The notes: a model not told the origin generated them from the letters alone. A stretch of 64,000 bases of DNA from an uncultured Solirubrobacterales bacterium (GCA_963746615.1 CAVVBU010000017.1:27404-91403); one strand, 5' to 3'; shown: positions 1 through 64,000, numbered from the stretch's first letter. Translations and numbers: made by a program.

Positions 1-253
1 GCCTGCGCTCCTCGACCACCGTCGCGCCGGCCTCGGCGGCGAGCTGCCCGCTGCCATCGTCGGAGCCGTTGTCGACCACGATCACCTCGCCGCTGATGTC
101 GTTGTCGGCGAGGGTGCGCCGGGCCATGCCGACGCAGGCCTCGATGTTCTCCGCCTCGTTCAGGCAGGGGATCACGACCGAGACCCTCAGGTCCGACCGC
201 TCACGCTCGCCGACCGGATCGGCGTGCGACGAAGCCTCGATCACGCTGCTCAT
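1..253 (-). CDS. glycosyltransferase family 2 (N-terminal part only; rest lies beyond window start)
   Basis: Absent from the ORF track because it runs off the window. Minus-strand translation from ATG at 253: MSSVIEASSHADPVGERERSDLRVSVVIPCLNEAENIEACVGMARRTLADNDISGEVIVVDNGSDDGSGQLAAEAGATVVEERR. This is a classic GT2 N-terminus (VVIPxxNE ... VVDNGSxDGS). Confidence 0.75.
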   Translation of the reverse strand, partial: MSSVIEASSHADPVGERERSDLRVSVVIPCLNEAENIEACVGMARRTLADNDISGEVIVVDNGSDDGSGQLAAEAGATVVEERR

Positions 254-315
254 GATTGGGAGGTCGGGCTTTCAGGTCAGCGCGGGCGAACCGGGCCGCG
301 CGGGGCCGAGGGATG

Positions 316-1440
316 CTAGCCGAGGAGCTGTTCGTAGAGGCGCTCGTGCCGCTCGGCCGTCTCGGCCCAGGAGAAGGAGCGCTCGGCGTGGGCGCGGGCC
401 GCGAGCGAGGCGGCGCGCAGCGCCTCGGGGTCGCCGAGCAGGGCCCGGAGCTCGCCCGCGATCGCCGCCGGATGGGGTGCGACCAGCTGCGCCCCGGGAC
501 CCGCGCCCTCCAGATAGGGCAGGTGCTCGGGCTGGTCGCGCAAGACGACGGGCAGGCCGGAGGCCATCGCCTCCTGCGCCGTGAGCGGAAATCCCTCCCC
601 CACCGAGGGCAGCAGCAGGGCGTCGGCCGCTCGGTATAGCTGTGCTAGCCGGTCGGGCTCGAGCTCGCCCAGCACCAGGGCATCCGCGGCGCCCGCCGGA
701 GGGGAGCCGGCGCCGGCCAGCACCAGCAGGAAGGCTCCCTCCGCGGCGCGGGCGGCGGCAAGCGCCATCTCCACGCCCTTCTTCGGCACCAGCCTGCCGG
801 CGAAGAGGACTCGCGGGCGCTCGTCCCAGCCGAGCTCGCGGCGGAGCCGCTCCCGCTCGCCCTCCTCCGGGGGGCGGTAACGCTCGACGTCCACGCCGTT
901 GTGGATCGTCAGCACCGGGCCGCGGGCCCCGAGGCGCCGGACCTCCTCGGCGACCCGCCCATTGAGGACGATCACCGCCTCGGCAGCGCGTACCGTGCGC
1001 CGGCCGACCGACGCGATCGCCGCGGACTCCAGCCCTTCGAGCAGGCGGCTGTCGTAGGGGACGTGGCCGACGTGCTCGGTCAGCACTCGGGCGGCCACTC
1101 CGCGCCGCCGAGCCATCCCCAGGCCGGCGGCGCAAGGCATGTAGAGGTAGCCGTGCGCGTGCACGACGTCGGCGGTGGCGATCTGGTCGCCGAGGACTCC
1201 TCGCAGTCGCGGCGAGAAGACCGGATAGGGGACGCCCAGGCGGCTCTCGAGGCCATTGAGCACCGGGACCCTGATCACCTCGGCCCCACCGGGCCGCTCG
1301 CCGCCCGGCCCGTCGGCGTCGGCGGCGACCTGAACCACCTCGTGGCCCCGGGCGCGAAGCTTGCGCGCCAGGGCGTCCACCACCACCTCGATGCCGCCGA
1401 TGTGCGGCAGGGCGTAGTGCGAGAGGAAGAGGATCCGCAC
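316..1440 (-). CDS. glycosyltransferase family 4 (GT-B fold)
   Basis: 374-aa ORF. N-terminus MRILFLSHYALPHIGGIEVVVDALARKLRARGHEV and C-terminal LLPSVGEGFPLTAQEAMASGLPVV are typical GT4 motifs. Confidence 0.85.
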   Translation of the reverse strand: MRILFLSHYALPHIGGIEVVVDALARKLRARGHEVVQVAADADGPGGERPGGAEVIRVPVLNGLESRLGVPYPVFSPRLRGVLGDQIATADVVHAHGYLYMPCAAGLGMARRRGVAARVLTEHVGHVPYDSRLLEGLESAAIASVGRRTVRAAEAVIVLNGRVAEEVRRLGARGPVLTIHNGVDVERYRPPEEGERERLRRELGWDERPRVLFAGRLVPKKGVEMALAAARAAEGAFLLVLAGAGSPPAGAADALVLGELEPDRLAQLYRAADALLLPSVGEGFPLTAQEAMASGLPVVLRDQPEHLPYLEGAGPGAQLVAPHPAAIAGELRALLGDPEALRAASLAARAHAERSFSWAETAERHERLYEQLLG

Positions 1441-1443
1441 GCT

Positions 1444-2487
1444 CTACCGCCGCGCGCCGGCGGCGTCGACGGCCCAGTGCTGCAGCCGGAGCACGGCCAG
1501 CGCGTCCCCGGCTCCGATCCCCGCTGCCGCTCCCGACCCGGTGGCGGCATCGTGGAAGCGGGCGAATACCTCCTCGTTGCCGTAGCGCAGCCTTCCCGCC
1601 AGGTGCGGTGGACCCGAGCGCAGGTAGCCCAGCCAGTGCCGCCAGGTACCCGCGGCCGAAGAGCGGAGGACCTGGAGCGCTCCATGCCCCCGGTCGTTGG
1701 GCACCCGCACGGCGGTGTCGCGGAAGAGGTCGACCGCCGCCAGCGCGCGTTCCCCGAGCACCGCGACGTGCCACTCGGACACCGGCGCCTCGAAGTTCAT
1801 CACCATCGTTACCGGGACCCCTGCGGCGCGAAGCTGCAGGTCGATCTGGGCGGGCGTTCGCAGCCCGTGCGAGCTTGGCTGCACGGTCGCGGACAGCGGC
1901 TCGAGCTCGGCGCCGGCGAGGGCCCGGGCGACGTAGATCAGGTGCGGGGACTCGTCGTAGAAGAGGCCCAGCGGCAGCTCGTCATACCAGTCCGGCAGCC
2001 GCCGCTGGGGGTTGGAGAGCTGGATCGCCCAGACGCCGTGGACCGCGCCGAGCGATCCGCTGTCGAGCCAGGCGCGCACCTTTCGCACCGCGCGGGCGAA
2101 CTGGAAGTTGTGAACCACGCACAGTGCCAGGCCCCTCTCGGCTGCCAGCGAGGCCAGCTCTTCGCCCTCGGCCACCGTCATCGTGAAGGGCTTCTCGGTG
2201 ATCGCGTGCTTGCCGGCGCGCAGCGCGGAGCCGACGACCTCGTAATGCGCGAAGGGCGCCGTGCCGCAGCTGACCGCGTCCAGCTCATCGGCGAAGTCGA
2301 GTTCGTCGACCGAGCTCGCTTCGGCATGGCGGGGCACTCCGAGCCGCTCGGCGGCCTCGCGGGCGCGCTCGCCGCGCCGATCCACGATCGCGGCGATCTC
2401 GAAGCCGCCGTGCTTGCGCATGGCCGGCACGTGGCGGTTGGTCGTCACCCAGCCCGCGCCGAAGCAGGCGATTCTCAGCTTGCTCAC
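1444..2487 (-). CDS. Gfo/Idh/MocA family oxidoreductase (sugar-nucleotide dehydrogenase type)
   Basis: Rossmann N-terminus VSKLRIACFGAGWVTTNRHVPAM. I trimmed the start to the GTG at 2487, because the upstream part of the tracked ORF is low-complexity. EKPF motif present (AITEKPFTMT). Confidence 0.85.
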   Translation of the reverse strand: MSKLRIACFGAGWVTTNRHVPAMRKHGGFEIAAIVDRRGERAREAAERLGVPRHAEASSVDELDFADELDAVSCGTAPFAHYEVVGSALRAGKHAITEKPFTMTVAEGEELASLAAERGLALCVVHNFQFARAVRKVRAWLDSGSLGAVHGVWAIQLSNPQRRLPDWYDELPLGLFYDESPHLIYVARALAGAELEPLSATVQPSSHGLRTPAQIDLQLRAAGVPVTMVMNFEAPVSEWHVAVLGERALAAVDLFRDTAVRVPNDRGHGALQVLRSSAAGTWRHWLGYLRSGPPHLAGRLRYGNEEVFARFHDAATGSGAAAGIGAGDALAVLRLQHWAVDAAGARR

Positions 2488-2512
2488 GACCGGCGGACAA
2501 TACGCTGCCTCC

Positions 2513-3520
2513 GTGGACGAGCGAAGCGTGCTGCACGTATTGCCCCATAGCGGCGCCGGCGGCGAGGAGTACGTCGAGCTGCTGGAGGGGATGGAGGGCT
2601 TTCGCTTCGAGCGGATGGCGCTGAGCGAGCGCCGCAACCCGGCGCTGGCGGCCGCCCGCCTCCCCGCCGTGTGGCGCCGCGCCCGGAAGAACGATTTGGT
2701 TCACGTTCACGGAGACGCCGCCGCGATCCTCTGCCTGCCGGCGACGCGGACCCGCCCGGCCCTGATCACCCTGCACGGGTTGCACCTGGTGGCTCGCGCC
2801 CGAGGCGCGAGCCGTCGGTTTCTGGCTGCGGGCCTGCGCGCCGCGGTGCGCCGGGCGCGCGCGACGATCTGCGTCTCGGAGTCTGAGCTGCGGCTGGCAC
2901 GGGAGGCGCTCGGCGATCTCCCGGGGCTGGAGTTGATCCGAAACGGGGTCCGCCTGCCGCCGGCGGTGGATGAGGCCGAGCGCCGGGAGGCGCGGGCCCG
3001 CTTCGGCCTCGGCGAAGGCGAGTTCGCGGTCGCCTTCGCCGGGAGCCTCGACGAGCGCAAGGACCCGCTCACCCTGGCCCGAGCCGTGCGCTTGAAGACC
3101 GGGCTGAGGGCGCTGCTCGCGGGGAACGGTCCCCTGCGCGTGCAGGTCGAGGCCGAGGGCGGTGCGGTGCGCGTCCTCGGCCCGTGCGGCGACCTGCGGC
3201 CGCTGTTCGCGGCCGCCGACGCCTTCTGCCTGCCTTCTCGTCGCGAGGGCCTCTCGCTGGCGCTGCTCGAGGCGATGGCGGCGGGACTGCCCCCGGTGGT
3301 CTCCGACGGTCCCGGCAACCCCGAGGCAGTGGCGGCGGCGGGTCTCGTCTTCCCCTGCGGCGACGCCCGCGCCCTGGCGGACGCGCTCGAGCTGCTGGCG
3401 GGGGATCCGGAGCGGGCGAAGGAGATCGGCGCGGCGGCGCGTCAGCGGGTCGCCTCCGAGTTCAGCGCGGAGCGAATGGTGCGCGAGACGCGGGAGGTCT
3501 ACCTCCGCGCGCTCGGCTGA
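2513..3520 (+). CDS. glycosyltransferase family 4
   Basis: C-terminal half has PSRREGLSLALLEAMAAGLPPVVSD (GT4 E-x7-E region). Start trimmed to the in-frame GTG at 2513 (VDERSVLHVLPHSGAGG), divergent from the oxidoreductase gene. Confidence 0.75.
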   Translation: MDERSVLHVLPHSGAGGEEYVELLEGMEGFRFERMALSERRNPALAAARLPAVWRRARKNDLVHVHGDAAAILCLPATRTRPALITLHGLHLVARARGASRRFLAAGLRAAVRRARATICVSESELRLAREALGDLPGLELIRNGVRLPPAVDEAERREARARFGLGEGEFAVAFAGSLDERKDPLTLARAVRLKTGLRALLAGNGPLRVQVEAEGGAVRVLGPCGDLRPLFAAADAFCLPSRREGLSLALLEAMAAGLPPVVSDGPGNPEAVAAAGLVFPCGDARALADALELLAGDPERAKEIGAAARQRVASEFSAERMVRETREVYLRALG

Positions 3521-4797
3521 GCGCCGCGGGCTCGCCTGAGCTCGATGGCTTCCTCGGCGACCTCGGCCATCCGCTGGGCGAGCTCGGGCCAGGCGTAGGC
3601 CCGGCGCAGCTCCTCGCTCGGGGGCGGGATCGTCCCGGCGGCCAGCGAGGACAGCGCCGCCTTTGCGCCCGCGACGTCGTCGGTTCCGACCACGACTCCG
3701 TTGGCCGCCGTGACGATCTCAGCCGCAGCGCTGTCGGCGCGCGCCAGGGCGATGATCGGCAGACCGGCGCCGATGTACTCGAACAGCTTGCTGCCCGATT
3801 CCTGGCGCCGGGTCGCGGCCGTGATCAGCAGCCCCGCGTCGGCCGAGCGCTGCAGCTGGGTGACCGCGCGGCGGCCGAGGTTGCCGGCGACCACGATCCT
3901 CGCCGGTCGGACGTCGGCGTCGAACAGCCGCAGCTCCTCCTCGGTGAAGCTGCCGGCGAAGGCGACCTCGAGGCGGCCGGCGGCGTCGGGCTGCTCGCGG
4001 GCGAGCTCGGCCAGCGCCCGAATGAAGGGTCCCGGGTCCTTGTTGCCGGCGGCCAGGCGCCCGGTGAAGACCAGCGAGACGCGCTCCGGGTCGAGCTCAG
4101 GCGGCTCGCCGCCCCCGCCCTGCTGATCGGCTGCGCCACGGGCTGCGGGCGCTGCCTCGGGCGGGTCCCACCCGTTGGGGATCACCGTTGCCTGAACGCC
4201 CACTCTCTCGCGAAGGTCCTCGGCCACCGGCTCGGTGACCGCGGTGACCGCGTCGGCTCGCCGCAGCAGCCTGCGCTCGAGACGCTCGTTGAGTCGCAGC
4301 TGCGCCGCGGTCGGCCACAGCCTCTCCTGGACGTGCGGCTCGAAGGCCCAGCCGTCGCGCAGGTCGGCAACCCAGGCGACGCCACGGGGGGTGAGCGCCC
4401 AGCCGACCCAATGGGAGGACTCCGGCGGCGAGGTCGTGATCGCGCAGTCGAAGCCGCGCGCTCGCTGCAGCTCCCGAGCCCGCGCCCTGGCGAATGGGAG
4501 CCAGGCGAGCAGGTAGGGATCGGGGACCATCACCCTGGCGATGGGGTGCGGCCTGGTCGAGTAGCTGGCGTCGGAGAAGCCCCCGCCGCGCCGGCGAGCG
4601 TGAGGCTGGAGGAGCTGGAGGTCGCGGGTTCGCTCGACGCCCTGCTCGCGGTCGCCGGGGAGGCGGCCGTAGGCCGAGCTGGTCAGCACCGTCACCTCGT
4701 GGCCCTGGGCGCGGAGGTGCTCGGAGAGCGCCGCGGGCCGGTTGGCACCGGTCTCGGTCGAGGGGGGGAAGAAATGGGCCACGATCAGCAGGCGCAT
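3499..4797 (-). CDS. glycosyltransferase (GT4-like, GT-B fold)
   Basis: 432-aa ORF beginning MRLLIVAHFFPPSTETGANRPAALSEHLRAQGHEVTVLTS. C-terminal ESGSKLFEYIGAGLPIIA resembles the GT-B nucleotide-sugar binding region. Confidence 0.8.
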   Translation of the reverse strand: MRLLIVAHFFPPSTETGANRPAALSEHLRAQGHEVTVLTSSAYGRLPGDREQGVERTRDLQLLQPHARRRGGGFSDASYSTRPHPIARVMVPDPYLLAWLPFARARARELQRARGFDCAITTSPPESSHWVGWALTPRGVAWVADLRDGWAFEPHVQERLWPTAAQLRLNERLERRLLRRADAVTAVTEPVAEDLRERVGVQATVIPNGWDPPEAAPAARGAADQQGGGGEPPELDPERVSLVFTGRLAAGNKDPGPFIRALAELAREQPDAAGRLEVAFAGSFTEEELRLFDADVRPARIVVAGNLGRRAVTQLQRSADAGLLITAATRRQESGSKLFEYIGAGLPIIALARADSAAAEIVTAANGVVVGTDDVAGAKAALSSLAAGTIPPPSEELRRAYAWPELAQRMAEVAEEAIELRRARGAQPSARR

Positions 4798-4826
4798 GCG
4801 GTCATGATCTCGGACAGCCGGGCAGC

Positions 4827-5756
4827 GTGCTTAGAATCAGCGCCTTGGCCACCGGCTCGGCGCCCGACGTGTCCGTGATCGTCGCCGCTCGCAATGCCGA
4901 GGGCTCGATCGCGGTTGTCCTGGACGCGCTCGAGCGCCAGACCACCGCCCGCTCGAGTTTCGAGACGATCGTCGTCGACGATGGCTCGGAGGACGGGACC
5001 GCGCGTGAGGCCGAGGCGCGCCCCCGCGTCACCGTGCTCAGAGCCCCCGGGCACGTAGGTCTGCCGGCGGCGCGAAACATCGGCATCGGCGAGGCGTCGG
5101 CCCCGCTGCTCGCCTTCACCGATCACGACTGTGCTCCCGAGCCGGATTGGATCGAGCGGGGCCTGGCTCGATTCGCCGGCGATCCAGACCTCAGCATCCT
5201 CGCCTGCCGGGTCGAGATCCCGTTGCCGGCCGACTCCTCGGTGGCCGAGCTGCTCGACGCCGTGCGGCACTTCGACTCGGAGGCGTACGTCGACCACGGC
5301 TTCGCCGCCGGCGGCAGCATGTGGGCACGGCGCCAAGACGTCGTCCGGGTGGGGGGTCTCAACGAGCGACTCGCCGCCTACGGTCACGAGGACTTCGAGC
5401 TCTGCCGCCTGCTCACCTCCTCCGGCGCGAAGCTTGTCTATGCGCCGGAGGTCGCCCTCGTCCATCCGCCGCGAACGAGCCTGCGCCAGCTGGCCTCCAA
5501 GTGCTACCGGCTGGGGAGGGGGCTGGCCCCGCTGCGCCGCAATGCGCGTGGCCCCGGCCCTGGCCGGCCGCTCCTGCTTCGCCCCTGGCACCTGCTGCCC
5601 AATCCCAGGCTGCGGCGCATGGAGCGGTTGACGCGGCGGGGGATCGAGGTCGGTGCGCTCCTGCGCATCCGCTTGCTGGCCGCGCAGTACCTGTTCTGCG
5701 ACCTGCCCTACTTCGCCGGGGACGTGGTGGGCACGCTTCGACTCGGGCGCTGGTGA
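4827..5756 (+). CDS. glycosyltransferase family 2
   Basis: PDVSVIVAARNAEGSIAVVLDALERQT ... TIVVDDGSEDGT ... FTDHDCAPEPDW are GT2 motifs. Start set at the in-frame GTG at 4827; upstream of that the tracked ORF is Arg/Gly junk. Confidence 0.85.
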   Translation: MLRISALATGSAPDVSVIVAARNAEGSIAVVLDALERQTTARSSFETIVVDDGSEDGTAREAEARPRVTVLRAPGHVGLPAARNIGIGEASAPLLAFTDHDCAPEPDWIERGLARFAGDPDLSILACRVEIPLPADSSVAELLDAVRHFDSEAYVDHGFAAGGSMWARRQDVVRVGGLNERLAAYGHEDFELCRLLTSSGAKLVYAPEVALVHPPRTSLRQLASKCYRLGRGLAPLRRNARGPGPGRPLLLRPWHLLPNPRLRRMERLTRRGIEVGALLRIRLLAAQYLFCDLPYFAGDVVGTLRLGRW

Positions 5757-6742
5757 CCGCGGACGCCGACCTTCTCGCGCGGCTGGGCTCGGTTCTCGAT
5801 GCCGCCTTGGAATCGGCCCTGCCCGCCGAAGCCCCGGTGGCGCTGATCGGCATCCCGCTCTGGACCAACGTCGGCGACCATGCGATCTTCCTCGGGACCC
5901 TGCGCTGGCTTCAGCGCCACGGCCACGAAGTGGCTCACTCGGTCGCGGATGCGCGCGACTACTCGCCCAGCGCCCTTCGCAGGGCCCTTGGGCCCGACGG
6001 CGTGATCGCGCTCGCGGGAGGCGCCACGGTGGGTGATACTTGGCCGGAGAGGCAGCGCTTCCGCGAGCGGGTGCTGGCCGAGAACGGCGATGTGCCGATC
6101 GTCCAGCTTCCCCAGTCGATCCATTTCGACGACCCCGCAGCGGCTGCGCGCGCATCGGAGGCGTTCGCCGCGCACCCGCGCTTCACCCTGATGGCCCGCG
6201 ACGCCGACAGCGAGGAGCGGGCCCGCTCTCTCGGCTGCGACCCCGTGCTCGCCCCCGACATCGCCTTCGCCCTGGATCCGCTGCCACGTCCGTCGGCCCC
6301 CGAGGCGCCGGTGGTCAGCCTGATTCGGCGGGACCGGGAGTCGGCGCTGCCCACGTCGCAGCCCCCGCCGGATTCGGTCGACTGGGCCGCCCCCGATCCA
6401 CTCGCTCGCCGGCTGCCGGTCCAGGGAGCGCACCTCGCTTCGAGGACGGTGGCGAGGTCAGCGACGCTGCGGCGGCTGGCGCTGCGCCGCTACACGGCGT
6501 ATGGCGAAAAGCGCCTGGAGGCGGGGGCGGCGATGCTGAGTCGCGGCAGGGCCGTGATCAGCGATCGCATCCACGCTCACATCCTCTGCCTGCTGCTGGG
6601 CATTCCCCACGTGGTCCTGGACAGCCGCTATGGCAAGACGTTCTCGTTTCGGCGCAGCTGGACCGCCGAGTCCGCCCTTGCCCGGTCGGCGGCGGACCTG
6701 GCCACGGGAGTCTCGATGGCGCGCGGCGCCGCAGAGGGCTGA
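5753..6742 (+). CDS. polysaccharide pyruvyl transferase family protein
   Basis: ALIGIPLWTNVGDHAIFLGTLRWL ... IVQLPQSIHF ... VISDRIHAHILCLLLGIPHVVLD matches the CsaB/WcaK-type pyruvyl transferase pattern. The GTG at 5753 overlaps the upstream TGA (GTGA). Confidence 0.8.
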   Translation: MTADADLLARLGSVLDAALESALPAEAPVALIGIPLWTNVGDHAIFLGTLRWLQRHGHEVAHSVADARDYSPSALRRALGPDGVIALAGGATVGDTWPERQRFRERVLAENGDVPIVQLPQSIHFDDPAAAARASEAFAAHPRFTLMARDADSEERARSLGCDPVLAPDIAFALDPLPRPSAPEAPVVSLIRRDRESALPTSQPPPDSVDWAAPDPLARRLPVQGAHLASRTVARSATLRRLALRRYTAYGEKRLEAGAAMLSRGRAVISDRIHAHILCLLLGIPHVVLDSRYGKTFSFRRSWTAESALARSAADLATGVSMARGAAEG

Positions 6743-6788
6743 CGCCTAGATCCGGGCCGCCGGGCCCTGCCCCCCCGGGACTGTCGCT

Positions 6789-7535
6789 TCAGGCTGTCCG
6801 CCGCGAGACGAAGATCAGATCGCCCGCCCGCAGTCCGAGCCGCTGGCGCTCTGCCTCGGACGCCGGCGCCCGCTCGGCCGAGACCTCGAAGCCCGCCTCG
6901 ACCAGGCGCGCCTCGAAGTCACGGCCGTAGAGCCTGAGGTGGTCGTCCTGCCCGAAGCGCCGTTCCCTCTCCGCCGGGTCGGTCAGCTCGGGGGCTTCGT
7001 CGGTTCTCTCGCGCGAGGGGTCCAGCGGCACCATCACGATCACTTCTCCACCCGGGCGCAGCAGGCGCAGCAGCTCCTTCATCGCACGGCGATCGTCGGA
7101 GACGTGCTCGAGGACGTGGCTGCAGATGATCCCGTCGAAGGACGCGCCGGGAAGGCCGGTATCGCAGATGTCCAGCGTCAGGTCAGCACCAGCCTCGAGG
7201 TCGGCGGTCAGGTACTGCTCGAAACCGAGCTCGCGGAGGTTGCGAGTGAGCGCCCCCTCGGGGGCGAAGTGCAGCACGCGCTCCGGCCGCGAGCCGCCGC
7301 CCCAGCGCTCGCGCAGCAGCAGCCATAGGGCGCGGTGGCGCTCGAGCGATCCGCAGGCCGGGCAGAGCGCGCCCCGCCGGCCGTTGAACTCGACGAAGCG
7401 GCGCAGGTGGGCGCCACAGCAGGGACACTCGACGCCCTCACCCCGGAGGGCGAGGGCGAGGGCGCGGCGACGCACCCGTCCCGCGCCGCGGCGAACCCGC
7501 GACGGATGTGAGCGGAGGCGCCGAGTCAAGGTCAT
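6789..7535 (-). CDS. class I SAM-dependent methyltransferase with N-terminal Cys4 zinc-ribbon
   Basis: From ATG at 7535: MTLTRRL..CPCCGAHLRRF..CPACGSLERH, followed by VLHFAPE ... SFDGIICSHVLEHV ... LRPGGEVIV (methyltransferase motifs I-III). Confidence 0.8.
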   Translation of the reverse strand: MTLTRRLRSHPSRVRRGAGRVRRRALALALRGEGVECPCCGAHLRRFVEFNGRRGALCPACGSLERHRALWLLLRERWGGGSRPERVLHFAPEGALTRNLRELGFEQYLTADLEAGADLTLDICDTGLPGASFDGIICSHVLEHVSDDRRAMKELLRLLRPGGEVIVMVPLDPSRERTDEAPELTDPAERERRFGQDDHLRLYGRDFEARLVEAGFEVSAERAPASEAERQRLGLRAGDLIFVSRRTA

Positions 7536-7564
7536 GAAGGGGGGGCCGGAGATCTTATGGAGCC

Positions 7565-8326
7565 TCAGGCGCCTGGTGATTTCGCGACCACCATCACGTT
7601 GAGGTAGAAGGCGCCGGTTCGGTCCAGCGCGTCGAAGATGCGGGCGAGCGCGTTGACCACCGCGCAGCAGGCGATCCACACCGGCAGCCCCAGCGCGCGC
7701 ACAACCTGCAGCATCGGCCTTCGGCCGGTGGTTTGGTCCATCCAGTTGAGCAGGAGCGCGCCGAGCAGAGTGCCCACTCGCCCCTGCTTGCGGATCTCGG
7801 CGACGTGGAAGCGCTCGCTCACCAGGCTCGCCGCGCCCGCCGCGGACCATCGCCGGTAGTCGTGTGGGAGAGCGTGCTCGTTGTAGGCAAACGGGACGGT
7901 GACGATGACGATCCCGCCCGGGCGAAGCACGCGACTGATCTCGGACAGGGTGTGGTGTGGCGCTGAATCATGCTCGAGCACCTGGGTGCAGAGGACGGCG
8001 TCGAACGACGCGTCGGCAAGTGGCCAGGGCACCCCCGGAGTGATCAGCCGGTCGACGCCCGGCTGCGGCTCGACGTCCACGCCGACGTACCCGGTGGCGC
8101 CGCTCAGCCAGCGCCGGTACGGCTGGCGGCCGCAGCCCACGTCAAGCACAGTGCCCCGAAGGTCGGGCAGGCAGTCGTTCAGGTCTCGCTGCAGGTCGAC
8201 GATCGCCAGCCACTTGTGGTGCCAAGGCCGCACGGGCCCGGGCAGCCTTCCGCAGAGCATCCCGTACACGACTTCGTACGCGGCTCGCAGTCGGGCGCCC
8301 ACCCCCCGCCATCGAACAGCCTTCAT
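7565..8326 (-). CDS. class I SAM-dependent methyltransferase
   Basis: From ATG at 8326: MKAVRW.. TVLDVGCGRQPY ... FDAVLCTQVLEHDSAPHHTLSEISRVLRPGGIVIVTVP. C-terminal hydrophobic tail. Confidence 0.8.
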   Translation of the reverse strand: MKAVRWRGVGARLRAAYEVVYGMLCGRLPGPVRPWHHKWLAIVDLQRDLNDCLPDLRGTVLDVGCGRQPYRRWLSGATGYVGVDVEPQPGVDRLITPGVPWPLADASFDAVLCTQVLEHDSAPHHTLSEISRVLRPGGIVIVTVPFAYNEHALPHDYRRWSAAGAASLVSERFHVAEIRKQGRVGTLLGALLLNWMDQTTGRRPMLQVVRALGLPVWIACCAVVNALARIFDALDRTGAFYLNVMVVAKSPGA

Positions 8327-8331
8327 CACCC

Positions 8332-9507
8332 TCACGCTCGGTTGAGCAACGTCGACCGGAGGACGCCTCGGCGTTGACGCTTGCCGGAGAGGACCGACTC
8401 GTAGAGAGCGGTCCAGAGCGATCCGACTGTCGCCAGCCCGTAGCGCTCGCGCGCGATTGCCGCCAGCCTGGCCGGCTCGTAGCTGTCGAGCTCTTCGCAT
8501 GTCCGGAGGATCGCATCGGCGAGCGCCGCAGGATCGGCGGGAGGGACGGTGACTCCGGTTCGGCCCTCCAGCATCTCGGGCACGCCCCCGACGGCTGTCC
8601 CCACGGTGGGTAGGCCGCTGGCCATCGCCTCGGCGACGACCAGCGGCAGGTTTTCGCGCAAGCTCGGCAGTACGTGGAGGTCGCTCCCACGCATCAGCTC
8701 TGCGACTCGCGGCTTGTCTGCGTAGCCGTGGAAGGTGACCGCGCCGGTGACCCCTAGCGTGCCGCTGAGAGCCTCCAGACGATCCCGGAGGGGTCCGTCA
8801 CCGACCAGGTCCAGCCTGAACTCGGGTCGCCGGGCGAGCACCTTCGGCAGCGCTTCCAACAGGTAACGGTGCCCCTTCTTCTCGTGCAGGGAACCGACCG
8901 CGATCGCCTTGGTCGCCCCTGCTCCAGGCTCGCGCGGGGGCCGCGCGGGAAACGAGTCGGTGTCGAGTGCGTTCGGCACGGGGGTCACCACGCGAGCCCC
9001 AAGCCGCCGCACGGGATCCGCGAGAGCGCGGCTCGCTGGGCAGACGACGTCCGCGTGCCGGTAGCAGAGGCGAGCCAGTGTCCTCTCCAGAGGGCCGAGC
9101 TGCCCCTCCATGACCCGCGTCAGGTGCTCCTGGATGACCAGGGGCGCCCCCAGCAGGCGGGCGGCGGGTAATGCCGCCGGCGCCGAGAGGAACACGTGAG
9201 CGTGGACGACGTCGGGCGCGAAGCCGTCGGCTCGCAGGCGCCCGAGCGCCTCCAGGGTGCCGCGGCGGGTGGGACGCATGCCCATACCGGGGACCCTCGG
9301 GGGCGGGTAGGCAAGCCGGAGCGTCCGCAGCCCGCGCTCTTGGCCCTCGCTGAGCTCGAAGGGCCCCGGGGTCCCCGCCTTCGGGCGAAAGGCGAGGATC
9401 GCCACCTCGTGCTCGCGGGCGACGCTTCGCGCCTGGTCGATCACCCAGATCCCGCGGATGGGGGTGTCCGGCCAGGGAAACCACGGGGTGATCACCAGGA
9501 CCCTCAC
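8332..9507 (-). CDS. glycosyltransferase family 4
   Basis: MRVLVITPWFPWPDTPIRGIWVIDQA ... LPSLRENLPLVVAEAMASGLPTVGTAVGGVPEM. Confidence 0.85.
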   Translation of the reverse strand: MRVLVITPWFPWPDTPIRGIWVIDQARSVAREHEVAILAFRPKAGTPGPFELSEGQERGLRTLRLAYPPPRVPGMGMRPTRRGTLEALGRLRADGFAPDVVHAHVFLSAPAALPAARLLGAPLVIQEHLTRVMEGQLGPLERTLARLCYRHADVVCPASRALADPVRRLGARVVTPVPNALDTDSFPARPPREPGAGATKAIAVGSLHEKKGHRYLLEALPKVLARRPEFRLDLVGDGPLRDRLEALSGTLGVTGAVTFHGYADKPRVAELMRGSDLHVLPSLRENLPLVVAEAMASGLPTVGTAVGGVPEMLEGRTGVTVPPADPAALADAILRTCEELDSYEPARLAAIARERYGLATVGSLWTALYESVLSGKRQRRGVLRSTLLNRA

Positions 9508-9571
9508 CGCCGCGAGTCTAGGAGCGGGCCGAGGTCGGCGCGCCGCTACTGTGCCCGCGGTGAGGGTGACG

Positions 9572-10759
9572 ATGTTCCTCTACCGGACGTTCGCGCTCGA
9601 CTCGCGGGTCGAGCGCGAGGCGCGGACCCTGACCAGGTTGGGGCATGAGGTGGAGGTGCTTGCGGTGCTGGATGACGGCCTGCCCGCCTCGGAGCGACGC
9701 GACGGGTACGGCATCCGGCGCCTCGATCCGCACGGGCTCCCCAGCCGGATAGCGTGCGCGATTGCCTCTTCCCGGCTGCCGAGCCCGCTTCGGCGCGTCG
9801 CCCTGCGGACTCGCTGGTTCTGCTACTGGCGCCGCTGGCTGCAGCGCGCCCGGAAGGCCGCGCTGGAGCGGCCCGCAGACGCTTACATCGCGCATGACCT
9901 CGACGCCTTGCCCGCCGCCGCCCGTGCCAAGCGGCGAACGGGGACCGCCCTGATCTACGACTCGCATGAGCTCTTTCCGGACATGGCGGGAAGAGCGCAT
10001 CGAGGCCGACTCGAGCGGAGAGCGTGGATCGCCTACGAGGGGCGCCTGATCCGCCATGCCGACGCGGTGTTCGCGGTTACTGGCTCGAGGGCCGCCGAGA
10101 TGTCGCGCCGGCATCGCATCCCGCCACCGCGCGTGCTCCGAAACGTGCCCGAGATCGACTCCGCCCCCGGGGAGGTCACCGGCCTGCGCGAGCGGCTCAC
10201 GCTGCCGGAGAACGTCAGGGTTCTGTTGTACCTCGGAATGTTGCAGCCGAGCAGAGGGCTCGAGCGTGCGATCGAGGCCTTGGCGATGCTTCCCGGCTGT
10301 GTGCTGGTGGCGATGGGCAAGGGCGAGAGGAGCTACGTGCGCTCCCTGCAGGAGTTCGCGGCCAGCAGGGGCGTTGGAGGCGCGCTCCACCTGCTCGCGC
10401 CCGTCCGGCCGCACGAGGTGGCCCAGGCCGCCGCCGGGGCGGACGCGGGCCTCGTGCTCAACCCGAACACGGCGCTCAACAACTACCTGAGCCTTCCCAA
10501 CAAGATCTTCGAGTACCTCGCCGCCGCCGTCCCGGTGGTGGCCAGCGACTTCCCCGACATGGCCGGGTTGATCGCGGAATGGGATGTCGGCGAGACCTGC
10601 GATCCCGAGGATCCCGCCGACATCGCCAGGGCGATTCGCGCGGTGATCGACGATCCTGTGCGCCGCGAGCGGCTGGGCGCGAACGCGGCAACAGCGTCGC
10701 GGACGCTCAACTGGGAGCTCGAGTCGAAGGTGCTCCTGGAGACGCTCGGGTCGCCTTGA
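9572..10759 (+). CDS. glycosyltransferase family 4-like
   Basis: From ATG at 9572: MFLYRTFALDSRVEREARTLTRLGHEVEVLAV ... LSLPNKIFEYLAAAVPVVASDFPDM. Confidence 0.8.
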   Translation: MFLYRTFALDSRVEREARTLTRLGHEVEVLAVLDDGLPASERRDGYGIRRLDPHGLPSRIACAIASSRLPSPLRRVALRTRWFCYWRRWLQRARKAALERPADAYIAHDLDALPAAARAKRRTGTALIYDSHELFPDMAGRAHRGRLERRAWIAYEGRLIRHADAVFAVTGSRAAEMSRRHRIPPPRVLRNVPEIDSAPGEVTGLRERLTLPENVRVLLYLGMLQPSRGLERAIEALAMLPGCVLVAMGKGERSYVRSLQEFAASRGVGGALHLLAPVRPHEVAQAAAGADAGLVLNPNTALNNYLSLPNKIFEYLAAAVPVVASDFPDMAGLIAEWDVGETCDPEDPADIARAIRAVIDDPVRRERLGANAATASRTLNWELESKVLLETLGSP

Positions 10760-10800
10760 CGCCGGAATTCTCAGGCCAGCGCTGACAGTACGCTGCGGGC

Positions 10801-12192
10801 GTGCAACGTCACCTCGGCGGGGGTGTGCTCGCCTCCAGCGCCGCGCAGCTGGCGATCCTCACCCTCGGGGCGGCCACCAGCGTCGCCATCGCTCGGATCC
10901 TCGGCCCGAGCGGGACCGGCTCGTTCGCGCTCGCGGCCAACTTCTTCGCCATCGCAACCGTGGTCGTCGGGCTCGGCCTCAAGCAGGGAATCGTGGTCAG
11001 GGTCGGCTCGGGACGCTGGCGGACGGCGGAGGCCGTCCGCGACCTGACGCTTGCGGTCCTGGTGCAGGGAGTCGCCGGCGCCATGGCCGCGCTGGGAGTA
11101 CTGGAGTTGCTCCGCGACGGCGCCCTGGCGGGAATCCCGGCGGAGGCGAGGCCGGCGCTGGCCGCGGCGATACCGCTCGGGCTCAGCTGGCAGTTTGCCT
11201 GGAACCTGGCTCTCGCCAGGGAGCGCTACGAGGCGTTCGCGGCGGTCCAGGCGCTGCCGAGCCTGCTCGCGCTGGTCACCGGCGTCACGCTGGCGCTCAC
11301 CTCCGGGGTCACGGGCGCAGTCGTCGGCCTCGCCATCGCTCAGGCTGTGGCCGGGGTCCTCGCCTGGGGCTGGGCGACCCGCTTCGCCGGCGCCGGCGCC
11401 GCCATCGGCTCACCGCGGGAGTCCTGGTCGCGATTGCGCCCGGCGATCTCCTTCGGGCTGCAGACCTGGGGCACCGAGCTGATGCAGTTCGTCAACTACC
11501 GGTTCGACCTCTTCTTCCTGGCGGCCTATGCGACGACCTCCCAGGTCGGGATCTATTCGGTGGCGGCGACGGTGACGAGCATCGCGCTGGTGCTCCCACA
11601 AGCCGTGGCCACCACGGTGATGTCGCGGACGGCCGCTCTCGAGGGCGCCGTCGGCCGGGGAGAGATCGAGCCGCGCCATGCCGACATCAGCGACGCGCGG
11701 GCGGTGCGCCACACGGTGATCCTGCTTCCGGCCGCCGCCGTCGGGGTCTCGCTTCTGCTGCTCGTCGCCGTCCCGCTGCTGTACGGCGACGCGTTCAATA
11801 CGGCGATCCGGCTCGGCTTCATCCTGCTTCCAGGCACGCTCTTGCTCGGGCTCGCCCGGGTTCTGGGCTCGGTCTTGATGGGCCGCGGCCATCCCCGCTA
11901 TCCGCTCTTCAACGTGCTGCTCACAGTGCCACCCACCGTGACCGCGTACGTGCTCGTCATCCCGGGCTCGGGGGCGACGGGCGCTGCGATCGTCTCCTCG
12001 GCCTCCTACACGCTGAGCGCGCTGATCAGCCTCGTCTTCTTCAGGCAAGTCACCGGGATCCGCCTGCGGGACGCGGTCGTGCCCCGGCGGGAGGACCTGA
12101 GCACCTATCCCGAGGTCTGGGGGCTCACCCGCGAGTACGTTCGCTGGGGGGCGGCTCTGCTGCGGGGCTCGCGATCGGGTGACGGCCGGTGA
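10801..12192 (+). CDS. oligosaccharide flippase (Wzx / MOP superfamily polysaccharide biosynthesis protein)
   Basis: 463-aa ORF, highly hydrophobic with multiple predicted TM segments. N-terminal SSAAQLAILTLGAATSVAIARILGPSGTGSFALA is typical of Wzx-type flippases. GTG start. Confidence 0.8.
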   Translation: MQRHLGGGVLASSAAQLAILTLGAATSVAIARILGPSGTGSFALAANFFAIATVVVGLGLKQGIVVRVGSGRWRTAEAVRDLTLAVLVQGVAGAMAALGVLELLRDGALAGIPAEARPALAAAIPLGLSWQFAWNLALARERYEAFAAVQALPSLLALVTGVTLALTSGVTGAVVGLAIAQAVAGVLAWGWATRFAGAGAAIGSPRESWSRLRPAISFGLQTWGTELMQFVNYRFDLFFLAAYATTSQVGIYSVAATVTSIALVLPQAVATTVMSRTAALEGAVGRGEIEPRHADISDARAVRHTVILLPAAAVGVSLLLLVAVPLLYGDAFNTAIRLGFILLPGTLLLGLARVLGSVLMGRGHPRYPLFNVLLTVPPTVTAYVLVIPGSGATGAAIVSSASYTLSALISLVFFRQVTGIRLRDAVVPRREDLSTYPEVWGLTREYVRWGAALLRGSRSGDGR

Positions 12193-12237
12193 ACGCGCCT
12201 TTCGTCAGACGGGCCTGCGGCCGATCGTTGATTGGGC

Positions 12238-13822
12238 ATGAGCATGCGGAAGGCGATCTCATTGGCGAGCTTGACGGTGGCCGTCGTGCTGGCCTGCGCG
12301 GCGCCCGCCCAGGGCGTGCAGCTGCGGCAATTCGGAGCCCAGGGCTTCTCCTCCGCCCGCTACATCACCGCGCCGCCGGGTGACCCCAGCCGCGTGTTCG
12401 TGGTCGAGGCCGGCGGCACGATCCGCCTGGTCCGTAACGGCTTCACCCTGCCCAATCCGTTCCTGGACATCAGCGACGACGTCGTGGGCGGAGGGGAGAG
12501 AGGCCTGTTCTCGATGGCCCTTGCGCCCAACTACGCGAGCAGCGGGCTCTTCTACGTCGCCTATACGGTGGATGCGTCGCCGGGCGAGCACGATCTGCGC
12601 CTGGAGGAGTTCAGGCGGTCGGCCCAACGAGAACGTCGCCGACCCCGCGAGTGGGCGAGTCGTGCTCGAGGTCCCCCACCGATCGTTTGCGAACCATAAC
12701 GGCGGCCAGCTCCAATTCGGCCCCGATGGCTACCTCTACTGGAGCACCGGGGACGGAGGCGGCGACCTCCAGGACAACGCCCAGGACACGCGCGTGCTGC
12801 TGGGCAAGCTGCTGCGGATCAGCCCCTACGGCGACGATCCGGGCGACTACACGGTGCCACCGTCCAACCCCTACGCCGACGCGGGCGACCCCGGCGCCGA
12901 CCAGATCTACGCGGTCGGCCTCCGCAACCCCTGGCGTTTCTCCTTCGACCGCCTCACCGGGGACCTGACCGTCGGCGACGTCGGCCGGAGTCGGAGGGAG
13001 GAGATCGACTTCGCCTCCAAGGGGACCGGCCTCGGCGCCAACTTCGGCTGGGGCTGCTTCGAGGGCAACCTTCCCTACGACCAGGGCGGGCCCTTCTGCG
13101 ATGAGCTGATTGACCATCACCCGCCGGCGCTCGACTACGACCGCACCAACTTCAACTCAGCCGCGGTCGTGGGCGGATACGTGGTCCGCGACGGGGCGCT
13201 GCCGAGCCTGCTCGGCCGCTATCTGTTCGCCGACACCTACTCGGTCTTCTCCGACCACCTGCGGGTGACGACTCTGTCGGCCTCGGGGGCGAGCGGGACC
13301 GGCAACCTGGGGCCGACCGCCTCCGGGGTGGTCTCCTTCGGCGAGGATGCCTGCGCCCATGTCTACGTCAGCGCCGGTTTCGGTGACCGCGTCTACAGGC
13401 TCGAGCCCGACGCCGGCGACTTCCCCTGCCTGCCGCAGAACGGCCCGCCTCCCGATGACCTCGTTCCCCCCAACCTGGACCTCGATCTGAGCGGCGCCAG
13501 GCGGGCGGCCAAGCTGGGCCTGCTCCGCGTCGGCGTCGCCTGCGACGAGCCCTGCTCGGTTTCGGGTCGCGCCTCGATCAGGGTCAAGGCGAAGCCCCGG
13601 GCAGGGATCGAAGCCGCCAAGCTGCTCGCCGACGCGGACAGCCTGGACCTCGGGGCGGGCGCCGATGGCCTCCTGCGGCTCGAGCTGTCGGCAGGAGAGC
13701 GTCGGCGCCTGATGGGCTCACTGCGCCGCGGCGCCCGCGCGGTTGCCTCGATCTTCGTCTCGGCCACCGACGCGGCCGGCAACCCCGCCGAGGCCGAGCG
13801 GCGGCTGCGGCAGAAGAGGTAG
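12238..13822 (+). pseudogene. PQQ-dependent sugar dehydrogenase (sorbosone/glucose dehydrogenase-like), frameshifted
   Basis: Signal peptide MSMRKAISLASLTVAVVLACAAPAQG. The beta-propeller motifs (GLFSMALAPNYASSGLFYV; HNGGQLQFGPDGYLYWSTGDGG; GLRNPWRFSFD) are split between ORFs 12232..12699 and 12380..13822. The frames join at about 12615-12630 (EEFRRSA / NENVADP) with one extra C in a C-run. Confidence 0.75.
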
Positions 13823-14592
13823 CTACAGCGAGATCGGGATCCCGGCCTCGGGGCCGTGACCGCGATCGGAGTCGCGGAAGTCGCGGATCGCGTCGAGCAC
13901 GGCGGGGTCGTACTTGGGGCAGACGAGCATGTTGGTCCAGGCGGTCGCGGCGACCTGGTAGGGCATGTCGTCGTTCGGGTACATCAGCATCCCATCCGGG
14001 CTCTCGTCGAAGACGCCCTTGAGCGCGAGCTGGTCGCTCTCGGGCAGGTCGGAGCTGTATTGGATCTCGATCCGGCCGTGCTCCATCGAGTGCACGAAGT
14101 TCCTCACATTGGGCGAGCTCGAGGTATCGGTGTTGAGTGGCGTCCGGTAGGCGCCGTCGGCGGTCGGCGTCGGATTGTGGTTGCCTGAGGTCGGCGGGTT
14201 GGTCTTGTAGACCACCTTCTCGGAGTCGGCGACGTGGTTGGCGCCCTCGTCGGGAAGGTTCTCGCGCAACTCGCAACCCGCGGCCTTGGCGGCCGCCGCG
14301 ACGTCGCCGAGTTGGACCTCGGGGGGCGGCGTGCCGGTGCGGCAGTCAAGCTCGAGCCCACTGAAGCTCCCGGACTGTGACTGCACGTGCGCCTCGCTGC
14401 AGTCGGGGGTCGCGCTGCCGCCACTCTTGTCGCCGGTGACGACCACCACCAGCCCCACGACCACCGCCAGGGTCAGGAGCCCGGCGACGAAGTAACCCGC
14501 GACGAGCCGGCGCCGGCCGCCGCCCTGGGCGCTGCGCTCCTGCGCCAGTCGCTGCTGGCGCAGGCGCTCTTCTCCTCTTTTCTGCTCGCCAT
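13823..14592 (-). pseudogene. DUF3105 domain protein, N-terminal frameshift
   Basis: The body matches DUF3105 (PPTSGNHNPTP ... FVHSMEHGRIEIQY ... WTNMLVCPKYD). The ATG at 14592 gives MASRKEEK and then leaves the frame. The in-frame continuation RLRQQRLAQERSAQGGGRRRLVAGYFVAGLLTLAVVVG (TM anchor) has no start codon of its own, so an indel is implied near 14564-14572. Confidence 0.65.
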
Positions 14593-14638
14593 TCGAAAAA
14601 GGAAGTCGCCGTCCCGCGGAGCGCGAGGGTAGCGGAAC

Positions 14639-15475
14639 TCAGGTCTCGGCTGCCGCGGGTTGCTCCGGCGAGGGCGTCGCCGAGCCGTTCCAGACGCGTT
14701 CCAAGAAGGCGGCCAGCTCGTCGTTGAGGCGATTGGGCGAGACTCGCCACTCGAGGATCGAGTTGGCCGTCACCAGGTGCGCGTTGGGCAGCTCCTCGGC
14801 GAGCATGCCGGAGTCCGAGAAAGGGTGGAGGGGGTCGGCGCGATGGCCGATGACGAGGGCCGGTTGCTGCAGCTTGACCCGCTCGTCGTGATGGGGCGCG
14901 GCCCGCCCAAGGAAGAGTCCCTCGAGCACGGCGGCCGAGGGCTCCGGATCCTGCCTGATCCAGTCCAGGCCGATGTCGATCAGGTAGTTGGAGCGCGGCA
15001 GGCGGTTCGCAACGCCGGAGAGCAGCTTCAGGGCCGGCTCGCCGAAACGCAGCATGAGCAGGATCGGCGTGAAAATAGCCGCGACCGCGAGCAGTGCGTT
15101 GTCGAGAACGGGCATCTCGACCATCATTCCGCGCACCCTCTGCGGAGCGATGTTCGCGGTCTCCAGGGTCACGTTCGCCCCCAGGGAGGTACCGCCGATC
15201 ACCGCCTGCTCCAACTCCAGGTGGTCGAGCAGCGCGACGATCTGCTCGCCGAACAAGGTCATCGAGTAGCTGGTCATCTCTGCTGGGCGGTCGGAGCTCC
15301 CGTGGCCGAGCAGGTCCACCGTGATCACCCGGTTTCCCCTCGAGGCCATCGCGGGCGCCAGGCGGTCGTACATCCGCCTGTTCATCAACAGGCCGTGAAC
15401 GAGCACGAGGGTGCGCTCGCCCTCTCCGTGCTCCTCGTAGGAGATGCTCATCCCCTGGTGCCGAAACTCCGGCAT
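14639..15475 (-). CDS. alpha/beta hydrolase
   Basis: LVLVHGLLMNRRMY ... VIGGTSLGANV (G-x-S-x-G nucleophile elbow); 278 aa. Confidence 0.85.
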   Translation of the reverse strand: MPEFRHQGMSISYEEHGEGERTLVLVHGLLMNRRMYDRLAPAMASRGNRVITVDLLGHGSSDRPAEMTSYSMTLFGEQIVALLDHLELEQAVIGGTSLGANVTLETANIAPQRVRGMMVEMPVLDNALLAVAAIFTPILLMLRFGEPALKLLSGVANRLPRSNYLIDIGLDWIRQDPEPSAAVLEGLFLGRAAPHHDERVKLQQPALVIGHRADPLHPFSDSGMLAEELPNAHLVTANSILEWRVSPNRLNDELAAFLERVWNGSATPSPEQPAAAET

Positions 15476-15485
15476 CCGGCGCAGT

Positions 15486-16409
15486 CTATGCGGCGCCGGG
15501 GCGCCTGCTCTCGACCGGCCGCGCCTGGCGCTCCCAGGGCCGCGAGGCGCGCAGCGCGGCCAGCACCGCGCGCGTCGCGGGGGCGCGGTTGAGCGCGTAG
15601 AAGTGGATCCCGGGAGCGCCGCCCGCGAGCAGCTCCGCGCACTGCTGGGCGGCGTAGGCGACGCCCAGGTTGAACTCGGCTCGCTCGTCCCCGCCCACGG
15701 CCTCCATCGCCGCCGCCAGCGATTCGGGGATCGACGCCGCGCAGAGGTCGCAGATGCGCTTCACCTGGCCATAGCTCGCCACCGGGATCACGCCGGGGAT
15801 GATCGGCACCTCGATCCCGGCCGCTCGGGCCGAGTCCACGAAGTCGAAGAAGACGCGGTTGTCGAAGAACAGCTGGCTGATCAGGAAGCTGGCGCCGCTG
15901 GAGACCTTGGTCTTCAGGTAGTCGAGGTCGGCCTCGAGGCTCGCGGCCTCCGGATGCACCTCGGGGAAGCAGGTGCCGCCGATCGCGACCTGCGGGTAGT
16001 GCTCCGAGATCATCGCCGCCAGCTCGGCCGCGCTGCGCAGGCCACCCTCCGGCTGGGCGAAGTCGTCAGTGCCGCGCGGGGGGTCCCCACGCAGCGCCAG
16101 CACGTTCTCGATCCCGGCGTCGGTGAGCCGGTCGAGGATCTCGCGCAGGCCCTCGACGGTCTCGCCGACACAGCTCAGGTGCGCCATCGTCTCCACGCCG
16201 TAGTCCCGCTTGATCGCCTCGGTCATCTCGACCGTTCCATCGCGGGTGGCGCCGCCGGCGCCGTATGTGACCGAGAAGAAGGCGGGCTCCAGCTCGCGCA
16301 GGGCCTCGACGGTCTCGAACATGGCAGCGCGGCCCTCTTCCGTCTTGGGCGGGAAGAACTCGACCGAGAAGCACGGCCGGGTCGTCGTCAGGATCTCGTC
16401 AACGTGCAC
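15486..16409 (-). CDS. metF: methylenetetrahydrofolate reductase
   Basis: FSVEFFPPKTEEG ... FFSVTYGAGGATRD ... MAHLSCVG ... NVLALRGDPP are hallmark MetF motifs. Confidence 0.9.
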   Translation of the reverse strand: MHVDEILTTTRPCFSVEFFPPKTEEGRAAMFETVEALRELEPAFFSVTYGAGGATRDGTVEMTEAIKRDYGVETMAHLSCVGETVEGLREILDRLTDAGIENVLALRGDPPRGTDDFAQPEGGLRSAAELAAMISEHYPQVAIGGTCFPEVHPEAASLEADLDYLKTKVSSGASFLISQLFFDNRVFFDFVDSARAAGIEVPIIPGVIPVASYGQVKRICDLCAASIPESLAAAMEAVGGDERAEFNLGVAYAAQQCAELLAGGAPGIHFYALNRAPATRAVLAALRASRPWERQARPVESRRPGAA

Positions 16410-16547
16410 TGAGCGCGAATGGTAGGAACCTTGGGACCCCGAGGTGAGCGAATCGGCTCAAGAGCGTGCACGAACCCGCCGGCGCTGGATCGCGCTGGCC
16501 GCGATGTTCCTCGCGTCAGGGCCCTGAACCAGGCCACCGCTCCGAGG

Positions 16548-17180
16548 TCAGCGTTGCCGGGTGGCGTCCTCCGTCGTCTCCGGCGTTGGAGCCCGGGTCA
16601 GGGGGACCAGGTTCCAGTGGGCGACGGCGGGGTGCTCGTGCTCGGTCGCCATCACCGACAGTGAGGCCGTGCCCAGGGTCAGCGCGCGACCCGCTATCCC
16701 GCCGAGCTTGAGCCAGCAGCCGGCGAGAACCCGCGAGCAATGGCCGTGGCCGAAGAGGGCGATCCGCTGGTCCAGCCGCTCCCGCAACTCCGCCAGCAGC
16801 GGCTCAAGGCGCCGCACGACGTCATCGAGCTGCTCTCCGCCGGGGCAGCCGTCGGTCCACAGGTCCCAGCCCGGCCTCTCGGCCTGGATCTGCTTGGTGG
16901 TGCGCCCCTCGTATTCGCCGTAGTTCCACTCGGTGAGGCGCTCGTCGGGCTCGGGCTCCAGACCGCACAGCCGAGCGGTCTCCGACGCCCGTCGGCGTGG
17001 GCTGGAGAGCACCAGGTCGAAGTCGATGCCTTCGAAGCTCGCTGCCAGCCGCCGAGCCTGCTCGCGGCCGGCCTCTGTCAGCGACACCTCGGTGGAGCCC
17101 GTGTGCTGGCGACTCTTGGTCCACTCGGTCTCGCCGTGCCTCGCGAGCCAGATCTCGGGCAGGGACACGGCCGGGAGCAT
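16548..17180 (-). CDS. histidine phosphatase family protein (phosphoglycerate mutase-like)
   Basis: IWLARHGETEWTKSRQHTGSTEVSLTEAGREQA carries the RHG catalytic motif. A later FGHGH is also present. Confidence 0.85.
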   Translation of the reverse strand: MLPAVSLPEIWLARHGETEWTKSRQHTGSTEVSLTEAGREQARRLAASFEGIDFDLVLSSPRRRASETARLCGLEPEPDERLTEWNYGEYEGRTTKQIQAERPGWDLWTDGCPGGEQLDDVVRRLEPLLAELRERLDQRIALFGHGHCSRVLAGCWLKLGGIAGRALTLGTASLSVMATEHEHPAVAHWNLVPLTRAPTPETTEDATRQR

Positions 17181-17347
17181 GGACGTCGCGGCGGACGCTG
17201 GTTAGCTGTGCCGGCCGACCTGTCGCGGACCTCGGCGGCGGGCGAGTGGTGGGTTCCCGCCCCAGACCGAGATCATCGTCTGCAATACGCCGAGCGCCCA
17301 CCCCTGCTACGCCGCCGGCTGGGCCGGCCCGCCCTGATCCCGCGGCG

Positions 17348-18857
17348 CTAGGCCGCCTCGGAGTAAGCCGGTTCCGCGTCGCCAGCCTCCGCCGCCTCGA
17401 GCGAGGCTCGCTCCTCGGGCTGGATCACTGTGATCGCGACGGCGATCGCGGCCACCACGAGGATGGCTCCGATCAGGAATGCCAGGTGGTAGCCGCTGGT
17501 CAGCGCCGAAGCCGTCGAGGACCCGTTGTCGATTAGGTTGTCGCTGCGCGTGCTCGACAGGGTCGCCAGCACTGCCAGCCCCAAAGCGCCGCCCACCTGG
17601 GCCGTCGTGTTGACCAGGCCCGACGCGAGGCCCGCATCCTGAACCGTGGCACCCGACATCGCCAGCGTCATCAGCGCGGGGAAGCAGACGCCGATGCCGA
17701 GGCCGAGCAGGACCATCACCGGCAGGACGTGCTGCACATAGCCGCCGTCCACGGGCGCCCGTGTAAACAGCGCGAGCCCGATGGCGATCAGCACCGTGCC
17801 GGCGATCAACGCCCTGCGGGCGCCGAACCGCATAATCAGCGGCTCCGAGTAGCGGATCGAGAGGGTTCCCATCACGAGCGTCGCGGGTAGGAAGGCCAGC
17901 CCGATCTCCAGGGCGTCGTAGCCGAGCACCCGCTGCAGGTAGAGGGCCCCCATGAAGAACATCGCGAACATCCCGGCCACCAGCAGCGCCTGGACCACGT
18001 TGGCCCCCGAGACGTTGCGCGAGCGGAAGATGCGAAGCGGGATCAGCGGGTTGGAGGTGCGCGCCTCGCGCACGATGAAGGCAGCCAGCAGCGCCAGAGA
18101 GGCCGCGCCGAGGCCGAGCGCAGCGGCCCGATCCCCAGCCGTAGTCGGCCGCGGGCTTGACGATCGTGTAGACGCCGAGCATCAGCGAGCTCGTGATCAG
18201 CACCGCGCCCGAGACGTCCGCCCCGTCGCCGAAGCCGATACCCCGGTCGCGCGCGAGCAGGCGCAGCGACAGGATCGCCGTGGCGATCGCGATCGGGACG
18301 TTGACGAAGAAGATCCAGTGCCAGTTGATGGCCTGGGTGAGCACGCCTCCCGCCAGCAGCCCGATTGTCCCACCCGCGGAGGCGACGAAGGCGTAGACGC
18401 CCATCGCCCTGGCCTGCTCCCGCGGCTCGGGGAACATGGTCACGATCATGCCCAGGATCACGGCCGAGGTCATGGCGCCGCCGACGCCCTGGATGAAGCG
18501 CGCCCCGACCAGCATCGCCTGGGACTGGGCAAGCCCGCACAGCAGCGAGGCGGCGGTGAAGATCCCGAGGCCGGCCATGAAGACGCTCTTGCGCCCCAGG
18601 ATGTCGCCGAAGCGCCCAGCGAGCAGGAGCAGGCCGCCGAAGGCGATCAGGTAGGCGTTGACGACCCAGGCGAGGCTCGACTGCGAGAAGCCGAGGTCGT
18701 CCTGAATCGACGGCAGCGCTACGTTGACCACCGTGACGTCGAGCACGATCATCAGCATCCCCGCGCAGAGCACGTAGAGGGCGATCCAGCGGGTATGGTC
18801 GCTGGACGCCGCCGGCGGTCCTGTCTGCTGGTCGATCGATCTGACGTGCTCGGTCAT
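17348..18857 (-). pseudogene. MFS transporter, DHA2 (EmrB/QacA) type, frameshifted
   Basis: The N-terminal half (ORF 17307..18857 frame: LDVTVVNVALPSIQDDLGFS ... GRFGDILGRK) and the C-terminal half (ORF 17348..18073: NPLIPLRIFRSRNVSGANV...) are in different frames. They join near 18120-18135 (YGWGS / RAAALGLGAASLALLAAFIVREARTSNP). Confidence 0.8.
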
Positions 18858-18917
18858 CCCGCTTCCCTTCTGTCCTCGTTGTCAGTCTTCACTACAGACC
18901 GGCCGGGGTCCCAAAAC

Positions 18918-19373
18918 TCATCGGCCTGTCGCCCGGAGCTCCTCGTCCAACGCCTCGAGCAGGCTGCCGGTGCCCTGCTCACGCTGGGACGGGGTGTCGT
19001 GGCCGTCAAGGAACGCGCCCTGCTCGGTGAAGATCAGCCGCGTGCCCGCCCCCTTGGGCCGGAACTCGACCGTCGCCAGCGAGACCGATATTCGCGTGTC
19101 GCCCATGTGCATGTCGTATGTGTAGACGATGCGCTCGTCCGCCACGATGTCCTGGTAGCGAGCGTTGAACGCGAATACCGGGCCGCCCTCGGGGCCGCCG
19201 CGAGTGACCTCCCCCCCGCCAACCCGAAAGTCGAGTTCGTGTGTGCCGTCGGATGCCCCGAACCAGCGGGCCTTGGCCGCCGGGTCGGACCATGCGGCGA
19301 AGACGCGAGCGGGCGAGGCCTCATAGGTGCGCTCCACGACGAAGGTGGCGTGCGTGACCGATCTCTCCTCCAT
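18918..19373 (-). CDS. SRPBCC family protein (Aha1/AHSA1-like)
   Basis: [32 protein letters not shown] ... RIVYTYDM ... [20 protein letters not shown] is a typical AHSA1-domain pattern. Confidence 0.8.
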
Positions 19374-19532
19374 GCCTGCTCCTTGGTTTCGCTAGTCGGG
19401 GTGCCCGGCTCCTCGCAGCGGAATCGGCCCGCCTGAGATCCTGCCGGACCGATGAGTCTCGCCCCGGGCGGCAGTCTTAGGGTTACGTTCCAATCACCAG
19501 GCGCCGGGCTGCCGGCGCGGAAAGGAGACACC

Positions 19533-19910
19533 ATGGGACAGCCAGTAGTCCACTTCGAGGTCATCGGCAAGGATGGCGCCGCGTTGCGGTCCTTCTACTC
19601 CGACCTGTTCGGCTGGAAGATCGACGCCGACAACGAGATGAACTACGGGATCGTGCAGCGCGACGGGAACGTTTCCCCGGACGGCGTCGGAATCGGCGGC
19701 GGCGTCGGAGTCGCGCCGGAGGGCTATGACGGTCATGTCACCTTCTACATCGGGGTGTCCGACGTCGAGGCCGCGCTGGCCAAGGCGGAGAGCCTCGGCG
19801 GCTCGCGGATGATGGGCCCCGACAAGGTCATGGAGCAGGTCGAGATCGGCCTCTTCCACGACCCCGAGGGGCACCTGGTCGGGGTCGTCAACACGAGCGA
19901 GCAGGGCTGA
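19533..19910 (+). CDS. VOC family protein (glyoxalase/bleomycin-resistance fold)
   Basis: ATG at 19533 preceded by AAAGGAGA. MGQPVVHFEVIGKDGAALRSFYSDLFGWKI ... FHDPEGHLVGVV. Confidence 0.8.
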   Translation: MGQPVVHFEVIGKDGAALRSFYSDLFGWKIDADNEMNYGIVQRDGNVSPDGVGIGGGVGVAPEGYDGHVTFYIGVSDVEAALAKAESLGGSRMMGPDKVMEQVEIGLFHDPEGHLVGVVNTSEQG

Positions 19911-19935
19911 GCGCGCCAAGACGCGTCGCCATCCT

Positions 19936-19960
19936 GGGGCCCCGCTGCGGCGGGGCCCTT
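19936..19960. terminator. GC-rich hairpin between convergent genes (possible bidirectional terminator)
   Basis: GGGCCCCGC-tgcg-GCGGGGCCC forms a 9-bp perfect stem, followed by only a weak T tract (ccTTcgcc). Confidence 0.4.
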
Positions 19961-20057
19961 CGCCGTCATTCCGCTATCGAAATGAGTTGGAGTCAGCCGG
20001 ACGACTTTCGAACCCGGACTTCGTCACGCGGCTTGGGCTGGCAGGAGCGCGTTCGTC

Positions 20058-20900
20058 CTAGACGAAGCGCTTCACGAACGCGAGCGCCGTGTCGGCGACC
20101 TCGCGCCAGCCGCTGTCGATCGTCAGCGAGTGCCCGCGATTCGGGATCTTCTTGATCTCGGTCACGCCCTCGTTCCGCCGCTGCTTCTTGAAGGACGCGT
20201 TTGCGATCGCCCACGGGACGGTGTGGTCCTTCTCTCCGTCGATGATCAGCAGCGGCCCCCGCTCGGGGTTCTTGGTGTCCACCTTCGCCTCGGTCCAGGG
20301 GTTCAGGTTGGCGTTCGCCATCTGCATCAGCGCCACGCCCGGCGCGGCCACGTGGTAGGTCTCGTAGAGCTGCTTCGCCTCCTCTTCGCTGAGGGCGTTC
20401 GCCCACCCGTACTTGAACTGGTCCAAGGTGAGAGTGACGGCGCGGCCCCGGTTCAGCGGGTTCCTCAGCACCGGCATGGCCGACCTCAGGGCGGAGATCG
20501 GAAGCGGGAGGACGCCGCGGAAGGGCCCGGGATCGATCGCAACCGTGGCGGCGGACAATCCGCGTCCGGCGATCATCTGGGTCAGCAGTCCCCCGGTGGA
20601 GTGGCCCATCACCGCCGGCTTCTTCGTCAACTCTCCGATCACCTCGGCGGTGTGGTCGGCGATCTGCTCGAGCGTCTTCTTGGCGAAGACCTCCGGGTTC
20701 GCCCTCGCCTGCTCGACGGTCTCGGGATCGTCGGGCCACGCCGGCGTCACCGGGGCGTACCCGGCCTCCTCGAAGAGGGCCGCCCAGCGGTCCCAGCTGC
20801 TCGGCAGCAGCCAGAGCCCGTGGATGAACACGACCGGCGTCCTCCCACTCGCGTTCGCCTGCTCGACCTGCTGCGTTTCCCGCTGGGTGATCGAGGCCAT
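20058..20900 (-). CDS. alpha/beta hydrolase
   Basis: From ATG at 20900: MASITQRE.. PVVFIHGLWLLPSSWDRW ... AVMGHSTGGLL (G-H-S-x-G) ... IPNRGHSL. The upstream part of tracked ORF 20058..21527 is a shadow frame. Confidence 0.8.
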   Translation of the reverse strand: MASITQRETQQVEQANASGRTPVVFIHGLWLLPSSWDRWAALFEEAGYAPVTPAWPDDPETVEQARANPEVFAKKTLEQIADHTAEVIGELTKKPAVMGHSTGGLLTQMIAGRGLSAATVAIDPGPFRGVLPLPISALRSAMPVLRNPLNRGRAVTLTLDQFKYGWANALSEEEAKQLYETYHVAAPGVALMQMANANLNPWTEAKVDTKNPERGPLLIIDGEKDHTVPWAIANASFKKQRRNEGVTEIKKIPNRGHSLTIDSGWREVADTALAFVKRFV

Positions 20901-20978
20901 TGAGGTTCCTTCCCCGCAGGACACCCGGCGGGTCGCCGTGTGACTGCGAATTGAGGTCTCGGTCAGTATGTCGCGAAC

Positions 20979-21767
20979 ATGGAAGTCCGCCTCACCCACA
21001 TCGGCGGTCCCACAGCCCTGATCGAAGTCGGCGGTTGGCGCCTGCTGACCGATCCGACGTTCGATCCGCCCGGTCAGAGCTATCGATTCGGCTGGGGTAC
21101 AGGGTCGCGCAAGCTGACCGGGCCGGCGATAGCCGCTTCCGACCTCGGACCAATCGACGCGGTGCTGCTCAGCCACGATCATCACGACGACAACCTCGAC
21201 GCCGCCGGTCGGGCGTTGCTGCCATCGGCGGGCACCGTCATCACCACCGCCCCCGGTGCGAAACGCATCGGGGGTGACGCTCGCGGTCTTGAGCCATGGG
21301 CGAGTACGCGGCTCGAGGCGCCAGCACGGCCTCCGATCGAGATCACCGCCACGCCGTGTCGCCATGGCCCCCCGTTGAGCCGCCCGATCGTCGGCGACGT
21401 GATCGGGTTCGCGCTTCAGTGGGACGGCCAGGAGCACGGCGTCCTCTGGATCTCGGGCGACACGGTGCTCTACGACGGGGTGCGCCAGGTCGCCGATCGC
21501 CTGCAGGTGGGCATCGCGCTCCTGCACCTTGGGGGCGTGCGCTTCCCGATCTCAGGTCCGGTGCGCTACACGATGACCGCCAAGGAAGCCGTAGAGCTGT
21601 GCCGGCTTGTTCAGCCGCGCACCGTCATCCCGATCCACTACGAGGGGTGGAAGCACTTTCGAGAAGGGCGAGAGGCGATCGAACGCGAGCTCGCCAGTGC
21701 ACCTGAGGACGTACGGGAGCGGATCCGGTGGTTGCCGATCGGCGTCGCGACCGGGTTCGCTGCATGA
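20979..21767 (+). CDS. MBL-fold metallo-hydrolase
   Basis: LLTDPTFD ... AVLLSHDHHDDNLD (H-x-H-x-D-H type motif) ... VIPIHYEGW. Confidence 0.85.
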   Translation: MEVRLTHIGGPTALIEVGGWRLLTDPTFDPPGQSYRFGWGTGSRKLTGPAIAASDLGPIDAVLLSHDHHDDNLDAAGRALLPSAGTVITTAPGAKRIGGDARGLEPWASTRLEAPARPPIEITATPCRHGPPLSRPIVGDVIGFALQWDGQEHGVLWISGDTVLYDGVRQVADRLQVGIALLHLGGVRFPISGPVRYTMTAKEAVELCRLVQPRTVIPIHYEGWKHFREGREAIERELASAPEDVRERIRWLPIGVATGFAA

Positions 21768-21788
21768 GCCGCCAACACAAGGCGGAAG

Positions 21789-21861
21789 TGGAGCTAGCCG
21801 GACTCGAACCGGCGACCTCCTGGGTGCGATCCAGGCGCTCTTCCAACTGAGCTATAGCCCC
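21789..21861 (-). tRNA. tRNA-Ala (anticodon CGC)
   Basis: Reverse complement GGGGCTATAGCTCAGTTGGAAGAGCGCCTGGATCGCACCCAGGAGGTCGCCGGTTCGAGTCCGGCTAGCTCCA folds as a cloverleaf. Anticodon loop AT-CGC-AC, G3:U70 alanine identity pair, canonical TTCGAGT T-loop. No encoded CCA. Confidence 0.9.
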
Positions 21862-22093
21862 GTCAGACCTCGATCAGCCGCACCAGCAGTGAGGTTCAGC
21901 CGACCGCTTCAAGGATACGCAGTCAGGCCGGCGATCCCGGCGTCGAGTGGCGGTTCGAAATCGGGCGCCAGACGGCATTTCGGGCGTGCGCCAGAAGGCC
22001 GCTCGGGCGGCGAATTGCGTACCGTGCAAGACACTCCCAGATACCGTTTGGAGTGCTTAGTCTTAGGCGTGATCCCGAGGGGAAATCAGCACG

Positions 22094-23431
22094 ATGGGCA
22101 TCCTCGACGACGCGATTCGTGAACACATGGAGCTCAAGCGCGCCCACGGCGCGCGCCATACCGAGCTGGAGCAGATAGAGGCCGAGGCCTTCGGCCCGGC
22201 CGACAAGCCCGATCCGTTCGCATCGGGCGCCCTGCTCGGCGAGGTTGGCACGGTGCCGGAGACCGGCTCCGATGAGATACCCGGGCCGGTGACGCCTCCG
22301 CCCGCCGGATCCGGGACGGTGCCCGGGCCGTGGACTCCGCCGCCTGGCGAGCAGGCAGCTCCGGGGCCGGCGACCCCGCCGCCGGGGGCGTCCGAGGAGC
22401 CGACCCGTGTGGCCGGGCCGGACGAGGTCTCGGAGGGTACCCCCGCTCCCTTCGACCCGAACACGCCGCCCCCTGACGTGGCCCAGCCGCCCGCCCCCAG
22501 GGAGTCGAAGCTCGAGGCCCCCGGGCCGCCCCAGCCGGAGGCGCCGCCCGCTGCCGGGGTCGAGGCAGCCGCCCCGCCCGCGCCGCCCCAGCCCGCGGCG
22601 CCCGAGCCGAAGACCCCCGCGCCGCCGCCACCGCCGCCCGAGGATGCACCGGCCTCGTTCATGCGACCCGAGGCGGGCGAGGTGATCGATCTGCCCACCG
22701 AGGAGCATCCGCCGCCGGAGCCGCCCTCAGAGGAGCAGGCCTCCGCCGAACCTCCGTCAGAGGAGCACGCCTCCGCCGAACCCCCGGCTGACGAGCATCT
22801 CCAGCCGGAGCCGCCCTCCGACGAGGTCTTCGCCGCCGACGAGCCGGGCGGCGCGGTGTTCGGCCCTGGCACCGGGGCGGCCACCGGAGAAGACCTGCTC
22901 GCCGACGAGGAGTCCGAGGTGGTCCCGGATTCCGAGGAGCCCGCGGCGGAGGCAACACCCGACTCCGGGGACGCCGGCGGAGCTGCGCTGTACGACTTCG
23001 AGACGGACGAGAGCCTGTTCGACGCGGAGTCGCAGCCCGCCCCCGAGCCGCCTCCGCCGCCGCCGGCCGCTGAGGCGCCCGAGCTCGAGGCCACCGAGAT
23101 TCGTGAGCCCACACCCACAGAGACCGGAGAGGGCGAAGCCGTCGCAGACGATCAGATCACCGAGGAGGGCGATCGGTACGGCGAGGACTTTGCGGAGGAC
23201 GAGCCCTACGAGCCGAAGGACGACGAGGGAGAGGCCGGCGTCGCGGATCCCGGGGCGGTGGCGGCTGCTGAGGACGAGGAGGAGGACGAGCCCGAGATCA
23301 GGGGGGACGATGCCGACGAGGAGGATGATGTCCTCGCCGACCAGCCCGACTTCCTCGAAGAGGGCGTCGACGACGAGGATCTCTGGTTCGAGAAGAAGCC
23401 TCCCCAGGACTTCGACTTCGAAGAGGACTAG
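22094..23431 (+). CDS. Pro/Glu/Asp-rich intrinsically disordered protein with structured termini (hypothetical)
   Basis: 445-aa ORF; SD-like GAGGGGA upstream. Ordered-looking N-terminus MGILDDAIREHMELKRAHGARHTELEQIEAEAFG and C-terminus DLWFEKKPPQDFDFEED flank about 380 aa of P/E/A/D low-complexity sequence. Confidence 0.7.
   Translation: MGILDDAIREHMELKRAHGARHTELEQIEAEAFGPADKPDPFASGALLGEVGTVPETGSDEIPGPVTPPPAGSGTVPGPWTPPPGEQAAPGPATPPPGASEEPTRVAGPDEVSEGTPAPFDPNTPPPDVAQPPAPRESKLEAPGPPQPEAPPAAGVEAAAPPAPPQPAAPEPKTPAPPPPPPEDAPASFMRPEAGEVIDLPTEEHPPPEPPSEEQASAEPPSEEHASAEPPADEHLQPEPPSDEVFAADEPGGAVFGPGTGAATGEDLLADEESEVVPDSEEPAAEATPDSGDAGGAALYDFETDESLFDAESQPAPEPPPPPPAAEAPELEATEIREPTPTETGEGEAVADDQITEEGDRYGEDFAEDEPYEPKDDEGEAGVADPGAVAAAEDEEEDEPEIRGDDADEEDDVLADQPDFLEEGVDDEDLWFEKKPPQDFDFEED
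22718..22837 (+). repeat. 4 x 30-bp in-frame tandem repeat inside the disordered protein gene
   Basis: The units start at 22718, 22748, 22778 and 22808. They encode EPPSEEQASA / EPPSEEHASA / EPPADEHLQP / EPPSDEVFAA. Confidence 0.8.
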
Positions 23432-24771
23432 ATGTAGCCGCGGGCGCGCGAGGCCTCGACCACGCGCTCGATCCCGAGCAGATAGGCCGCGTCGCGGAGG
23501 GTGAGCTTCTCCTCCTTGGCGCGACCGGCGACATCCCGGTACGCCTTTCGCATGATGCCGCCGAGCTTGTCGTTGACCTCGCGCTCGCTCCAGCGGAAGT
23601 GCTGCATGTTCTGGACCCACTCGAAGTAGGAGGCGACCACGCCGCCGGCGTTGGCCATCACGTCGGGGATGACGTGGATTCCCTTCTCCTGAAGGATCGA
23701 GTCCGCCGCCGGGGTGGTGGGGCTGTTGGCCCCCTCGATCATCATCCGGCAATTGACCTTGTCCGCGTTGCCCTCGTGGATCATGCCCCCGAGTGCCGCG
23801 GGCATGAAGACGTCGCACTCGACGCCAAGCAGGTCGTCGGCGGGGATCTTCTCCGCGCCCTCGAACTCGGTCAGCGTGCCGCCGCCCGCCACGTGCCTGG
23901 CGAGGTCGTCGGCGTCGATGCCGGCCTCGCTTCGGATCGCGCCGCTGGCGTCGGAGACGCCGACCATCGTGCAGCCGAGCTGCTGCATGATCCGCGCCGC
24001 CCAGGAGCCGACGTTGCCGAAGCCCTGGATGGCGAAGGTCGTCTCATCCGGCGAAAGCCCGATCTGGGGGGCGGCCTCCCGGTACATGAAGACACATCCG
24101 CGTCCAGTCGCCTGCTCGCGGCCGTAGGAGCCCTCCAACGCGATCGGCTTGCCCGTGCAGATCGCGGGCGTATGGCCGTGCAGCTTGCCGTACTCGTCCA
24201 TCATCCAGGCCATCACCTGGGCGTTGGTGTTGACGTCGGGCGCGGGGATGTCCCTGGTGGGGCCGAGGATCTTCTCGATCTTGTCCATGAAGGAACGGGT
24301 GATCGCCTGGAGCTCCGCGCGCTCAAGCTCGCCGGCGGGGCAGTTGACCCCGCCCTTGGCGCCGCCGAAGGGGACGTTGGCGACGGCGGTCTTCCAGGTC
24401 ATCAGCGAAGCGAGGGCCCGCACTTCGTCGATGTCGACCTCGGGGTGGAAGCGGACCCCACCCTTGTAGGGGCCGCGGGCGCCGTTGTGCTGGATGCGGT
24501 AGCCGGAGAAGGTGTGCACCTTGCCGTCGGAGAGCTTCACCGGAATCTGCACGGTGACCTCGCGATAGGAGCTCCAGAAGACGGTGCGGAGGTCGTCGGG
24601 GAGCTCGAGCCGCTCGACCGCGCGGTCGTAGTAGAAGCGGACGATGTCGAGATTCGACACCTCAGCGCCCTCGGAAGTGAGCGCCTTCCCCCCCTTGCCG
24701 TCGCCGCCGGGCGATGCGTCCGACTTCGGGCGCTGCTCGGCGGGCTCGCGTGCCTTGGTCTTGGTGGCCAT
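23428..24771 (-). CDS. gdhA: NAD(P)-glutamate dehydrogenase (Glu/Leu/Phe/Val dehydrogenase family)
   Basis: From ATG at 24771: MATKTKAREP... GYRIQHNGARGPYKGGVRFHP ... KTAVANVPFGGAKGG ... GFGNVG. Its stop overlaps the stop of the convergent 22094 gene by 4 nt. Confidence 0.9.
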   Translation of the reverse strand: MATKTKAREPAEQRPKSDASPGGDGKGGKALTSEGAEVSNLDIVRFYYDRAVERLELPDDLRTVFWSSYREVTVQIPVKLSDGKVHTFSGYRIQHNGARGPYKGGVRFHPEVDIDEVRALASLMTWKTAVANVPFGGAKGGVNCPAGELERAELQAITRSFMDKIEKILGPTRDIPAPDVNTNAQVMAWMMDEYGKLHGHTPAICTGKPIALEGSYGREQATGRGCVFMYREAAPQIGLSPDETTFAIQGFGNVGSWAARIMQQLGCTMVGVSDASGAIRSEAGIDADDLARHVAGGGTLTEFEGAEKIPADDLLGVECDVFMPAALGGMIHEGNADKVNCRMMIEGANSPTTPAADSILQEKGIHVIPDVMANAGGVVASYFEWVQNMQHFRWSEREVNDKLGGIMRKAYRDVAGRAKEEKLTLRDAAYLLGIERVVEASRARGYI

Positions 24772-24919
24772 CTCTCCAGGCGCCGTCTGGCTCTGGGTCG
24801 GGGCGCCAGCGGCCAGTCTCTCACACGGTGGTCGCCGGGTGTGGCGGCTCCGGCGAGCGTCAGCCGCCTTGCAGCGCCCCTCGCCGCGGGCGGGCGCGGC
24901 GAACGTACAATCGACGCAC

Positions 24920-24992
24920 GGGGCCATAGCTCAGCTGGAAGAGCGTCCGGTTTGCATCCGGGAGGTCGCGGGTTCGAGTCCCGCTGGCTCCA
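24920..24992 (+). tRNA. tRNA-Ala (anticodon UGC)
   Basis: GGGGCCATAGCTCAGCTGGAAGAGCGTCCGGTTTGCATCCGGGAGGTCGCGGGTTCGAGTCCCGCTGGCTCCA. Anticodon loop TT-TGC-AT, G3:U70, canonical D and T loops. Confidence 0.9.
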
Positions 24993-25041
24993 CTGCTTGG
25001 TTGTTTGCTCGCTAAGGAGCGGGTAGCGGAACTTGCTGCGC

Positions 25042-25075
25042 TTACTCGCGCAGCTCGGCGGCTTCGAGGGGTCCG
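25042..25075 (-). other. orphan copy of the 3' tail of a SnoaL-like gene (...LEAAELRE*)
   Basis: Plus strand TTACTCGCGCAGCTCGGCGGCTTCGAGGGGTCCG aligns with the true 3' end of the 26723..27121 gene (CTACTCCGACAGCCCGGCGGCTTCGAGGGCGTCCG). It lies 15 nt downstream of the corrected stop of the ABM-like gene. Confidence 0.6.
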
Positions 25076-25090
25076 ATTCGGGATCTGGGG

Positions 25091-25362
25091 CTAGGCGTCG
25101 TACTGGCCGCCGAGCTCCGCCGCCTGGGGCTTACCTTTGTGCCCGGCTTCTTGCATGATCGGTGGGACATCGGGGTCGGAGAGAAAGCTTTGAAAGCCCT
25201 CCTGATCCCAGTCGAAGACCACCCAGACCCGGCCGTCCTCATTGGGATCGCGAAAGACGGTCGAACCCTGGACCCGTGCTGCTTTCGCTTCTCAGCGCCC
25301 TTGGTTGAGAAGATTTCCAAGAAGCGGTCGAAATCCTCGACCTGCGTCGTCAGCAGAATCAA
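25091..25362 (-). pseudogene. small ABM/Dabb-like (ferredoxin-fold) protein, frameshifted
   Basis: TTG start at 25362 with AAGGAG 7 nt upstream. MILLTTQVEDFDRFLEIFSTKGAEKRKQHGS then shifts frame at about 25262-25270 and continues STVFRDPNEDGRVWVVFDWDQEGFQSFLSDPDVPPIMQEAGHKGKPQAAELGGQYDA* (stop at 25091-25093). The family assignment is tentative. Confidence 0.6.
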
Positions 25363-25404
25363 CTCTCTTCTCCTTTGGGGGAAGTGTCATCGCGTGCTCC
25401 TGCG

Positions 25405-25510
25405 ATATCGCCCACGCAGTATCTCGCACCCGGCCGCGTCCGCCAGCGCCACGGCTCCCACCCTTCCGCAGATAACCCGGAGGGGCTCCCGTTGCCCGTC
25501 ATCGAGATTG
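25405..25510 (-). repeat. intergenic element copy A (related to 26580..26710 and 27122..27234)
   Basis: Minus-strand reading: CAATCTCGAT..CCCTCCGGGTTATCTGCGGAAGGGTGGGAG..CCGTGGCGCTGGCGG..GCGAGATACTGCGTGGGCG-ATATCGCAGGAG. It shares blocks, in the same order, with copies B and C. Confidence 0.7.
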
Positions 25511-25573
25511 CACTCACGACCCGATAGGAGGAGCAAATGAACGACGAGCGCTTCTCGTCCAAAGCGGATCGAG

Positions 25574-26004
25574 TTAGTCAGCCCACCAGTCGCGCTGGCC
25601 CTCGACGTCTGCGCGGACCGTCAGCGAGATTGGGCGCGCCGAGACGCTGATCTCGAGACCCCGCGGTCCGCCGCGTAGCCTCGACACGTACCGGGCGGGA
25701 CGCGCACCATGTCCCACTCCTTGAGCTCGACGATCTCGTCGTCGAGCTTGCCGATCCGCCCGCTCCCGCGCACGACCACGTACACCTCCTCCTGCTTCTT
25801 GTGCGTGTGGCCGTACGGAAAGCGATAGCCGGGCGGGACGCGCTGGTAGCTCACGCCGGATTGCTCGAGTTCGAGCGCCTTGGTCGCCATGCGGAACTCC
25901 AGATCCGGCGCGCCGTCGAACCTGGACCCGACGTCCTCCAGGTCCTCCTTGAGGTTCCTGAGTGTGAACGGCACGGCCGCAATCCTACGGTGCCCGCTTT
26001 CCAT
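25574..26004 (-). pseudogene. cupin domain protein, C-terminal frameshift
   Basis: PFTLRNLKEDLEDVGSRFDGAPDLEFRMATKALELEQSGVSYQRVPPGYRFPYGHTHKKQEEVYVVVRGSG... is a cupin core (G-H-x-H). After ..VRVPPGT.RGYAA, a 1-nt shift near 25660-25672 restores a high-GC3 frame, GPRGLEISVSARPISLTVRADVEGQRDWWAD*, ending at 25574. The start is ATG at 26004 or GTG at 25974. Confidence 0.65.
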
Positions 26005-26094
26005 GCAAAGCGGTAGTGCCCCCGCCTTCCAGCCCAAGAACCCTCTGCCGACAAACGTCACGCTGGAGACGCTAGGGTTGCGGCCTAGCTGGAC
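26005..26094 (-). repeat. degenerate copy D of the intergenic element (upstream of cupin gene)
   Basis: Minus strand GTTTGTCGGCAGAGGGTTCTTGGG aligns with GTTTGTCTGCGGAAGGGTGGGAGG of copies A and B. The rest has diverged. Confidence 0.35.
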
Positions 26095-26129
26095 CTACTC
26101 CGAACGACCGGCTTCGAGGGCTTCGCGCC
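26095..26129 (-). other. orphan copy of the 3' tail of a SnoaL-like gene (...AFLSWREALEAGRSE*)
   Basis: Plus strand CTACTCCGAACGACCGGCTTCGAGGGCTTCGCGCC aligns with the real 3' end at 26723..26757. The encoded tail parallels AWFHQPADALEAAGLSE*. It lies downstream of the stop (26183) of the unrelated NTF2-like gene, in a different frame. Confidence 0.6.
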
Positions 26130-26182
26130 AGGAGAGGAAGGCAATCGCAGTCAAGGCTGGCGCAGAGAAACGGCGGGAGCAG

Positions 26183-26554
26183 TTATCGCAACCGCCAAAC
26201 CGCGTTCACGATCCTCCAGCCTTCGGGCATACGGATCAGCTGCAGCAGGTCGACGAAGAGATGGCAAAGGCACGTTACGCTCGCGATGTCGCCGCTGAGG
26301 TACTCGATCTTTATTTCGATCCGCCGGTCGGCGGCGTCCTCGCGTTGGCCTTCGCCGTCTGCGGTGGCGTCGATCATCTCAGCGGCTGAGAGAGTCTCCA
26401 GGGCGTCCGGGTCATCACCCTCAATCCCGCGGCAGCGCTTCACGAGTTCCGGGTGCAGCGCCCGTTCCATGCGCCCCGCATCCCCGTCGAACCAACCCTC
26501 GATGTAGTCGCTCACTCCTGCCCGGATCGCATCCTCATCAGCGCCAATGGTCAT
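26183..26554 (-). CDS. NTF2-like (lumazine-binding/SnoaL_3-type) small protein
   Basis: ATG at 26554 preceded by GGAGCGGAGGA. MTIGADEDAIRAGVSDYIEGWFDGDAGRMERALHPELVKR ... MPEGWRIVNAVWRLR. Confidence 0.7.
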   Translation of the reverse strand: MTIGADEDAIRAGVSDYIEGWFDGDAGRMERALHPELVKRCRGIEGDDPDALETLSAAEMIDATADGEGQREDAADRRIEIKIEYLSGDIASVTCLCHLFVDLLQLIRMPEGWRIVNAVWRLR

Positions 26555-26579
26555 CGTTCGTCCTCCGCTCCCTCATAGG

Positions 26580-26710
26580 CATGGCCCGCGCAGTCTCTCA
26601 CTCTGGTCCGCGGGCCGCTAGCGCCACGGCTTCCGGGAGCCCTGGTGCCACGCCTCCCACCCTTCCGCAGACAAACCGGAGGGCCTGGCGCTGCCGCTGA
26701 TCGAGGTTCC
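26580..26710 (-). repeat. intergenic element copy B
   Basis: Minus strand: GGAACCTCGATCAGCGGCAGCGCCAGGCCCTCCGGTTTGTCTGCGGAAGGGTGGGAGG...GCCGTGGCGCTAGCGGCCCGCGG...GAGAGACTGCGCGGGCC-ATG. It begins 12 nt after the stop of the upstream SnoaL-like gene. Confidence 0.7.
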
Positions 26711-26722
26711 GGCGTGACCGCC

Positions 26723-27121
26723 CTACTCCGACAGCCCGGCGGCTTCGAGGGCGTCCGCCGGTTGATGAAACCAGGCGTAGCGCACAACCTTGCCGTCGCG
26801 GACAGTCCACAAGGCCGATTCCCGACCCTCTACTTCGACGCCGCTCCCGCGACCGCGGGCCCGGTACCGCACCACCACGGCTACCTGATCATCCACAGCC
26901 TTGAACTGTTCCGGCTCCATTTGCCAGGTCTCCCATCCTTCGAAGACCTTTTCAACCGCACGGCTGAACGCAGCGAGGCCGCGTCGGGTTCCCGGCTCCA
27001 CGGCGTGGATGGGATTGACGTACTCGATCTCCGGGTCCACGAGCTCGAGGGGTCCAGGGAGGTCGTTGCGCGCCCACGCCCGATAGAAGCTCCGCACGAT
27101 CTCCACGTTCTCCTCCGACAT
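26723..27121 (-). CDS. SnoaL-like / NTF2 family protein (ketosteroid-isomerase-like)
   Basis: From ATG at 27121: MSEENVEIVRSFYRAWARNDLPGPLELVDPEIEYVNP ... RDGKVVRYAWFHQPADALEAAGLSE*. The N- and C-terminal signatures are typical of this family. A GATACT -10-like box ends 9 nt upstream of the ATG, so the transcript may be leaderless. Confidence 0.8.
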   Translation of the reverse strand: MSEENVEIVRSFYRAWARNDLPGPLELVDPEIEYVNPIHAVEPGTRRGLAAFSRAVEKVFEGWETWQMEPEQFKAVDDQVAVVVRYRARGRGSGVEVEGRESALWTVRDGKVVRYAWFHQPADALEAAGLSE

Positions 27122-27234
27122 CGCCCGCGCAGTATCGCGCTCAGCCCCCAGGGCCGCCACTGCCACGGCCGCCACGTGTTTGGCACCTTTCGCTCAGGTC
27201 TCCTGGCGCTGCCGCCCTTGACCGTCGAGGTTCC
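27122..27234 (-). repeat. intergenic element copy C (directly abuts the SnoaL-like ATG)
   Basis: Minus strand: GGAACCTCGACGGTCAAGGGCGGCAGCGCCAGGAGACCTGAGCGAAAGGTGCC..GCCGTGGCAGTGGCGGCC..GAGCGCGATACTGCGCGGGCG-ATG. Confidence 0.7.
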
Positions 27235-27257
27235 TTCTTATTCTTAAGGAGGTGGCC

Positions 27258-27503
27258 ATCGTCCGCTCGCGGCGGTTCCCGGGCTGGACCTTGCCCTTGG
27301 CGGGGGGCACCCTGGTCGTCCTCGTGGCGACCCTCTGGTACACGAGTGCGCTTTGGCACCGCAGACAACTGACGACCTGCCATCCCTCTGACTCGAAGGC
27401 GGCGGGCGCGGGCGGGATGTGCGGCATGTGCGAGCTCCTCCTGCGCCGCTGGCTCGTTCTCCAGCGCCACTCGACCCCTAACACTTGTGCTCCTCGAGGC
27501 TAG
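27258..27503 (+). CDS. possible small membrane protein with non-canonical ATC at the expected start position
   Basis: AAGGAGG (27246-27252), then 5 nt, then ATC at 27258. The frame encodes (I)VRSRRFPGWT-LPLAGGTLVVLVATLWYTSALW-HRRQ..CGMCELLLRRW.., with one clean TM helix. GC3 cannot discriminate it from the in-phase antisense ORF 27194..27484. An in-frame GTG at 27252 overlaps the SD. Confidence 0.3.
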   Translation: MVRSRRFPGWTLPLAGGTLVVLVATLWYTSALWHRRQLTTCHPSDSKAAGAGGMCGMCELLLRRWLVLQRHSTPNTCAPRG

Positions 27504-28339
27504 GTCTTGCAGTAGGCGAAACCCGTGAGCGTTGAATCTACGCCGTCGGCGAGGGCCGAGGTCTTCCATCCGCGGCTTCCCACGCGCCTGGAGCTGAGAC
27601 GACAATGCCCCGGCGTCGACCCCCATCGTCTGCTCGACGTGACCGTCGAATCCCCCCGCCACCGCCTTCCGCCCTCGCGGGCACCTCGGCGTGGTCGACC
27701 CGGTCTCGCCGGAGCTGATGTCCGCATCCTTCGACCTCGTCGTCAACCCGGGCCCGTGCTTGTCGCAGTAGGCGGACGCCTCCAGCGTGCCCGGGTCCGC
27801 GCCCGCGTTGAAGCCTGAGGCCTTCCAGGACTGCGTTTGCTCGACCCGCTTCGATGCGAAGGTGACGACCGCGGCCCCGGCCTTGTCGAACTCCGGTGTG
27901 GTGAAGCCGCCCGACACCGCCTCGCTTCCGGACGGGCACCTCGCGGTCACCGAGTCGAGCACGTCGGGACCGATGACCTTCGCCTTCGAGGCGACCTTCA
28001 GGCCCGGCTGGTTCGTGTCGCAGTAGGCGAACGACGTCAGCGTCCCCCGCTCCACCGCCGGAATTGCGTGCCGACACCTGCCAGGTCCGCCCCCTTTTCG
28101 CTTCGAGCTGAAGGTGGAGATCGCCGGCCCGGGACCGGTGGGATCGAAGCCGGGTTCGCGAAGCCGCCCGACACCGCCTCGCTCCCCCTCGCGCAGCGGG
28201 CGGCCACCGAGCCGTTCGTCTGCTGGGGGACGCTAGTGCTCTTCGACGCGGTGACGACCGTCGCGCCAGCCACCCCCGCCGCTACGAGGCAGGTGACGGC
28301 GAAGGCCGTGGCGACCCCGCCCCACGTGAACCCGCACAT
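27500..28339 (-). pseudogene. secreted Cys-containing protein with three ~85-aa internal repeats; multiple frame changes
   Basis: ATG at 28339 with AAGGAG 6 nt upstream; signal/TM MCGFTWGGVATAFAVTCLVAAGVAGATVVTA. Repeat signature: RC-x-x-GSEAVSGGF ... (F/L)(S/A)S(K/R)R ... W ... (F/S)AYC(D/K). Following this signature requires frame changes near 28150-28154, 28090, 28044-28048 and 27594-27607. The protein ends ...TLTGFAYCKT* at 27500. Confidence 0.55.
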
Positions 28340-28718
28340 CTGGTGCTCCTTGTTCTGCACGCCGCCTCGGGGGATCGTGCCCCTCCGCACCTTACACGCG
28401 ATCGGACGGTATGAGCGCGTGCGAAAGCTGGCGCAGCTGGTGACCTACGTGTCTTTTTGGCGACGAAGGGGATGACCCGGAACCGCTTGCAGGAGTCGTG
28501 GCACTCGGAATGCCTCAGCTCCGCGTTCGTTCGAGCAGGTTCCGGAGCTCGAGCTGAGATTGGGGGTTTGACAGTCGTCCCGCTAACTCCATCGCATGCT
28601 TGCTCCATCGAGTGGTCGAGCAGCAACGGCCGCGCACGGCGGCTCGTCGCGCCTGGGTGGAAGCCGACCGTTCATGGAGACCCTTGACCACGCGCCACGG
28701 GGCGCCTTTTCTCAGTTG

Positions 28719-28737
28719 GTCAAACGCGGGGTTTGAC
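28719..28737. promoter_or_regulatory. perfect inverted repeat GTCAAAC-N5-GTTTGAC just upstream of a TAGGGT -10-like box
   Basis: GTCAAAC gcggg GTTTGAC lies at 28719-28737. TAGGGT (28740-28745) is followed 6 nt later by the codon that aligns with the N-terminus of the SHOCT gene. This geometry fits an operator plus a leaderless promoter. Confidence 0.3.
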
Positions 28738-28751
28738 GATAGGGTCACGCC

Positions 28752-29235
28752 ATCGGACTCTTCAAGAGCAAGCGCAAGAAGGCTGAGGATCTGTTTCAAA
28801 CCGGCGCCAAGGGCGCCGGGACCGTGATTCAGGTGCAGGACACCGGGACGACGATCAACGACAACCCTCGGGTGAAGATGGTCTTTCGCATCGAGCCGCT
28901 GGACGGCGGGGAGGCCTTCGACGTGCAGAAGACCACCACGGTCTCGCGGGTCGAGATCCCGCGCCAGGGCGACCGCTATCCGGTCTGGTACGACCCGCAG
29001 GACCCCACGGGGACCTGGGCCTACGCCACGATCGCTGACGATGAGGGGCGCAACACGATGCGCCAGCTCTTCGGGGACGTAGCCGAGACCTTCGTCGGCA
29101 TGGGGGCTCCCGCCGCTCCCGCTCCGCAGGGCCAGGACAACGTCGCAGCAGATCAAGCAGCTCGCCGATCTGCACGCTCAGGGCATCATCACCGACGAGG
29201 AATTCGCGGACCAAAAGGCGAAGCTGCTCGGCTGA
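28752..29235 (+). pseudogene. SHOCT domain protein; start position reads ATC and the C-terminal SHOCT domain is out of frame
   Basis: The in-frame N-terminus is (I)GLFKSKRKKAEDLFQTGAKGAGTVIQVQDTGTTINDNPRVKMVF.., with no ATG, GTG or TTG before 28824. After ..APAPQGQDNV, a shift near 29135-29145 gives QQIKQLADLHAQGIITDEEFADQKAKLLG* (SHOCT signature). Confidence 0.6.
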
Positions 29236-29370
29236 ACCGCAACACCCATCAGGGCCGCATCGGGGGCGCGGCCTCTGCTCCATCGAGGGTTTCAGACGAC
29301 ACCTGGGCGTTTGAGCAATCTAGGATTACGTCATTGCCGACTCCCTTTGGATTCGCGAAGAGGCGCTGAT

Positions 29371-29793
29371 TTGACGCTCGGCGAAGGAGAAAAGGACCAA
29401 CTCGTTGGCGGCGAGCTGCTCGCCGCGATCTCCACCACGATCGTCTCGATCCTGCGCGAGCACTACGGTCGCGGGCCGATGAAGGCGAAGACCTACGTGC
29501 TCGACGACCTCGTGGTCTGCGTGCTGCGGAACGGCTTCATCGCCATCGAGGAGACGATGATGCAGCAGGGGCGCGAGAAGGAAGTCGTCGAGATGCGGCA
29601 CGAGTTCCAACGGATGATGGGTGAGCGCTACCAGCAGGAGATCGAGAGGCTGACCGGCCGCAAGGTCGTGGCCTTTCTCAGCCAGGCGCACGTCCAGCCG
29701 GACATCACCCTCGAGGTCTTCTTCATGGACGAGCCGCTGCCGGGATTCGGCGCGCTCGAGCTTGAGCCGGAGGCTGAAGAGGAAACCGACTGA
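29371..29793 (+). CDS. DUF2294 (MpsC-like) family protein
   Basis: ISTTIVSILREHYGRGPMKAKTYVLDDLVVCVLRNGF..IEETM ... RKVVAFLSQAHVQPDITLEVFFMDE is the typical DUF2294 pattern. The TTG start at 29371 is tentative. Confidence 0.75.
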   Translation: MTLGEGEKDQLVGGELLAAISTTIVSILREHYGRGPMKAKTYVLDDLVVCVLRNGFIAIEETMMQQGREKEVVEMRHEFQRMMGERYQQEIERLTGRKVVAFLSQAHVQPDITLEVFFMDEPLPGFGALELEPEAEEETD

Positions 29794-29895
29794 AAAGGGC
29801 CGGACTTTGGGTGGAATCCGCTCTTGTGTCGAGAACGGGTTGGCGGGAGAATCCAGCGACAAGGCATCGCCACCGACCCACGAGCAGGAGGAAGC

Positions 29896-30165
29896 ATGCA
29901 TTTCCTCGCGACTCAGGTCGAGCGGATGCTTTCGGATCGTCGTCCCTTCGATGAGATCGAGGATCGCATCGAGGGAATGTCGGTTTCGGATGACAAGAAG
30001 GCGGCCCTGTGGCTACTCGCGTGGAGCGGGCAGGCCGAGTGGGTTCGGCGCCGGACTGTCGCTGAAGTTCTGACCTCCACAGCAACACGGATTCCGGCTG
30101 GCCCTGATCTCGCTCGACCTGCTGAGCGCCATCGGGCACGGCAGCCTCACGCGAGCTCGATGTGA
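29896..30165 (+). CDS. hypothetical small protein
   Basis: ATG at 29896 preceded by GAGCAGGAGGAAGC. MHFLATQVERMLSDRRPFDEIEDRIEGMSVSDDKKAALWLLAWSGQAEW.. The C-terminal third looks low quality. No family recognised. Confidence 0.35.
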   Translation: MHFLATQVERMLSDRRPFDEIEDRIEGMSVSDDKKAALWLLAWSGQAEWVRRRTVAEVLTSTATRIPAGPDLARPAERHRARQPHASSM

Positions 30166-30195
30166 TCGCCGGCTGAGCCTCACAACCAATGCCCC

Positions 30196-30360
30196 TCAGC
30201 GGGTGTGGAATACGTGGCCGCAGTGCTCGCAGACCTCGGATTTCAGAGGGGTCCGGTCGCCGCAGCGGGGGCACTTCTTGTTGCGGCTTGGTACCCAGAG
30301 GAGGCGCCCCACCAGAAAGGCCACCACCACAACAAGCGCGACGATGATCGCGATCGTCAT
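30196..30360 (-). CDS. small membrane-anchored zinc-ribbon protein (54 aa; below ORF-track cutoff)
   Basis: Minus-strand ATG at 30360: MTIAIIVALVVVVAFLVGRLLWVPSRNKKCPRCGDRTPLKSEVCEHCGHVFHTR*. It has one TM helix followed by a CxxC...CxxC knuckle pair. GAGGCGAGG lies upstream. Confidence 0.45.
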   Translation of the reverse strand: MTIAIIVALVVVVAFLVGRLLWVPSRNKKCPRCGDRTPLKSEVCEHCGHVFHTR

Positions 30361-30511
30361 CGGAACCTCGCCTCGGCCGGTTTCACACCGAGCACGGAAC
30401 GCACGATAGCGGCGCGGGTCGGACGAACCGCCCGCGGCGGGCAGGTGCCACGAGACCAGGCGGGAATGTCACAGTTGCGTCAATGGTCGGCCTTCCACAC
30501 CGTCTGACCGC

Positions 30512-31432
30512 GTGAGGTTCCCGCGCCGCATCGTCCGCGTCGCGGTCTGGCTGCTGCAGTGGCTTCCTCAGCGGCTGCCCATCTCGACCCAGGCGCGCCG
30601 CCGCGCGCTCGAGCTGTCGGCGCGAGCGCTCCGCCTGCCGCGCGCGGTGACCGTGACCCGAGAACAGCTCGGCGGCGTGCCCGCCGCCCGCTTTCAGCAT
30701 CGCGATGCGAATCCCGAGCGCGCGGTGCTCCACCTGCACGGCGGCGCCTACACGACCTGCTCCTCGAGGACGCACGCCGGCTTTGCCGCCCACCTATCGG
30801 TCGCGACCGGCGCGCCGGTGCACGTGCCCGACTACCGCCTGGCGCCCGAGCACCCCTACCCAGCTGCCATCGAGGACGCGGTGGCCGCCTACAGGGGCCT
30901 GCTGGAGGCCGGGCTCGCGTCGGACCAGGTCGCCGTCAGCGGCGATTCCGCCGGGGGCGGCCTGACGCTGGCCCTCTGCCTGCGCCTGCGCGACCTCGGC
31001 GAGCCGCTTCCGACGGGCCTCGCCCTGCTCTGCCCCTGGCTCGACCTGACGCTGTCGGGCGAGTCGCTGAGGAGGAACCTTCGACGCGACGCCGGGCTCT
31101 ACGGTCCTTCGCTGCGCGCGGACGCGGCGGCCTATTGCGGCTCGAGCGACCCGCTCGCGCCCGAGCTCTCGCCGCTCGGGGCCGACCTCGAGGGGCTGCC
31201 GCCGATCCACCTGCAGGGAGCCGCCGACGATGTCCTGGTCAGCGACGCCGATCGCTTCGCGAAGAGGGCGCGGGCGGCCGGGGTGCTGAGCGATTACGGC
31301 CGCTTCGAGGGGGTCTGGCACGACTTCCAGCTCGTCGCCGGCCCGCTCGGCGACGCCGACCAGGCCGTGCTGGATATCGCCCACGCCCTGGAGGCCTGCT
31401 GGGCCCCCCACCAGGTCGCCGAAGGCGCCTGA
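30512..31432 (+). CDS. alpha/beta hydrolase fold-3 esterase/lipase (HSL family)
   Basis: LHLHGGAYTTCS (HGG oxyanion motif), VAVSGDSAGGGLTLAL (G-D-S-A-G nucleophile) and a C-terminal GVWHDF. Confidence 0.85.
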   Translation: MRFPRRIVRVAVWLLQWLPQRLPISTQARRRALELSARALRLPRAVTVTREQLGGVPAARFQHRDANPERAVLHLHGGAYTTCSSRTHAGFAAHLSVATGAPVHVPDYRLAPEHPYPAAIEDAVAAYRGLLEAGLASDQVAVSGDSAGGGLTLALCLRLRDLGEPLPTGLALLCPWLDLTLSGESLRRNLRRDAGLYGPSLRADAAAYCGSSDPLAPELSPLGADLEGLPPIHLQGAADDVLVSDADRFAKRARAAGVLSDYGRFEGVWHDFQLVAGPLGDADQAVLDIAHALEACWAPHQVAEGA

Positions 31433-31434
31433 GC

Positions 31435-33297
31435 ATGCACGACATCGTCGAGTTCCTGCGCCAGTACCCGCCCTTCGACGATCTCGACGAGGAGGCGTTG
31501 GACGAGCTCTCCGCCTCGACCGAGGTCGAATACTTCACCGCCGGGACCACGATTTTCGCCCAGTCGGCGGACCCGCTCGATCACGCCTTCATGGTCCGTC
31601 GCGGCATGGTCGAGCTCGTCGACCGTGGCGAGGTGATTGACCAGCTCGGCGAAGGCGAGCTCTTCGGCCACCCCTCGATGCTGGCGGGGCGCCCCACCGA
31701 GTTCGAGGCATGCGCGGGCGAAGACACGCTCTGCTACCGGATGCCCGCGGAAGTCGTGACGCCTTTGCTTACGCGGCCGGCCGGACTCCGCTTCGTCACC
31801 CGAACCCTGCTCTCGCGGCTGAAGCCGGACCCCGCGCAGTTTCCCGCCAACATCGATCCGGCCCAGCAGCCTGCGGCATCCCTCGTGCGGCAGAAGCCCC
31901 TGATCTGCGACCCCGGCGACTCGCTCCGCACGGTCGCCAGGCAGATGAACGAGGCGGGTGCCAGCTCGGCGCTGATCCGCCTCGGCGAGGGCACGTTCGG
32001 CGTGCTCACCGACCACGACCTCAGGTTCAAGGTCGTGGCCGACGGCATCTCGGTCGATGCGCCGGTGAGCAAGGTGATGACGGCGCCCGCCTTCACCGTT
32101 GGTCCCGACCAGCTCGGCGCCGAGATCATGCTCGAGATGCTCGATCGGGGTGTGCGCCACGTTCCCGTCGTCTCCCCTCTCGGCGACGCCCTCGGGGTGC
32201 TCACCGACATGGACCTGCTCGCCGCCCGGACCGGCACGCCCTTCGTGCTGCGGCGGGCGATCAGCGAGGCCGACGACTTCGACGGCGTCAAACGTGCGGC
32301 CAGGCGCCTGCGGCCGACGGTGGTCGACCTCCACGACGCCCGCATGGCCCCGATGCAGATCGCGGGGATCATCTCCGTGGTCGCCGACGCGCTCACCAGG
32401 CGGCTGCTGGAGCTGACGATCGAGGAGCTCGGCCCGCCGCCTCGCGCCTTCACCTGGCTCGCGCTCGGCAGCCTCGGCCGGCGGGAGGCCGTGCCCTCCT
32501 CGGACATCGATTCGGCGATCGTCTGGGCCGATGGCGGTGAGGGCGGTGGCGGGGGTTCAGGCGAGCCGGAGGACTACATGCAGCGGCTCGGCGCCCGGGT
32601 GGTCGCGGGGCTCGGCGAGACGGGCTTCTCCCCCGACACCCACGGCGTGACCGCGGACAAGCCACTGTTCGAGCGTTCCTACGAGGGCTGGCGCAGTCTG
32701 ATCAGGCGGTCGATCGAGGAGCCCAGCGACGTCCGAGCGATGGTGCTCTCCCTGTTGCTTGACGCCCGACCGGTGTTCGAACGCGGCGACATTCGCGACC
32801 CGCTCGAGGAGTTGCAGCACGGCCGCCACCGCCGCGGTCTGAGCCGGCTGATGCTGACCCTCGCACTCGCCCACAAGCCCCCCAGCGGCTTCCTGCGGCT
32901 GCGCCACTCGCCGCGCGACTTCGTGGTCGAGTCCTCGGGCGAGCACCGCGGACGGCTCGACATCAAGCACGGGGGCCTGCTGCCGATCAACTCGATCGCC
33001 CGCTACGCCGGCCTGGCCACCGGCGCCCGCACGACCTCCACCGCCGAGCGGCTGCGGATCGCCGGCACGGCGGGCACGATTGAGGGCCACGAGGCCCGCA
33101 CGCTGGAGGAGGCCTACAGCCTGTTCTGGGGCCTGCGGCTGGAGCACCAGGTGGAGCAGATTCGCAACGGGGGCGAGCCCGACGACTACATCGACCCCGA
33201 GTTGCTCAACCCGCTCACCCGGCGCTACCTGCGCGACGCCTTCAACGCGGTGCGCGGCGTACAGCGGGCGCTGTCCAACGAGCTGCGCTTCGCGTGA
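31435..33297 (+). CDS. cNMP-binding / tandem-CBS / DUF294 putative nucleotidyltransferase
   Basis: From ATG at 31435. N-terminal cyclic-nucleotide-binding-like domain (GELFGHPSMLAGRP), then two CBS domains (VMTAPAFTVGPDQ.. VRHVPVV), then the DUF294 core (WLALGSLGRREAVPSSDIDSAIVW) and the DUF294_C region. Confidence 0.85.
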   Translation: MHDIVEFLRQYPPFDDLDEEALDELSASTEVEYFTAGTTIFAQSADPLDHAFMVRRGMVELVDRGEVIDQLGEGELFGHPSMLAGRPTEFEACAGEDTLCYRMPAEVVTPLLTRPAGLRFVTRTLLSRLKPDPAQFPANIDPAQQPAASLVRQKPLICDPGDSLRTVARQMNEAGASSALIRLGEGTFGVLTDHDLRFKVVADGISVDAPVSKVMTAPAFTVGPDQLGAEIMLEMLDRGVRHVPVVSPLGDALGVLTDMDLLAARTGTPFVLRRAISEADDFDGVKRAARRLRPTVVDLHDARMAPMQIAGIISVVADALTRRLLELTIEELGPPPRAFTWLALGSLGRREAVPSSDIDSAIVWADGGEGGGGGSGEPEDYMQRLGARVVAGLGETGFSPDTHGVTADKPLFERSYEGWRSLIRRSIEEPSDVRAMVLSLLLDARPVFERGDIRDPLEELQHGRHRRGLSRLMLTLALAHKPPSGFLRLRHSPRDFVVESSGEHRGRLDIKHGGLLPINSIARYAGLATGARTTSTAERLRIAGTAGTIEGHEARTLEEAYSLFWGLRLEHQVEQIRNGGEPDDYIDPELLNPLTRRYLRDAFNAVRGVQRALSNELRFA

Positions 33298-33959
33298 GGC
33301 TGCCTGCGCTCCTCGGGCGCCGCCACCGCTCCGCCGCCGCCAGAGCGTATGAAGCGGCCGGGCCACCCGGCGAAGACACGCCCTGGCGAGACGCTCCCTA
33401 CGCGGTCGTCGACCTCGAGACCACCGGGCTCGACCCCGCGCGCGCCGAGATCATCTCCTTCGCCTCCGTCCCGATCGACGAAGGGCGCATCCGGGCGGGG
33501 GCGGTCCGCACCTTGGTGGTCAGGCCGAAGCGGATGCCGAAAGCCGAGACGATCCGCATCCACGGCCTGCGCCCCGTCGATCTTGCCGAGGCTCCGCCCC
33601 TCTCGCAGGCGCTCGACCCGATCCTGGAGTCCCTCGCCGGCCGGGTCATCGTCGCCCACGCTGCCTGGGTGGAACGGGGGTTCCTGAGCACGGCTCTGAA
33701 GCCGGCGAAGCTGAGGGTGGCGGAGCCCATCCTCGACACCGTGCGGCTCGCGGGCGCCGTGCTCACCGGCGGTGAGGCGGCGCCCAGAAGCCTCCAGCTT
33801 TCGGACGCGGCGCGCATGATGGGGCTCCCGATCCACCGCCCCCACCATGCGGATGGCGACGCGCTGACGACCGCGCAGCTCTTCCTGGCGCTCGCGAGCC
33901 GGCTAGAGCAGGACGGACCACAGACCGTCGGCTCGCTGGCTCGCCTATCGAGGGGCTGA
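33294..33959 (+). CDS. DnaQ-like 3'-5' exonuclease (DEDDh family)
   Basis: YAVVDLETTGLDP (ExoI), VIVAHAAWVERGFL (ExoII) and HHADGDALTTAQLF (ExoIII, H-x4-D). The GTG start overlaps the upstream stop. This is the known partner gene of DUF294 proteins. Confidence 0.8.
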   Translation: MRLPALLGRRHRSAAARAYEAAGPPGEDTPWRDAPYAVVDLETTGLDPARAEIISFASVPIDEGRIRAGAVRTLVVRPKRMPKAETIRIHGLRPVDLAEAPPLSQALDPILESLAGRVIVAHAAWVERGFLSTALKPAKLRVAEPILDTVRLAGAVLTGGEAAPRSLQLSDAARMMGLPIHRPHHADGDALTTAQLFLALASRLEQDGPQTVGSLARLSRG

Positions 33960-35045
33960 TCAAGGCCGGCCCTGGTTCGACACGTAGGCGAAGCCCCGGC
34001 GCAGGAGCTTCGGCACCTGGCCGAGGGGGTCGGGGGAGTCCAAGAGGACGACGCCGAGACTTCGGCCGCCAAGCTCCGCCGTGGTCACGTAGCAGCGCCC
34101 GGCGCCGTTGGTGAGGCCGGTCTTCAATCCCGTTACCCGGGCCGCGGGCAGCCCGGCGATCCCGCGCTGAACGAAGAAGTGGTTGTTGGCGAGGGAAAGG
34201 CGGCCGCCCTTGGTCGGGAATGGCGTCGAGGCGCGGCGACGCGAAGTGATCGAGGCGATCCAAGGGTTGGCGAGGTCGGCGCGCGCGAGCGCGCCCAGGT
34301 CGCGCGCGCAGGAGTAGTTGCCGGCGTCCTGGAGCCCCGCCGGCCCCGTGAACCGGGTGCAGCCGAGCCCCAGGCGCGCCGCCCGCCGGTTCATCCGGGC
34401 GACGAAGGCGGCGACTGTGCCCGCGTCGTGTTGGGCGAGGGCGACGGCGGCGTCGTTGCCCGAGGCCATCAGCAGCCCGAGAAAGAGCCCGCGGAGCGGC
34501 GCCGCCGTCCCGGCGCGCAGGACGCCGATCTTCGAGCCCTCCACCCTGGGCGCCTTGCGGCCGATCGCCACGCTCTCGTCGGGCCGGTGGCGCTCGGCGA
34601 TGACGAGCGCGGTCATCATCTTGGTCAGGCTGGCGATGGGCAGCTCGACGCCCGCGTGACGCGCCCACAGCGGCTTGCCCGTGTCGACGTCGAACAGCAG
34701 CCCGGCGGCCGGCGGCCGGCGCAGCCGGACGTCCACCGGCATCGGCGAGGGAATCGGGCCGATCGCGAACCTGGCCGCCTCCGGCCCCGGCGTCGGCGGC
34801 ACCGGCGGCCCCAGGATGGGGGCCTCGGGGCGACGATCCCGGTGGCGGGTTGCGGTTGGCTCTTCGGCTCCCGCGGGCCCGGCTCCGGCGGTTGATGCGG
34901 AGCTGAGTGCCGTCTGGCCGGCGCGGTCGGAGGTCTCGCCGGTGTCCCGCGGCCACAGCAGCGCGGCTCCTGCGACCACCCAGATGATGGTGGCCGCCAC
35001 GCTGATGATCGCCAGTCGCCGGATCTTCTTCATCCCCGTAAGCAT
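33960..35045 (-). CDS. D-alanyl-D-alanine carboxypeptidase (peptidase S11, low-MW PBP)
   Basis: N-terminal TM/signal sequence; IASLTKMMTALV (S-x-x-K), MASGNDAAVALA (S-x-N) and LKTGLTNGAG (K-T-G). Confidence 0.85.
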   Translation of the reverse strand: MLTGMKKIRRLAIISVAATIIWVVAGAALLWPRDTGETSDRAGQTALSSASTAGAGPAGAEEPTATRHRDRRPEAPILGPPVPPTPGPEAARFAIGPIPSPMPVDVRLRRPPAAGLLFDVDTGKPLWARHAGVELPIASLTKMMTALVIAERHRPDESVAIGRKAPRVEGSKIGVLRAGTAAPLRGLFLGLLMASGNDAAVALAQHDAGTVAAFVARMNRRAARLGLGCTRFTGPAGLQDAGNYSCARDLGALARADLANPWIASITSRRRASTPFPTKGGRLSLANNHFFVQRGIAGLPAARVTGLKTGLTNGAGRCYVTTAELGGRSLGVVLLDSPDPLGQVPKLLRRGFAYVSNQGRP

Positions 35046-35071
35046 CGCTTCCTGATCGCCTCAGTATCGCC

Positions 35072-35257
35072 TCAGTCGTCCGGCGGGTTGCGGATGGCGC
35101 CGATCAGGCCGGCGGCGATCATGCCGACGATCAGCAGGGCCGTGACGGTGAAGATGTCGAAGCCGGAGCCCGCGGCGACCGAGATCGTCATCGCGCCGAA
35201 GACCAGGCAGAAGGTGACCCCCAAGGCGAGCAGCGCCGTGCGCAGGCCGCGGTCCAC
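35072..35257 (-). CDS. small two-TM membrane protein (hypothetical)
   Basis: 61-aa ORF. Its GTG start lies 4 nt after the rhomboid stop. Two hydrophobic helices (LLALGVTFCLVFGAMTISVAA, TALLIVGMIAAGLIGAI). Confidence 0.45.
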   Translation of the reverse strand: MDRGLRTALLALGVTFCLVFGAMTISVAAGSGFDIFTVTALLIVGMIAAGLIGAIRNPPDD

Positions 35258-35260
35258 GGC

Positions 35261-36112
35261 CTAGATCGCGGGGGTCGGTTGCGGGGGCCCTCGGCGGCGG
35301 CCTGCGAACAGCCTGATCGCCGCCAGGCCGAAGATGAAGCCGCCAACGTGGGCGAAGTACGCGATCCCGCCCTGCCCTCCGGGCTCCACCACGACCTGCC
35401 CGAGCGCGGGCAGGAACTGGAGCACGAACCAGAGGCCGAGCAGGATCAGGGCCGGCACCTCGACCAGGGTGACGAAGAAGACGATGATGAACAGGGTCAG
35501 CACCTTCGCCTGCGGGTGCAGGAGCGCGTAGGCGCCGAGCACGCCGGCGACCGCGCCGCTGGCGCCGATCGTGGGCGCCGTGGAGTTGACGTCGAGCAGC
35601 GACTGCGAGTAGACGGCCACCAGCCCGGCGAGCAGGTAGAAGAGCACGAACTTCGGCCGGCCCATCGAGTCCTCGATGTTGTTGCCGAACACCCAGAGGA
35701 AGAGCATGTTCCCCGCGATGTGGAGGATCCCGCCCGCCATGAACATCGAGGTGAACAGGGTCACCCACCATGGCGCCTGATCCAGGGGGATCGGCTCCAG
35801 GCCCGGGTTGGCCTCGGCGCGAGCCTCGGCCTGGCGGAACTCGGTGGTGCCCTCGCAGACGACGCCGGGTTCGCCCTGGTTGGTGACCGCGCCGATCTCG
35901 CAGTTGTCGGCGTGGCTCGGATGCGTGATCCGGTAGGGGATCGCGCCGTAGTCGAGCGAGCTCTGGTCGATCGCGGAGAAGCCGACCTGGTCGAGCTTCG
36001 GGTCCGTCGGATAGGCGAGCTGCCAGATGAAGAAGGCGACGTTGATCGCGATCAGCGCCAGGGTCACCACCGGCAGGCGGGAGGTGGGAATGTTGTCCCT
36101 GAGCGGAAGCAC
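35261..36112 (-). CDS. rhomboid family intramembrane serine protease
   Basis: HIAGNMLFLWVFGNNIE, GASGAVAGVLGAY (catalytic Ser) and AHVGGFIFG (catalytic His). Confidence 0.9.
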   Translation of the reverse strand: MLPLRDNIPTSRLPVVTLALIAINVAFFIWQLAYPTDPKLDQVGFSAIDQSSLDYGAIPYRITHPSHADNCEIGAVTNQGEPGVVCEGTTEFRQAEARAEANPGLEPIPLDQAPWWVTLFTSMFMAGGILHIAGNMLFLWVFGNNIEDSMGRPKFVLFYLLAGLVAVYSQSLLDVNSTAPTIGASGAVAGVLGAYALLHPQAKVLTLFIIVFFVTLVEVPALILLGLWFVLQFLPALGQVVVEPGGQGGIAYFAHVGGFIFGLAAIRLFAGRRRGPPQPTPAI

Positions 36113-36154
36113 CCGGCCGGCGAAGCCTAGCCGCGGCTCTCGGCGCCGCGCGGC

Positions 36155-37375
36155 CTAGCGGCGTGGATGGCGCGGGATCTCGTAGGCCCGCGCAGGGAGA
36201 TCGGCGGAGGAGGGCTCCCGCAGCACCAGCGATCCATCCCCCGCGACGCGACTGGCGCTGGCGCCGGTGCCGCCGCCCTGCTGGGTAACCGCGCCGTGCT
36301 TCGTCCAGCGGACCGCGACCGGCTTCAGCTTGGCCAGCAGCGGCATCCAGGTGGCCTTGGCGATCTCGCCCGTCTCGGTGAGGTGGTGGTCGCCCTGGAA
36401 GGCCTCCACCGCCGAGCGGGTCGTCTTTCCGTAGTAGCCCGTGATCGGGACGGCGTATCCGCCCCCGACCAGGTGTTGTTGGGCCCAGACGACCAGATCG
36501 CCCTGCGACCTGAGGCTGAGGTGGGGGTACTGGCTCGACGGCCGGTAGCCGGGCGGCGGGGTCACCTCCTTGCCGATCGCCTTCCAATCGCGCGGCGTGG
36601 TGTCCTGCCATGACCACCAGGAGACGCCGTTGAAACCGTGCGCCAGCGCCAGTCTTCGGAAGCGGATGATCTCCTTCGGCGTCGGGTTCAGATAGGTCTG
36701 GCCGAGCGGCATGATCGGGCGCTCGTATACGCGGTTGTAGCGGTACGTGTGCGCGTAGGCGGAATCGACGCTGACGCCGATCGCCTTCCAGTAGAGCTGG
36801 GGCAGGTTGAACTCGGCGCCACCGGGCCCGATCATCACCGAGTAGGGGAAGCCGGGGTGATAGTCGACGTAGGGGAATCCGGCGAGGCCGAGCGGGAACT
36901 TGGGCCCGATCGCGGCTCGCAGCTTGCTGATGTAGGTGGAGGCCTTCGCGTACCGCCCCTCGTACTCCGCCTCGGCGTCGATCACCAGGCACTGCGCCCC
37001 GCGCTTGACGGCGGCCGCCCCGACCTTGGCCTCGGCCTTGGGGTGCAAGCCGTAGACGTACTGCCAGGCGCAGACGCCCAGTCCCCGCGAGCGCAGCGCA
37101 TTGACCAGGCTCGCCGAGAACTGGCTCCAGGTGCCGCTGCCGTCGCCCGCCTTGATGTAGACGGTCTCGATCCCGCGCCGCTTGGCCTTCTGGGCGATCC
37201 GCTGGACGTCGCCGTGCGCAGCCTGGCTCACGTACCAGATCCACATCCCGTCGGTGGAGAAGGTGGCCGCGCTCGCGGCCGTGCGCGTCGGCTTCGGCGC
37301 CTGCGCGGCCACGGCGACGGGAGCCGCCAGGCAGAGCGAGGCGGCGAGGGCGATTAGAACGGATCGCCTCCGCAT
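36155..37375 (-). CDS. secreted protein: hydrolase-like domain plus C-terminal peptidoglycan-binding domain (PG_binding_1)
   Basis: From ATG at 37375: signal peptide MRRRSVLIALAASLCLAAPVAVAAQA. C-terminal GDLVVWAQQHLVGGGYAVPITGYYGKTTRSAVEAFQGDHHLTETGEIAKATW is a PG-binding repeat. The central domain resembles glycoside-hydrolase-like TIM proteins, but that assignment is tentative. Confidence 0.7.
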   Translation of the reverse strand: MRRRSVLIALAASLCLAAPVAVAAQAPKPTRTAASAATFSTDGMWIWYVSQAAHGDVQRIAQKAKRRGIETVYIKAGDGSGTWSQFSASLVNALRSRGLGVCAWQYVYGLHPKAEAKVGAAAVKRGAQCLVIDAEAEYEGRYAKASTYISKLRAAIGPKFPLGLAGFPYVDYHPGFPYSVMIGPGGAEFNLPQLYWKAIGVSVDSAYAHTYRYNRVYERPIMPLGQTYLNPTPKEIIRFRRLALAHGFNGVSWWSWQDTTPRDWKAIGKEVTPPPGYRPSSQYPHLSLRSQGDLVVWAQQHLVGGGYAVPITGYYGKTTRSAVEAFQGDHHLTETGEIAKATWMPLLAKLKPVAVRWTKHGAVTQQGGGTGASASRVAGDGSLVLREPSSADLPARAYEIPRHPRR

Positions 37376-37494
37376 GACTGCGAGGGTACGGATCCCCTTT
37401 CCGCGCCTCGCAACGGGTTGTGCAGGCCGAGTTGGGGGGATCAATGTGTGAACACCTCTTTAGGGAAAAGGGAGCGGCTGCCAGAATTGGATTC

Positions 37495-38202
37495 ATGTTC
37501 TCGACGGCGCCGAGAGCGGACCCGTGGCGCGACACAGACGTGATCGACGAGCGCGCAGCGCGCTTCAACCAGGGCATCACGGGCGCGGTCGCCCTGCTCG
37601 GCGCCCTCTTTGGCTGGCCGCTCGCCTGGGCCGTGATGGCGGCGCAGCTGCTCATCGGCCTCACTCTCGGCCGGCGCTTCTGCCTCCCATGTCTCGCCTT
37701 CTTCACACTGGTTCAACCGAGGCTCGGTGAGGGACCGGTCGAGGACTCGCGGCCGCCCCGGCTGGCCAACATGATGGGCGTGTGCTTCCTGGGCTCCGCG
37801 GCCGCCGCCTGGTGGCTCGGATCGCCAACGGTGGGGACCGCCATGGGCGGGCTGGTCGCGTTCCTGGCCCTGCTTTCAGCCTCGACCGGCTTCTGCGCCG
37901 GCTGCCAGGTCTATCGCCTCGGGGCGCGGCTGCGCGGCCTCTCCCCGGGAAGCCACGGCCGGATCGAACCGGCCGACCTTCCGGGGCTCGACGGCGCCGA
38001 TCTTACCCACGTCGAGTTCACGCACCCGCTCTGCTCGGAGTGCCTCGAGTGGGAGCGGAGGCTGGCGGATCGGCGCGAGCCGCTGATCCGCGTCGACGTC
38101 CGCGAGCGCCCCGATCTCGCCCGCAAGTACGGCGTCGCCGTGGTGCCGATGGTGGTGGCGATCGGCCCCGACGGCACCGTCCTCGAGCGCCTTGCGCCCT
38201 AG
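37495..38202 (+). CDS. DUF4395 membrane domain fused to thioredoxin-like domain
   Basis: From ATG at 37495: FNQGITGAVALLGALFGWP ... FCLPCLAFF ... FCAGCQVY (DUF4395-type), followed by HPLCSECLEWE..KYGVAVVPMVVAIGPDG (CxxC thioredoxin-like). Confidence 0.7.
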   Translation: MFSTAPRADPWRDTDVIDERAARFNQGITGAVALLGALFGWPLAWAVMAAQLLIGLTLGRRFCLPCLAFFTLVQPRLGEGPVEDSRPPRLANMMGVCFLGSAAAAWWLGSPTVGTAMGGLVAFLALLSASTGFCAGCQVYRLGARLRGLSPGSHGRIEPADLPGLDGADLTHVEFTHPLCSECLEWERRLADRREPLIRVDVRERPDLARKYGVAVVPMVVAIGPDGTVLERLAP

Positions 38203-38281
38203 CCGTTGCGACGACACCCGAGATCTCGATTATGCTGCCGACGCCATCCGGGTGGGGGCCGATCACGGGGAGGGACTGCAG

Positions 38282-40037
38282 ATGAGGAGAACCGTCGTGC
38301 TGGGCATCACGGTGATCGGCGGCGCGCTGGTATCCGGATCGGTCGCGGTCGCCGGCGACGGAACCTTTGCGAAGCCCGGGCCCGGTTCGCCTCTGGCGGC
38401 GGGGTCTGCGCGAGGCGGTCGCCGTCGCCGACTTCAACAACGACGGCAGGGACGACATCGCGGTCGCCAACTACTTCGACGCGAATGTGACGGTGCTGCT
38501 CGGCAAGGCGAACGGCGGGTTCTCGCCGGCGAGTGGGTCGCCCGTCGCAGCGCGCGCCGGCGCCTCTGCGCTCGCTGCGGGCGACTTCGACAACGACGGC
38601 AACCAGGACATGGCGGTGACCGCGACCGACGACGGCTCGCTGGTGATCCGGCTCGGCGACGGCACGGGCGGCTTCGAGACCCCGTTCGTCACCTTCGCCC
38701 TGCCGGGGGTGGGCGACCAGCCGTACTCGGTGGCGACCGCCGACTTCAACGGCGACGGCAACACCGACCTGGCGATGGCCAGCAACGGCGGCGGGGTGAC
38801 AGTGCGCCTCGGTGACGGCTCCGGCGGATTCTCGACCTCCGCGCCGGGCTCCCCCTACACGACCTCGACCGGCGGCTCGGGGGTGGCGACCGGGGACTTC
38901 AACGAGGACGGCATCGACGACCTGGTCGAGGCGACGGACCCCAGCAATGGTGCCGATCCGGGCCTGCTCTACGTCCTGCTCGGCAGCGGCGGAGGCGGCC
39001 TCGCCGCTGGGCCGGGCTCTCCCTTCCCGACCCTGCACGGGGCGAGGCGGGTCGCCCTCGGGGACTTCAACCGCGACGGCCACCTCGACGTCGCCGTGGC
39101 GGCGATCGGAGGCGGCGGCGCCCCCAGCGGCCTCCAGGTTCGACTCGGCGACGGGCAGGGCCGCTTCTCCACCCAGGCCCCCGCGATCGACGGCGGCGTG
39201 GCGAGTCCCTGGTACGTGGCCGTCGGCGAGTTCAAGACCGACGGCAACGAGGACCTGATCTCGGCCAACACGGACTCGGACGGCGCCGCTGTCAGCACCT
39301 TCCTCGGCAAGGGCAACGTGGGAGCGACGTTCAGGCGCGGGCCCGGGTCGCCGTTCACGCTGGGCGGCGACGGCCGCGGGGTTGCCCTGGGGGACTTCAA
39401 CAACGACGGCCGCGAGGACTTCGTCATGGTCGGCGGGGCCCACGGGATCTACGTCAAGCTGGGCGGCGGCAAGCCCGCGGACCCCGGCAACCTGCTCCGC
39501 AACGGCGGTGGCGAGGGCGCCAACGCTGCGCGGCTCTCGGCGCAGCATCCAGGAATCTCGATGTGGAGGACCGCGGGCGCCTTCACCCACGTCCGCTACG
39601 GCGCGCCGGGCGGCTTCCCCGGCGGCTTCGACGCCAACCGGATCGCGGGCCAGCACGCCTTCTTCTCGGGCGGCCCCGCCGCCTCGGACTCGAGTGCGAG
39701 GCAGAAGGTCAAGGTGCGGCCCCGCAAGGGAACCAGGGCTCGGCTCTCCGCTTACCTCGGCGGCTATCGAACGGATGGGGACGCGATGAGCGTCAAGGCG
39801 GACTTCCTCAACCGAAAGGGAAACCGGATCGGCGGCCTGACCATCGGCCCCGTGACCCCGGCCGACCGCCACCAGCTGACCACACTCCTGCCTCGGTCGG
39901 CCGCCGGGAAGCTTCCCAAGGCGACCCGCAGGATCGTCGTCACCCTGTCAGCCGATTACTTCGCCGGCGGCTACAACGACGCCTACGCCGACCGGGTCTC
40001 CCTCACCGTCAAGGCCAAGAAGAACAAGAAGAAGTGA
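38282..40037 (+). pseudogene. FG-GAP/VCBS repeat protein (secreted), N-terminal frameshift
   Basis: ATG at 38282 (GGGGAGGG upstream) gives signal MRRTVVLGITVIGGALVSGSVAVAG. After ..GSPLAAG the frame changes at a G-run near 38398-38405 into ORF 38367..40037, which carries about 7 repeats of the form ADFNNDGxxDxAVA...V.LG.G.G.F. Confidence 0.8.
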
Positions 40038-40044
40038 GGGCGGC

Positions 40045-41007
40045 CTAGACCGCGGCCGAGGCGCGGCGCTCGGCGACCTCGCGGGCGCTCTCGTCCGCGT
40101 GGTAGGAGCTGCGCACGAGCGGCCCGGAGGCGACGGACTCGAAGCCCAGCTCGTAGGCGGCCTGCTCCAGGGCGGCGAACTCGTCGGGGTGCCAGTAGCG
40201 GACCACGGGCAGGTGGTTCTCGGTCGGGCGCAGGTACTGGCCGACGGTGAGCACCTGGACGCCGTGGTCGCGGAGGATCGCGAAGGCCTCGACCATCTCC
40301 TCGAACTCCTCGCCCAGGCCGACCATCAGCCCCGACTTGGTGACCACCTCGTCGCCGCCCATCTCCTTGGCCATCCGCAGCACCCGCGCCGAGCGCATGA
40401 ACTCGGAGCCGCGGCGGGCGATCGGGTACAGCCGCGGCACGGTCTCGACGTTGTGGTTGAAGACGTCGGGCCGCTCGTGGACGACCTTGGCCAGCGGCAT
40501 CTCCTGGCCGCGGAAGTCGGGGGTCAGGACCTCGACCTTGCAGCCCGGCGCCATCCTGCGGATCGAGCGGATCACGCCGACGAAGGCGCCGGCGCCGTAG
40601 TCGGGCAGGTCGTCGCGGTCGACGGAGGTGATCACGGCGTGGCGCAGGCCCATGCGCTTGACCGAGTTGGCCACGCGCAGCGGCTCCAGCGGGTCGTTCC
40701 AGGTCGGCTTGCCCGTCTGCACGTTGCAGAAGCCGCAGCGGCGCGTGCAGACGTCGCCGAGGATCATGAAGGTCGCCGTGCCGCGTTCCCAGCACTCGCC
40801 GACGTTCGGGCAGTTGGCTTCCTGGCAGACCGTGTGCAGGTTCTGCTCATCGATCATCCCCCTCAGCTCGCGATACCCGGGGCCGCCCGGAGCGGGGACC
40901 TTGAGCCAGGGAGGCTTGCGCTCGCGGAAGCCGACCTTGCCTTCGGCATCGACCTGATGGCCTCCGGGCTTTGCCCGGGAGCGGGTGACGTGGAGGCGCT
41001 CGGTCAC
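40045..41007 (-). CDS. lipA: lipoyl synthase
   Basis: CQEANCPNVGECW and the radical-SAM motif CTRRCGFCNV, followed by SGLMVGLGE. Full length, 320 aa. Confidence 0.92.
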   Translation of the reverse strand: MTERLHVTRSRAKPGGHQVDAEGKVGFRERKPPWLKVPAPGGPGYRELRGMIDEQNLHTVCQEANCPNVGECWERGTATFMILGDVCTRRCGFCNVQTGKPTWNDPLEPLRVANSVKRMGLRHAVITSVDRDDLPDYGAGAFVGVIRSIRRMAPGCKVEVLTPDFRGQEMPLAKVVHERPDVFNHNVETVPRLYPIARRGSEFMRSARVLRMAKEMGGDEVVTKSGLMVGLGEEFEEMVEAFAILRDHGVQVLTVGQYLRPTENHLPVVRYWHPDEFAALEQAAYELGFESVASGPLVRSSYHADESAREVAERRASAAV

Positions 41008-41102
41008 GAATTCAAGGCTACCGGGGCTTGCGTCGCCGCCGGCGCGGGGTTAGCTTTGAGCGAGTCGCGGGCCGACGGCGGCCGGCGAGGGAGGAGGATT
41101 TC

Positions 41103-41634
41103 GTGGAGAAGCGAGAGAAGCGCCGGCTCGCGTCCGGCACGGCACTCGGCGTGATCGTCGATCGTAATAGCCCTTTGCGGCAGCGCCTACGCGTTCAAGC
41201 TGGGTAAGAACAGCGTCAAGTCGAAGCAGATCGCCCCCAACGCGGTCAAGGGGGTGGACGCGAAGGAGTCAAGCTTCGGCCAGGTCCCCAAGGCGGGCCA
41301 GGTGGACGGCCACGACGCCGTCTGCCCGGCGAACACCTTCCTCCACGGCGGTACCTGCTTCGCCACCACACCGTTCGCGGGCAGCGACTTCATCTTCGCG
41401 GCCCAGAACTGCGCCGACTCGGGCGGCTACCTGCCCTCGGTCTCCGAGCTGCTCTCGATCCGGGACGAGGCTGGAGTGGATCTCGGCAGCGGTGCGTCGG
41501 CCGAGTGGTCGGACTCACCGTCGCAGGAGGCCACGGTGAACTATTCGTACACCGTGAACGACAACGGGACGCTTAATCGCGTGGCCTTCGCCAGCGCCCG
41601 GCCCTCGCGCTGCGCCTTCCCCCTGGTGCGCTAG
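41103..41634 (+). pseudogene. membrane-anchored hypothetical protein, frameshift in TM anchor
   Basis: GTG at 41103 after GGGAGGAGGA: VEKREKRRLASGTALGVIV, then an indel near 41157-41163, continuing IVIALCGSAYAFKLGKNSVKSKQIAPNAVKGVDAKESSFGQVPKA... into ORF 41254..41634. The ectodomain contains Cys residues. No family recognised. Confidence 0.5.
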
Positions 41635-42413
41635 ACCGCTGCCGTCAGCCGATCGAGCTCGCCCAGGTGCGGCGCGAGCTCGGAGGAATCTAGGGGCGCC
41701 ACCCGGCGCCCGTAGATCGCCCCGAAGCGCTCCGCGACCACATAGGCGAGCTCGTCGAGGGGCAGCTCGGCGCCGCGCTCGCGGCAGACCGAGGTCATGC
41801 GGCAGCCGTCTATTCCGCAGGGGACGATCCAGTCGAAGGGCTGCAGGTCGTTGTTGACGTTGATCGCGAACCCATGTGTGGTGACGCCGCGGTTCACGTG
41901 CACGCCGATCGAGCCGATCTTTCGCACATCGCCGCGTGCGACCTCCTCCGCTTCGCGTCCGGGCGTGGCGCGGTCGCCGCCGAGACGAGTGATCGGTGCC
42001 CAGACGCCGGTGAGGCCGTCGATCGTGCCCGCGGAGATCCCGTAGGCACCGAGCGACTCGATCATCGCCCGCTCCATCCGCCTGATGAACTCGTGCACAT
42101 CGCCGCCCAGCGGCCTCAGGTCCATGATCGGGTAGCCGACCAGCTGCCCGGGGCCGTGGTAGGTGACTCGGCCGCCGCGGTCGGTGTCGCGGACTTCGAT
42201 GCCCTGCATCTGGTACCAGTCGGCTCCCATCGGCAGCTCGGCTGCCTCGGAGCGCCGGCCGCGAGTGTAGGTCGGCGGGTGCTCGAGCAGGAGCAGCAGG
42301 TCGGGAACCTCGTCCGCCTGTCGCGCGGCCTCGAGGCGCTTCTGCAGCTCGCGTGCGGGCTCGTAGGCCACCTGGCCCATGCGAACGCACCAGAGCTCGT
42401 CCATGCCCGACAT
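41631..42413 (-). CDS. lipB: lipoyl(octanoyl) transferase
   Basis: LLLLEHPPTYTRGRR ... RGGRVTYHGPGQLVGYPI ... RKIGSIGVHVNRGVTTHGFAINV are LipB hallmark motifs. Confidence 0.9.
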   Translation of the reverse strand: MSGMDELWCVRMGQVAYEPARELQKRLEAARQADEVPDLLLLLEHPPTYTRGRRSEAAELPMGADWYQMQGIEVRDTDRGGRVTYHGPGQLVGYPIMDLRPLGGDVHEFIRRMERAMIESLGAYGISAGTIDGLTGVWAPITRLGGDRATPGREAEEVARGDVRKIGSIGVHVNRGVTTHGFAINVNNDLQPFDWIVPCGIDGCRMTSVCRERGAELPLDELAYVVAERFGAIYGRRVAPLDSSELAPHLGELDRLTAAV

Positions 42414-42423
42414 TGTCCCAGCC

Positions 42424-42893
42424 TCAACGCTCGGCCCGGCGCCGGACGGCGCGCAGCATGCGGTTGACCACCATCACGTGTCCGCGCGTGCCGATCACCA
42501 GCGCCCGATAGACGCGGCCCTTCAGCCCCGGGAACTCCGCGCGGGTCTCGGCGCGCAACAGGGTCCGCTCGTCCTTGGTCTCCTCGAGCCGGAAGACCAG
42601 GCCGTAGCGCGAGAAGCGGTGCTGTCCCTCCAGCGCCAGCACGGCGGGCTCGACCACGCGGGCGACGACGAAGCCGGGCCGGGTCGAGCCGATGCGGTCG
42701 ATGGCCCCGCTGGCCTCGGTCTGCGCGCAGCCCAGCGCCCTGGCGATCCGGGGAGCAGCCCGCGCCGCGTGAAGGAGCGGTCGACGACCACCAGCAGCGC
42801 CTTCCAGACCTCGTCCACGGGCGCCAGCACCAGCGCGCCGTGCTCGTCGATCGCGGGGAGCCGCTCGAGCGGGAAGTCGATCACCCGCTCCAT
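42424..42893 (-). pseudogene. hypothetical protein (possibly SRPBCC-like), frameshifted
   Basis: ORF 42522..42893 (MERVIDFPLERLPAIDEHGALVLAPVDEVWKALLVVVDRSFTRRG) and ORF 42424..42657 (..VVEPAVLALEGQHRFSRYGLVFRLEETKDERTLLRAETRAEFPGLKGRVYRALVIG..) join via AAPRIARALGCAQTEASGAIDRIGSTRPGFVVARV after a shift near 42745-42775. Confidence 0.5.
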
Positions 42894-42900
42894 GGTTCTC

Positions 42901-44264
42901 TCAGAGAGCGAGCCCGATCGGCTCTTCGAGCAGTCCGCGCACCCGGGCCAGGAACTGCGCCCCGTCCGCTCCGTAGAGGATGCGGTGATCGCAGGCGAGG
43001 GTGACGCCCATCAGCTGACGGGGCTCGATCGCCCCGGAGTCGGTGACCGCCGGCTTGGGCTTGAGCTCCCCCACGGCGAGGATGCCGGCCTGCGGGGTGT
43101 TGATCACGGCCTGGAAGTTGGAGACCCCGTACATGCCCAGGTTGGAGACGGTGAAGGTGCCCCCGGAGAGCTCGGGAGGGGTGATCTGGCCGTCCCTGAC
43201 CCGTGAGGCAAGGGCCCTGGTCTCGGTCGAGATCTGGCGCAGGCCCTTGAGGTCGGCGTCGAACACCGTGGGCACCACCAGCGCGTCCTGAGCCGCAACG
43301 GCGACCCCGACGTTGACGCGCGAGTAGATCTCGATCCGCCCGTCGCGGTAGGCGCCATTCGCCCGCGGGAACTCCCGCAGCGCGATCGCGCAGGCCTTGA
43401 TCACCATGTCGTTGTAGGTCGGCACCGGATCGCCCTCGGCGGCCATCTCCTTGAGACGGCTTCTCCCCGCCACCGCCGCCGACATGTCGATCTCGGCCTG
43501 CAAGTAGAAGTGCGGCGCCGTCGCCTTCGACTCGGCCATGCGCCGGGCCACTGTCTGCTGGAGCTTGGTCAACTCCACGACCTGGGTCTGCCCCTTTGCC
43601 GTCTCGGGCTTCTCGGATGCACCTGGTGTCGGAGCCGCCGGCGCGGCGGCGACAGGAGCCGCCGGGGGCGCGGGAGCGACGGCCGGAGCGGGGCCGGGAG
43701 CCGCTGCGGTCGGCGGCGCAGCCTGTCCAGCCAGGGCCCGCTCCACGTCGGCCTTGACGATCCGCCCGCCCGGCCCCGACCCGGTCAGCGCATTGAGATC
43801 GACGCCGCGGTCCGTCGCGATCCGCCTGGCCACCGGAGAGGCCTTGACGCGTCCCCCATCGCTCGTGGTTCGAGGCTGGCTGGGGGGAGCCGCGGCCGGG
43901 GCCGAGGCGGCGGGGGCGGTTGTGGCCGTGGGAGCCGTGGCGCCGTCGCCACCGTTCGAGCCCTGTTCGCCGCTCGGCGGCGCGTGGCTCCGCAGGCCAC
44001 CGCCGCCACCGCCGCCCTCGCTCACTCCGAGGCTTCCCCGACCCGGGCAATCACCTCACCGATCGGCAGCGTCGCGCCCTCCTCCGCGAGGATCTCGGTG
44101 AGCGTCCCCGCGGCGTCGGACTCATAGACCATGTTCGCCTTGTCGGTCTCGATCTCGACCAGCTCGTCCCCGACCGCGACCTCGTCGCCGAGCGACTTCA
44201 GCCACTTCAGAACCGTCCCCTCCTCCATCGAGTCCGAAAGCCGCGGCATCACGATCTCGGTCAT
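42901..44264 (-). pseudogene. 2-oxoacid dehydrogenase E2 (dihydrolipoamide acyltransferase), split between lipoyl domain and linker
   Basis: ORF 44022..44264 is a lipoyl domain (VEIETDKANMVYES). ORF 42901..44025 holds the Ala/Pro linker, the PSBD (ASPVARRIATDRGVDLNALTGSGPGGRI) and the catalytic domain (DHRILYGADGAQFL). The two overlap as GTGA at 44022-44025. Confidence 0.85.
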
Positions 44265-45250
44265 CGGGAGCCCTCCAGGGTCGCGAGCGCCGCGCTGACG
44301 ACGTGCTCGGCGTGTGGCATGGCGGCCTGCTCGAGGCGTTTCGAGTAGGGCATGGGCACGTCCGCGCCGGTCACCCGCTGAACCGGGGCGTCGAGGTAGT
44401 CGAAGGCCTGTTCCTGGATCAGCGCGGCCAGGTTGGCGCCGACGCCGCCGTGCGGCCAGCCCTCCTCGACGATCACGGCCCGGTTGGTCTTTCGCACCGA
44501 CTCCAGGATGGTGTCGAGGTCGAGTGGCCGCAGCGTGCGCGGGTCGATCACCTCGGCCTCGACGTCGTGCTCGTGGGCCAGCGCCGTGGCCGCCCGCTCC
44601 GCCGTATCGGCCATCCGCAGGATGCCGATCAGGGTCACGTCGGTGCCCTCGCGCCGGATGGCGGCGTGGCCGAAGCCGAGCACGAGGTCTTCGTCATCAG
44701 GAACCTCGCCGCGGGCGCCGTAGAGGGTCTCGTGCTCGATGAAGATCACCGGGTTGTCGTCTCGGATCGCCGCTTTCAGCAGCCCCTTCGCGTCGGCGGG
44801 AGTGGACGGTGCCGCCACCAGGAGCCCGGGGATCTGCAGGAACATCGCCTCGAAGCTGTGTGAGTGGGTCGGACCGAGCTGATGCCCGCCGCCGCCGGGC
44901 ATGCGGACGACCATCGGCACGCGGACCTGGCCACCGAACATGTAGGGGATCGCCGCCGCGTGGTTGACGATCTGGTCCATCGCCAGCAGCGCGAAGTTGA
45001 CGGTCATGATCTCGACCACCGGTCGCAGGCCGCCCATCGCCGAGCCGACGCCCATGCCGACGATCGTGTTCTCGGAGATCGGCGTGTCGCGAACCCGCTT
45101 CTCGCCGAACTCGTCGAGCAGACCCTCGGTGACCTTGAACGACCCCTGGAAGACACCGACGTCCTCGCCCATGATGAAGACGTTCTCGTCGCGCTCCATC
45201 TCCTCGCGCAGAGCGGAGTTGATCGCCTCGCGCATGCGCATCGTCGCCAC
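44261..45250 (-). CDS. pdhB: 2-oxoacid dehydrogenase E1 component beta subunit
   Basis: MREAINSALREEMERDENVFIMGEDVG ... DTPISENTIVGMGVGSAMGGLRPVVEIM. 329 aa, intact. Whether the substrate is pyruvate or a branched-chain/acetoin 2-oxoacid cannot be decided from the sequence. Confidence 0.9.
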   Translation of the reverse strand: MATMRMREAINSALREEMERDENVFIMGEDVGVFQGSFKVTEGLLDEFGEKRVRDTPISENTIVGMGVGSAMGGLRPVVEIMTVNFALLAMDQIVNHAAAIPYMFGGQVRVPMVVRMPGGGGHQLGPTHSHSFEAMFLQIPGLLVAAPSTPADAKGLLKAAIRDDNPVIFIEHETLYGARGEVPDDEDLVLGFGHAAIRREGTDVTLIGILRMADTAERAATALAHEHDVEAEVIDPRTLRPLDLDTILESVRKTNRAVIVEEGWPHGGVGANLAALIQEQAFDYLDAPVQRVTGADVPMPYSKRLEQAAMPHAEHVVSAALATLEGSR

Positions 45251-45252
45251 CG

Positions 45253-46519
45253 TCAGCCCCCTTCCTCGTCGTCCTCCGCCTCGGCCAGCCGCTCACCGAC
45301 CCTGCGCGGCGCCTCGGGGCCGGCGTAGGCGGCGCCTCGCTCCGCCAGCTCGTGCGCGCGGTCGGGGGCGGCGCGCTCCTCCTCGCCCGGATGCGTGTCG
45401 GGGGAGCGCTCGTCGACCGCGTACCAGCCCGTGACCTGTTCGCCGACGACGTAGAGGTGGTCGTAGAGTGAGGCGAGCGGCGGCTCGGGGGAGGCGTCGG
45501 CGAACTCGGCCGCCTCGGTCACGATCCGGTCGGCCTCCTCGCGGATCGCGTCGACATCGGACTGCGAGAGGACACCCTCGGCGATCAGCCGCTTGGCGAA
45601 GGTCTCGATCGGGTCCTTCTCCTGCCACTCCTGCACTTCCTTCTTCTCGCGGTAGACCTCGGGGTCGGCGGCGGAGTGCCCGCGGTAGCGGTAGGTGAAG
45701 GCCTCGACCAGCGTCGGCTTGCGGTCCTCGCGCGCCATGCGGATGTGCTCCGCCACGGTCTCGCGAACGGCAAGCACATCCATGCCGTCGACCCGGACGC
45801 CCGGGACCCCGAACCCCTCGGCCTTGCGGGAGAGGTCGGTGACCGCGGAGTGCCGCTCGATCGAGGTGCCCATCCCATAGAGGTTGTTCTCGACCAGGAA
45901 GACCAGGGGGAGCTTCCAGAGCGCGGCGATGTTCATCGTCTCCCCGAAGTTGCCGGTGTTGGAGGCGCCGTCGCCGAACATGCAGACGGTCACCGAGTCA
46001 TCGCCCCGATAGTCGGAGGAGAGCGCCAGCCCCGCCGCCAGCGGCAGGTTGCCGCCGACGATCCCGTAGCCACCCATGAAGCGGCGCTCCCCGTCGAAGA
46101 TGTGCATCGAGCCCCCGCGGCCGCCCGAGGTCCCGTCGACCCTTCCGAACAGCTCCGCCATCACCCTCTTCGGATCGGTCCCCCTCGCCAACGCATGCCC
46201 GTGGGTGCGGTAGGTGCCGATCAGGTAGTCGTCGGGCCGCATCACCGAGGTGGTGCCGACGATGGTCGCCTCCTCGCCGATCGCCAGATGCAGGAACCCG
46301 CCGGCCTTGGCGCGCTGGTACTGGCGCCCGGCCTCCTCCTCGAAGCGGCGGATCAGCGCCATCGTGGAGAGCAGCACACGTGCAGGTCTTCTTGTCGGGC
46401 AGCTTCGGCGCTGGGCCGGAGCTGGAGCTGGCCCGGGCTCCATCGGCCGACGTCTTGCGCCCCGCCGCGCGCTTGCCGCTGGCCTTGGGCTTGGTGCGCT
46501 GGGCGGGCTTTTGAGCCAT
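45253..46519 (-). pseudogene. pdhA: 2-oxoacid dehydrogenase E1 component alpha subunit, N-terminal frameshift
   Basis: Body: MALIRRFEEEAGRQYQRAKAGGFLHLAIGEEA ... TPP motif GDGASNTGNFGETMNIAAL. The candidate start ATG at 46519 (MAQKPAQRTKPK...KLPDKKT) is in another frame, and the frames join near 46380-46392. The N-terminal extension itself is uncertain. Confidence 0.8.
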
Positions 46520-47209
46520 CGCAAGCAGCGTACTCGCAGCCCTCAGGCGACGGCGGGGTCGGGCGCGAGGACCGGTCGTTTTGGGGGCCGCAACCCCCTC
46601 CGGCTCACCCTGAGCCGGCGCGGCGACCGCCTGCTCGAGGCGGTCGTCTCCCCAGAAGAGCTCGTCGCCCACCGCCACGGTCGGGACCCCGGTGACTCCG
46701 AGCTGGATTGCAGCGTCGGTCGCCTCGCGCAGCCTCTCCTTGACCGAGGCGGTCTCGATCCCCTTGAGCACTGCGCGCGGGTGCAGCTCGCAGGCCGCTG
46801 CGGCGAGCAGCACGTTGTCGACGTCGCTGAGATCGCGGCCCGCTGCGAAGCTCTGGCGGAAAGCGGCCAGGCTGAAGGAGACCACCCTGCCGCTCTCCTT
46901 GGCGTAGATGGCGGCGCGCAGGGGGGTGAGGCTGTAGTTGTCGGCGGGCCAGCCCTGCGGGTAATGAACCTCGGGAAGCCCGCGTTCGGCCGCGCGTCGT
47001 TGAATCTCGCGTAGATCGCCGGGGTCGGGGCCATCCGGCTGCATCGACCACGGCCTCTTGCCGACCGCCCGAATCACGAATCCGAACGAGATCGGCTGCC
47101 ATTCGGGCTGCGCCAGGCCGGCCTCTGCGAAGAGCCCGCTGATCCGCTCGGCCGCGAGGTAGGAGTAGGGCGAGCTGAAGTCGTAATAGAAGGTGGCGCG
47201 GCCGCTCAC
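46520..47209 (-). CDS. DsbA-family 2-hydroxychromene-2-carboxylate isomerase-like protein (3' end undefined)
   Basis: MSGRATFYYDFSSPYSYLAAERI ... GVTGVPTVAVGDELFWGDDRLEQ is an HCCA-isomerase/DsbA-like signature. There is no in-frame stop before the pdhA ATG, so the tracked ORF runs on to 45998. The recognisable domain ends around 46630. Confidence 0.7.
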
Positions 47210-48570
47210 GCGTGGATCGGCCAGCCGTCGACCGCCCGCGCCGCGTCCAGGATCGCCTCCGACATGGTCGGGTGCGGGTGGATGATCCGGGCCAGCTCCT
47301 GATACCCGCCCTCGAGCGCCTTGGTGACGACCAGCTCGCTGATCATGTCGCAGGCGATGTTGCCGACGATGTGAGCGCCGAGGATCTCGCCGTACTCGGG
47401 GTCCGCGACGATCTTGACCAGGCCGGCGCGGTCGTCGTAGACGACCGAGGCGCCGGCTCCGCCGAGCTTGAACTTGCCGACCTTGATCTGGCGGCCGGTC
47501 TCCTTCGCCTGCTCCTCGGTCAGGCCGACGCTCGCGACCTGGGGGTGGCAGAAGGTGGCGCCTGCGATGGTCATCGGGTCGATCGGGTGGGTGGGCTGCC
47601 CGGCGGCGTGCTCGACCGCGACCACGCCCTCCTCGGAGGCCTTGTGGGCCAGAGCCGGTCCCTTGACCAGGTCGCCGATCGCGTAGATGCCCTGCGCCGA
47701 GGTCTGCTGGTAGTCGTCGACCTTGATCCGGCCGCCCTCGTCAACCTCCACGCCGGCGGCATCGAGATTCAGGGGATCGGTGTCCGGCCGGCGCCCCCCG
47801 GCGATCACCAGGTGGTCGGCCTTCACCTCCTTGTCGCCTGCCTTGACCGTGACGGCGGTCTTTGTCTCCTTGGCGCCCTCGACCTTGGTCTCGAGCAGGA
47901 GGTCGATTCCGTCCTGCTTGAACTGGCGCTCGACCACCCTGGCCATGTCCTTGTCCTCGGCGGGCAGGACCTGAGCGAGCATCTCGACCAGCGTCACCTC
48001 GACGCCCATGCGCGCATAGCCGGAGGCGATCTCGGCGCCCGAGGCACCCGCGCCGGCGACGACCAGCGCCTTCGGCATCTTGGCCAGCGACCAGGCTCCC
48101 CAGGTGTCGATCACGCGGTCGGAGAAGTCGATTCCGGGGATCGGCATCGCCACCGAGCCCGTGGCGAGGATGATCGCCTTCGCCTCGTGGGTGTCGGACC
48201 CGACCTTGACCTTGTTGGCGCCGGCGAGCGAGGCCTCCCCGGCGAGGAAGTCGACCTTGTTCTTCTTCCACAGCATCGTGACGCCGTCCTCGAGCGTCTT
48301 CGAAGCCTTCTCCCGCCGCGTCTGCACGCCCTTCCAGTCGATAGTGGCGTCGGCCTTGATCCCCAGCTCGGGGCCGTTCTCGCTCACCTCGGCGTAGACC
48401 TCGGCGGTGTGCAGCACGGTCTTCGCCGGGATGCAGGCGTAGTTGAGGCACCGCCCGCCCGCCTTGTCGCGCTCGACCACGGCGGTCCTCTGGCCGAGCT
48501 GGGCGGCGCGGATCGCGGCCACGTAGCCGCCGGGGCCGCCGCCGATCACGATCACGTCGTAGCTGGCCAT
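47206..48570 (-). CDS. lpd: dihydrolipoyl dehydrogenase (E3)
   Basis: YDVIVIGGGPGGYVAAIRAAQLG, the redox disulfide GGRCLNYACIPAK, and the C-terminal HPHPTMSE interface motif. 454 aa. Confidence 0.92.
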   Translation of the reverse strand: MASYDVIVIGGGPGGYVAAIRAAQLGQRTAVVERDKAGGRCLNYACIPAKTVLHTAEVYAEVSENGPELGIKADATIDWKGVQTRREKASKTLEDGVTMLWKKNKVDFLAGEASLAGANKVKVGSDTHEAKAIILATGSVAMPIPGIDFSDRVIDTWGAWSLAKMPKALVVAGAGASGAEIASGYARMGVEVTLVEMLAQVLPAEDKDMARVVERQFKQDGIDLLLETKVEGAKETKTAVTVKAGDKEVKADHLVIAGGRRPDTDPLNLDAAGVEVDEGGRIKVDDYQQTSAQGIYAIGDLVKGPALAHKASEEGVVAVEHAAGQPTHPIDPMTIAGATFCHPQVASVGLTEEQAKETGRQIKVGKFKLGGAGASVVYDDRAGLVKIVADPEYGEILGAHIVGNIACDMISELVVTKALEGGYQELARIIHPHPTMSEAILDAARAVDGWPIHA

Positions 48571-48615
48571 CTCCCTTCGACTCTATAAGACGGGGTGTCG
48601 CCGGCCCGCGAAGCT

Positions 48616-49161
48616 CTAACGCGGCCCTTCGGGCGGCACGCGGCTGGGCATCTGGATCCGGGCCATGGCCCTGATCATGAAGTAGAAGAGCGTTCCCGCC
48701 AGCCCGAGCATCAGCAGCGAGCCGATCGCCTGGAGAACCGTCCGCACGCCGAGGAGCCCGCCCGCGGCCGCCAGCATGAACAGCACCAGCATCGCCTGGA
48801 AGCCGAGGACCGCCCAGTAGCGGGCCCTCCACATTCCGTAGGCCATCGCCACCATCGCCGCCGCGAACAGCGCCAGCGGCGCCGGGTTGGGCGTCTCCCC
48901 GCCGACCTCGACGCGGCCGAACAGCGCCACCGCGGTCGAGCCGATGAAGATCAGCGCGATCACGGCGGCGACGATGGCGCCAACCGTGACGGCGCCGGGA
49001 CGCTCACCCTCTTGCAGGGGATCGAGGGCTTCGCGGGCGGCTCGATTCTTCTCCTCGGCGCGCGCATAGCCGCGCGCCATGACGGGACCGGCGTCGCGGC
49101 CGGTGGCAGATCGTCTCTTGCGCTTGCGGCGCTCGCTCCGCTTGCGCTCGCGGCTACCCAT
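48616..49161 (-). CDS. hypothetical membrane protein (basic N-terminus, ~4 TM)
   Basis: ATG at 49161 overlaps the thiE stop (ATGGGTAG). MGSRERKRSERRKRKRR... is followed by hydrophobic segments (VGAIVAAVIALIFIGSTAVALF, LALFAAAMVAMAYGMW, WAVLGFQAMLVLFMLAAAGGLLG, LLMLGLAGTLFYFMI). Confidence 0.55.
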   Translation of the reverse strand: MGSRERKRSERRKRKRRSATGRDAGPVMARGYARAEEKNRAAREALDPLQEGERPGAVTVGAIVAAVIALIFIGSTAVALFGRVEVGGETPNPAPLALFAAAMVAMAYGMWRARYWAVLGFQAMLVLFMLAAAGGLLGVRTVLQAIGSLLMLGLAGTLFYFMIRAMARIQMPSRVPPEGPR

Positions 49162-49871
49162 CGACCGGGGGTCTGGCCCAGTCGGGATCGAACGGCTTGC
49201 GCAATGCCGTCGCCGCACCCCCGGGGTCCTCGGCGTCGCGGATCGCGCGTACGACGCAGACCCGCCGGGCGCCGGCGTCCGCGACCCGCGCGACGTTCTC
49301 GGGATCTATGCCGCCGATCGCGAACCAGGGAAGGGTCGCCACGCCCGCCGCCTCGCGGATCAGCTCGAGGCCGGTCGCCGGTCGCCCCTCCTTGGTCGGT
49401 GTCTCCCAGATCGGCCCGACGCTGATGTAGTCGATCGGCTGCTCGTGCGCCTTGCGGACCTGATCGAGTGAGTGGGTGGAGAGGCCGATCAAGGCGTCCC
49501 GGCCGAGGGTCTCGCGCGCCGCGGCCGGCGAGAGGTCGTCCTGCCCCAGGTGCACCCCGTCGGCCCTCAGCTCCCGGGCCAGATCGGGGTCGTCGTTGAC
49601 GATGAACGGCGCGCCGTAGGTGTCGCAGAGGCGGCGGAAGGTCTCCGCCGAGCGCTCCAGGGCGTCTCGCGGCAGCTCTCGGTCACGAAGCTCGACCATG
49701 CCGACGCCGCCGGCCATGGCGGTTCGCAGCAGCGGCTCGGGGTCCTCGCCGTGGGGCCGGCCGTCGCAGACGAGGTAGACGCGCGCCCAGGCCAGGCGCT
49801 GGCGCCGCAGCGGGCCGGCCCCCTCGGGTGGGGCGAGATGGCCGGATCCTCTTCGCTTCGCCGTTGCTCAC
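49154..49871 (-). pseudogene. thiE: thiamine-phosphate synthase, N-terminal frameshift
   Basis: FIVNDDPDLARELRADGVHLGQDD ... YISVGPIWETPTK ... WFAIGGI. The in-frame N-terminal region (RRQRLAWARVYLVCDG..) has no start codon. The GTG at 49871 (MSNGEAKRIRPSRPTRG) is one frame off. The junction is at the CCCCC/GGGGG run at 49819-49823. Confidence 0.8.
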
Positions 49872-49904
49872 AAGGTCAAGCCTAGATCCCCGGGTACCAT
49901 GCAG

Positions 49905-49998
49905 GCGTAAAGCGGGAGCCCCATGAGGGCTGAGAGGGCGGCCGAGGCGCCGCCGACCGTCGGAACCTGATCCGGGTAATGCCGGCGCAGGGAAGGTT
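49905..49998 (+). promoter_or_regulatory. TPP (THI-box) riboswitch upstream of thiO-thiS-thiG
   Basis: GGGAGCC..GGGCTGAGAGG....ACC..GGAACCTGATCCGGGTAATGCCGGCGCAGGGAAG matches the conserved CUGAGA and ACCUGAUCYGGRUAAURCCRGCGNAGGGA cores. It is followed by the hairpin CCGGCCGCTG-agaggaaga-CAGCGGCTGG, whose 3' arm overlaps the start codon and whose loop holds the SD region. Confidence 0.85.
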
Positions 49999-50034
49999 GG
50001 AGCGCTCCGGCCGCTGAGAGGAAGACAGCGGCTG

Positions 50035-51207
50035 GTGAACCCTCAAGAGGACAAGTCACATGACGTGGTGGTCGTCGGCGCGGGCGTGATCGGGCTCGCC
50101 TGCGCCTGGCGCGCCGCGCAGCGCGGGATGAAGGTGGTCGTGCTGGATCGCGATCAGCCGGGCTCGGGCGCCAGCCGCGTGGCGGCCGGCATGCTCTCGC
50201 CGGTCGGCGAGGCCTCCTGGGGCGAGGAGAACCTCCTGGACCTGAACCTCGCCTCGATGGAGCGCTGGCCCGGGTTCGCCGAGGAGCTCGCCGCGGAGAG
50301 CGGCGTCGAGGTCGGCTTCCGGCCCTGTGGCGCACTCCACGTCGCCCTCGACCGAGACGAGGCCTCGGAGCTGCAGCGACGCCACCGGCTGCACCTGGAG
50401 CTGGGGCTGGAATCCGAGTGGCTGCGCTCCAGCGAGTGCCGCCGGCTCGAGCCCGGCCTCGCCCCGCCGGTCGCCGGCGGGGTCCACGCCCGCCACGAGG
50501 CGGCGGCCGATCCCCGGCTGCTCGTTCCGGCGTTGGCGGCGGCGGTGAAGGCCGCGGGCGGATCGATCGAGACGGGAGTGGAGGTGACCGCCGCCGAGGT
50601 CGAGGCCGGGACGATCATGGGCGTGCGCACCGCCGACGGCCGCCGCTTCCGGGCAGGCGCTGTGGTGCTGGCGGCCGGCTGCTGGTCGGGCGCCGCGGAG
50701 TGGCTCCCCGCCGAAGCGCGTCCCTCGGTGCGCCCGGTGAAGGGAGAGATCCTCACCCTGCGGACGCGACCCCAGCGAGCCCGTCTGCGAGCGGATCGTC
50801 GCCACCGAGCGGCGTCTACGTTGTGCCGCGCGGCGACGGGCGCCTGGTGGTCGGTGCAACGGTCGAGGAGCGCGGGTTCGACACGACGGTCACGGCCGGC
50901 GGCGTTCACGAGCTGCTTCGCGAGGCCTACCGGGCGCTGCCCGACGTCGCCGAGGCGGAGCTGGCCGAGGTGACGGCGGGGCTGCGGCCCGGGAACCCCC
51001 GACAACGCCCCGCTGATCGGCCCCGGCGCTCTGGACGGACTGGTCGTCGCCACGCGGCCACTTCCGCAACGGCATCCTCCTGGCCCCGATCACGGCTGAC
51101 CTCGTCGCCACCGTGCTCGGCGGGGAGGAGCCGGCAGTCGACATCCGCCCCTTCGATCCCGCTCGGTTCGCCGGCCTCGGAGCCAGGGCGGCGGAGGCGA
51201 CGGCGCC

Positions 51208-51211
<4 letters not shown>
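50035..51211 (+). pseudogene. thiO: glycine oxidase, at least 4 frame changes
   Basis: N-terminus HDVVVVGAGVIGLACAWRAAQRG is a FAD-binding motif. The conserved path VKGEILTLR / DPSEPVCERIVATER / VYVVPRGDGRLVVGATVEERGFD..AGLRPG / PDNAPLIGPGALDGLVVAT / GHFRNGILLAPITADLV..ATAP* requires shifts near 50760, 50810, 50995 and 51053. Stop at 51209-51211. Confidence 0.8.
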
Positions 51212-52197
<986 letters not shown>

Positions 52198-52225
52198 GCC
52201 TGGCCCAGGCGGAGCTTCGGGGCGC

Positions 52226-52891
52226 TCAGTCGTTCGAGCCGGGAACCCGCCCGGAGACTTGCGCGATCGAACCACTCGCCGAGGGTCCCAACCGCCCAGC
52301 CGGCGCGGTGGACGACCTGGCCGAGGGCCGAGTCGTCGAGTGGGCGCGGCGGCGCGGTCGGGATCTGCGCCGAGGCCGATCGCCGCCGTGCGCACCGCCT
52401 TCACCTGGGGGCGGATGCGTCCCCCGCCACTTGCGGCAGAACGCCTCGAGGTCGTCGTCGCCGCGGGCGCGCGCCAGCTCGGCGAGATGCGAGAGCAGCG
52501 TCGCGGTGTGCTCGATGTCGAGCACCGCCAGCCGCAGCACCATTCCGGTGTCGACGGAGCGGTCGAGAAGGCCCGCGCGGAGGTCGCCCAGCCTGGCCCC
52601 GACGCCCTGCGCCGCGGGACCGCCGCTGACGCCGTACCTCGCCGTCTCCTCGGGAAGCGCCTCGAGCAGGTCCTCGACCCTGCCGGCCGCCCGCCCCAGG
52701 GTGTCGGCGATCGGCGTGTCCTCCAGCGCCGCCGAGAGGCGTCCCCAGCGGTTGACGAGCTGGCGCGAGGACGCGTAGAGCTCGCGGTAGGCGCGGTGCT
52801 CGGCGGGGTGCAGTCGCTCGGGATCCCGCTCGGTGGCGCCGCCGCCCGGTTCTTCGGTCAGCCCCTCCCCCGCGATCGTGTGCTCACTCAT
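52226..52891 (-). pseudogene. hypothetical protein, C-terminal part in shifting frames
   Basis: From ATG at 52891: MSEHTIAGEGLTEEPGG..HRAYRELYASSRQLVNRWGRLSAAL..LAVLDIEHTATLLSHLAELARARGDDDLEAFCRKWRG. The sensible continuation RIRPQVKAVRTAAIGLGADPDRAAAP / LDDSALGQVVHRAGWAVGTLGEWFDRA needs shifts near 52415 and 52345. No family recognised. Confidence 0.45.
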
Positions 52892-52964
52892 CGGCGTGAA
52901 GTATCGCGCCGCGACTCCTAGGACGGCCTTGAACCTCCGCCGTCGCTGTGCGAACATATGTTCG

Positions 52965-54000
52965 ATGCGCTGGGACGAGCTCAAGACCGAGGAACGCGGA
53001 GTCCCGCCAGCTTCCCGGCCTCGACGTCGAGCGCGTTCGAACCTTCGATGCCCCCGAGGCGCTCGGCGTCCGCTTCCATGAGATCCGCGCCAAGTCGGCG
53101 CTCAATCGCGTGTCGCGGGCCGCCCGCATGCCGTTCCCGTGGAGTGTCAACCCATACCGGGGTTGCACCCACGGGTGTCTTTACTGCTTTGCTCGCGCCA
53201 GCCACACCTTTCTTGACCTGGACGCGGGCCGCGACTTCGAGCGCGAGATCGTGGTCAAGGTCAACGCGCCCGAGCTGCTGCGAGCGGAGCTGTCGAAGGC
53301 GAGCTGGGGGAGGGAGCTGGTCGCCTTCGGCACCAACACCGACCCCTACCAGTGGGCGGAGGGCAGATACGAGCTGATGCCGCCGATGCTGGAGGCGCTG
53401 CGGGACACGCGAACCCCCGTCTCGGTGCTGAGCAAGTCGCCGCTGCCGCTGCGCGACCTCGAGCTCTATCGCCAGCTGGCCGAGGTGGTCGACGTCAGCG
53501 TCAACTTCTCCGTGCCGACGCTCGACCAGCGCGCCTGGCGCCAGACCGAGCCACACACGCCGAGCCCGCGCAGGCGGCTCGAGGCGGTCGCCCGCTTCAA
53601 CGAGGCCGGCATCCCCTCGGGAGTGCTGATCGCGCCGCTGATGCCGGGGATCAACGACGACCCCGGGCAGGTCGAGGAGATCGTCCGGCTCGCCGGGGAA
53701 GCGGGCGCCAGCTTCGTCAACGGCGTCACCCTCCACCTGCGGCCCGGCGTCAAGGAGGTCTTCATGTCGTGGCTGTCGGTGGCCAGGCCGGATCTCGTAC
53801 CGCGCTACGAGCGCATCTACGCTCGCGGCGCCTACGCGCCGGCCCCCGTGCGCCACCGCGTGGAGGAGGGGCTCCGCCGTGCGCGGCGGTCGGACGGTCG
53901 CGCCCGTGACGAGTCGCGGCCGGCGCCGTCGAGAACGCGGTCGGCGAAGGGCACGCAGCCGCCCCAGCCGACCGTGGCGGAGCAGCCGAAGCTCTTCTGA
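52965..54000 (+). pseudogene. radical SAM protein (Rv2578c / SplB-like family), N-terminal frameshift
   Basis: NPYRGCTHGCLYCFAR carries a CxxxCxxC radical SAM cluster motif. The family-typical N-terminus MRWDELKTEE starts at ATG 52965, one frame off from the body (..QLPGLDVERVRTFDAPEALGVRFHEIRAKSALNRV). The junction is near 52990-53010. Confidence 0.8.
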
Positions 54001-54174
54001 GCGCCCAGGGCGCCCCGATTCGACCATCTGGGCGCCCGTGAGGCGTGAAGAGGGCCTTTGCACACTATTTTGATCGAGATTAGTCGCTTAGTCCGCAAAG
54101 CGAGGCCATCTTTGCTAGCCTGCCGCGTCCTTTACCAGTAAGTCAGTAGACAAACTACGAAGGGACGCCAGACA

Positions 54175-55197
54175 GTGAGCAAGATCAAGACCAAGCGCCT
54201 ACGCGCCGGCGCAGTGCGGCTCGGGATCGCGGGAATCGCTTTGGCAGCGACGCTCGGGATCGCCGCCTGCGGCTCGGACAGCGGCGGAGGCAGCAGCCTC
54301 GACCTGGTCGCCTACTCGACGCCCCAGCAGGTGTACGAGGACAGCCTCATTCCCGGCTTCAACGACACCGGCAAGGGCAGCGGGGTCGACATCTCGACCT
54401 CGTTCGGCGCCTCCGGTGACCAGAGCCGCGCCGTCGAGGCCGGCCAGCCGGCCGACGTGGTCGAGTTCTCGCTCGAGCCAGACATGCAGCGGCTGGTCGA
54501 CGCGGGCATCGTCGCCCCGGACTGGAACAAGGGCCAGTACAAGGGCATCGTCACGGACTCCGTCACGGTCCTGATGACGCGTCCGGGCAACCCGAAGAAC
54601 ATCACCAGCTTCGACGATCTGACTCGCGATGACGTCGAGGTGATCGACCCGAACCCGGCCACCTCCGGCGGAGCCCGCTGGAACATCATGGCCATGTACG
54701 GGTCGCAGATCAACGCCGGCAAGTCGCCCGCCCAGGCGCTCGACTTCGTCAAGCAGGTGATCGCGAACACGTCTGTCCAGGACTCAAGCGCCCGCGATTC
54801 GCTGCAGACGTTCCAGAGCGGCAAGGGCGACGTTCTCGTCGGCTACGAGAACGAGGCGATCCAGGCTCAGGCCGAAGGGGTGGACCTCGACTACACCATC
54901 CCCGACAGCACGATCCTGATCGAGAACCCGATCGCGGTGACCAAGGACGCGCCCTCGACGGCGCAGGACTTCGTCGACTACCTGTACACGGACAGCGCCC
55001 AGCAGCTGTTCGCGGACGCCGGCTACCGGCCGGTGGTCAAGTCCGTGTTCGACCAGAACAAGGACAAGTTCCCGACTCCGTCCGGGCTGTTCACGATCGA
55101 CCAGTTCGGAGGTTGGAGCAAGGTCTCCGACCCGTTCTTCGGCGACAACGGCTCGGTCATCCAGATCGAGAAGGAGCTGGGCAACCCCACGGAGTAG
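54175..55197 (+). CDS. sbp: sulfate/thiosulfate ABC transporter substrate-binding lipoprotein
   Basis: Lipobox LGIAAC. LVAYSTPQQVYE..FGASGDQSRAVEAGQPADVV ... NPATSGGARWNIMAMYG are typical Sbp/CysP motifs. Confidence 0.88.
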   Translation: MSKIKTKRLRAGAVRLGIAGIALAATLGIAACGSDSGGGSSLDLVAYSTPQQVYEDSLIPGFNDTGKGSGVDISTSFGASGDQSRAVEAGQPADVVEFSLEPDMQRLVDAGIVAPDWNKGQYKGIVTDSVTVLMTRPGNPKNITSFDDLTRDDVEVIDPNPATSGGARWNIMAMYGSQINAGKSPAQALDFVKQVIANTSVQDSSARDSLQTFQSGKGDVLVGYENEAIQAQAEGVDLDYTIPDSTILIENPIAVTKDAPSTAQDFVDYLYTDSAQQLFADAGYRPVVKSVFDQNKDKFPTPSGLFTIDQFGGWSKVSDPFFGDNGSVIQIEKELGNPTE

Positions 55198-55217
55198 CTG
55201 AGGGGTAGCTGGACAAG

Positions 55218-56060
55218 ATGGCATCGGCTGACACAGCCGCCGTACGTACCCCGAGGGCGGGCCTGAGAAGGCCCGCCCTTGGCGGGCCCGCGCTGGCGCG
55301 CGGCGTCGTGATCACCTGGATCAGCGTGATCGTGCTGATCCCGATCGCCGCGATCGTCAGCCGGGGCTTTCAGGACGGCCTGGGGCCGTTCTGGGACGCG
55401 ATCAGCGACCCGGAGGCCCAGGCGGCGATCAAGCTGACCGTGATCAGCTCGTTGATCGTGGTCGCGATCAACGCGACCATGGGAACGCTGATCGCCTGGG
55501 TCCTGGTGCGAGACGACTTCCGCGGCAAGCGAATCGTCAACTCGGTGATCGACCTGCCGTTCGCCCTGCCGACGATCGTCGCGGGACTTACGCTGCTCGC
55601 CCTCTACGGGCAGGACAGCCCGATCGGGATCCACGTCGCCTACACGAGGGCGGCCATCGTGATGGCGCTGCTGTTCGTCACCCTGCCGTTCGTCGTCCGC
55701 GCCGTGCAGCCGGTCCTGCTCGAGCTCGACCAGGAGATGGAGGAGGCGGCGGCTTCGCTCGGCGCCTCCAACCTGCGGATCTTCCGCAGCGTCGTCCTGC
55801 CCAACCTGACGCCGGCGATGATCGCCGGCTGCGCCCTCGCCTTCGCGCGGGCGATCGGCGAGTTCGGCTCGCTGGTGCTGCTGACGGGCAACATCCCCTT
55901 CAAGACGCAGGTCGCCTCCGTCTACATCTTCGGGCGGGTCGAGACCAGCGACTACACGGGCGCGGCCGCCGTCTCGGTGCTGCTGTTGGCCGTCTCGGTC
56001 GGCCTGCTGTTCGTCCTCACCCTTCTCTCCCGCTGGAGGAGCCGGCATGAGCGAGCCTAG
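55218..56060 (+). CDS. cysT: sulfate ABC transporter permease
   Basis: Six TM helices, with the EAA loop MEEAAASLGASNLRIFRSVVLPNLTP. It is the first of two paralogous permeases after sbp. Confidence 0.88.
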   Translation: MASADTAAVRTPRAGLRRPALGGPALARGVVITWISVIVLIPIAAIVSRGFQDGLGPFWDAISDPEAQAAIKLTVISSLIVVAINATMGTLIAWVLVRDDFRGKRIVNSVIDLPFALPTIVAGLTLLALYGQDSPIGIHVAYTRAAIVMALLFVTLPFVVRAVQPVLLELDQEMEEAAASLGASNLRIFRSVVLPNLTPAMIAGCALAFARAIGEFGSLVLLTGNIPFKTQVASVYIFGRVETSDYTGAAAVSVLLLAVSVGLLFVLTLLSRWRSRHERA

Positions 56061-56910
56061 CCGCCTCTCCCGCCTCGGCCTGCGGACGGTCGCGCTCGTC
56101 TACGTGTCGGCGCTGATCATCGCCCCGGTGCTGCTGATCTTCTACCGCACCTTCGAGCACGGCTTGGGCCCGCCGATCGACGCGATCACCAGCTCGGACG
56201 GCATGCACGCCTTCTGGCTGACGCTGGTCTGCGTCGGCATCGCCGTGCCGCTCAACACGGTTTTCGGGGTCCTGACCGCGCTCGTCCTGGTGCGCCAGAG
56301 GTTCCGCGGCCGGGCTCTGCTCAACTCGGTGATCGACCTTCCCTTCGCCATCTCCCCGGTCGTGATCGGACTCGCCCTGTTCCTGGTCTACGCGCCGAAC
56401 GACAGCTGGGTCGGCGGGTGGCTCGCGGACCAGGGCGTCCAGGTCATCTTCTCGGTTCCGGGAATGGTGCTGGCGACCATCTTCGTCTCGCTCCCTTTCG
56501 TCGTTCGCGAGGTGATGCCGGTGTTGCAGGAGATCGGCACCGACCAGGAGCAGGCGGCGGAGACGCTGGGCGCGTCGTCCTGGCAGACCTTCTGGAGGGT
56601 GACCCTTCCGTCAATCCGCTGGGGAATCACCTACGGGGTGGTGCTGGCAACGGCAAGGGCGCTGGGCGAGTTCGGCGCCGTCGCCATCGTCTCGGGGCAC
56701 ATCTCCGGCAAGACCGAGACCCTGCCGATCTTCGTGCAGAGGCAATTTCAGAACTTCGACCTCGCCGGCGCCTACGCCGCGGCGATCGTGCTCGCGATCC
56801 TGGCGCTGACCGTCCTCTTCTCGATGAACCTCCTGCGACGCAAGCCGGAGGTCCAGGCGGCGGGGATCGAGATCGGACCCGACGCCATCACGCAGGCAAA
56901 GGAGGCTTGA
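56047..56910 (+). CDS. cysW: sulfate ABC transporter permease
   Basis: EAA loop [27 protein letters not shown] and the CysW-typical [16 protein letters not shown]. It overlaps cysT by 14 nt. Confidence 0.88.
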
Positions 56911-56911
56911 G

Positions 56912-57873
56912 ATGGGCATCGCCGTTGAGAACGTGACCAAGCGCTTCGGGGACTTCGTCGCCCTCGACGACGTCTCCATCGAGGTGCCCGAGGGCGGCCT
57001 GACCGCCCTGCTCGGCCCGAGCGGCAGCGGCAAGTCGACGCTGCTGCGCGTCATCGCCGGCCTCGAGCAGCCGGACGAGGGGCGCGTGGTGATCTCGGGT
57101 GAGGACACGACGGCGGTCCGGGTGCAGGAGCGCAACGTCGGCTTCGTCTTCCAGCACTACGCCGCGTTCAAGCACATGACGGTGTACGAGAACATCGCCT
57201 TCGGCCTCAAGGTCGCGCGGCGAGGGCAAGGGCGTTATCCGCCAGCGGGTCAATGACCTGCTCAAGCTCGTCCACCTCGAGGGATTCGCCAATCGCTTTC
57301 CGTCGCAGCTCTCGGGCGGCCAGCGCCAGCGCATGGCGCTTGCCAGGGCGCTCGCGGTGGAGCCCAAGGTGCTCCTGCTCGACGAGCCGTTTGGCGCCCT
57401 GGACGCCCGCGTGCGCCAGGAGCTACGCGACCTGGCTGCGGCGCCTCCACGACGAGGTCCACGTGACCACCATCTTCGTCACGCACGACCAGGAGGAGGC
57501 GATGGACGTCGCCGAGCAGATCATCGTCATGAACGACGCCAAGGTGATCCAGAGCGGCGGCCCACGCGACCTCTACGAGAACCCGGCGTCGGAGTTCGTG
57601 ATGAGCTTCGTCGGCCAGGTCAACAAGCTCGGCGACGTCTACGTGCGGCCGCACGACGTCGAGGTTCGCCACGAGCCGAACGGCAGGACGACCGAGGCGA
57701 TGATCGACCGGATCGCCCACCTCGGTTTCGAGGTCCGAATCGAGCTCACCCTCGACGACGGTCAGCACTTCGCCGTGCAGCTGACCAAGGACCAGGTCGA
57801 CGAGCTCGAGCTCGCCGAGCACCAGATCGTCTTCGTGCGACCGAGGGAGACGAAGGTCTTCGCCGCCGCCTAG
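56912..57873 (+). pseudogene. cysA: sulfate ABC transporter ATP-binding protein, two frame changes
   Basis: Walker [12 protein letters not shown] lies in ORF 56912..57256. The signature [15 protein letters not shown] and Walker [12 protein letters not shown] lie in the 57333 frame. [18 protein letters not shown] and the C-terminal domain lie in ORF 57253..57873. The junctions are near 57222 (GGG run) and 57432. Confidence 0.85.
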
Positions 57874-57945
57874 GGGTGGCGCGACGGATTGAGAGGCTGA
57901 GCGAGCCGGCGAAAGCTGCGCCGCGTAGCCGTTGGGACGAGCGGC

Positions 57946-58401
57946 CTAGCGCGGATCCCAGGCTTCTGCCGGCTCGCTCAGCTTCTTGACGGCTGCGGGC
58001 AGCTTGCCCGAGACGACGTCGGCCAGGGTCACCACGTCGAGTACGGAGCGCACGTTGGTGCGCAGTGCGACCCAGACTCGCTGCAGCGGCTCGGCCTCGC
58101 CGCCGTATTCGAGCGACTCGGGCCCCTGCCCGCGAACGGTGGCCAGGGGGCCGTCGACGGCCCGGATGATGTCCGCGATCGTCACCTCCTTCGCCGGCCT
58201 CGCCAGCCAATAGCCGCCATCGATGCCCCGCCGGCTGGCGACGATCCGGGCATGCTTGAGCTCGGCCAGGATGTTCTCGAGGAACTTGACCGGGATCTCC
58301 TGCGCCTCGGCGATCGCGTCGCCCTTGACGGGGCCCTCCCCTCGCGCGGCCAGCTCCACCGCCGCCCGGACGGCGTAGTCCGCCTTCGCAGAGATGCGCA
58401 C
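57946..58401 (-). CDS. Rrf2 family transcriptional regulator
   Basis: From GTG at 58401: [69 protein letters not shown]. This is an Rrf2 winged helix. No Cys triad is evident, so it looks like a non-Fe-S (CymR-like) type. Confidence 0.85.
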
Positions 58402-58508
58402 GTACCGATTGATTGCACATCCGACGCTGCCGTGACGCCCGCAGCCTCGCGTCTGAGCGGGAAATGCCCGCTCTGACGGGTCGTGGGGCGTAGAGTCCTC
58501 GGCGCCGG

Positions 58509-59546
58509 ATGTCGATCGATCAACCCTCGCGGCAGCCTCCACCCGAGCCCTCCGACGGGACCTTGGACCTCGCGCGGCGGGCCGCCAAGGGCGCCCTGCG
58601 GCTGCCCTTCCGGCTGGTCGGCGCCGCCGCTGAGCGGGTGACGGCGCAGCTGGTCGAGCAGCGGGTCATCGACCGGGTGGCGGCCGAGATGATCGAGGGT
58701 GGCGTGCCGCAACGCGTCCTGGACCAGGTGCTGGAGAGCCGGGTGCCCGAGGACGTGATCGATCGCCTGCTGGCGGAGGAGGTGGCGACGCGGGTGGTGC
58801 AGCGCGCCCTCGATTCGCCGGGTGTGGAGCCGGCAGCGACCGAGGTGATCGACAGCCGGTTGGTCGACGAGCTCACCGACAGGGTGCTGGCGAGCGACGA
58901 GCTGCAGCGGACGGTCGAGCAGATCGCCAACTCACCCGAGGTTCGCAATGCGCTCGCCCGCCAGGGCGTCGGCATGCTCCAGGACGTTGGCCGGCAGGTC
59001 AGCGTTCTCGCCAGGCGTCTCGACGGGGCGGTCGAGCGACCGTTCCGGTGGCTCTTCCGCCGCGGCCGCCGCGCCGTGCAGCCGCCGCAGGCGGGCGCCG
59101 TCTCGCGCCTCCTGGCTGTGGCCGTCGATGCGCTGATCGTCAACACGATCTTGTTCATCGGCGCAGCGGCGCTGGCGCTCGTGATCGACTTCTTTGGCGG
59201 CTCGGCCTCCGAGCCCAGCGAGTACGCGGTGGTGGCGGGCGGTCTCGTTTGGCTGCTCGCCGCCGGCCTCTACCTGATCATCTTCTGGACCCTGACCGGC
59301 CAGACGCCCGGGATGAGGTTCCTGCGCATCCGCGTGCAGGAGCTCGACGGCTCCGGCCTCAGCCTCGGCGACTCCATCCGGCGCCTCTTCGGGCTCCTCG
59401 TGGCAGCCCTTCCCCTCTTCCTCGGCTACCTCCCGGTGCTCACGAACGACCGCCGCCGCGGCTGGCAGGACCGCATCGGCCGCACCGAGGTCCTCTACGT
59501 AGAGCCAGACCCGAACGTCGCCGGCCTCCTCCCGCGAAGGACCTGA
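58509..59546 (+). CDS. RDD family membrane protein with long N-terminal helical region
   Basis: The C-terminal third, RLLAVAVDALIVNTILF ... TPGMRFLRIRV ... RRGWQDRIGRTEVLY, is the RDD domain. The N-terminal ~190 aa are Val/Glu/Arg-rich with repeated VIDR.. motifs. Confidence 0.75.
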   Translation: MSIDQPSRQPPPEPSDGTLDLARRAAKGALRLPFRLVGAAAERVTAQLVEQRVIDRVAAEMIEGGVPQRVLDQVLESRVPEDVIDRLLAEEVATRVVQRALDSPGVEPAATEVIDSRLVDELTDRVLASDELQRTVEQIANSPEVRNALARQGVGMLQDVGRQVSVLARRLDGAVERPFRWLFRRGRRAVQPPQAGAVSRLLAVAVDALIVNTILFIGAAALALVIDFFGGSASEPSEYAVVAGGLVWLLAAGLYLIIFWTLTGQTPGMRFLRIRVQELDGSGLSLGDSIRRLFGLLVAALPLFLGYLPVLTNDRRRGWQDRIGRTEVLYVEPDPNVAGLLPRRT

Positions 59547-59590
59547 ACGGCCGCTCTTTCGCCGATGGCGTCTGGCCGGCGGAGGAACAT

Positions 59591-60505
59591 GTGTTCGTGT
59601 ACCGAAAGGACAGGGAGAGAGCGGAGGCGCGCCGACTCCGCGCACAGGGGGCATCGTTGAGGGAGATTGCGCATGACCTCGGCGTCGCTCTGAGCTCGGC
59701 AAGCACATGGGTCCGTGACGTCTCGGTCCTTCAGCGGGCTCCGCAAGAGGATCCCCCTCCTCCTCGGCATCCGAAGTCGACGAAGGTGGAACCTAGGCGC
59801 CGCTGCGGTTGCTGCGGGCGATCGCTCCCTGAGTCCTCATTCAACGTTCACCCAAAGGGTCGGCAATGGTGGTGCCGCGAGTGCTATCGGGCTTACTTCA
59901 AGGAGCGCGGAGAGCTCCACCGCCGGCAATCAGCGGCTGCGAAACGCAGGCGCGTGCTGGTTGCCCGCCGTTTCATCCAGGACTATCGGCGCGACCATGG
60001 TTGTGTGGACTGTGACGAGTCAGACCCGATGGTGCTGGAGTTCGACCACATCGGCAAGAAGACCGCGGGGCTATCGGTTCTCATCAACAAGGGAGCCTCG
60101 AAGAGCGCCCTAGAGCGCGAACTTCAGGAATGTGAGGTCGTCTGCGTCAACTGTCATCGGCGGCGAACGGGGCGCCGTGCCAAGTGGCGACGCGCCACGA
60201 AACAGTGGTGGAGAACCGAGCCGCCGAAGCGGTATGAAACGGCGCGCAATTTCGCCTATGCGTACAGCCACCTCGAGCGCTCACCGTGTTGCGACTGCGG
60301 GGAGTCGGACATCTGCGTCTTGGATTTCGATCACGTTGGACTCAAGACCGGAAGAGTCACCAAGCTCGCCCGCGAAGGTGTCGGCTTGGCACGCCTAATC
60401 GAGGAAATCTCCAATTGCGAGGTCCGCTGCGCGAACTGCCATCGGCGCCGGACTCTGCACGAGAGCGCCAAGGGGCGAGGAGTCCCCGCTCGGACCCCTG
60501 GCTAA
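59591..60505 (+). CDS. HTH domain + Cys4 zinc ribbon + two tandem HNH-type nuclease-like modules
   Basis: GTG at 59591 after GGAGGA. ARRLRAQGASLREIAHDLGVALSSASTWVRDV is HTH-like. CGCCGRS..WWCRECY is a zinc ribbon. Two modules follow: C(V/C)DC(D/G)ESD..VL(E/D)FDH(I/V)G.KT......L...G.....L..E(L/I)..CEV.C.NCHRRRT. Confidence 0.7.
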   Translation: MFVYRKDRERAEARRLRAQGASLREIAHDLGVALSSASTWVRDVSVLQRAPQEDPPPPRHPKSTKVEPRRRCGCCGRSLPESSFNVHPKGRQWWCRECYRAYFKERGELHRRQSAAAKRRRVLVARRFIQDYRRDHGCVDCDESDPMVLEFDHIGKKTAGLSVLINKGASKSALERELQECEVVCVNCHRRRTGRRAKWRRATKQWWRTEPPKRYETARNFAYAYSHLERSPCCDCGESDICVLDFDHVGLKTGRVTKLAREGVGLARLIEEISNCEVRCANCHRRRTLHESAKGRGVPARTPG

Positions 60506-60514
60506 GCTGCCGGG

Positions 60515-60588
60515 GCCGCCGTAGCTCAATCGCTTAGAGCGTTCGCCTTTTAAGTGAAAAGATGTGGGTTGGAGTCCCACCGGCGGCA
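60515..60588 (+). tRNA. tRNA-Lys (anticodon UUU) with non-canonical D-loop/T-loop
   Basis: GCCGCCG-TA-GCTC-AATCGCTTA-GAGC-G-TTCGC-CTTTTAA-GTGAA-AAGAT-GTGGG-TTGGAGT-CCCAC-CGGCGGC-A is a full cloverleaf with anticodon TTT. The D-loop lacks GG (it has G18 C19), and the T-loop reads TTG rather than TTC. Confidence 0.8.
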
Positions 60589-60596
60589 CTCAAACT

Positions 60597-62255
60597 TCAG
60601 TGCCGGAAGTGGCGGCGCTTGGTGAAGACCATGGCGATGCCGGCCGAGTCGCAGGCCTCGATCACCTCGGCGTCGCGCTTGGAGCCGCCCGGTTGGATGA
60701 TCGAGTTGGCGCCCGCCTCGATCGCGGCCCGAGGGCCGTCGGCGAAGGGGAAGAAGGCGTCCGAGGCGACAGCCGAGCCGGCCAGCGACTGCTCCGCGTC
60801 AGGGCCTCGCGCCTCGCGCGCCTTCTTCACCGCCAGCTCGACCGAGTCCACTCTGCTCATCTGCCCGGCGCCGATGCCCAGGGTCGCGCGGTCGCGCGCG
60901 AGCACGATTGCGTTGGAGCGCACGTGGCGCACCACGCGCCAGGCGAAGAGCAGGTCGGCCCACTGGCCCTCGCTCGGCTGCGTCTCGGTCACGACCTCCA
61001 TCAGCTCGCGCTGCTCCGGCCCGCCGTCGGGGTCCTGCACCAGCAGCCCTCCCCGGACCCGCTTCGTGTCCGGCTCGAACTGGTACGTGCGCCGCTCGCT
61101 GTCCTCGAAGATCCGGATCGCCTCCTTCCGCTGCAGGATCTCGAGCGCGCCGGCCTCGTACTCCGGCGCGATCAGCACCTCGATGAACTGCTCGTGCAGC
61201 AGCTCGGCCAGGCCCCGATCCACCGCGCGGCTGAGCGCGACTACCCCGCCGAAGGCGGAAAGCGGATCGCAGGCCAGCGCCCGCTCGTACGCCTCGCCGA
61301 TCCCATCCGCCTCGGCCGCCCCGCAGGGGTTGTTGTGCTTGACGATCACGCAGGCCGGCCCCTCCAGGTCGGTGAGCAGCCGCTGCGCCGAGTCGAGATC
61401 GAGCACATTGTTGAAGGAGAGCGGCCTGCCGCGCAGCTTCGCCATGCGCGAGAGCACGTGCGACCGCACCCCCGCCTCAACGTAGAGCGCGGCGCGCTGA
61501 TGCGGGTTCTCGCCATAGGCCAGGTCCAGCTCCTTCTCCCAGGCGGTGACCCAGTGCTCGGGGAACTGCTCGTATCGCCGCGCGAACCAGCGGCTGATCG
61601 CCGCGTCGTAGCGCGAGGTGCAGGCGAAGGCCTCGTTGGCCAGCCAGTGCCGCGTCTGCGCCGAGAGCTCTCCGGTGTCGGCGAGCTCGCCAAGCACAGC
61701 GTCGTAGCTCTCCGGCCGCACCACCACCGCGACGTAGCGATGGTTCTTCGCCGCCGCCCTGATCATCGTCGGTCCGCCGATGTCGATGTTCTCGATCGCC
61801 TCCTCCTCGGGGACGTCGATTCGGGCGACCGTGCGCTCGAACGGATAGAGGTTCACGCAGACCAGGTCGATCGGCTCGATGCCCAGCTCCTCGAGCTTGG
61901 CGGCGTGCTCGGGATCGTCCCGCTTGGCCAGCAGCGCGGCGTGCACGTGAGGGTGCAGCGTCTTCACCCGCCCCTCGAGGATCTCGGGGAAGCCCGTCAG
62001 CTCCTCGATCCCCCGAGCCTCGATGCCCGCGTCCCGCAGGACCTCCAGCGTCCCCCCGGTCGAGATCAGCTCCACGCCGAGCCGGGCGAGCCCCGAGGCA
62101 AAGTCGGCCACCGCCGTCTTGTCGGCCACCGAGATCAGGGCGCGCCGCACGGGCAGGGCCTCGCCGCCTGGGTCTGGCGCTGTTTCGGAGGTGGGAGTCG
62201 TCGACAAGGCGCTGGGGAGAGTCCGGAGCGCCGAGTCTACGTGGCCGGCGCTCAA
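60597..62255 (-). CDS. purH: bifunctional AICAR transformylase / IMP cyclohydrolase
   Basis: RRALISVADKTAVADFASGLARLGVELISTGGT ... GRVKTLHP ... C-terminal IIQPGGSKRDAEVIEACD..GIAMVFTKRRHFRH. The true start may be internal to the 552-aa ORF. Confidence 0.92.
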   Translation of the reverse strand: MSAGHVDSALRTLPSALSTTPTSETAPDPGGEALPVRRALISVADKTAVADFASGLARLGVELISTGGTLEVLRDAGIEARGIEELTGFPEILEGRVKTLHPHVHAALLAKRDDPEHAAKLEELGIEPIDLVCVNLYPFERTVARIDVPEEEAIENIDIGGPTMIRAAAKNHRYVAVVVRPESYDAVLGELADTGELSAQTRHWLANEAFACTSRYDAAISRWFARRYEQFPEHWVTAWEKELDLAYGENPHQRAALYVEAGVRSHVLSRMAKLRGRPLSFNNVLDLDSAQRLLTDLEGPACVIVKHNNPCGAAEADGIGEAYERALACDPLSAFGGVVALSRAVDRGLAELLHEQFIEVLIAPEYEAGALEILQRKEAIRIFEDSERRTYQFEPDTKRVRGGLLVQDPDGGPEQRELMEVVTETQPSEGQWADLLFAWRVVRHVRSNAIVLARDRATLGIGAGQMSRVDSVELAVKKAREARGPDAEQSLAGSAVASDAFFPFADGPRAAIEAGANSIIQPGGSKRDAEVIEACDSAGIAMVFTKRRHFRH

Positions 62256-62869
62256 GGCCTCAGCCAGACCACGCGCCCGCCGCCCGGATCGACGTTGACG
62301 CGATCCGAGGCGATCATCCTGATCGCCTCGGGAAGCAGAACGTGCTCGGTGCGGTGGATCGCGTCCTCCAGCTCGTCGCGGTCGCGGCTCGGCGGCACCG
62401 GGATCGCCCTCTGCAGGATGATCGGCCCCGAGTCCACCCCCTCGTCGACGAAGTGGACCGTCACCCCGGTCACCTTCACCCCGTGTTCAAGCGCTTGCCC
62501 GATCGCGTCCAGCCCCGGGAAGGAGGGCAGCAGCGCCGGGTGCACGTTGACGATCCGGTTGGGGAACCTCTTCACGAACTCGGGCGAGAGCAGCTGCATG
62601 TAGCCGGCGAGGACGATCAGCTCGGCGCCGGTTCCCTCGAGCCACTCGGCCATCGCCTGATCGCGCGCGGGACGATCCCCGTCGCCGGCGGCCGGGAAGG
62701 CGGCGGTCTCGACGCCCGCGGCCGCTGCTCGCTCCAGCGCCTGCGCTCCCGGCTTGTCGGAGGCGACGCCGACGACCTCGATCCCGTCCCGCCCGTGGAG
62801 CTGGTCGAGGATCGCCTGCAGATTGGTTCCGGTGCCCGAGGCGAGAACGGCGACGCGAAACGCGGTCAA
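62252..62869 (-). CDS. purN: phosphoribosylglycinamide formyltransferase
   Basis: RVAVLASGTGTNLQAILD ... IVLAGYMQLL ... IVNVHPALLPSFPG ... GVTVHFVDEGVDSGPII. Confidence 0.92.
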   Translation of the reverse strand: MTAFRVAVLASGTGTNLQAILDQLHGRDGIEVVGVASDKPGAQALERAAAAGVETAAFPAAGDGDRPARDQAMAEWLEGTGAELIVLAGYMQLLSPEFVKRFPNRIVNVHPALLPSFPGLDAIGQALEHGVKVTGVTVHFVDEGVDSGPIILQRAIPVPPSRDRDELEDAIHRTEHVLLPEAIRMIASDRVNVDPGGGRVVWLRP

Positions 62870-64000
62870 CGGCCCCCGGCGGGAACCACGTCGATCTCCT
62901 CGAGGGCGAACTTGCCGTTCGCCGACTCGGGATCGCCGAGGGGATACTCCCCGGTGAAGCAGGCGTCGCAGTGGACCTCCCGCGGGGTCCCGACCGCCTC
63001 GTAGACGGCGTCCATGGACAGATAGGCGAGCGAGTCCGCGTCGAGCTCGGCCGCCACCTCCTTGATCGTGCGGCGGTGGGCGATCATCTCCTCGCTCGTC
63101 GACATGTCGATCCCGTAGTGGCAGGGATGGCGGATCGGCGGCGAGGAGATCCGCAGGTGCACCTCCTTGGCGCCGGCGTCGCGCAGCATGGCGACGATCT
63201 GCCGGGTGGTGTTGCCGCGCACGATCGAGTCGTCCACGACCACCACCCGCTTGCCGGCGACGATCTGGGGCAGCGGGTTGAACTTCAATCGCAGACCGTG
63301 CTTGCGAAGCTCCTGTCCGGGCTGGATGAAGGTGCGCGCCACGTAGCGGTTCTTGATCAGGCCGTCGTCCTTGGGCAGCCCCGAGGCGCGGGCGAAGCCG
63401 TTCGCCGCCGGGTTGCCCGAGTCCGGGACGGAGATCACCAGGTCAGCCTCCACCGGCGCCTCCTCCCAGAGCAGCTCGCCCATCCGCCCCCGAACCTCCT
63501 GCAGGGTGCGATTCTCGAGCTTCGAGTCGGGCCGGGAGAAGTAGATGTGCTCGAACACGCACATGGCAGGCCGCTCGCCCTCGATCACCCGCCGCATCTC
63601 GAGCCCGTCGGCCGTCAGCGAGACCATCTCGCCCGGCTGCACCTCGCGGATCAGCTGCGCGCCGATGATGTCGAAAGCGCAGCTCTCCGAGGCGACCACG
63701 AAGCGGTCGTCCAGCTTGCCCAGCGCCAGCGGCCGCACCCCGTGCGGGTCGCGGAAGGCGACGACCGCGTGCTTGGTCATCACCACAGTCGAGTAGGCGC
63801 CCTCCAGCCGCGGCATCACCTGGGCGACGGCATCCTCGATGTAGTGGTCGCCCTCGCCCGCCGTGCTCGAGATCAGCGCCGCCATGATCTCCGAGTCCGA
63901 GGTCCCGCGCAGCTTTACCCCCCGCTCGCGCAGCTCGTTGTAGAGCTCGACCGCGTTGGTCAGGTTGCCATTGTGGGCGAGCGCCAGCTCCCGCCCGTCG
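62866..64000 (-). CDS. purF: amidophosphoribosyltransferase (C-terminal ~378 aa; N-terminus beyond window end)
   Basis: The frame is open to the window edge (..DGRELALAHNGNLTNAVELYNELRERG..). PRTase motif VVVVDDSIVRGNT and C-terminal Cys cluster HCDACFTGEYP. The tracked ORF start at 63885 is only an internal Met. Confidence 0.9.
   Translation of the reverse strand, partial: DGRELALAHNGNLTNAVELYNELRERGVKLRGTSDSEIMAALISSTAGEGDHYIEDAVAQVMPRLEGAYSTVVMTKHAVVAFRDPHGVRPLALGKLDDRFVVASESCAFDIIGAQLIREVQPGEMVSLTADGLEMRRVIEGERPAMCVFEHIYFSRPDSKLENRTLQEVRGRMGELLWEEAPVEADLVISVPDSGNPAANGFARASGLPKDDGLIKNRYVARTFIQPGQELRKHGLRLKFNPLPQIVAGKRVVVVDDSIVRGNTTRQIVAMLRDAGAKEVHLRISSPPIRHPCHYGIDMSTSEEMIAHRRTIKEVAAELDADSLAYLSMDAVYEAVGTPREVHCDACFTGEYPLGDPESANGKFALEEIDVVPAGGR

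Follow-up and report, generated by a model that had tools for sequence, protein, structure and literature searches.

A tRNA-adjacent array of small genes in an uncultured Solirubrobacterales bacterium, a probable member of a lineage-wide family of SnoaL_2 cassette arrays

Replacement of cassettes through homologous recombination at conserved flanks takes place in the "minimal mobile elements" of Neisseria and in the orphan toxin/immunity modules of CDI/Rhs systems, the latter keeping a stretch of 5' homology. In Bacteroidales, the rAID-1 arrays of small immunity genes reportedly carry a tyrosine recombinase at their head. Small folds of the SnoaL/NTF2 and cupin kinds, and of the ABM kind that is tentatively assigned here, are also found in integron cassettes. 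A 2016 survey found no complete integrons in Actinobacteria, and clusters of attC sites lacking an integrase are termed CALIN (Cury et al. 2016, PMC4889954). Putative mobile promoters are highly similar upstream regions that precede non-homologous genes, within and between genomes, with no recognisable transposable element (Nijveen, Matus-Garcia and van Passel 2012, PMC3575422).

Here we describe an array of four small genes in an uncultured Solirubrobacterales bacterium. The window is the whole stretch of 64,000 nucleotides that was analysed. An initial annotation placed four small genes on the minus strand beside a tRNA gene, and proposed that unrelated genes had entered the interior of a conserved SnoaL-like gene shell by cassette exchange. 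All four genes were located, together with the tRNA gene:

27121-26723, minus strand: intact SnoaL_2 family gene (Pfam E 6e-18), with the canonical start ATGTCGGAGGAGAACGTGGAG and its tail at 26752-26723
26554-26183, minus strand: NTF2-like gene, Lumazine_bd_2 (Pfam PF12893, E 1.1e-17)
25974-25574, minus strand: Cupin_2 gene, disrupted (Pfam E 1.9e-7), with TAGGAT, 7 nt, then GTG
25362-25091, minus strand: ABM-like gene with a TTG start and the Shine-Dalgarno sequence AAGGAG (ORFs 25042-25362 and 25091-25222)
24920-24993, plus strand: tRNA-Ala(UGC) (ARAGORN; Rfam tRNA, 67.6 bits)

The SnoaL-like, NTF2-like and cupin labels agree with the Pfam assignments to SnoaL_2, Lumazine_bd_2 (a family that we take to be NTF2-like) and Cupin_2. 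Only the gene at 27121-26723 belongs to the SnoaL_2 (PF12680) family, having the domain together with the MS[EQ]ENVE start and the EALEAAGLSE tail in the profile searches; by Pfam, the NTF2-like, cupin and ABM-like genes are not members. This gene has 4813 homologues, the top one at 93% identity, and many 132-aa proteins are 80-93% identical to its product; at the nucleotide level it is 86% identical to its orthologues in loci L001-L005. A homologue of the NTF2-like gene with 57% identity adjoins an array in another locus (L024). The cupin gene likely starts with the GTG at 25974 and not at 26004 as first annotated, and three small deletions (1, 1 and 2 nt) disrupt the frame when it is compared with a homologue in L017 at 94% nucleotide identity. 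The ABM-like gene has a 1-nt deletion relative to an intact homologue in L063. It had no match in Pfam, NCBIfam or PADLOC, and PADLOC matched none of the four genes. The PDB gave weak matches only (E 0.3-0.6), seven of nine being ABM-type or haem-degrading monooxygenases, and the ABM identity of the product is tentative.

The initial annotation had also reported related elements upstream of three genes, a degenerate fourth copy before the cupin gene, decayed copies of the family start in two of the elements and two orphan copies of the SnoaL-like gene's tail. These features lie on the minus strand as follows:

27234-27122, minus strand: element copy C (5' module and GCGCGATACTGCGCGGGCG), running directly into the real start codon
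26708-26583, minus strand: element copy B, which contains an internal duplication of 24 nt and has GAGACT as its hexamer
26582-26555, minus strand: decayed family start of copy B, ATG CCT ATG AGG GAG CGG AGG ACG AAC G
26121-26095, minus strand: orphan tail (..EALEAGRSE*) downstream of the NTF2-like gene (tail profile; repeat families D9 and D12)
26094-25994, minus strand: degenerate copy D of the element, a long variant without the canonical 3' block, preceding the cupin gene
25510-25409, minus strand: element copy A, made up of the 5' module and the invariant GCGAGATACTGCGTGGGCG block
25408-25393, minus strand: decayed family start of copy A, ATA TCG CAG GAG CAC G
25075-25043, minus strand: orphan tail (..LEAAELRE*) following the ABM-like gene, with 85% identity to the real tail

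All of these features are real and have statistical support, the two decayed starts included. A self-BLAST of the window aligned copies A and B over 62 nt (82%, E 1.6e-10), A and C over 70 nt (76%, E 6e-8) and B and C over 51 nt (76%, E 6e-5). A profile search with nhmmer recovered copy C at 27225-27095 (model positions 4-131, E 5e-26), copy A at 25510-25385 (positions 2-128, E 2e-22) and copy B at 26708-26577, divided by its 24-nt duplication into 26708-26643 (positions 3-68, E 1e-12) and 26642-26577 (positions 45-110, E 6e-7); the profile was built from copies in other genomes plus the three window copies, so that these E-values are not independent. The profile found no further copy in the 64-kb window and misses copy D, which is instead supported by local alignment of 26121-25994 with a long-variant element (L018_900), which scored 38, whereas 100 shuffles reached no more than 25. 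The decayed starts were read from the sequence. That of copy A aligns with the canonical ATGTCGCAGGAGAACG; in copy B, the ATG at 26582 is followed by CGGAGGACGAACG and then by a new ATG at 26554, and a GGAGGA 6 nt before the new ATG resembles a Shine-Dalgarno site. A tail profile built from other genomes only, ranked over both window strands, placed the real SnoaL_2 tail first (26752-26723, E 2.4e-11) and the orphan tails second (25070-25043, E 1.3e-4) and third (26121-26095, E 0.021).

The element belongs to a family of ~130-nt intergenic sequences that occurs in dozens of metagenome-assembled genomes (MAGs) of Solirubrobacterales and other Actinomycetota, and it is widespread in uncultured soil Solirubrobacterales. 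An exact-pattern scan returned 86 stretches with about 58 true copies, nearly all from MAGs of these groups, and a profile scan revealed arrays with a period of ~515 nt that contain as many as 8 copies or more. Recurrence beyond the window had been named as a check, and both element and tail were found in dozens of genomes. The comparison loci were 8 kb each and their source MAGs are incomplete. MAGs with MFD names may be long-read assemblies, in which case assembly errors could account for some frameshifts and, in principle, for some of the array orders. Usually, the element and a ~400-nt SnoaL_2 gene are repeated as a unit, often beside tRNA genes. The unit consists of a variable 5' intergenic module of ~80 nt, an almost invariant block of ~45 nt (GCGnGATACT, the 9 nt GCGYGGGCG, and ATG TCG SAG GAG AAC GTG), a gene of ~130 codons and a conserved 30-nt tail (GCC CTC GAA GCC GCC GGG CTG TCG GAG TAG). 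The typical cargo is a SnoaL_2 protein of 129-136 aa whose ends are MS[EQ]ENVE and EALEAAGLSE and whose interior is diverse. When the cargo was tested strictly at 115 sites, an intact family gene with its tail was found at 36, a family start followed by a broken ORF or no recognised tail at 43, no canonical ATG at 17, and foreign cargo or a cut by the locus end at the remaining 19. Copies of the element are near-identical between species while the genes diverge, and copies of only the 5' or only the 3' half occur. In relatives, SnoaL_2 paralogues that share this start and tail lie in plain tandem, 3 nt from one another. A large part of the "shell" is simply coding sequence for the conserved N and C termini of this very large family of paralogues. 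The shell has two parts, namely the conserved coding ends of the family and the almost invariant GCGnGATACT-GCGYGGGCG-ATG block.

The elements are often close to tRNA genes. The 347 kb of element-bearing loci contain 14 tRNA genes, half of which (7) lie within 650 nt of an element, and in two loci (L019 and L073) 5'-truncated elements begin 0-8 nt past the tRNA 3' end. In the window, 49 nt separate tRNA-Ala(UGC) from the last orphan tail, in line with the distance of about 50 nt first noted. The backbone of Peptidase_S11, a variable slot, tRNA-Ala(UGC) and GDH is kept in relatives, with the tRNA-GDH pairing retained in L092-L095. Comparison of this position across relatives, proposed as a check on the exchange reading, shows that the slot cargo varies: it is a Lactamase_B gene with an unknown gene in L092, one SnoaL gene in L094, and a cupin gene with a GerE-type gene in L095. 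The tRNA is a conserved anchor, and the variable slot opens at its 3' end.

Cassette arrangements differ between related MAGs. Cassette K is ~99% identical in three loci (L048, L049 and L064) from GCGnGATACT to the stop codon of the tail, and both the upstream 5' modules and the downstream sequences differ between them. Cassettes K and N are 98-99% identical in these loci but differ in order and neighbours, and the homology of N breaks elsewhere in the junction unit than that of K. Array orders in these loci are K-N-R-W, N-D-K and N-R'-K. Near-identical cassettes thus occur with different element types, neighbours and order, and their homology stops within the conserved start block, the tail or the element. 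Breakpoints fall at no fewer than four positions of the junction unit, and the junctions of foreign cargo are scattered from the ATG to +25. The chimeric unit of the window is itself shared. Element A, the start remnant, the ABM-like gene and the orphan tail are collinear with L063, with the same junctions and the same tail after the gene, and a more distant locus (L015) has the same chimeric layout; by tblastn, the ABM-like protein is 84% identical to its homologue in L063 and 59% in L015. Because it is collinear in two other genomes, this unit is an inherited cassette and not a product of local decay. Recurrence, reordering and the shared chimera junctions mean that cassette exchange between conserved flanks, as initially proposed, describes the behaviour of the family well; integron-like machinery is not supported.

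The invariant block may act as a promoter whose transcript is leaderless or nearly so. Among copies outside the full retrieval pattern, GATACT is present in 54 of 65, and the spacing to an ATG or GTG is exactly 9 nt in 55 of 65. As expected of a leaderless-type actinobacterial start, a -10-like hexamer (nAnnnT) stands at a fixed short distance with no Shine-Dalgarno site, and the intervening GCGYGGGCG lacks GGAGG. In the 3-nt-spaced arrays (L001-L005, L070 and L040), the 3' block stands once, on the first gene of the operon, and only ~20 nt upstream of the ATG are retained. The block heads unrelated genes, namely SnoaL_2 (copy C), Lumazine_bd_2 (B) and the ABM-like gene (A) in the window, and elsewhere a glutaredoxin-like gene (L161), a membrane protein gene (L120), a GNAT gene (L194) and a FAD oxidoreductase gene (L019). 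A simple sigma-70 consensus scan found no promoter in the array region, and a plain promoter leaves the near-invariance of the 9-nt spacer, of GGCAG and of GTGGAAGCCGTGGCGC across species unexplained.

On balance, we favour the view that the four genes form a small array, decayed in part, that belongs to a SnoaL_2 array family spread across Solirubrobacterales and related Actinomycetota and contains three foreign-gene cassettes (NTF2-like, cupin and ABM-like) and one intact family gene, and that the promoter/leaderless-start module and the conserved gene ends probably act as homology arms for RecA-type cassette shuffling. Since each genome contains many repeats of the block, of the tail and of parts of the 5' module, these could provide short arms of homology, between which RecA-type recombination or gene conversion would duplicate, delete, reorder and re-pair cassettes. 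Occasionally, an unrelated gene would replace the interior of a family gene and leave the start and tail remnants in place, after which the chimeric unit would behave as an ordinary cassette. Breakpoints at several positions are expected under homologous recombination, and we infer this process rather than a site-specific one. Two observations speak against the mechanism: the arms, at 30-45 nt, are near the lower limit for RecA-dependent exchange, and integrase-mediated islands are classically marked by just such a strong association with tRNA genes.

The plain tandem paralogues in relatives would fit another account, in which a paralogue array is eroding at the tRNA by ordinary duplication and decay and unrelated genes are present by chance, with no exchange. 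Two of the four window genes look disrupted, copy D is degenerate, copy B has its duplication and decayed start, and the window contains a single array. This account is unlikely. It does not accommodate cassettes at 98-99% identity behind other element types and in another order, or element copies that stay near-identical across species whose genes have diverged. The ABM-like chimera also retains its start and tail remnants although the proteins are only 59% identical, by which point non-functional remnants should have decayed. The claim that simple tandem duplication does not explain the locus is supported. The tRNA signature would suit an integron-like, site-specific cassette system of Actinomycetota, seeded at tRNA genes, whose site would be the invariant block or the tail/start repeat TGTCGGAG and whose recombinase would lie elsewhere in the genome. 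Small genes arrayed on one strand with a 130-nt spacer repeated between them, cassettes reordered between near-identical genomes, the enrichment beside tRNA genes with its truncated elements, the extreme conservation of the 45-nt block and a possible 7-nt inverted repeat around the ATG (TaCTGCG..CGCAGgA, read by eye) are consistent with it. If it were true, the tRNA-proximal SnoaL arrays of Solirubrobacterales would be a new integron-analogous cassette-capture system in Actinomycetota; unlike in integrons, its site would be double-stranded, would form no hairpin and would also supply the promoter and the start codon. However, Pfam searches of the ORFs at 27.1-33.3 kb and of those flanking the tRNA on either side detected no recombinase, and a scan for tyrosine-recombinase catalytic motifs was negative over the whole window and, among 48 related loci, gave matches in only 2, away from the arrays. 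Single-stranded DNA folding of copies A, B and C on both strands was no better than shuffled sequence (z -0.96 to +0.39), the elements contain no long inverted repeats, and the family consensus has no conserved GTTRRRY/RYYYAAC cores. The multiple breakpoints and the spread of foreign-cargo junctions also argue against a single site. A recombinase may be unlinked or distant, given 8-kb loci and incomplete MAGs; even so, we regard the integron-like system as quite unlikely, and it is similarly improbable that the block, with or without the tail, is the recognition site of an unrecognised, unlinked recombinase.

The position of the element directly 5' of the start codon could also suit a structured cis-regulatory RNA, either a riboswitch-like leader or an intercistronic processing element before each gene. 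Conserved blocks that look single-stranded alternate with segments varying in sequence and length, some of which resemble compensated hairpins by eye. Nevertheless, the minimum folding energies of 48 copies gave z ~0, both over the full element and within each of three sub-regions, RNAalifold returned no consensus structure, and Rfam 15 had no family at E <= 1. A would-be pairing position in the GCGnGATACTGCG palindrome varies without compensation, and the 3-nt-spaced arrays keep only the ~20 nt before the ATG. The element may contain a small local helix, and a structured RNA as its explanation is very doubtful. Many near-identical copies across genomes, the half-only copies and an 8-nt direct repeat (TGTCGGAG) at tail and start that can be read as a target-site duplication would fit a non-autonomous mobile element (MITE/REP-like) inserting between genes and bringing a stop codon, promoter and start codon; empty sites (..GGGCTGTCGGAGGAGAAC..) would then appear as fused two-domain genes in close relatives. 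This is highly improbable, because terminal inverted repeats are absent, the TGTCGGAG pair also occurs in the 3-nt-spaced arrays where the element is missing, and copies are restricted to the SnoaL-array context, with none elsewhere in the 64-kb window. A search of plasmid and phage collections gave no match to the element.

The shuffled SnoaL_2 arrays share features with several described systems. Like integrons and CALIN, they are arrays in which small genes of unrelated function lie on one strand with a repeated element of 60-140 nt between them. Cassette order varies between close relatives in both, here for cassettes K and N, and we infer the process behind it. The window array has no adjacent IntI, a tyrosine recombinase that a complete integron needs and that is absent from CALIN by definition. 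Its repeat has neither the single-stranded hairpin fold of attC sites, which are imperfect inverted repeats (R''-L''...L'-R'), nor their R''/R' cores. In contrast to the single shared Pc promoter of integrons, each unit has a promoter-like block. Unlike in integrons and CALIN, the cargo is mostly one paralogue family, the conserved flanks include coding sequence and the breakpoints are not at one site. The rAID-1 arrays are similar in their small genes and their conserved, promoter-bearing intergenic repeats (the promoter being putative here); they differ in that no tyrosine recombinase was found here, none of the four genes has a PADLOC match and nothing marks SnoaL_2 proteins as immunity proteins. 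The minimal mobile elements and the CDI/Rhs modules likewise hold variable genes between homology arms, with no dedicated recombinase and with fragments of the main gene beside orphan cargo. Their flanks are whole genes or exceed 100 bp, whereas those described here are tandem blocks of 30-45 nt, in another phylum and other gene families. As with putative mobile promoters, a similar upstream region, with predicted promoter activity, heads non-homologous genes (SnoaL_2, Lumazine_bd_2, ABM-like, glutaredoxin-like, GNAT and membrane-protein genes). The reused unit differs in carrying the start codon and the first ~7 codons, in having a conserved 3' tail as its partner and in forming tandem arrays whose members reshuffle.

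Four small minus-strand genes lie beside tRNA-Ala(UGC) in the window, whose G+C content is 70%, and three of them are preceded by copies (A, B and C) of an element of ~130 nt.

Features of the array and its surroundings; the element profile includes the window copies, so its E-values here are not independent
27225-27095, minus strand: element C, before the SnoaL_2 gene (profile E 5e-26)
27121-26723, minus strand: SnoaL_2 gene, intact (Pfam 6e-18)
26708-26577, minus strand: element B, profile match split by a 24-nt internal duplication
26554-26183, minus strand: Lumazine_bd_2 gene, NTF2-like (Pfam 1e-17)
about 25974-25574, minus strand: Cupin_2 gene (Pfam 1.9e-7)
25510-25385, minus strand: element A (profile E 2e-22)
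25362-25091, minus strand: ABM-like gene, 90 codons, 1-nt deletion (25255-25262) relative to the intact homologue in L063
24920-24993, plus strand: tRNA-Ala(UGC); the four array genes point toward its 3' end
24771-23428, minus strand: glutamate dehydrogenase (GDH) gene, divergent from tRNA-Ala(UGC)
21788-21861, minus strand: second tRNA-Ala (CGC), downstream of the GDH gene; the region beyond is a variable slot in relatives

The repeats described by the initial annotation (three elements, a degenerate fourth and orphan tails of the SnoaL_2 gene) are confirmed by self-BLAST, profiles and a shuffle-controlled alignment. Within the window, A and B align over 62 nt (82%, E 1.6e-10), A and C over 70 nt (76%, E 6e-8), and B and C over 51 nt (76%). 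The element profile, with 133 positions drawn from copies in other genomes and the three window copies, finds no copies besides A, B and C in the whole 64 kb. A 30-nt tail profile made from other genomes only places the real tail and the two orphan tails at ranks 1-3 in the window (E 2e-11, 1e-4 and 0.02). The degenerate copy D, before the cupin gene, is below detection by the element profile; the stretch 26121-25994, an orphan tail plus the variable upstream part of the element (5' module), aligns with a score of 38 to a long element variant in L018, one of the comparison loci (L-numbers) from other genomes, MAGs and metagenome contigs, and 100 shuffles gave a maximum score of 25. The E-values and profile ranks rule out chance likeness in GC-rich DNA. 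A match to the tail and element B at 3245-3326 lies inside an opposite-strand glycosyltransferase gene and was judged to be due to chance.

Defence-system and NCBIfam libraries yield no family for the four array proteins; the cupin protein has a far-sub-threshold NCBIfam match only, to RimP (16 bits vs a cut-off of 137). The best matches of the window proteins carry Solirubrobacterales MAG names, and exact-sequence look-ups of the SnoaL and NTF2-like proteins gave no match. The initial label "ABM-like" is plausible but not established: the protein belongs to no Pfam, NCBIfam or PADLOC family, and a PDB search returned weak matches, of which 7 of 9 are ABM-type or haem-degrading monooxygenases. 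Compared with a 94%-identical homologue in L017, the 3' part of the cupin gene has lost 1, 1 and 2 nt in three small deletions spanning about 70 nt (25574-25720). The indels in the cupin and ABM-like genes may mark true pseudogenes or be errors of long-read assembly. Frameshifts are also apparent in many family genes of MFD-named MAG loci; these MAGs may be long-read assemblies, and some of the frameshifts may therefore be errors.

Copies of both the element and the tail, for which a BLAST-type check had been proposed, recur in many related loci in pattern and profile scans. Of the 86 stretches that an exact-pattern scan of one genome per species picked up, about 58 are true copies. Almost all of these come from MAGs named as Solirubrobacterales, Actinomycetes or Actinomycetota, and one from a Chloroflexota MAG; the rest of the stretches are chance matches within Nocardia, Rhodococcus and enterobacterial genes. 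The element profile reveals many further copies on those loci, typically in arrays that repeat every ~515 nt, the combined length of one element and one ~400-nt gene. L018 has at least 8 copies; L048, L086, L024 and L023 have 5 each. The family consensus is the tail GCCCTCGAAGCCGCCGGGCTGTCGGAGTAG, a spacer of a few nt, the ~130-nt element and the start ATGTCGSAGGAGAACGTGGAG, with the element reading CGGTCACGCCGCGACCTCGATCACCGGCAGAGCGAGyCCCTCCCGTTTATCTGTGAATGGGTGGAAGCCGTGGCGCTG...GCGnGATACTGCGYGGGCG. Conservation is strongest at GGCAG, at GTGGAAGCCGTGGCGC and most of all in the final ~45 nt, and it remains odd that non-coding blocks are near-invariant across species. Plasmid and phage collections contain no similar DNA. 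A hairpin motif, CCGCTTTGGACGA(A/G)AAGCGG, lies 3' of the cupin gene at 25543-25559, where a terminator scan found an adjacent overlapping stem (25559-25543). The same motif recurs just 5' of elements in the L018, L023, L053 and L065 arrays, sometimes straight after the tail, and so looks like one more module of the junction unit that can be reused. Two metagenome contigs, L154 and L122, have in common a different upstream sequence (..GCCACTCTAATTCGCnCTGTC) joined to GATACTGCGCGGGCGATG, and the ORF from that ATG in L154 has an MntP-like N-terminus by eye. Either the 18-mer has a further carrier here or the match is due to chance.

The window SnoaL_2 gene has 4813 homologues, many of them exactly 132 aa long and 80-93% identical. 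In close relatives, the orthologue is found within tandem arrays of 3-4 paralogues with 3-nt spacing. Since all tandem paralogues start with ATG xCG SAG GAG AAC GTG GAG and end with ..GCC GCC GGG CTG TCG GAG TAG, the start and tail first noticed in the window are the two conserved coding ends, N- and C-terminal, of a large family of paralogues. The flanks of the shell proposed initially are a promoter-like start block and the gene ends of this family. In the 3-nt-spaced arrays, the tail GGAG is at Shine-Dalgarno distance from the following ATG, as read from the sequence, and the block GCGAGATACTGCGTGGGCG, almost identical to window copy A, precedes the first gene only. The 8-mer TGTCGGAG occurs family-wide in both the tail (CTGTCGGAGTAG) and the start (ATGTCGGAGGAG), in the window at 26726-26733 and 27113-27120, which places a short direct repeat around each family gene whose third codon is Glu; if the two copies recombined, ATGTCGGAGTAG would remain. 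Its interpretation as a target-site duplication was rejected because the 8-mer is also found where the element is absent.

The near-invariant end of the element, the 3' block, can be read as a start signal. Among 65 copies not matching the full retrieval pattern, GATACT is present in 54, and exactly 9 nt (GCGYGGGCG) lead to the ATG or GTG in 55. The block has no Shine-Dalgarno sequence and occurs once, at the head of 3-nt-spaced operons. Actinobacterial promoters have nAnnnT -10 boxes, and leaderless mRNAs are frequent. Given this background, the fixed GATACT spacing, the lack of a Shine-Dalgarno sequence and the operon-head position point most economically to a probable promoter whose transcripts would be leaderless or have a 2-3-nt leader. 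All three copies in the window retain the hexamer (GATACT, GAGACT, GATACT). Before the cupin gene the order is TAGGAT, 7 nt and GTG, an arrangement conserved in L017. A simple sigma-70 consensus scan gave no promoter match.

Shells with foreign genes inside are inherited as units. The window ABM-like unit consists of element A, ATATCGCAGGAGCACG..GACACTTCCC..AAGGAG, the gene itself and ..CCCGAATCGGACCCCTCGAAGCCGCCGAGCTGCGCGAGTAA. The L063 locus is collinear with all of this, start remnant and orphan tail included, and there both the reading frame and the ATG are preserved. The arrangement recurs in L015, where the ABM-like protein shares just 59% identity. In start remnant A, ATG has become ATA, and the ABM-like gene has its own AAGGAG-TTG; start remnant B places GGAGGA 6 nt upstream of the new ATG of the NTF2-like gene. 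A decayed family start would thus supply the ribosome-binding site of the foreign gene at copy B, the ABM-like gene having its own. The kept ATG of copy B (26555-26582) opens a 15-codon upstream ORF (MPMRERRTNDDHWR*) that overlaps the NTF2-like gene start by about 19 nt. Elsewhere the block also heads divergent or non-family cargo, such as SnoaL proteins with long N-terminal extensions (L023, L059) and an FAD-type oxidoreductase (L019). A metagenome search for block copies whose ATG precedes a base other than T yielded mostly family genes with other second codons. Its foreign cargo, retained only when embedded in arrays, comprises a glutaredoxin-like protein ending in-frame with ..AAGLSE (L161), a membrane protein (L120), a GNAT (L194) and an NTF2-like protein (L146); several further candidates were set aside as unrelated genes that encode DTARAM by chance. 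In L018 the long-variant elements contain the upstream fragment of the cupin gene, CTGCTTyGCATGGAAAGCGG, which shows the reverse event, a foreign cassette being lost.

The tRNA-proximal slot varies in content among relatives, as a comparison proposed at the outset now shows. The backbone Peptidase_S11 - slot - tRNA-Ala(UGC) - GDH - unknown gene - GGDEF - tRNA-Ala(CGC) - slot is conserved in L094 and L095. It also matches in L092, but that contig ends before the slot past tRNA-Ala(CGC) is visible; L093 is a short contig with the tRNA-Ala(UGC)-to-tRNA-Ala(CGC) part only.

Content of the two slots
tRNA-Ala(UGC) slot, window: four-cassette array
tRNA-Ala(UGC) slot, L092: Lactamase_B and an unknown gene
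tRNA-Ala(UGC) slot, L094: one SnoaL_2 gene
tRNA-Ala(UGC) slot, L095: cupin and GerE-type gene
Slot past tRNA-Ala(CGC), L095 (same contig as L053): four-gene element/SnoaL array
Slot past tRNA-Ala(CGC), L092 and L093: glyoxalase and SnoaL gene
At tRNA-Ala(CGC), window: no element copy

The L094 SnoaL_2 gene (GTG CCC AGC GAG AAC GTC..; 6840-6920, reverse strand) starts 2 nt beyond the 3' end of tRNA-Ala(UGC); it shares the strand of the tRNA and lacks an element, which suggests co-transcription with the tRNA, whose processing would yield a leaderless mRNA. Upstream of the window array, G+C falls to 61-67% at 27250-30500 vs 68-75% in the flanks. Most ORFs there have no Pfam family, the sole recognised one being an MpsC-domain ORF (29311-29793), and a minus-strand ORF at about 27500-28390 has repeated Cys-containing motifs (AYCD..RCP.G..AVSGGF). 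The array may belong to a larger variable island of ~5.5 kb.

Several identities of the element were considered and rejected. A and B have PSGLSAEGWE in common in one frame, with two synonymous differences; that frame differs from the ATG frame, and family-wide variation has no 3-periodicity, which excludes a coding sequence. Rejection of a structured RNA or attC-like hairpin rests on folding tests, RNAalifold and Rfam. MFE z-scores lie near 0, both for 18 complete elements and for three sub-regions in 48 copies; DNA folding of window copies A, B and C, on each strand, yields z between -0.96 and +0.39; RNAalifold detects no consensus structure, and a search of Rfam 15 gave nothing at E <= 1.

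The initial proposal, exchange of cassettes between conserved flanks, describes the family well. Copies of cassette K in L048, L049 and L064 share ~99% identity over a stretch that runs from GCGnGATACT to the tail TAG and includes the gene. Upstream, the 5' module in L048 is completely different; downstream lies a full element in L048 vs, at a distance of 3 nt, two different family genes in L049 and L064. Cassette N, a 176-aa SnoaL_2 variant starting MSQENEKTMN, is 97-98% identical in the same three loci, and its homology ends near GGTGG mid-element, just 5' of GATACT and just past ATGTCG. The order of individual cassettes is K-(partial)-N-R-W in L048, N-D-K in L049 and N-R'-K in L064. Breakpoints are confined to conserved blocks, yet at several positions, which fits short-repeat recombination or gene conversion rather than site-specific crossover; recombination or gene conversion between short conserved repeats would then shuffle the cassettes. 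A site-specific, integron-type mechanism, the less favoured alternative, finds its best argument in the tRNA association. The loci surveyed are only 8 kb long, and the search of the window's own genome covered the 64 kb. Across 48 element-bearing loci (347 kb) there are 14 tRNA genes, 7 of them within 650 nt of an element, and in L019 and L073 a 5'-truncated element starts 0-8 nt past the tRNA. If tRNA genes occur about once per 100 kb, our own rough estimate, they are enriched here, and the attraction of elements to tRNA genes remains odd. Against site-specific exchange stand the scattered breakpoints and a catalytic-motif scan that found tyrosine recombinases in just 2 of the 48 loci. No recombinase genes adjoin the window array, and the element has none of the GTTRRRY/RYYYAAC cores that are the hallmark of attC. 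The evidence favours homologous recombination over the integron-type mechanism.

In summary, the observation is confirmed and its interpretation partly supported. If the interpretation is true, abundant uncultured soil Actinomycetota hold tRNA-proximal pools of small NTF2-like, cupin and other genes (one tentatively ABM-like), shuffled and occasionally recruited via short conserved flanks that also provide a promoter and start codon. This would offer a concrete reason why the SnoaL_2 expansions of these genomes are so large and diverse, and make the ~130-nt element a searchable marker of variable-gene slots in MAGs. For annotators, orphan start and tail fragments by small genes in these genomes would be systematic and not random debris. 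The family would also be a natural test case of how far homologous recombination at 30-45-nt repeats mimics site-specific cassette systems. By the definitions of Cury et al. (2016, PMC4889954), the window array fits neither an integron nor a CALIN; it would represent cassette plasticity of the integron kind, without the integron.
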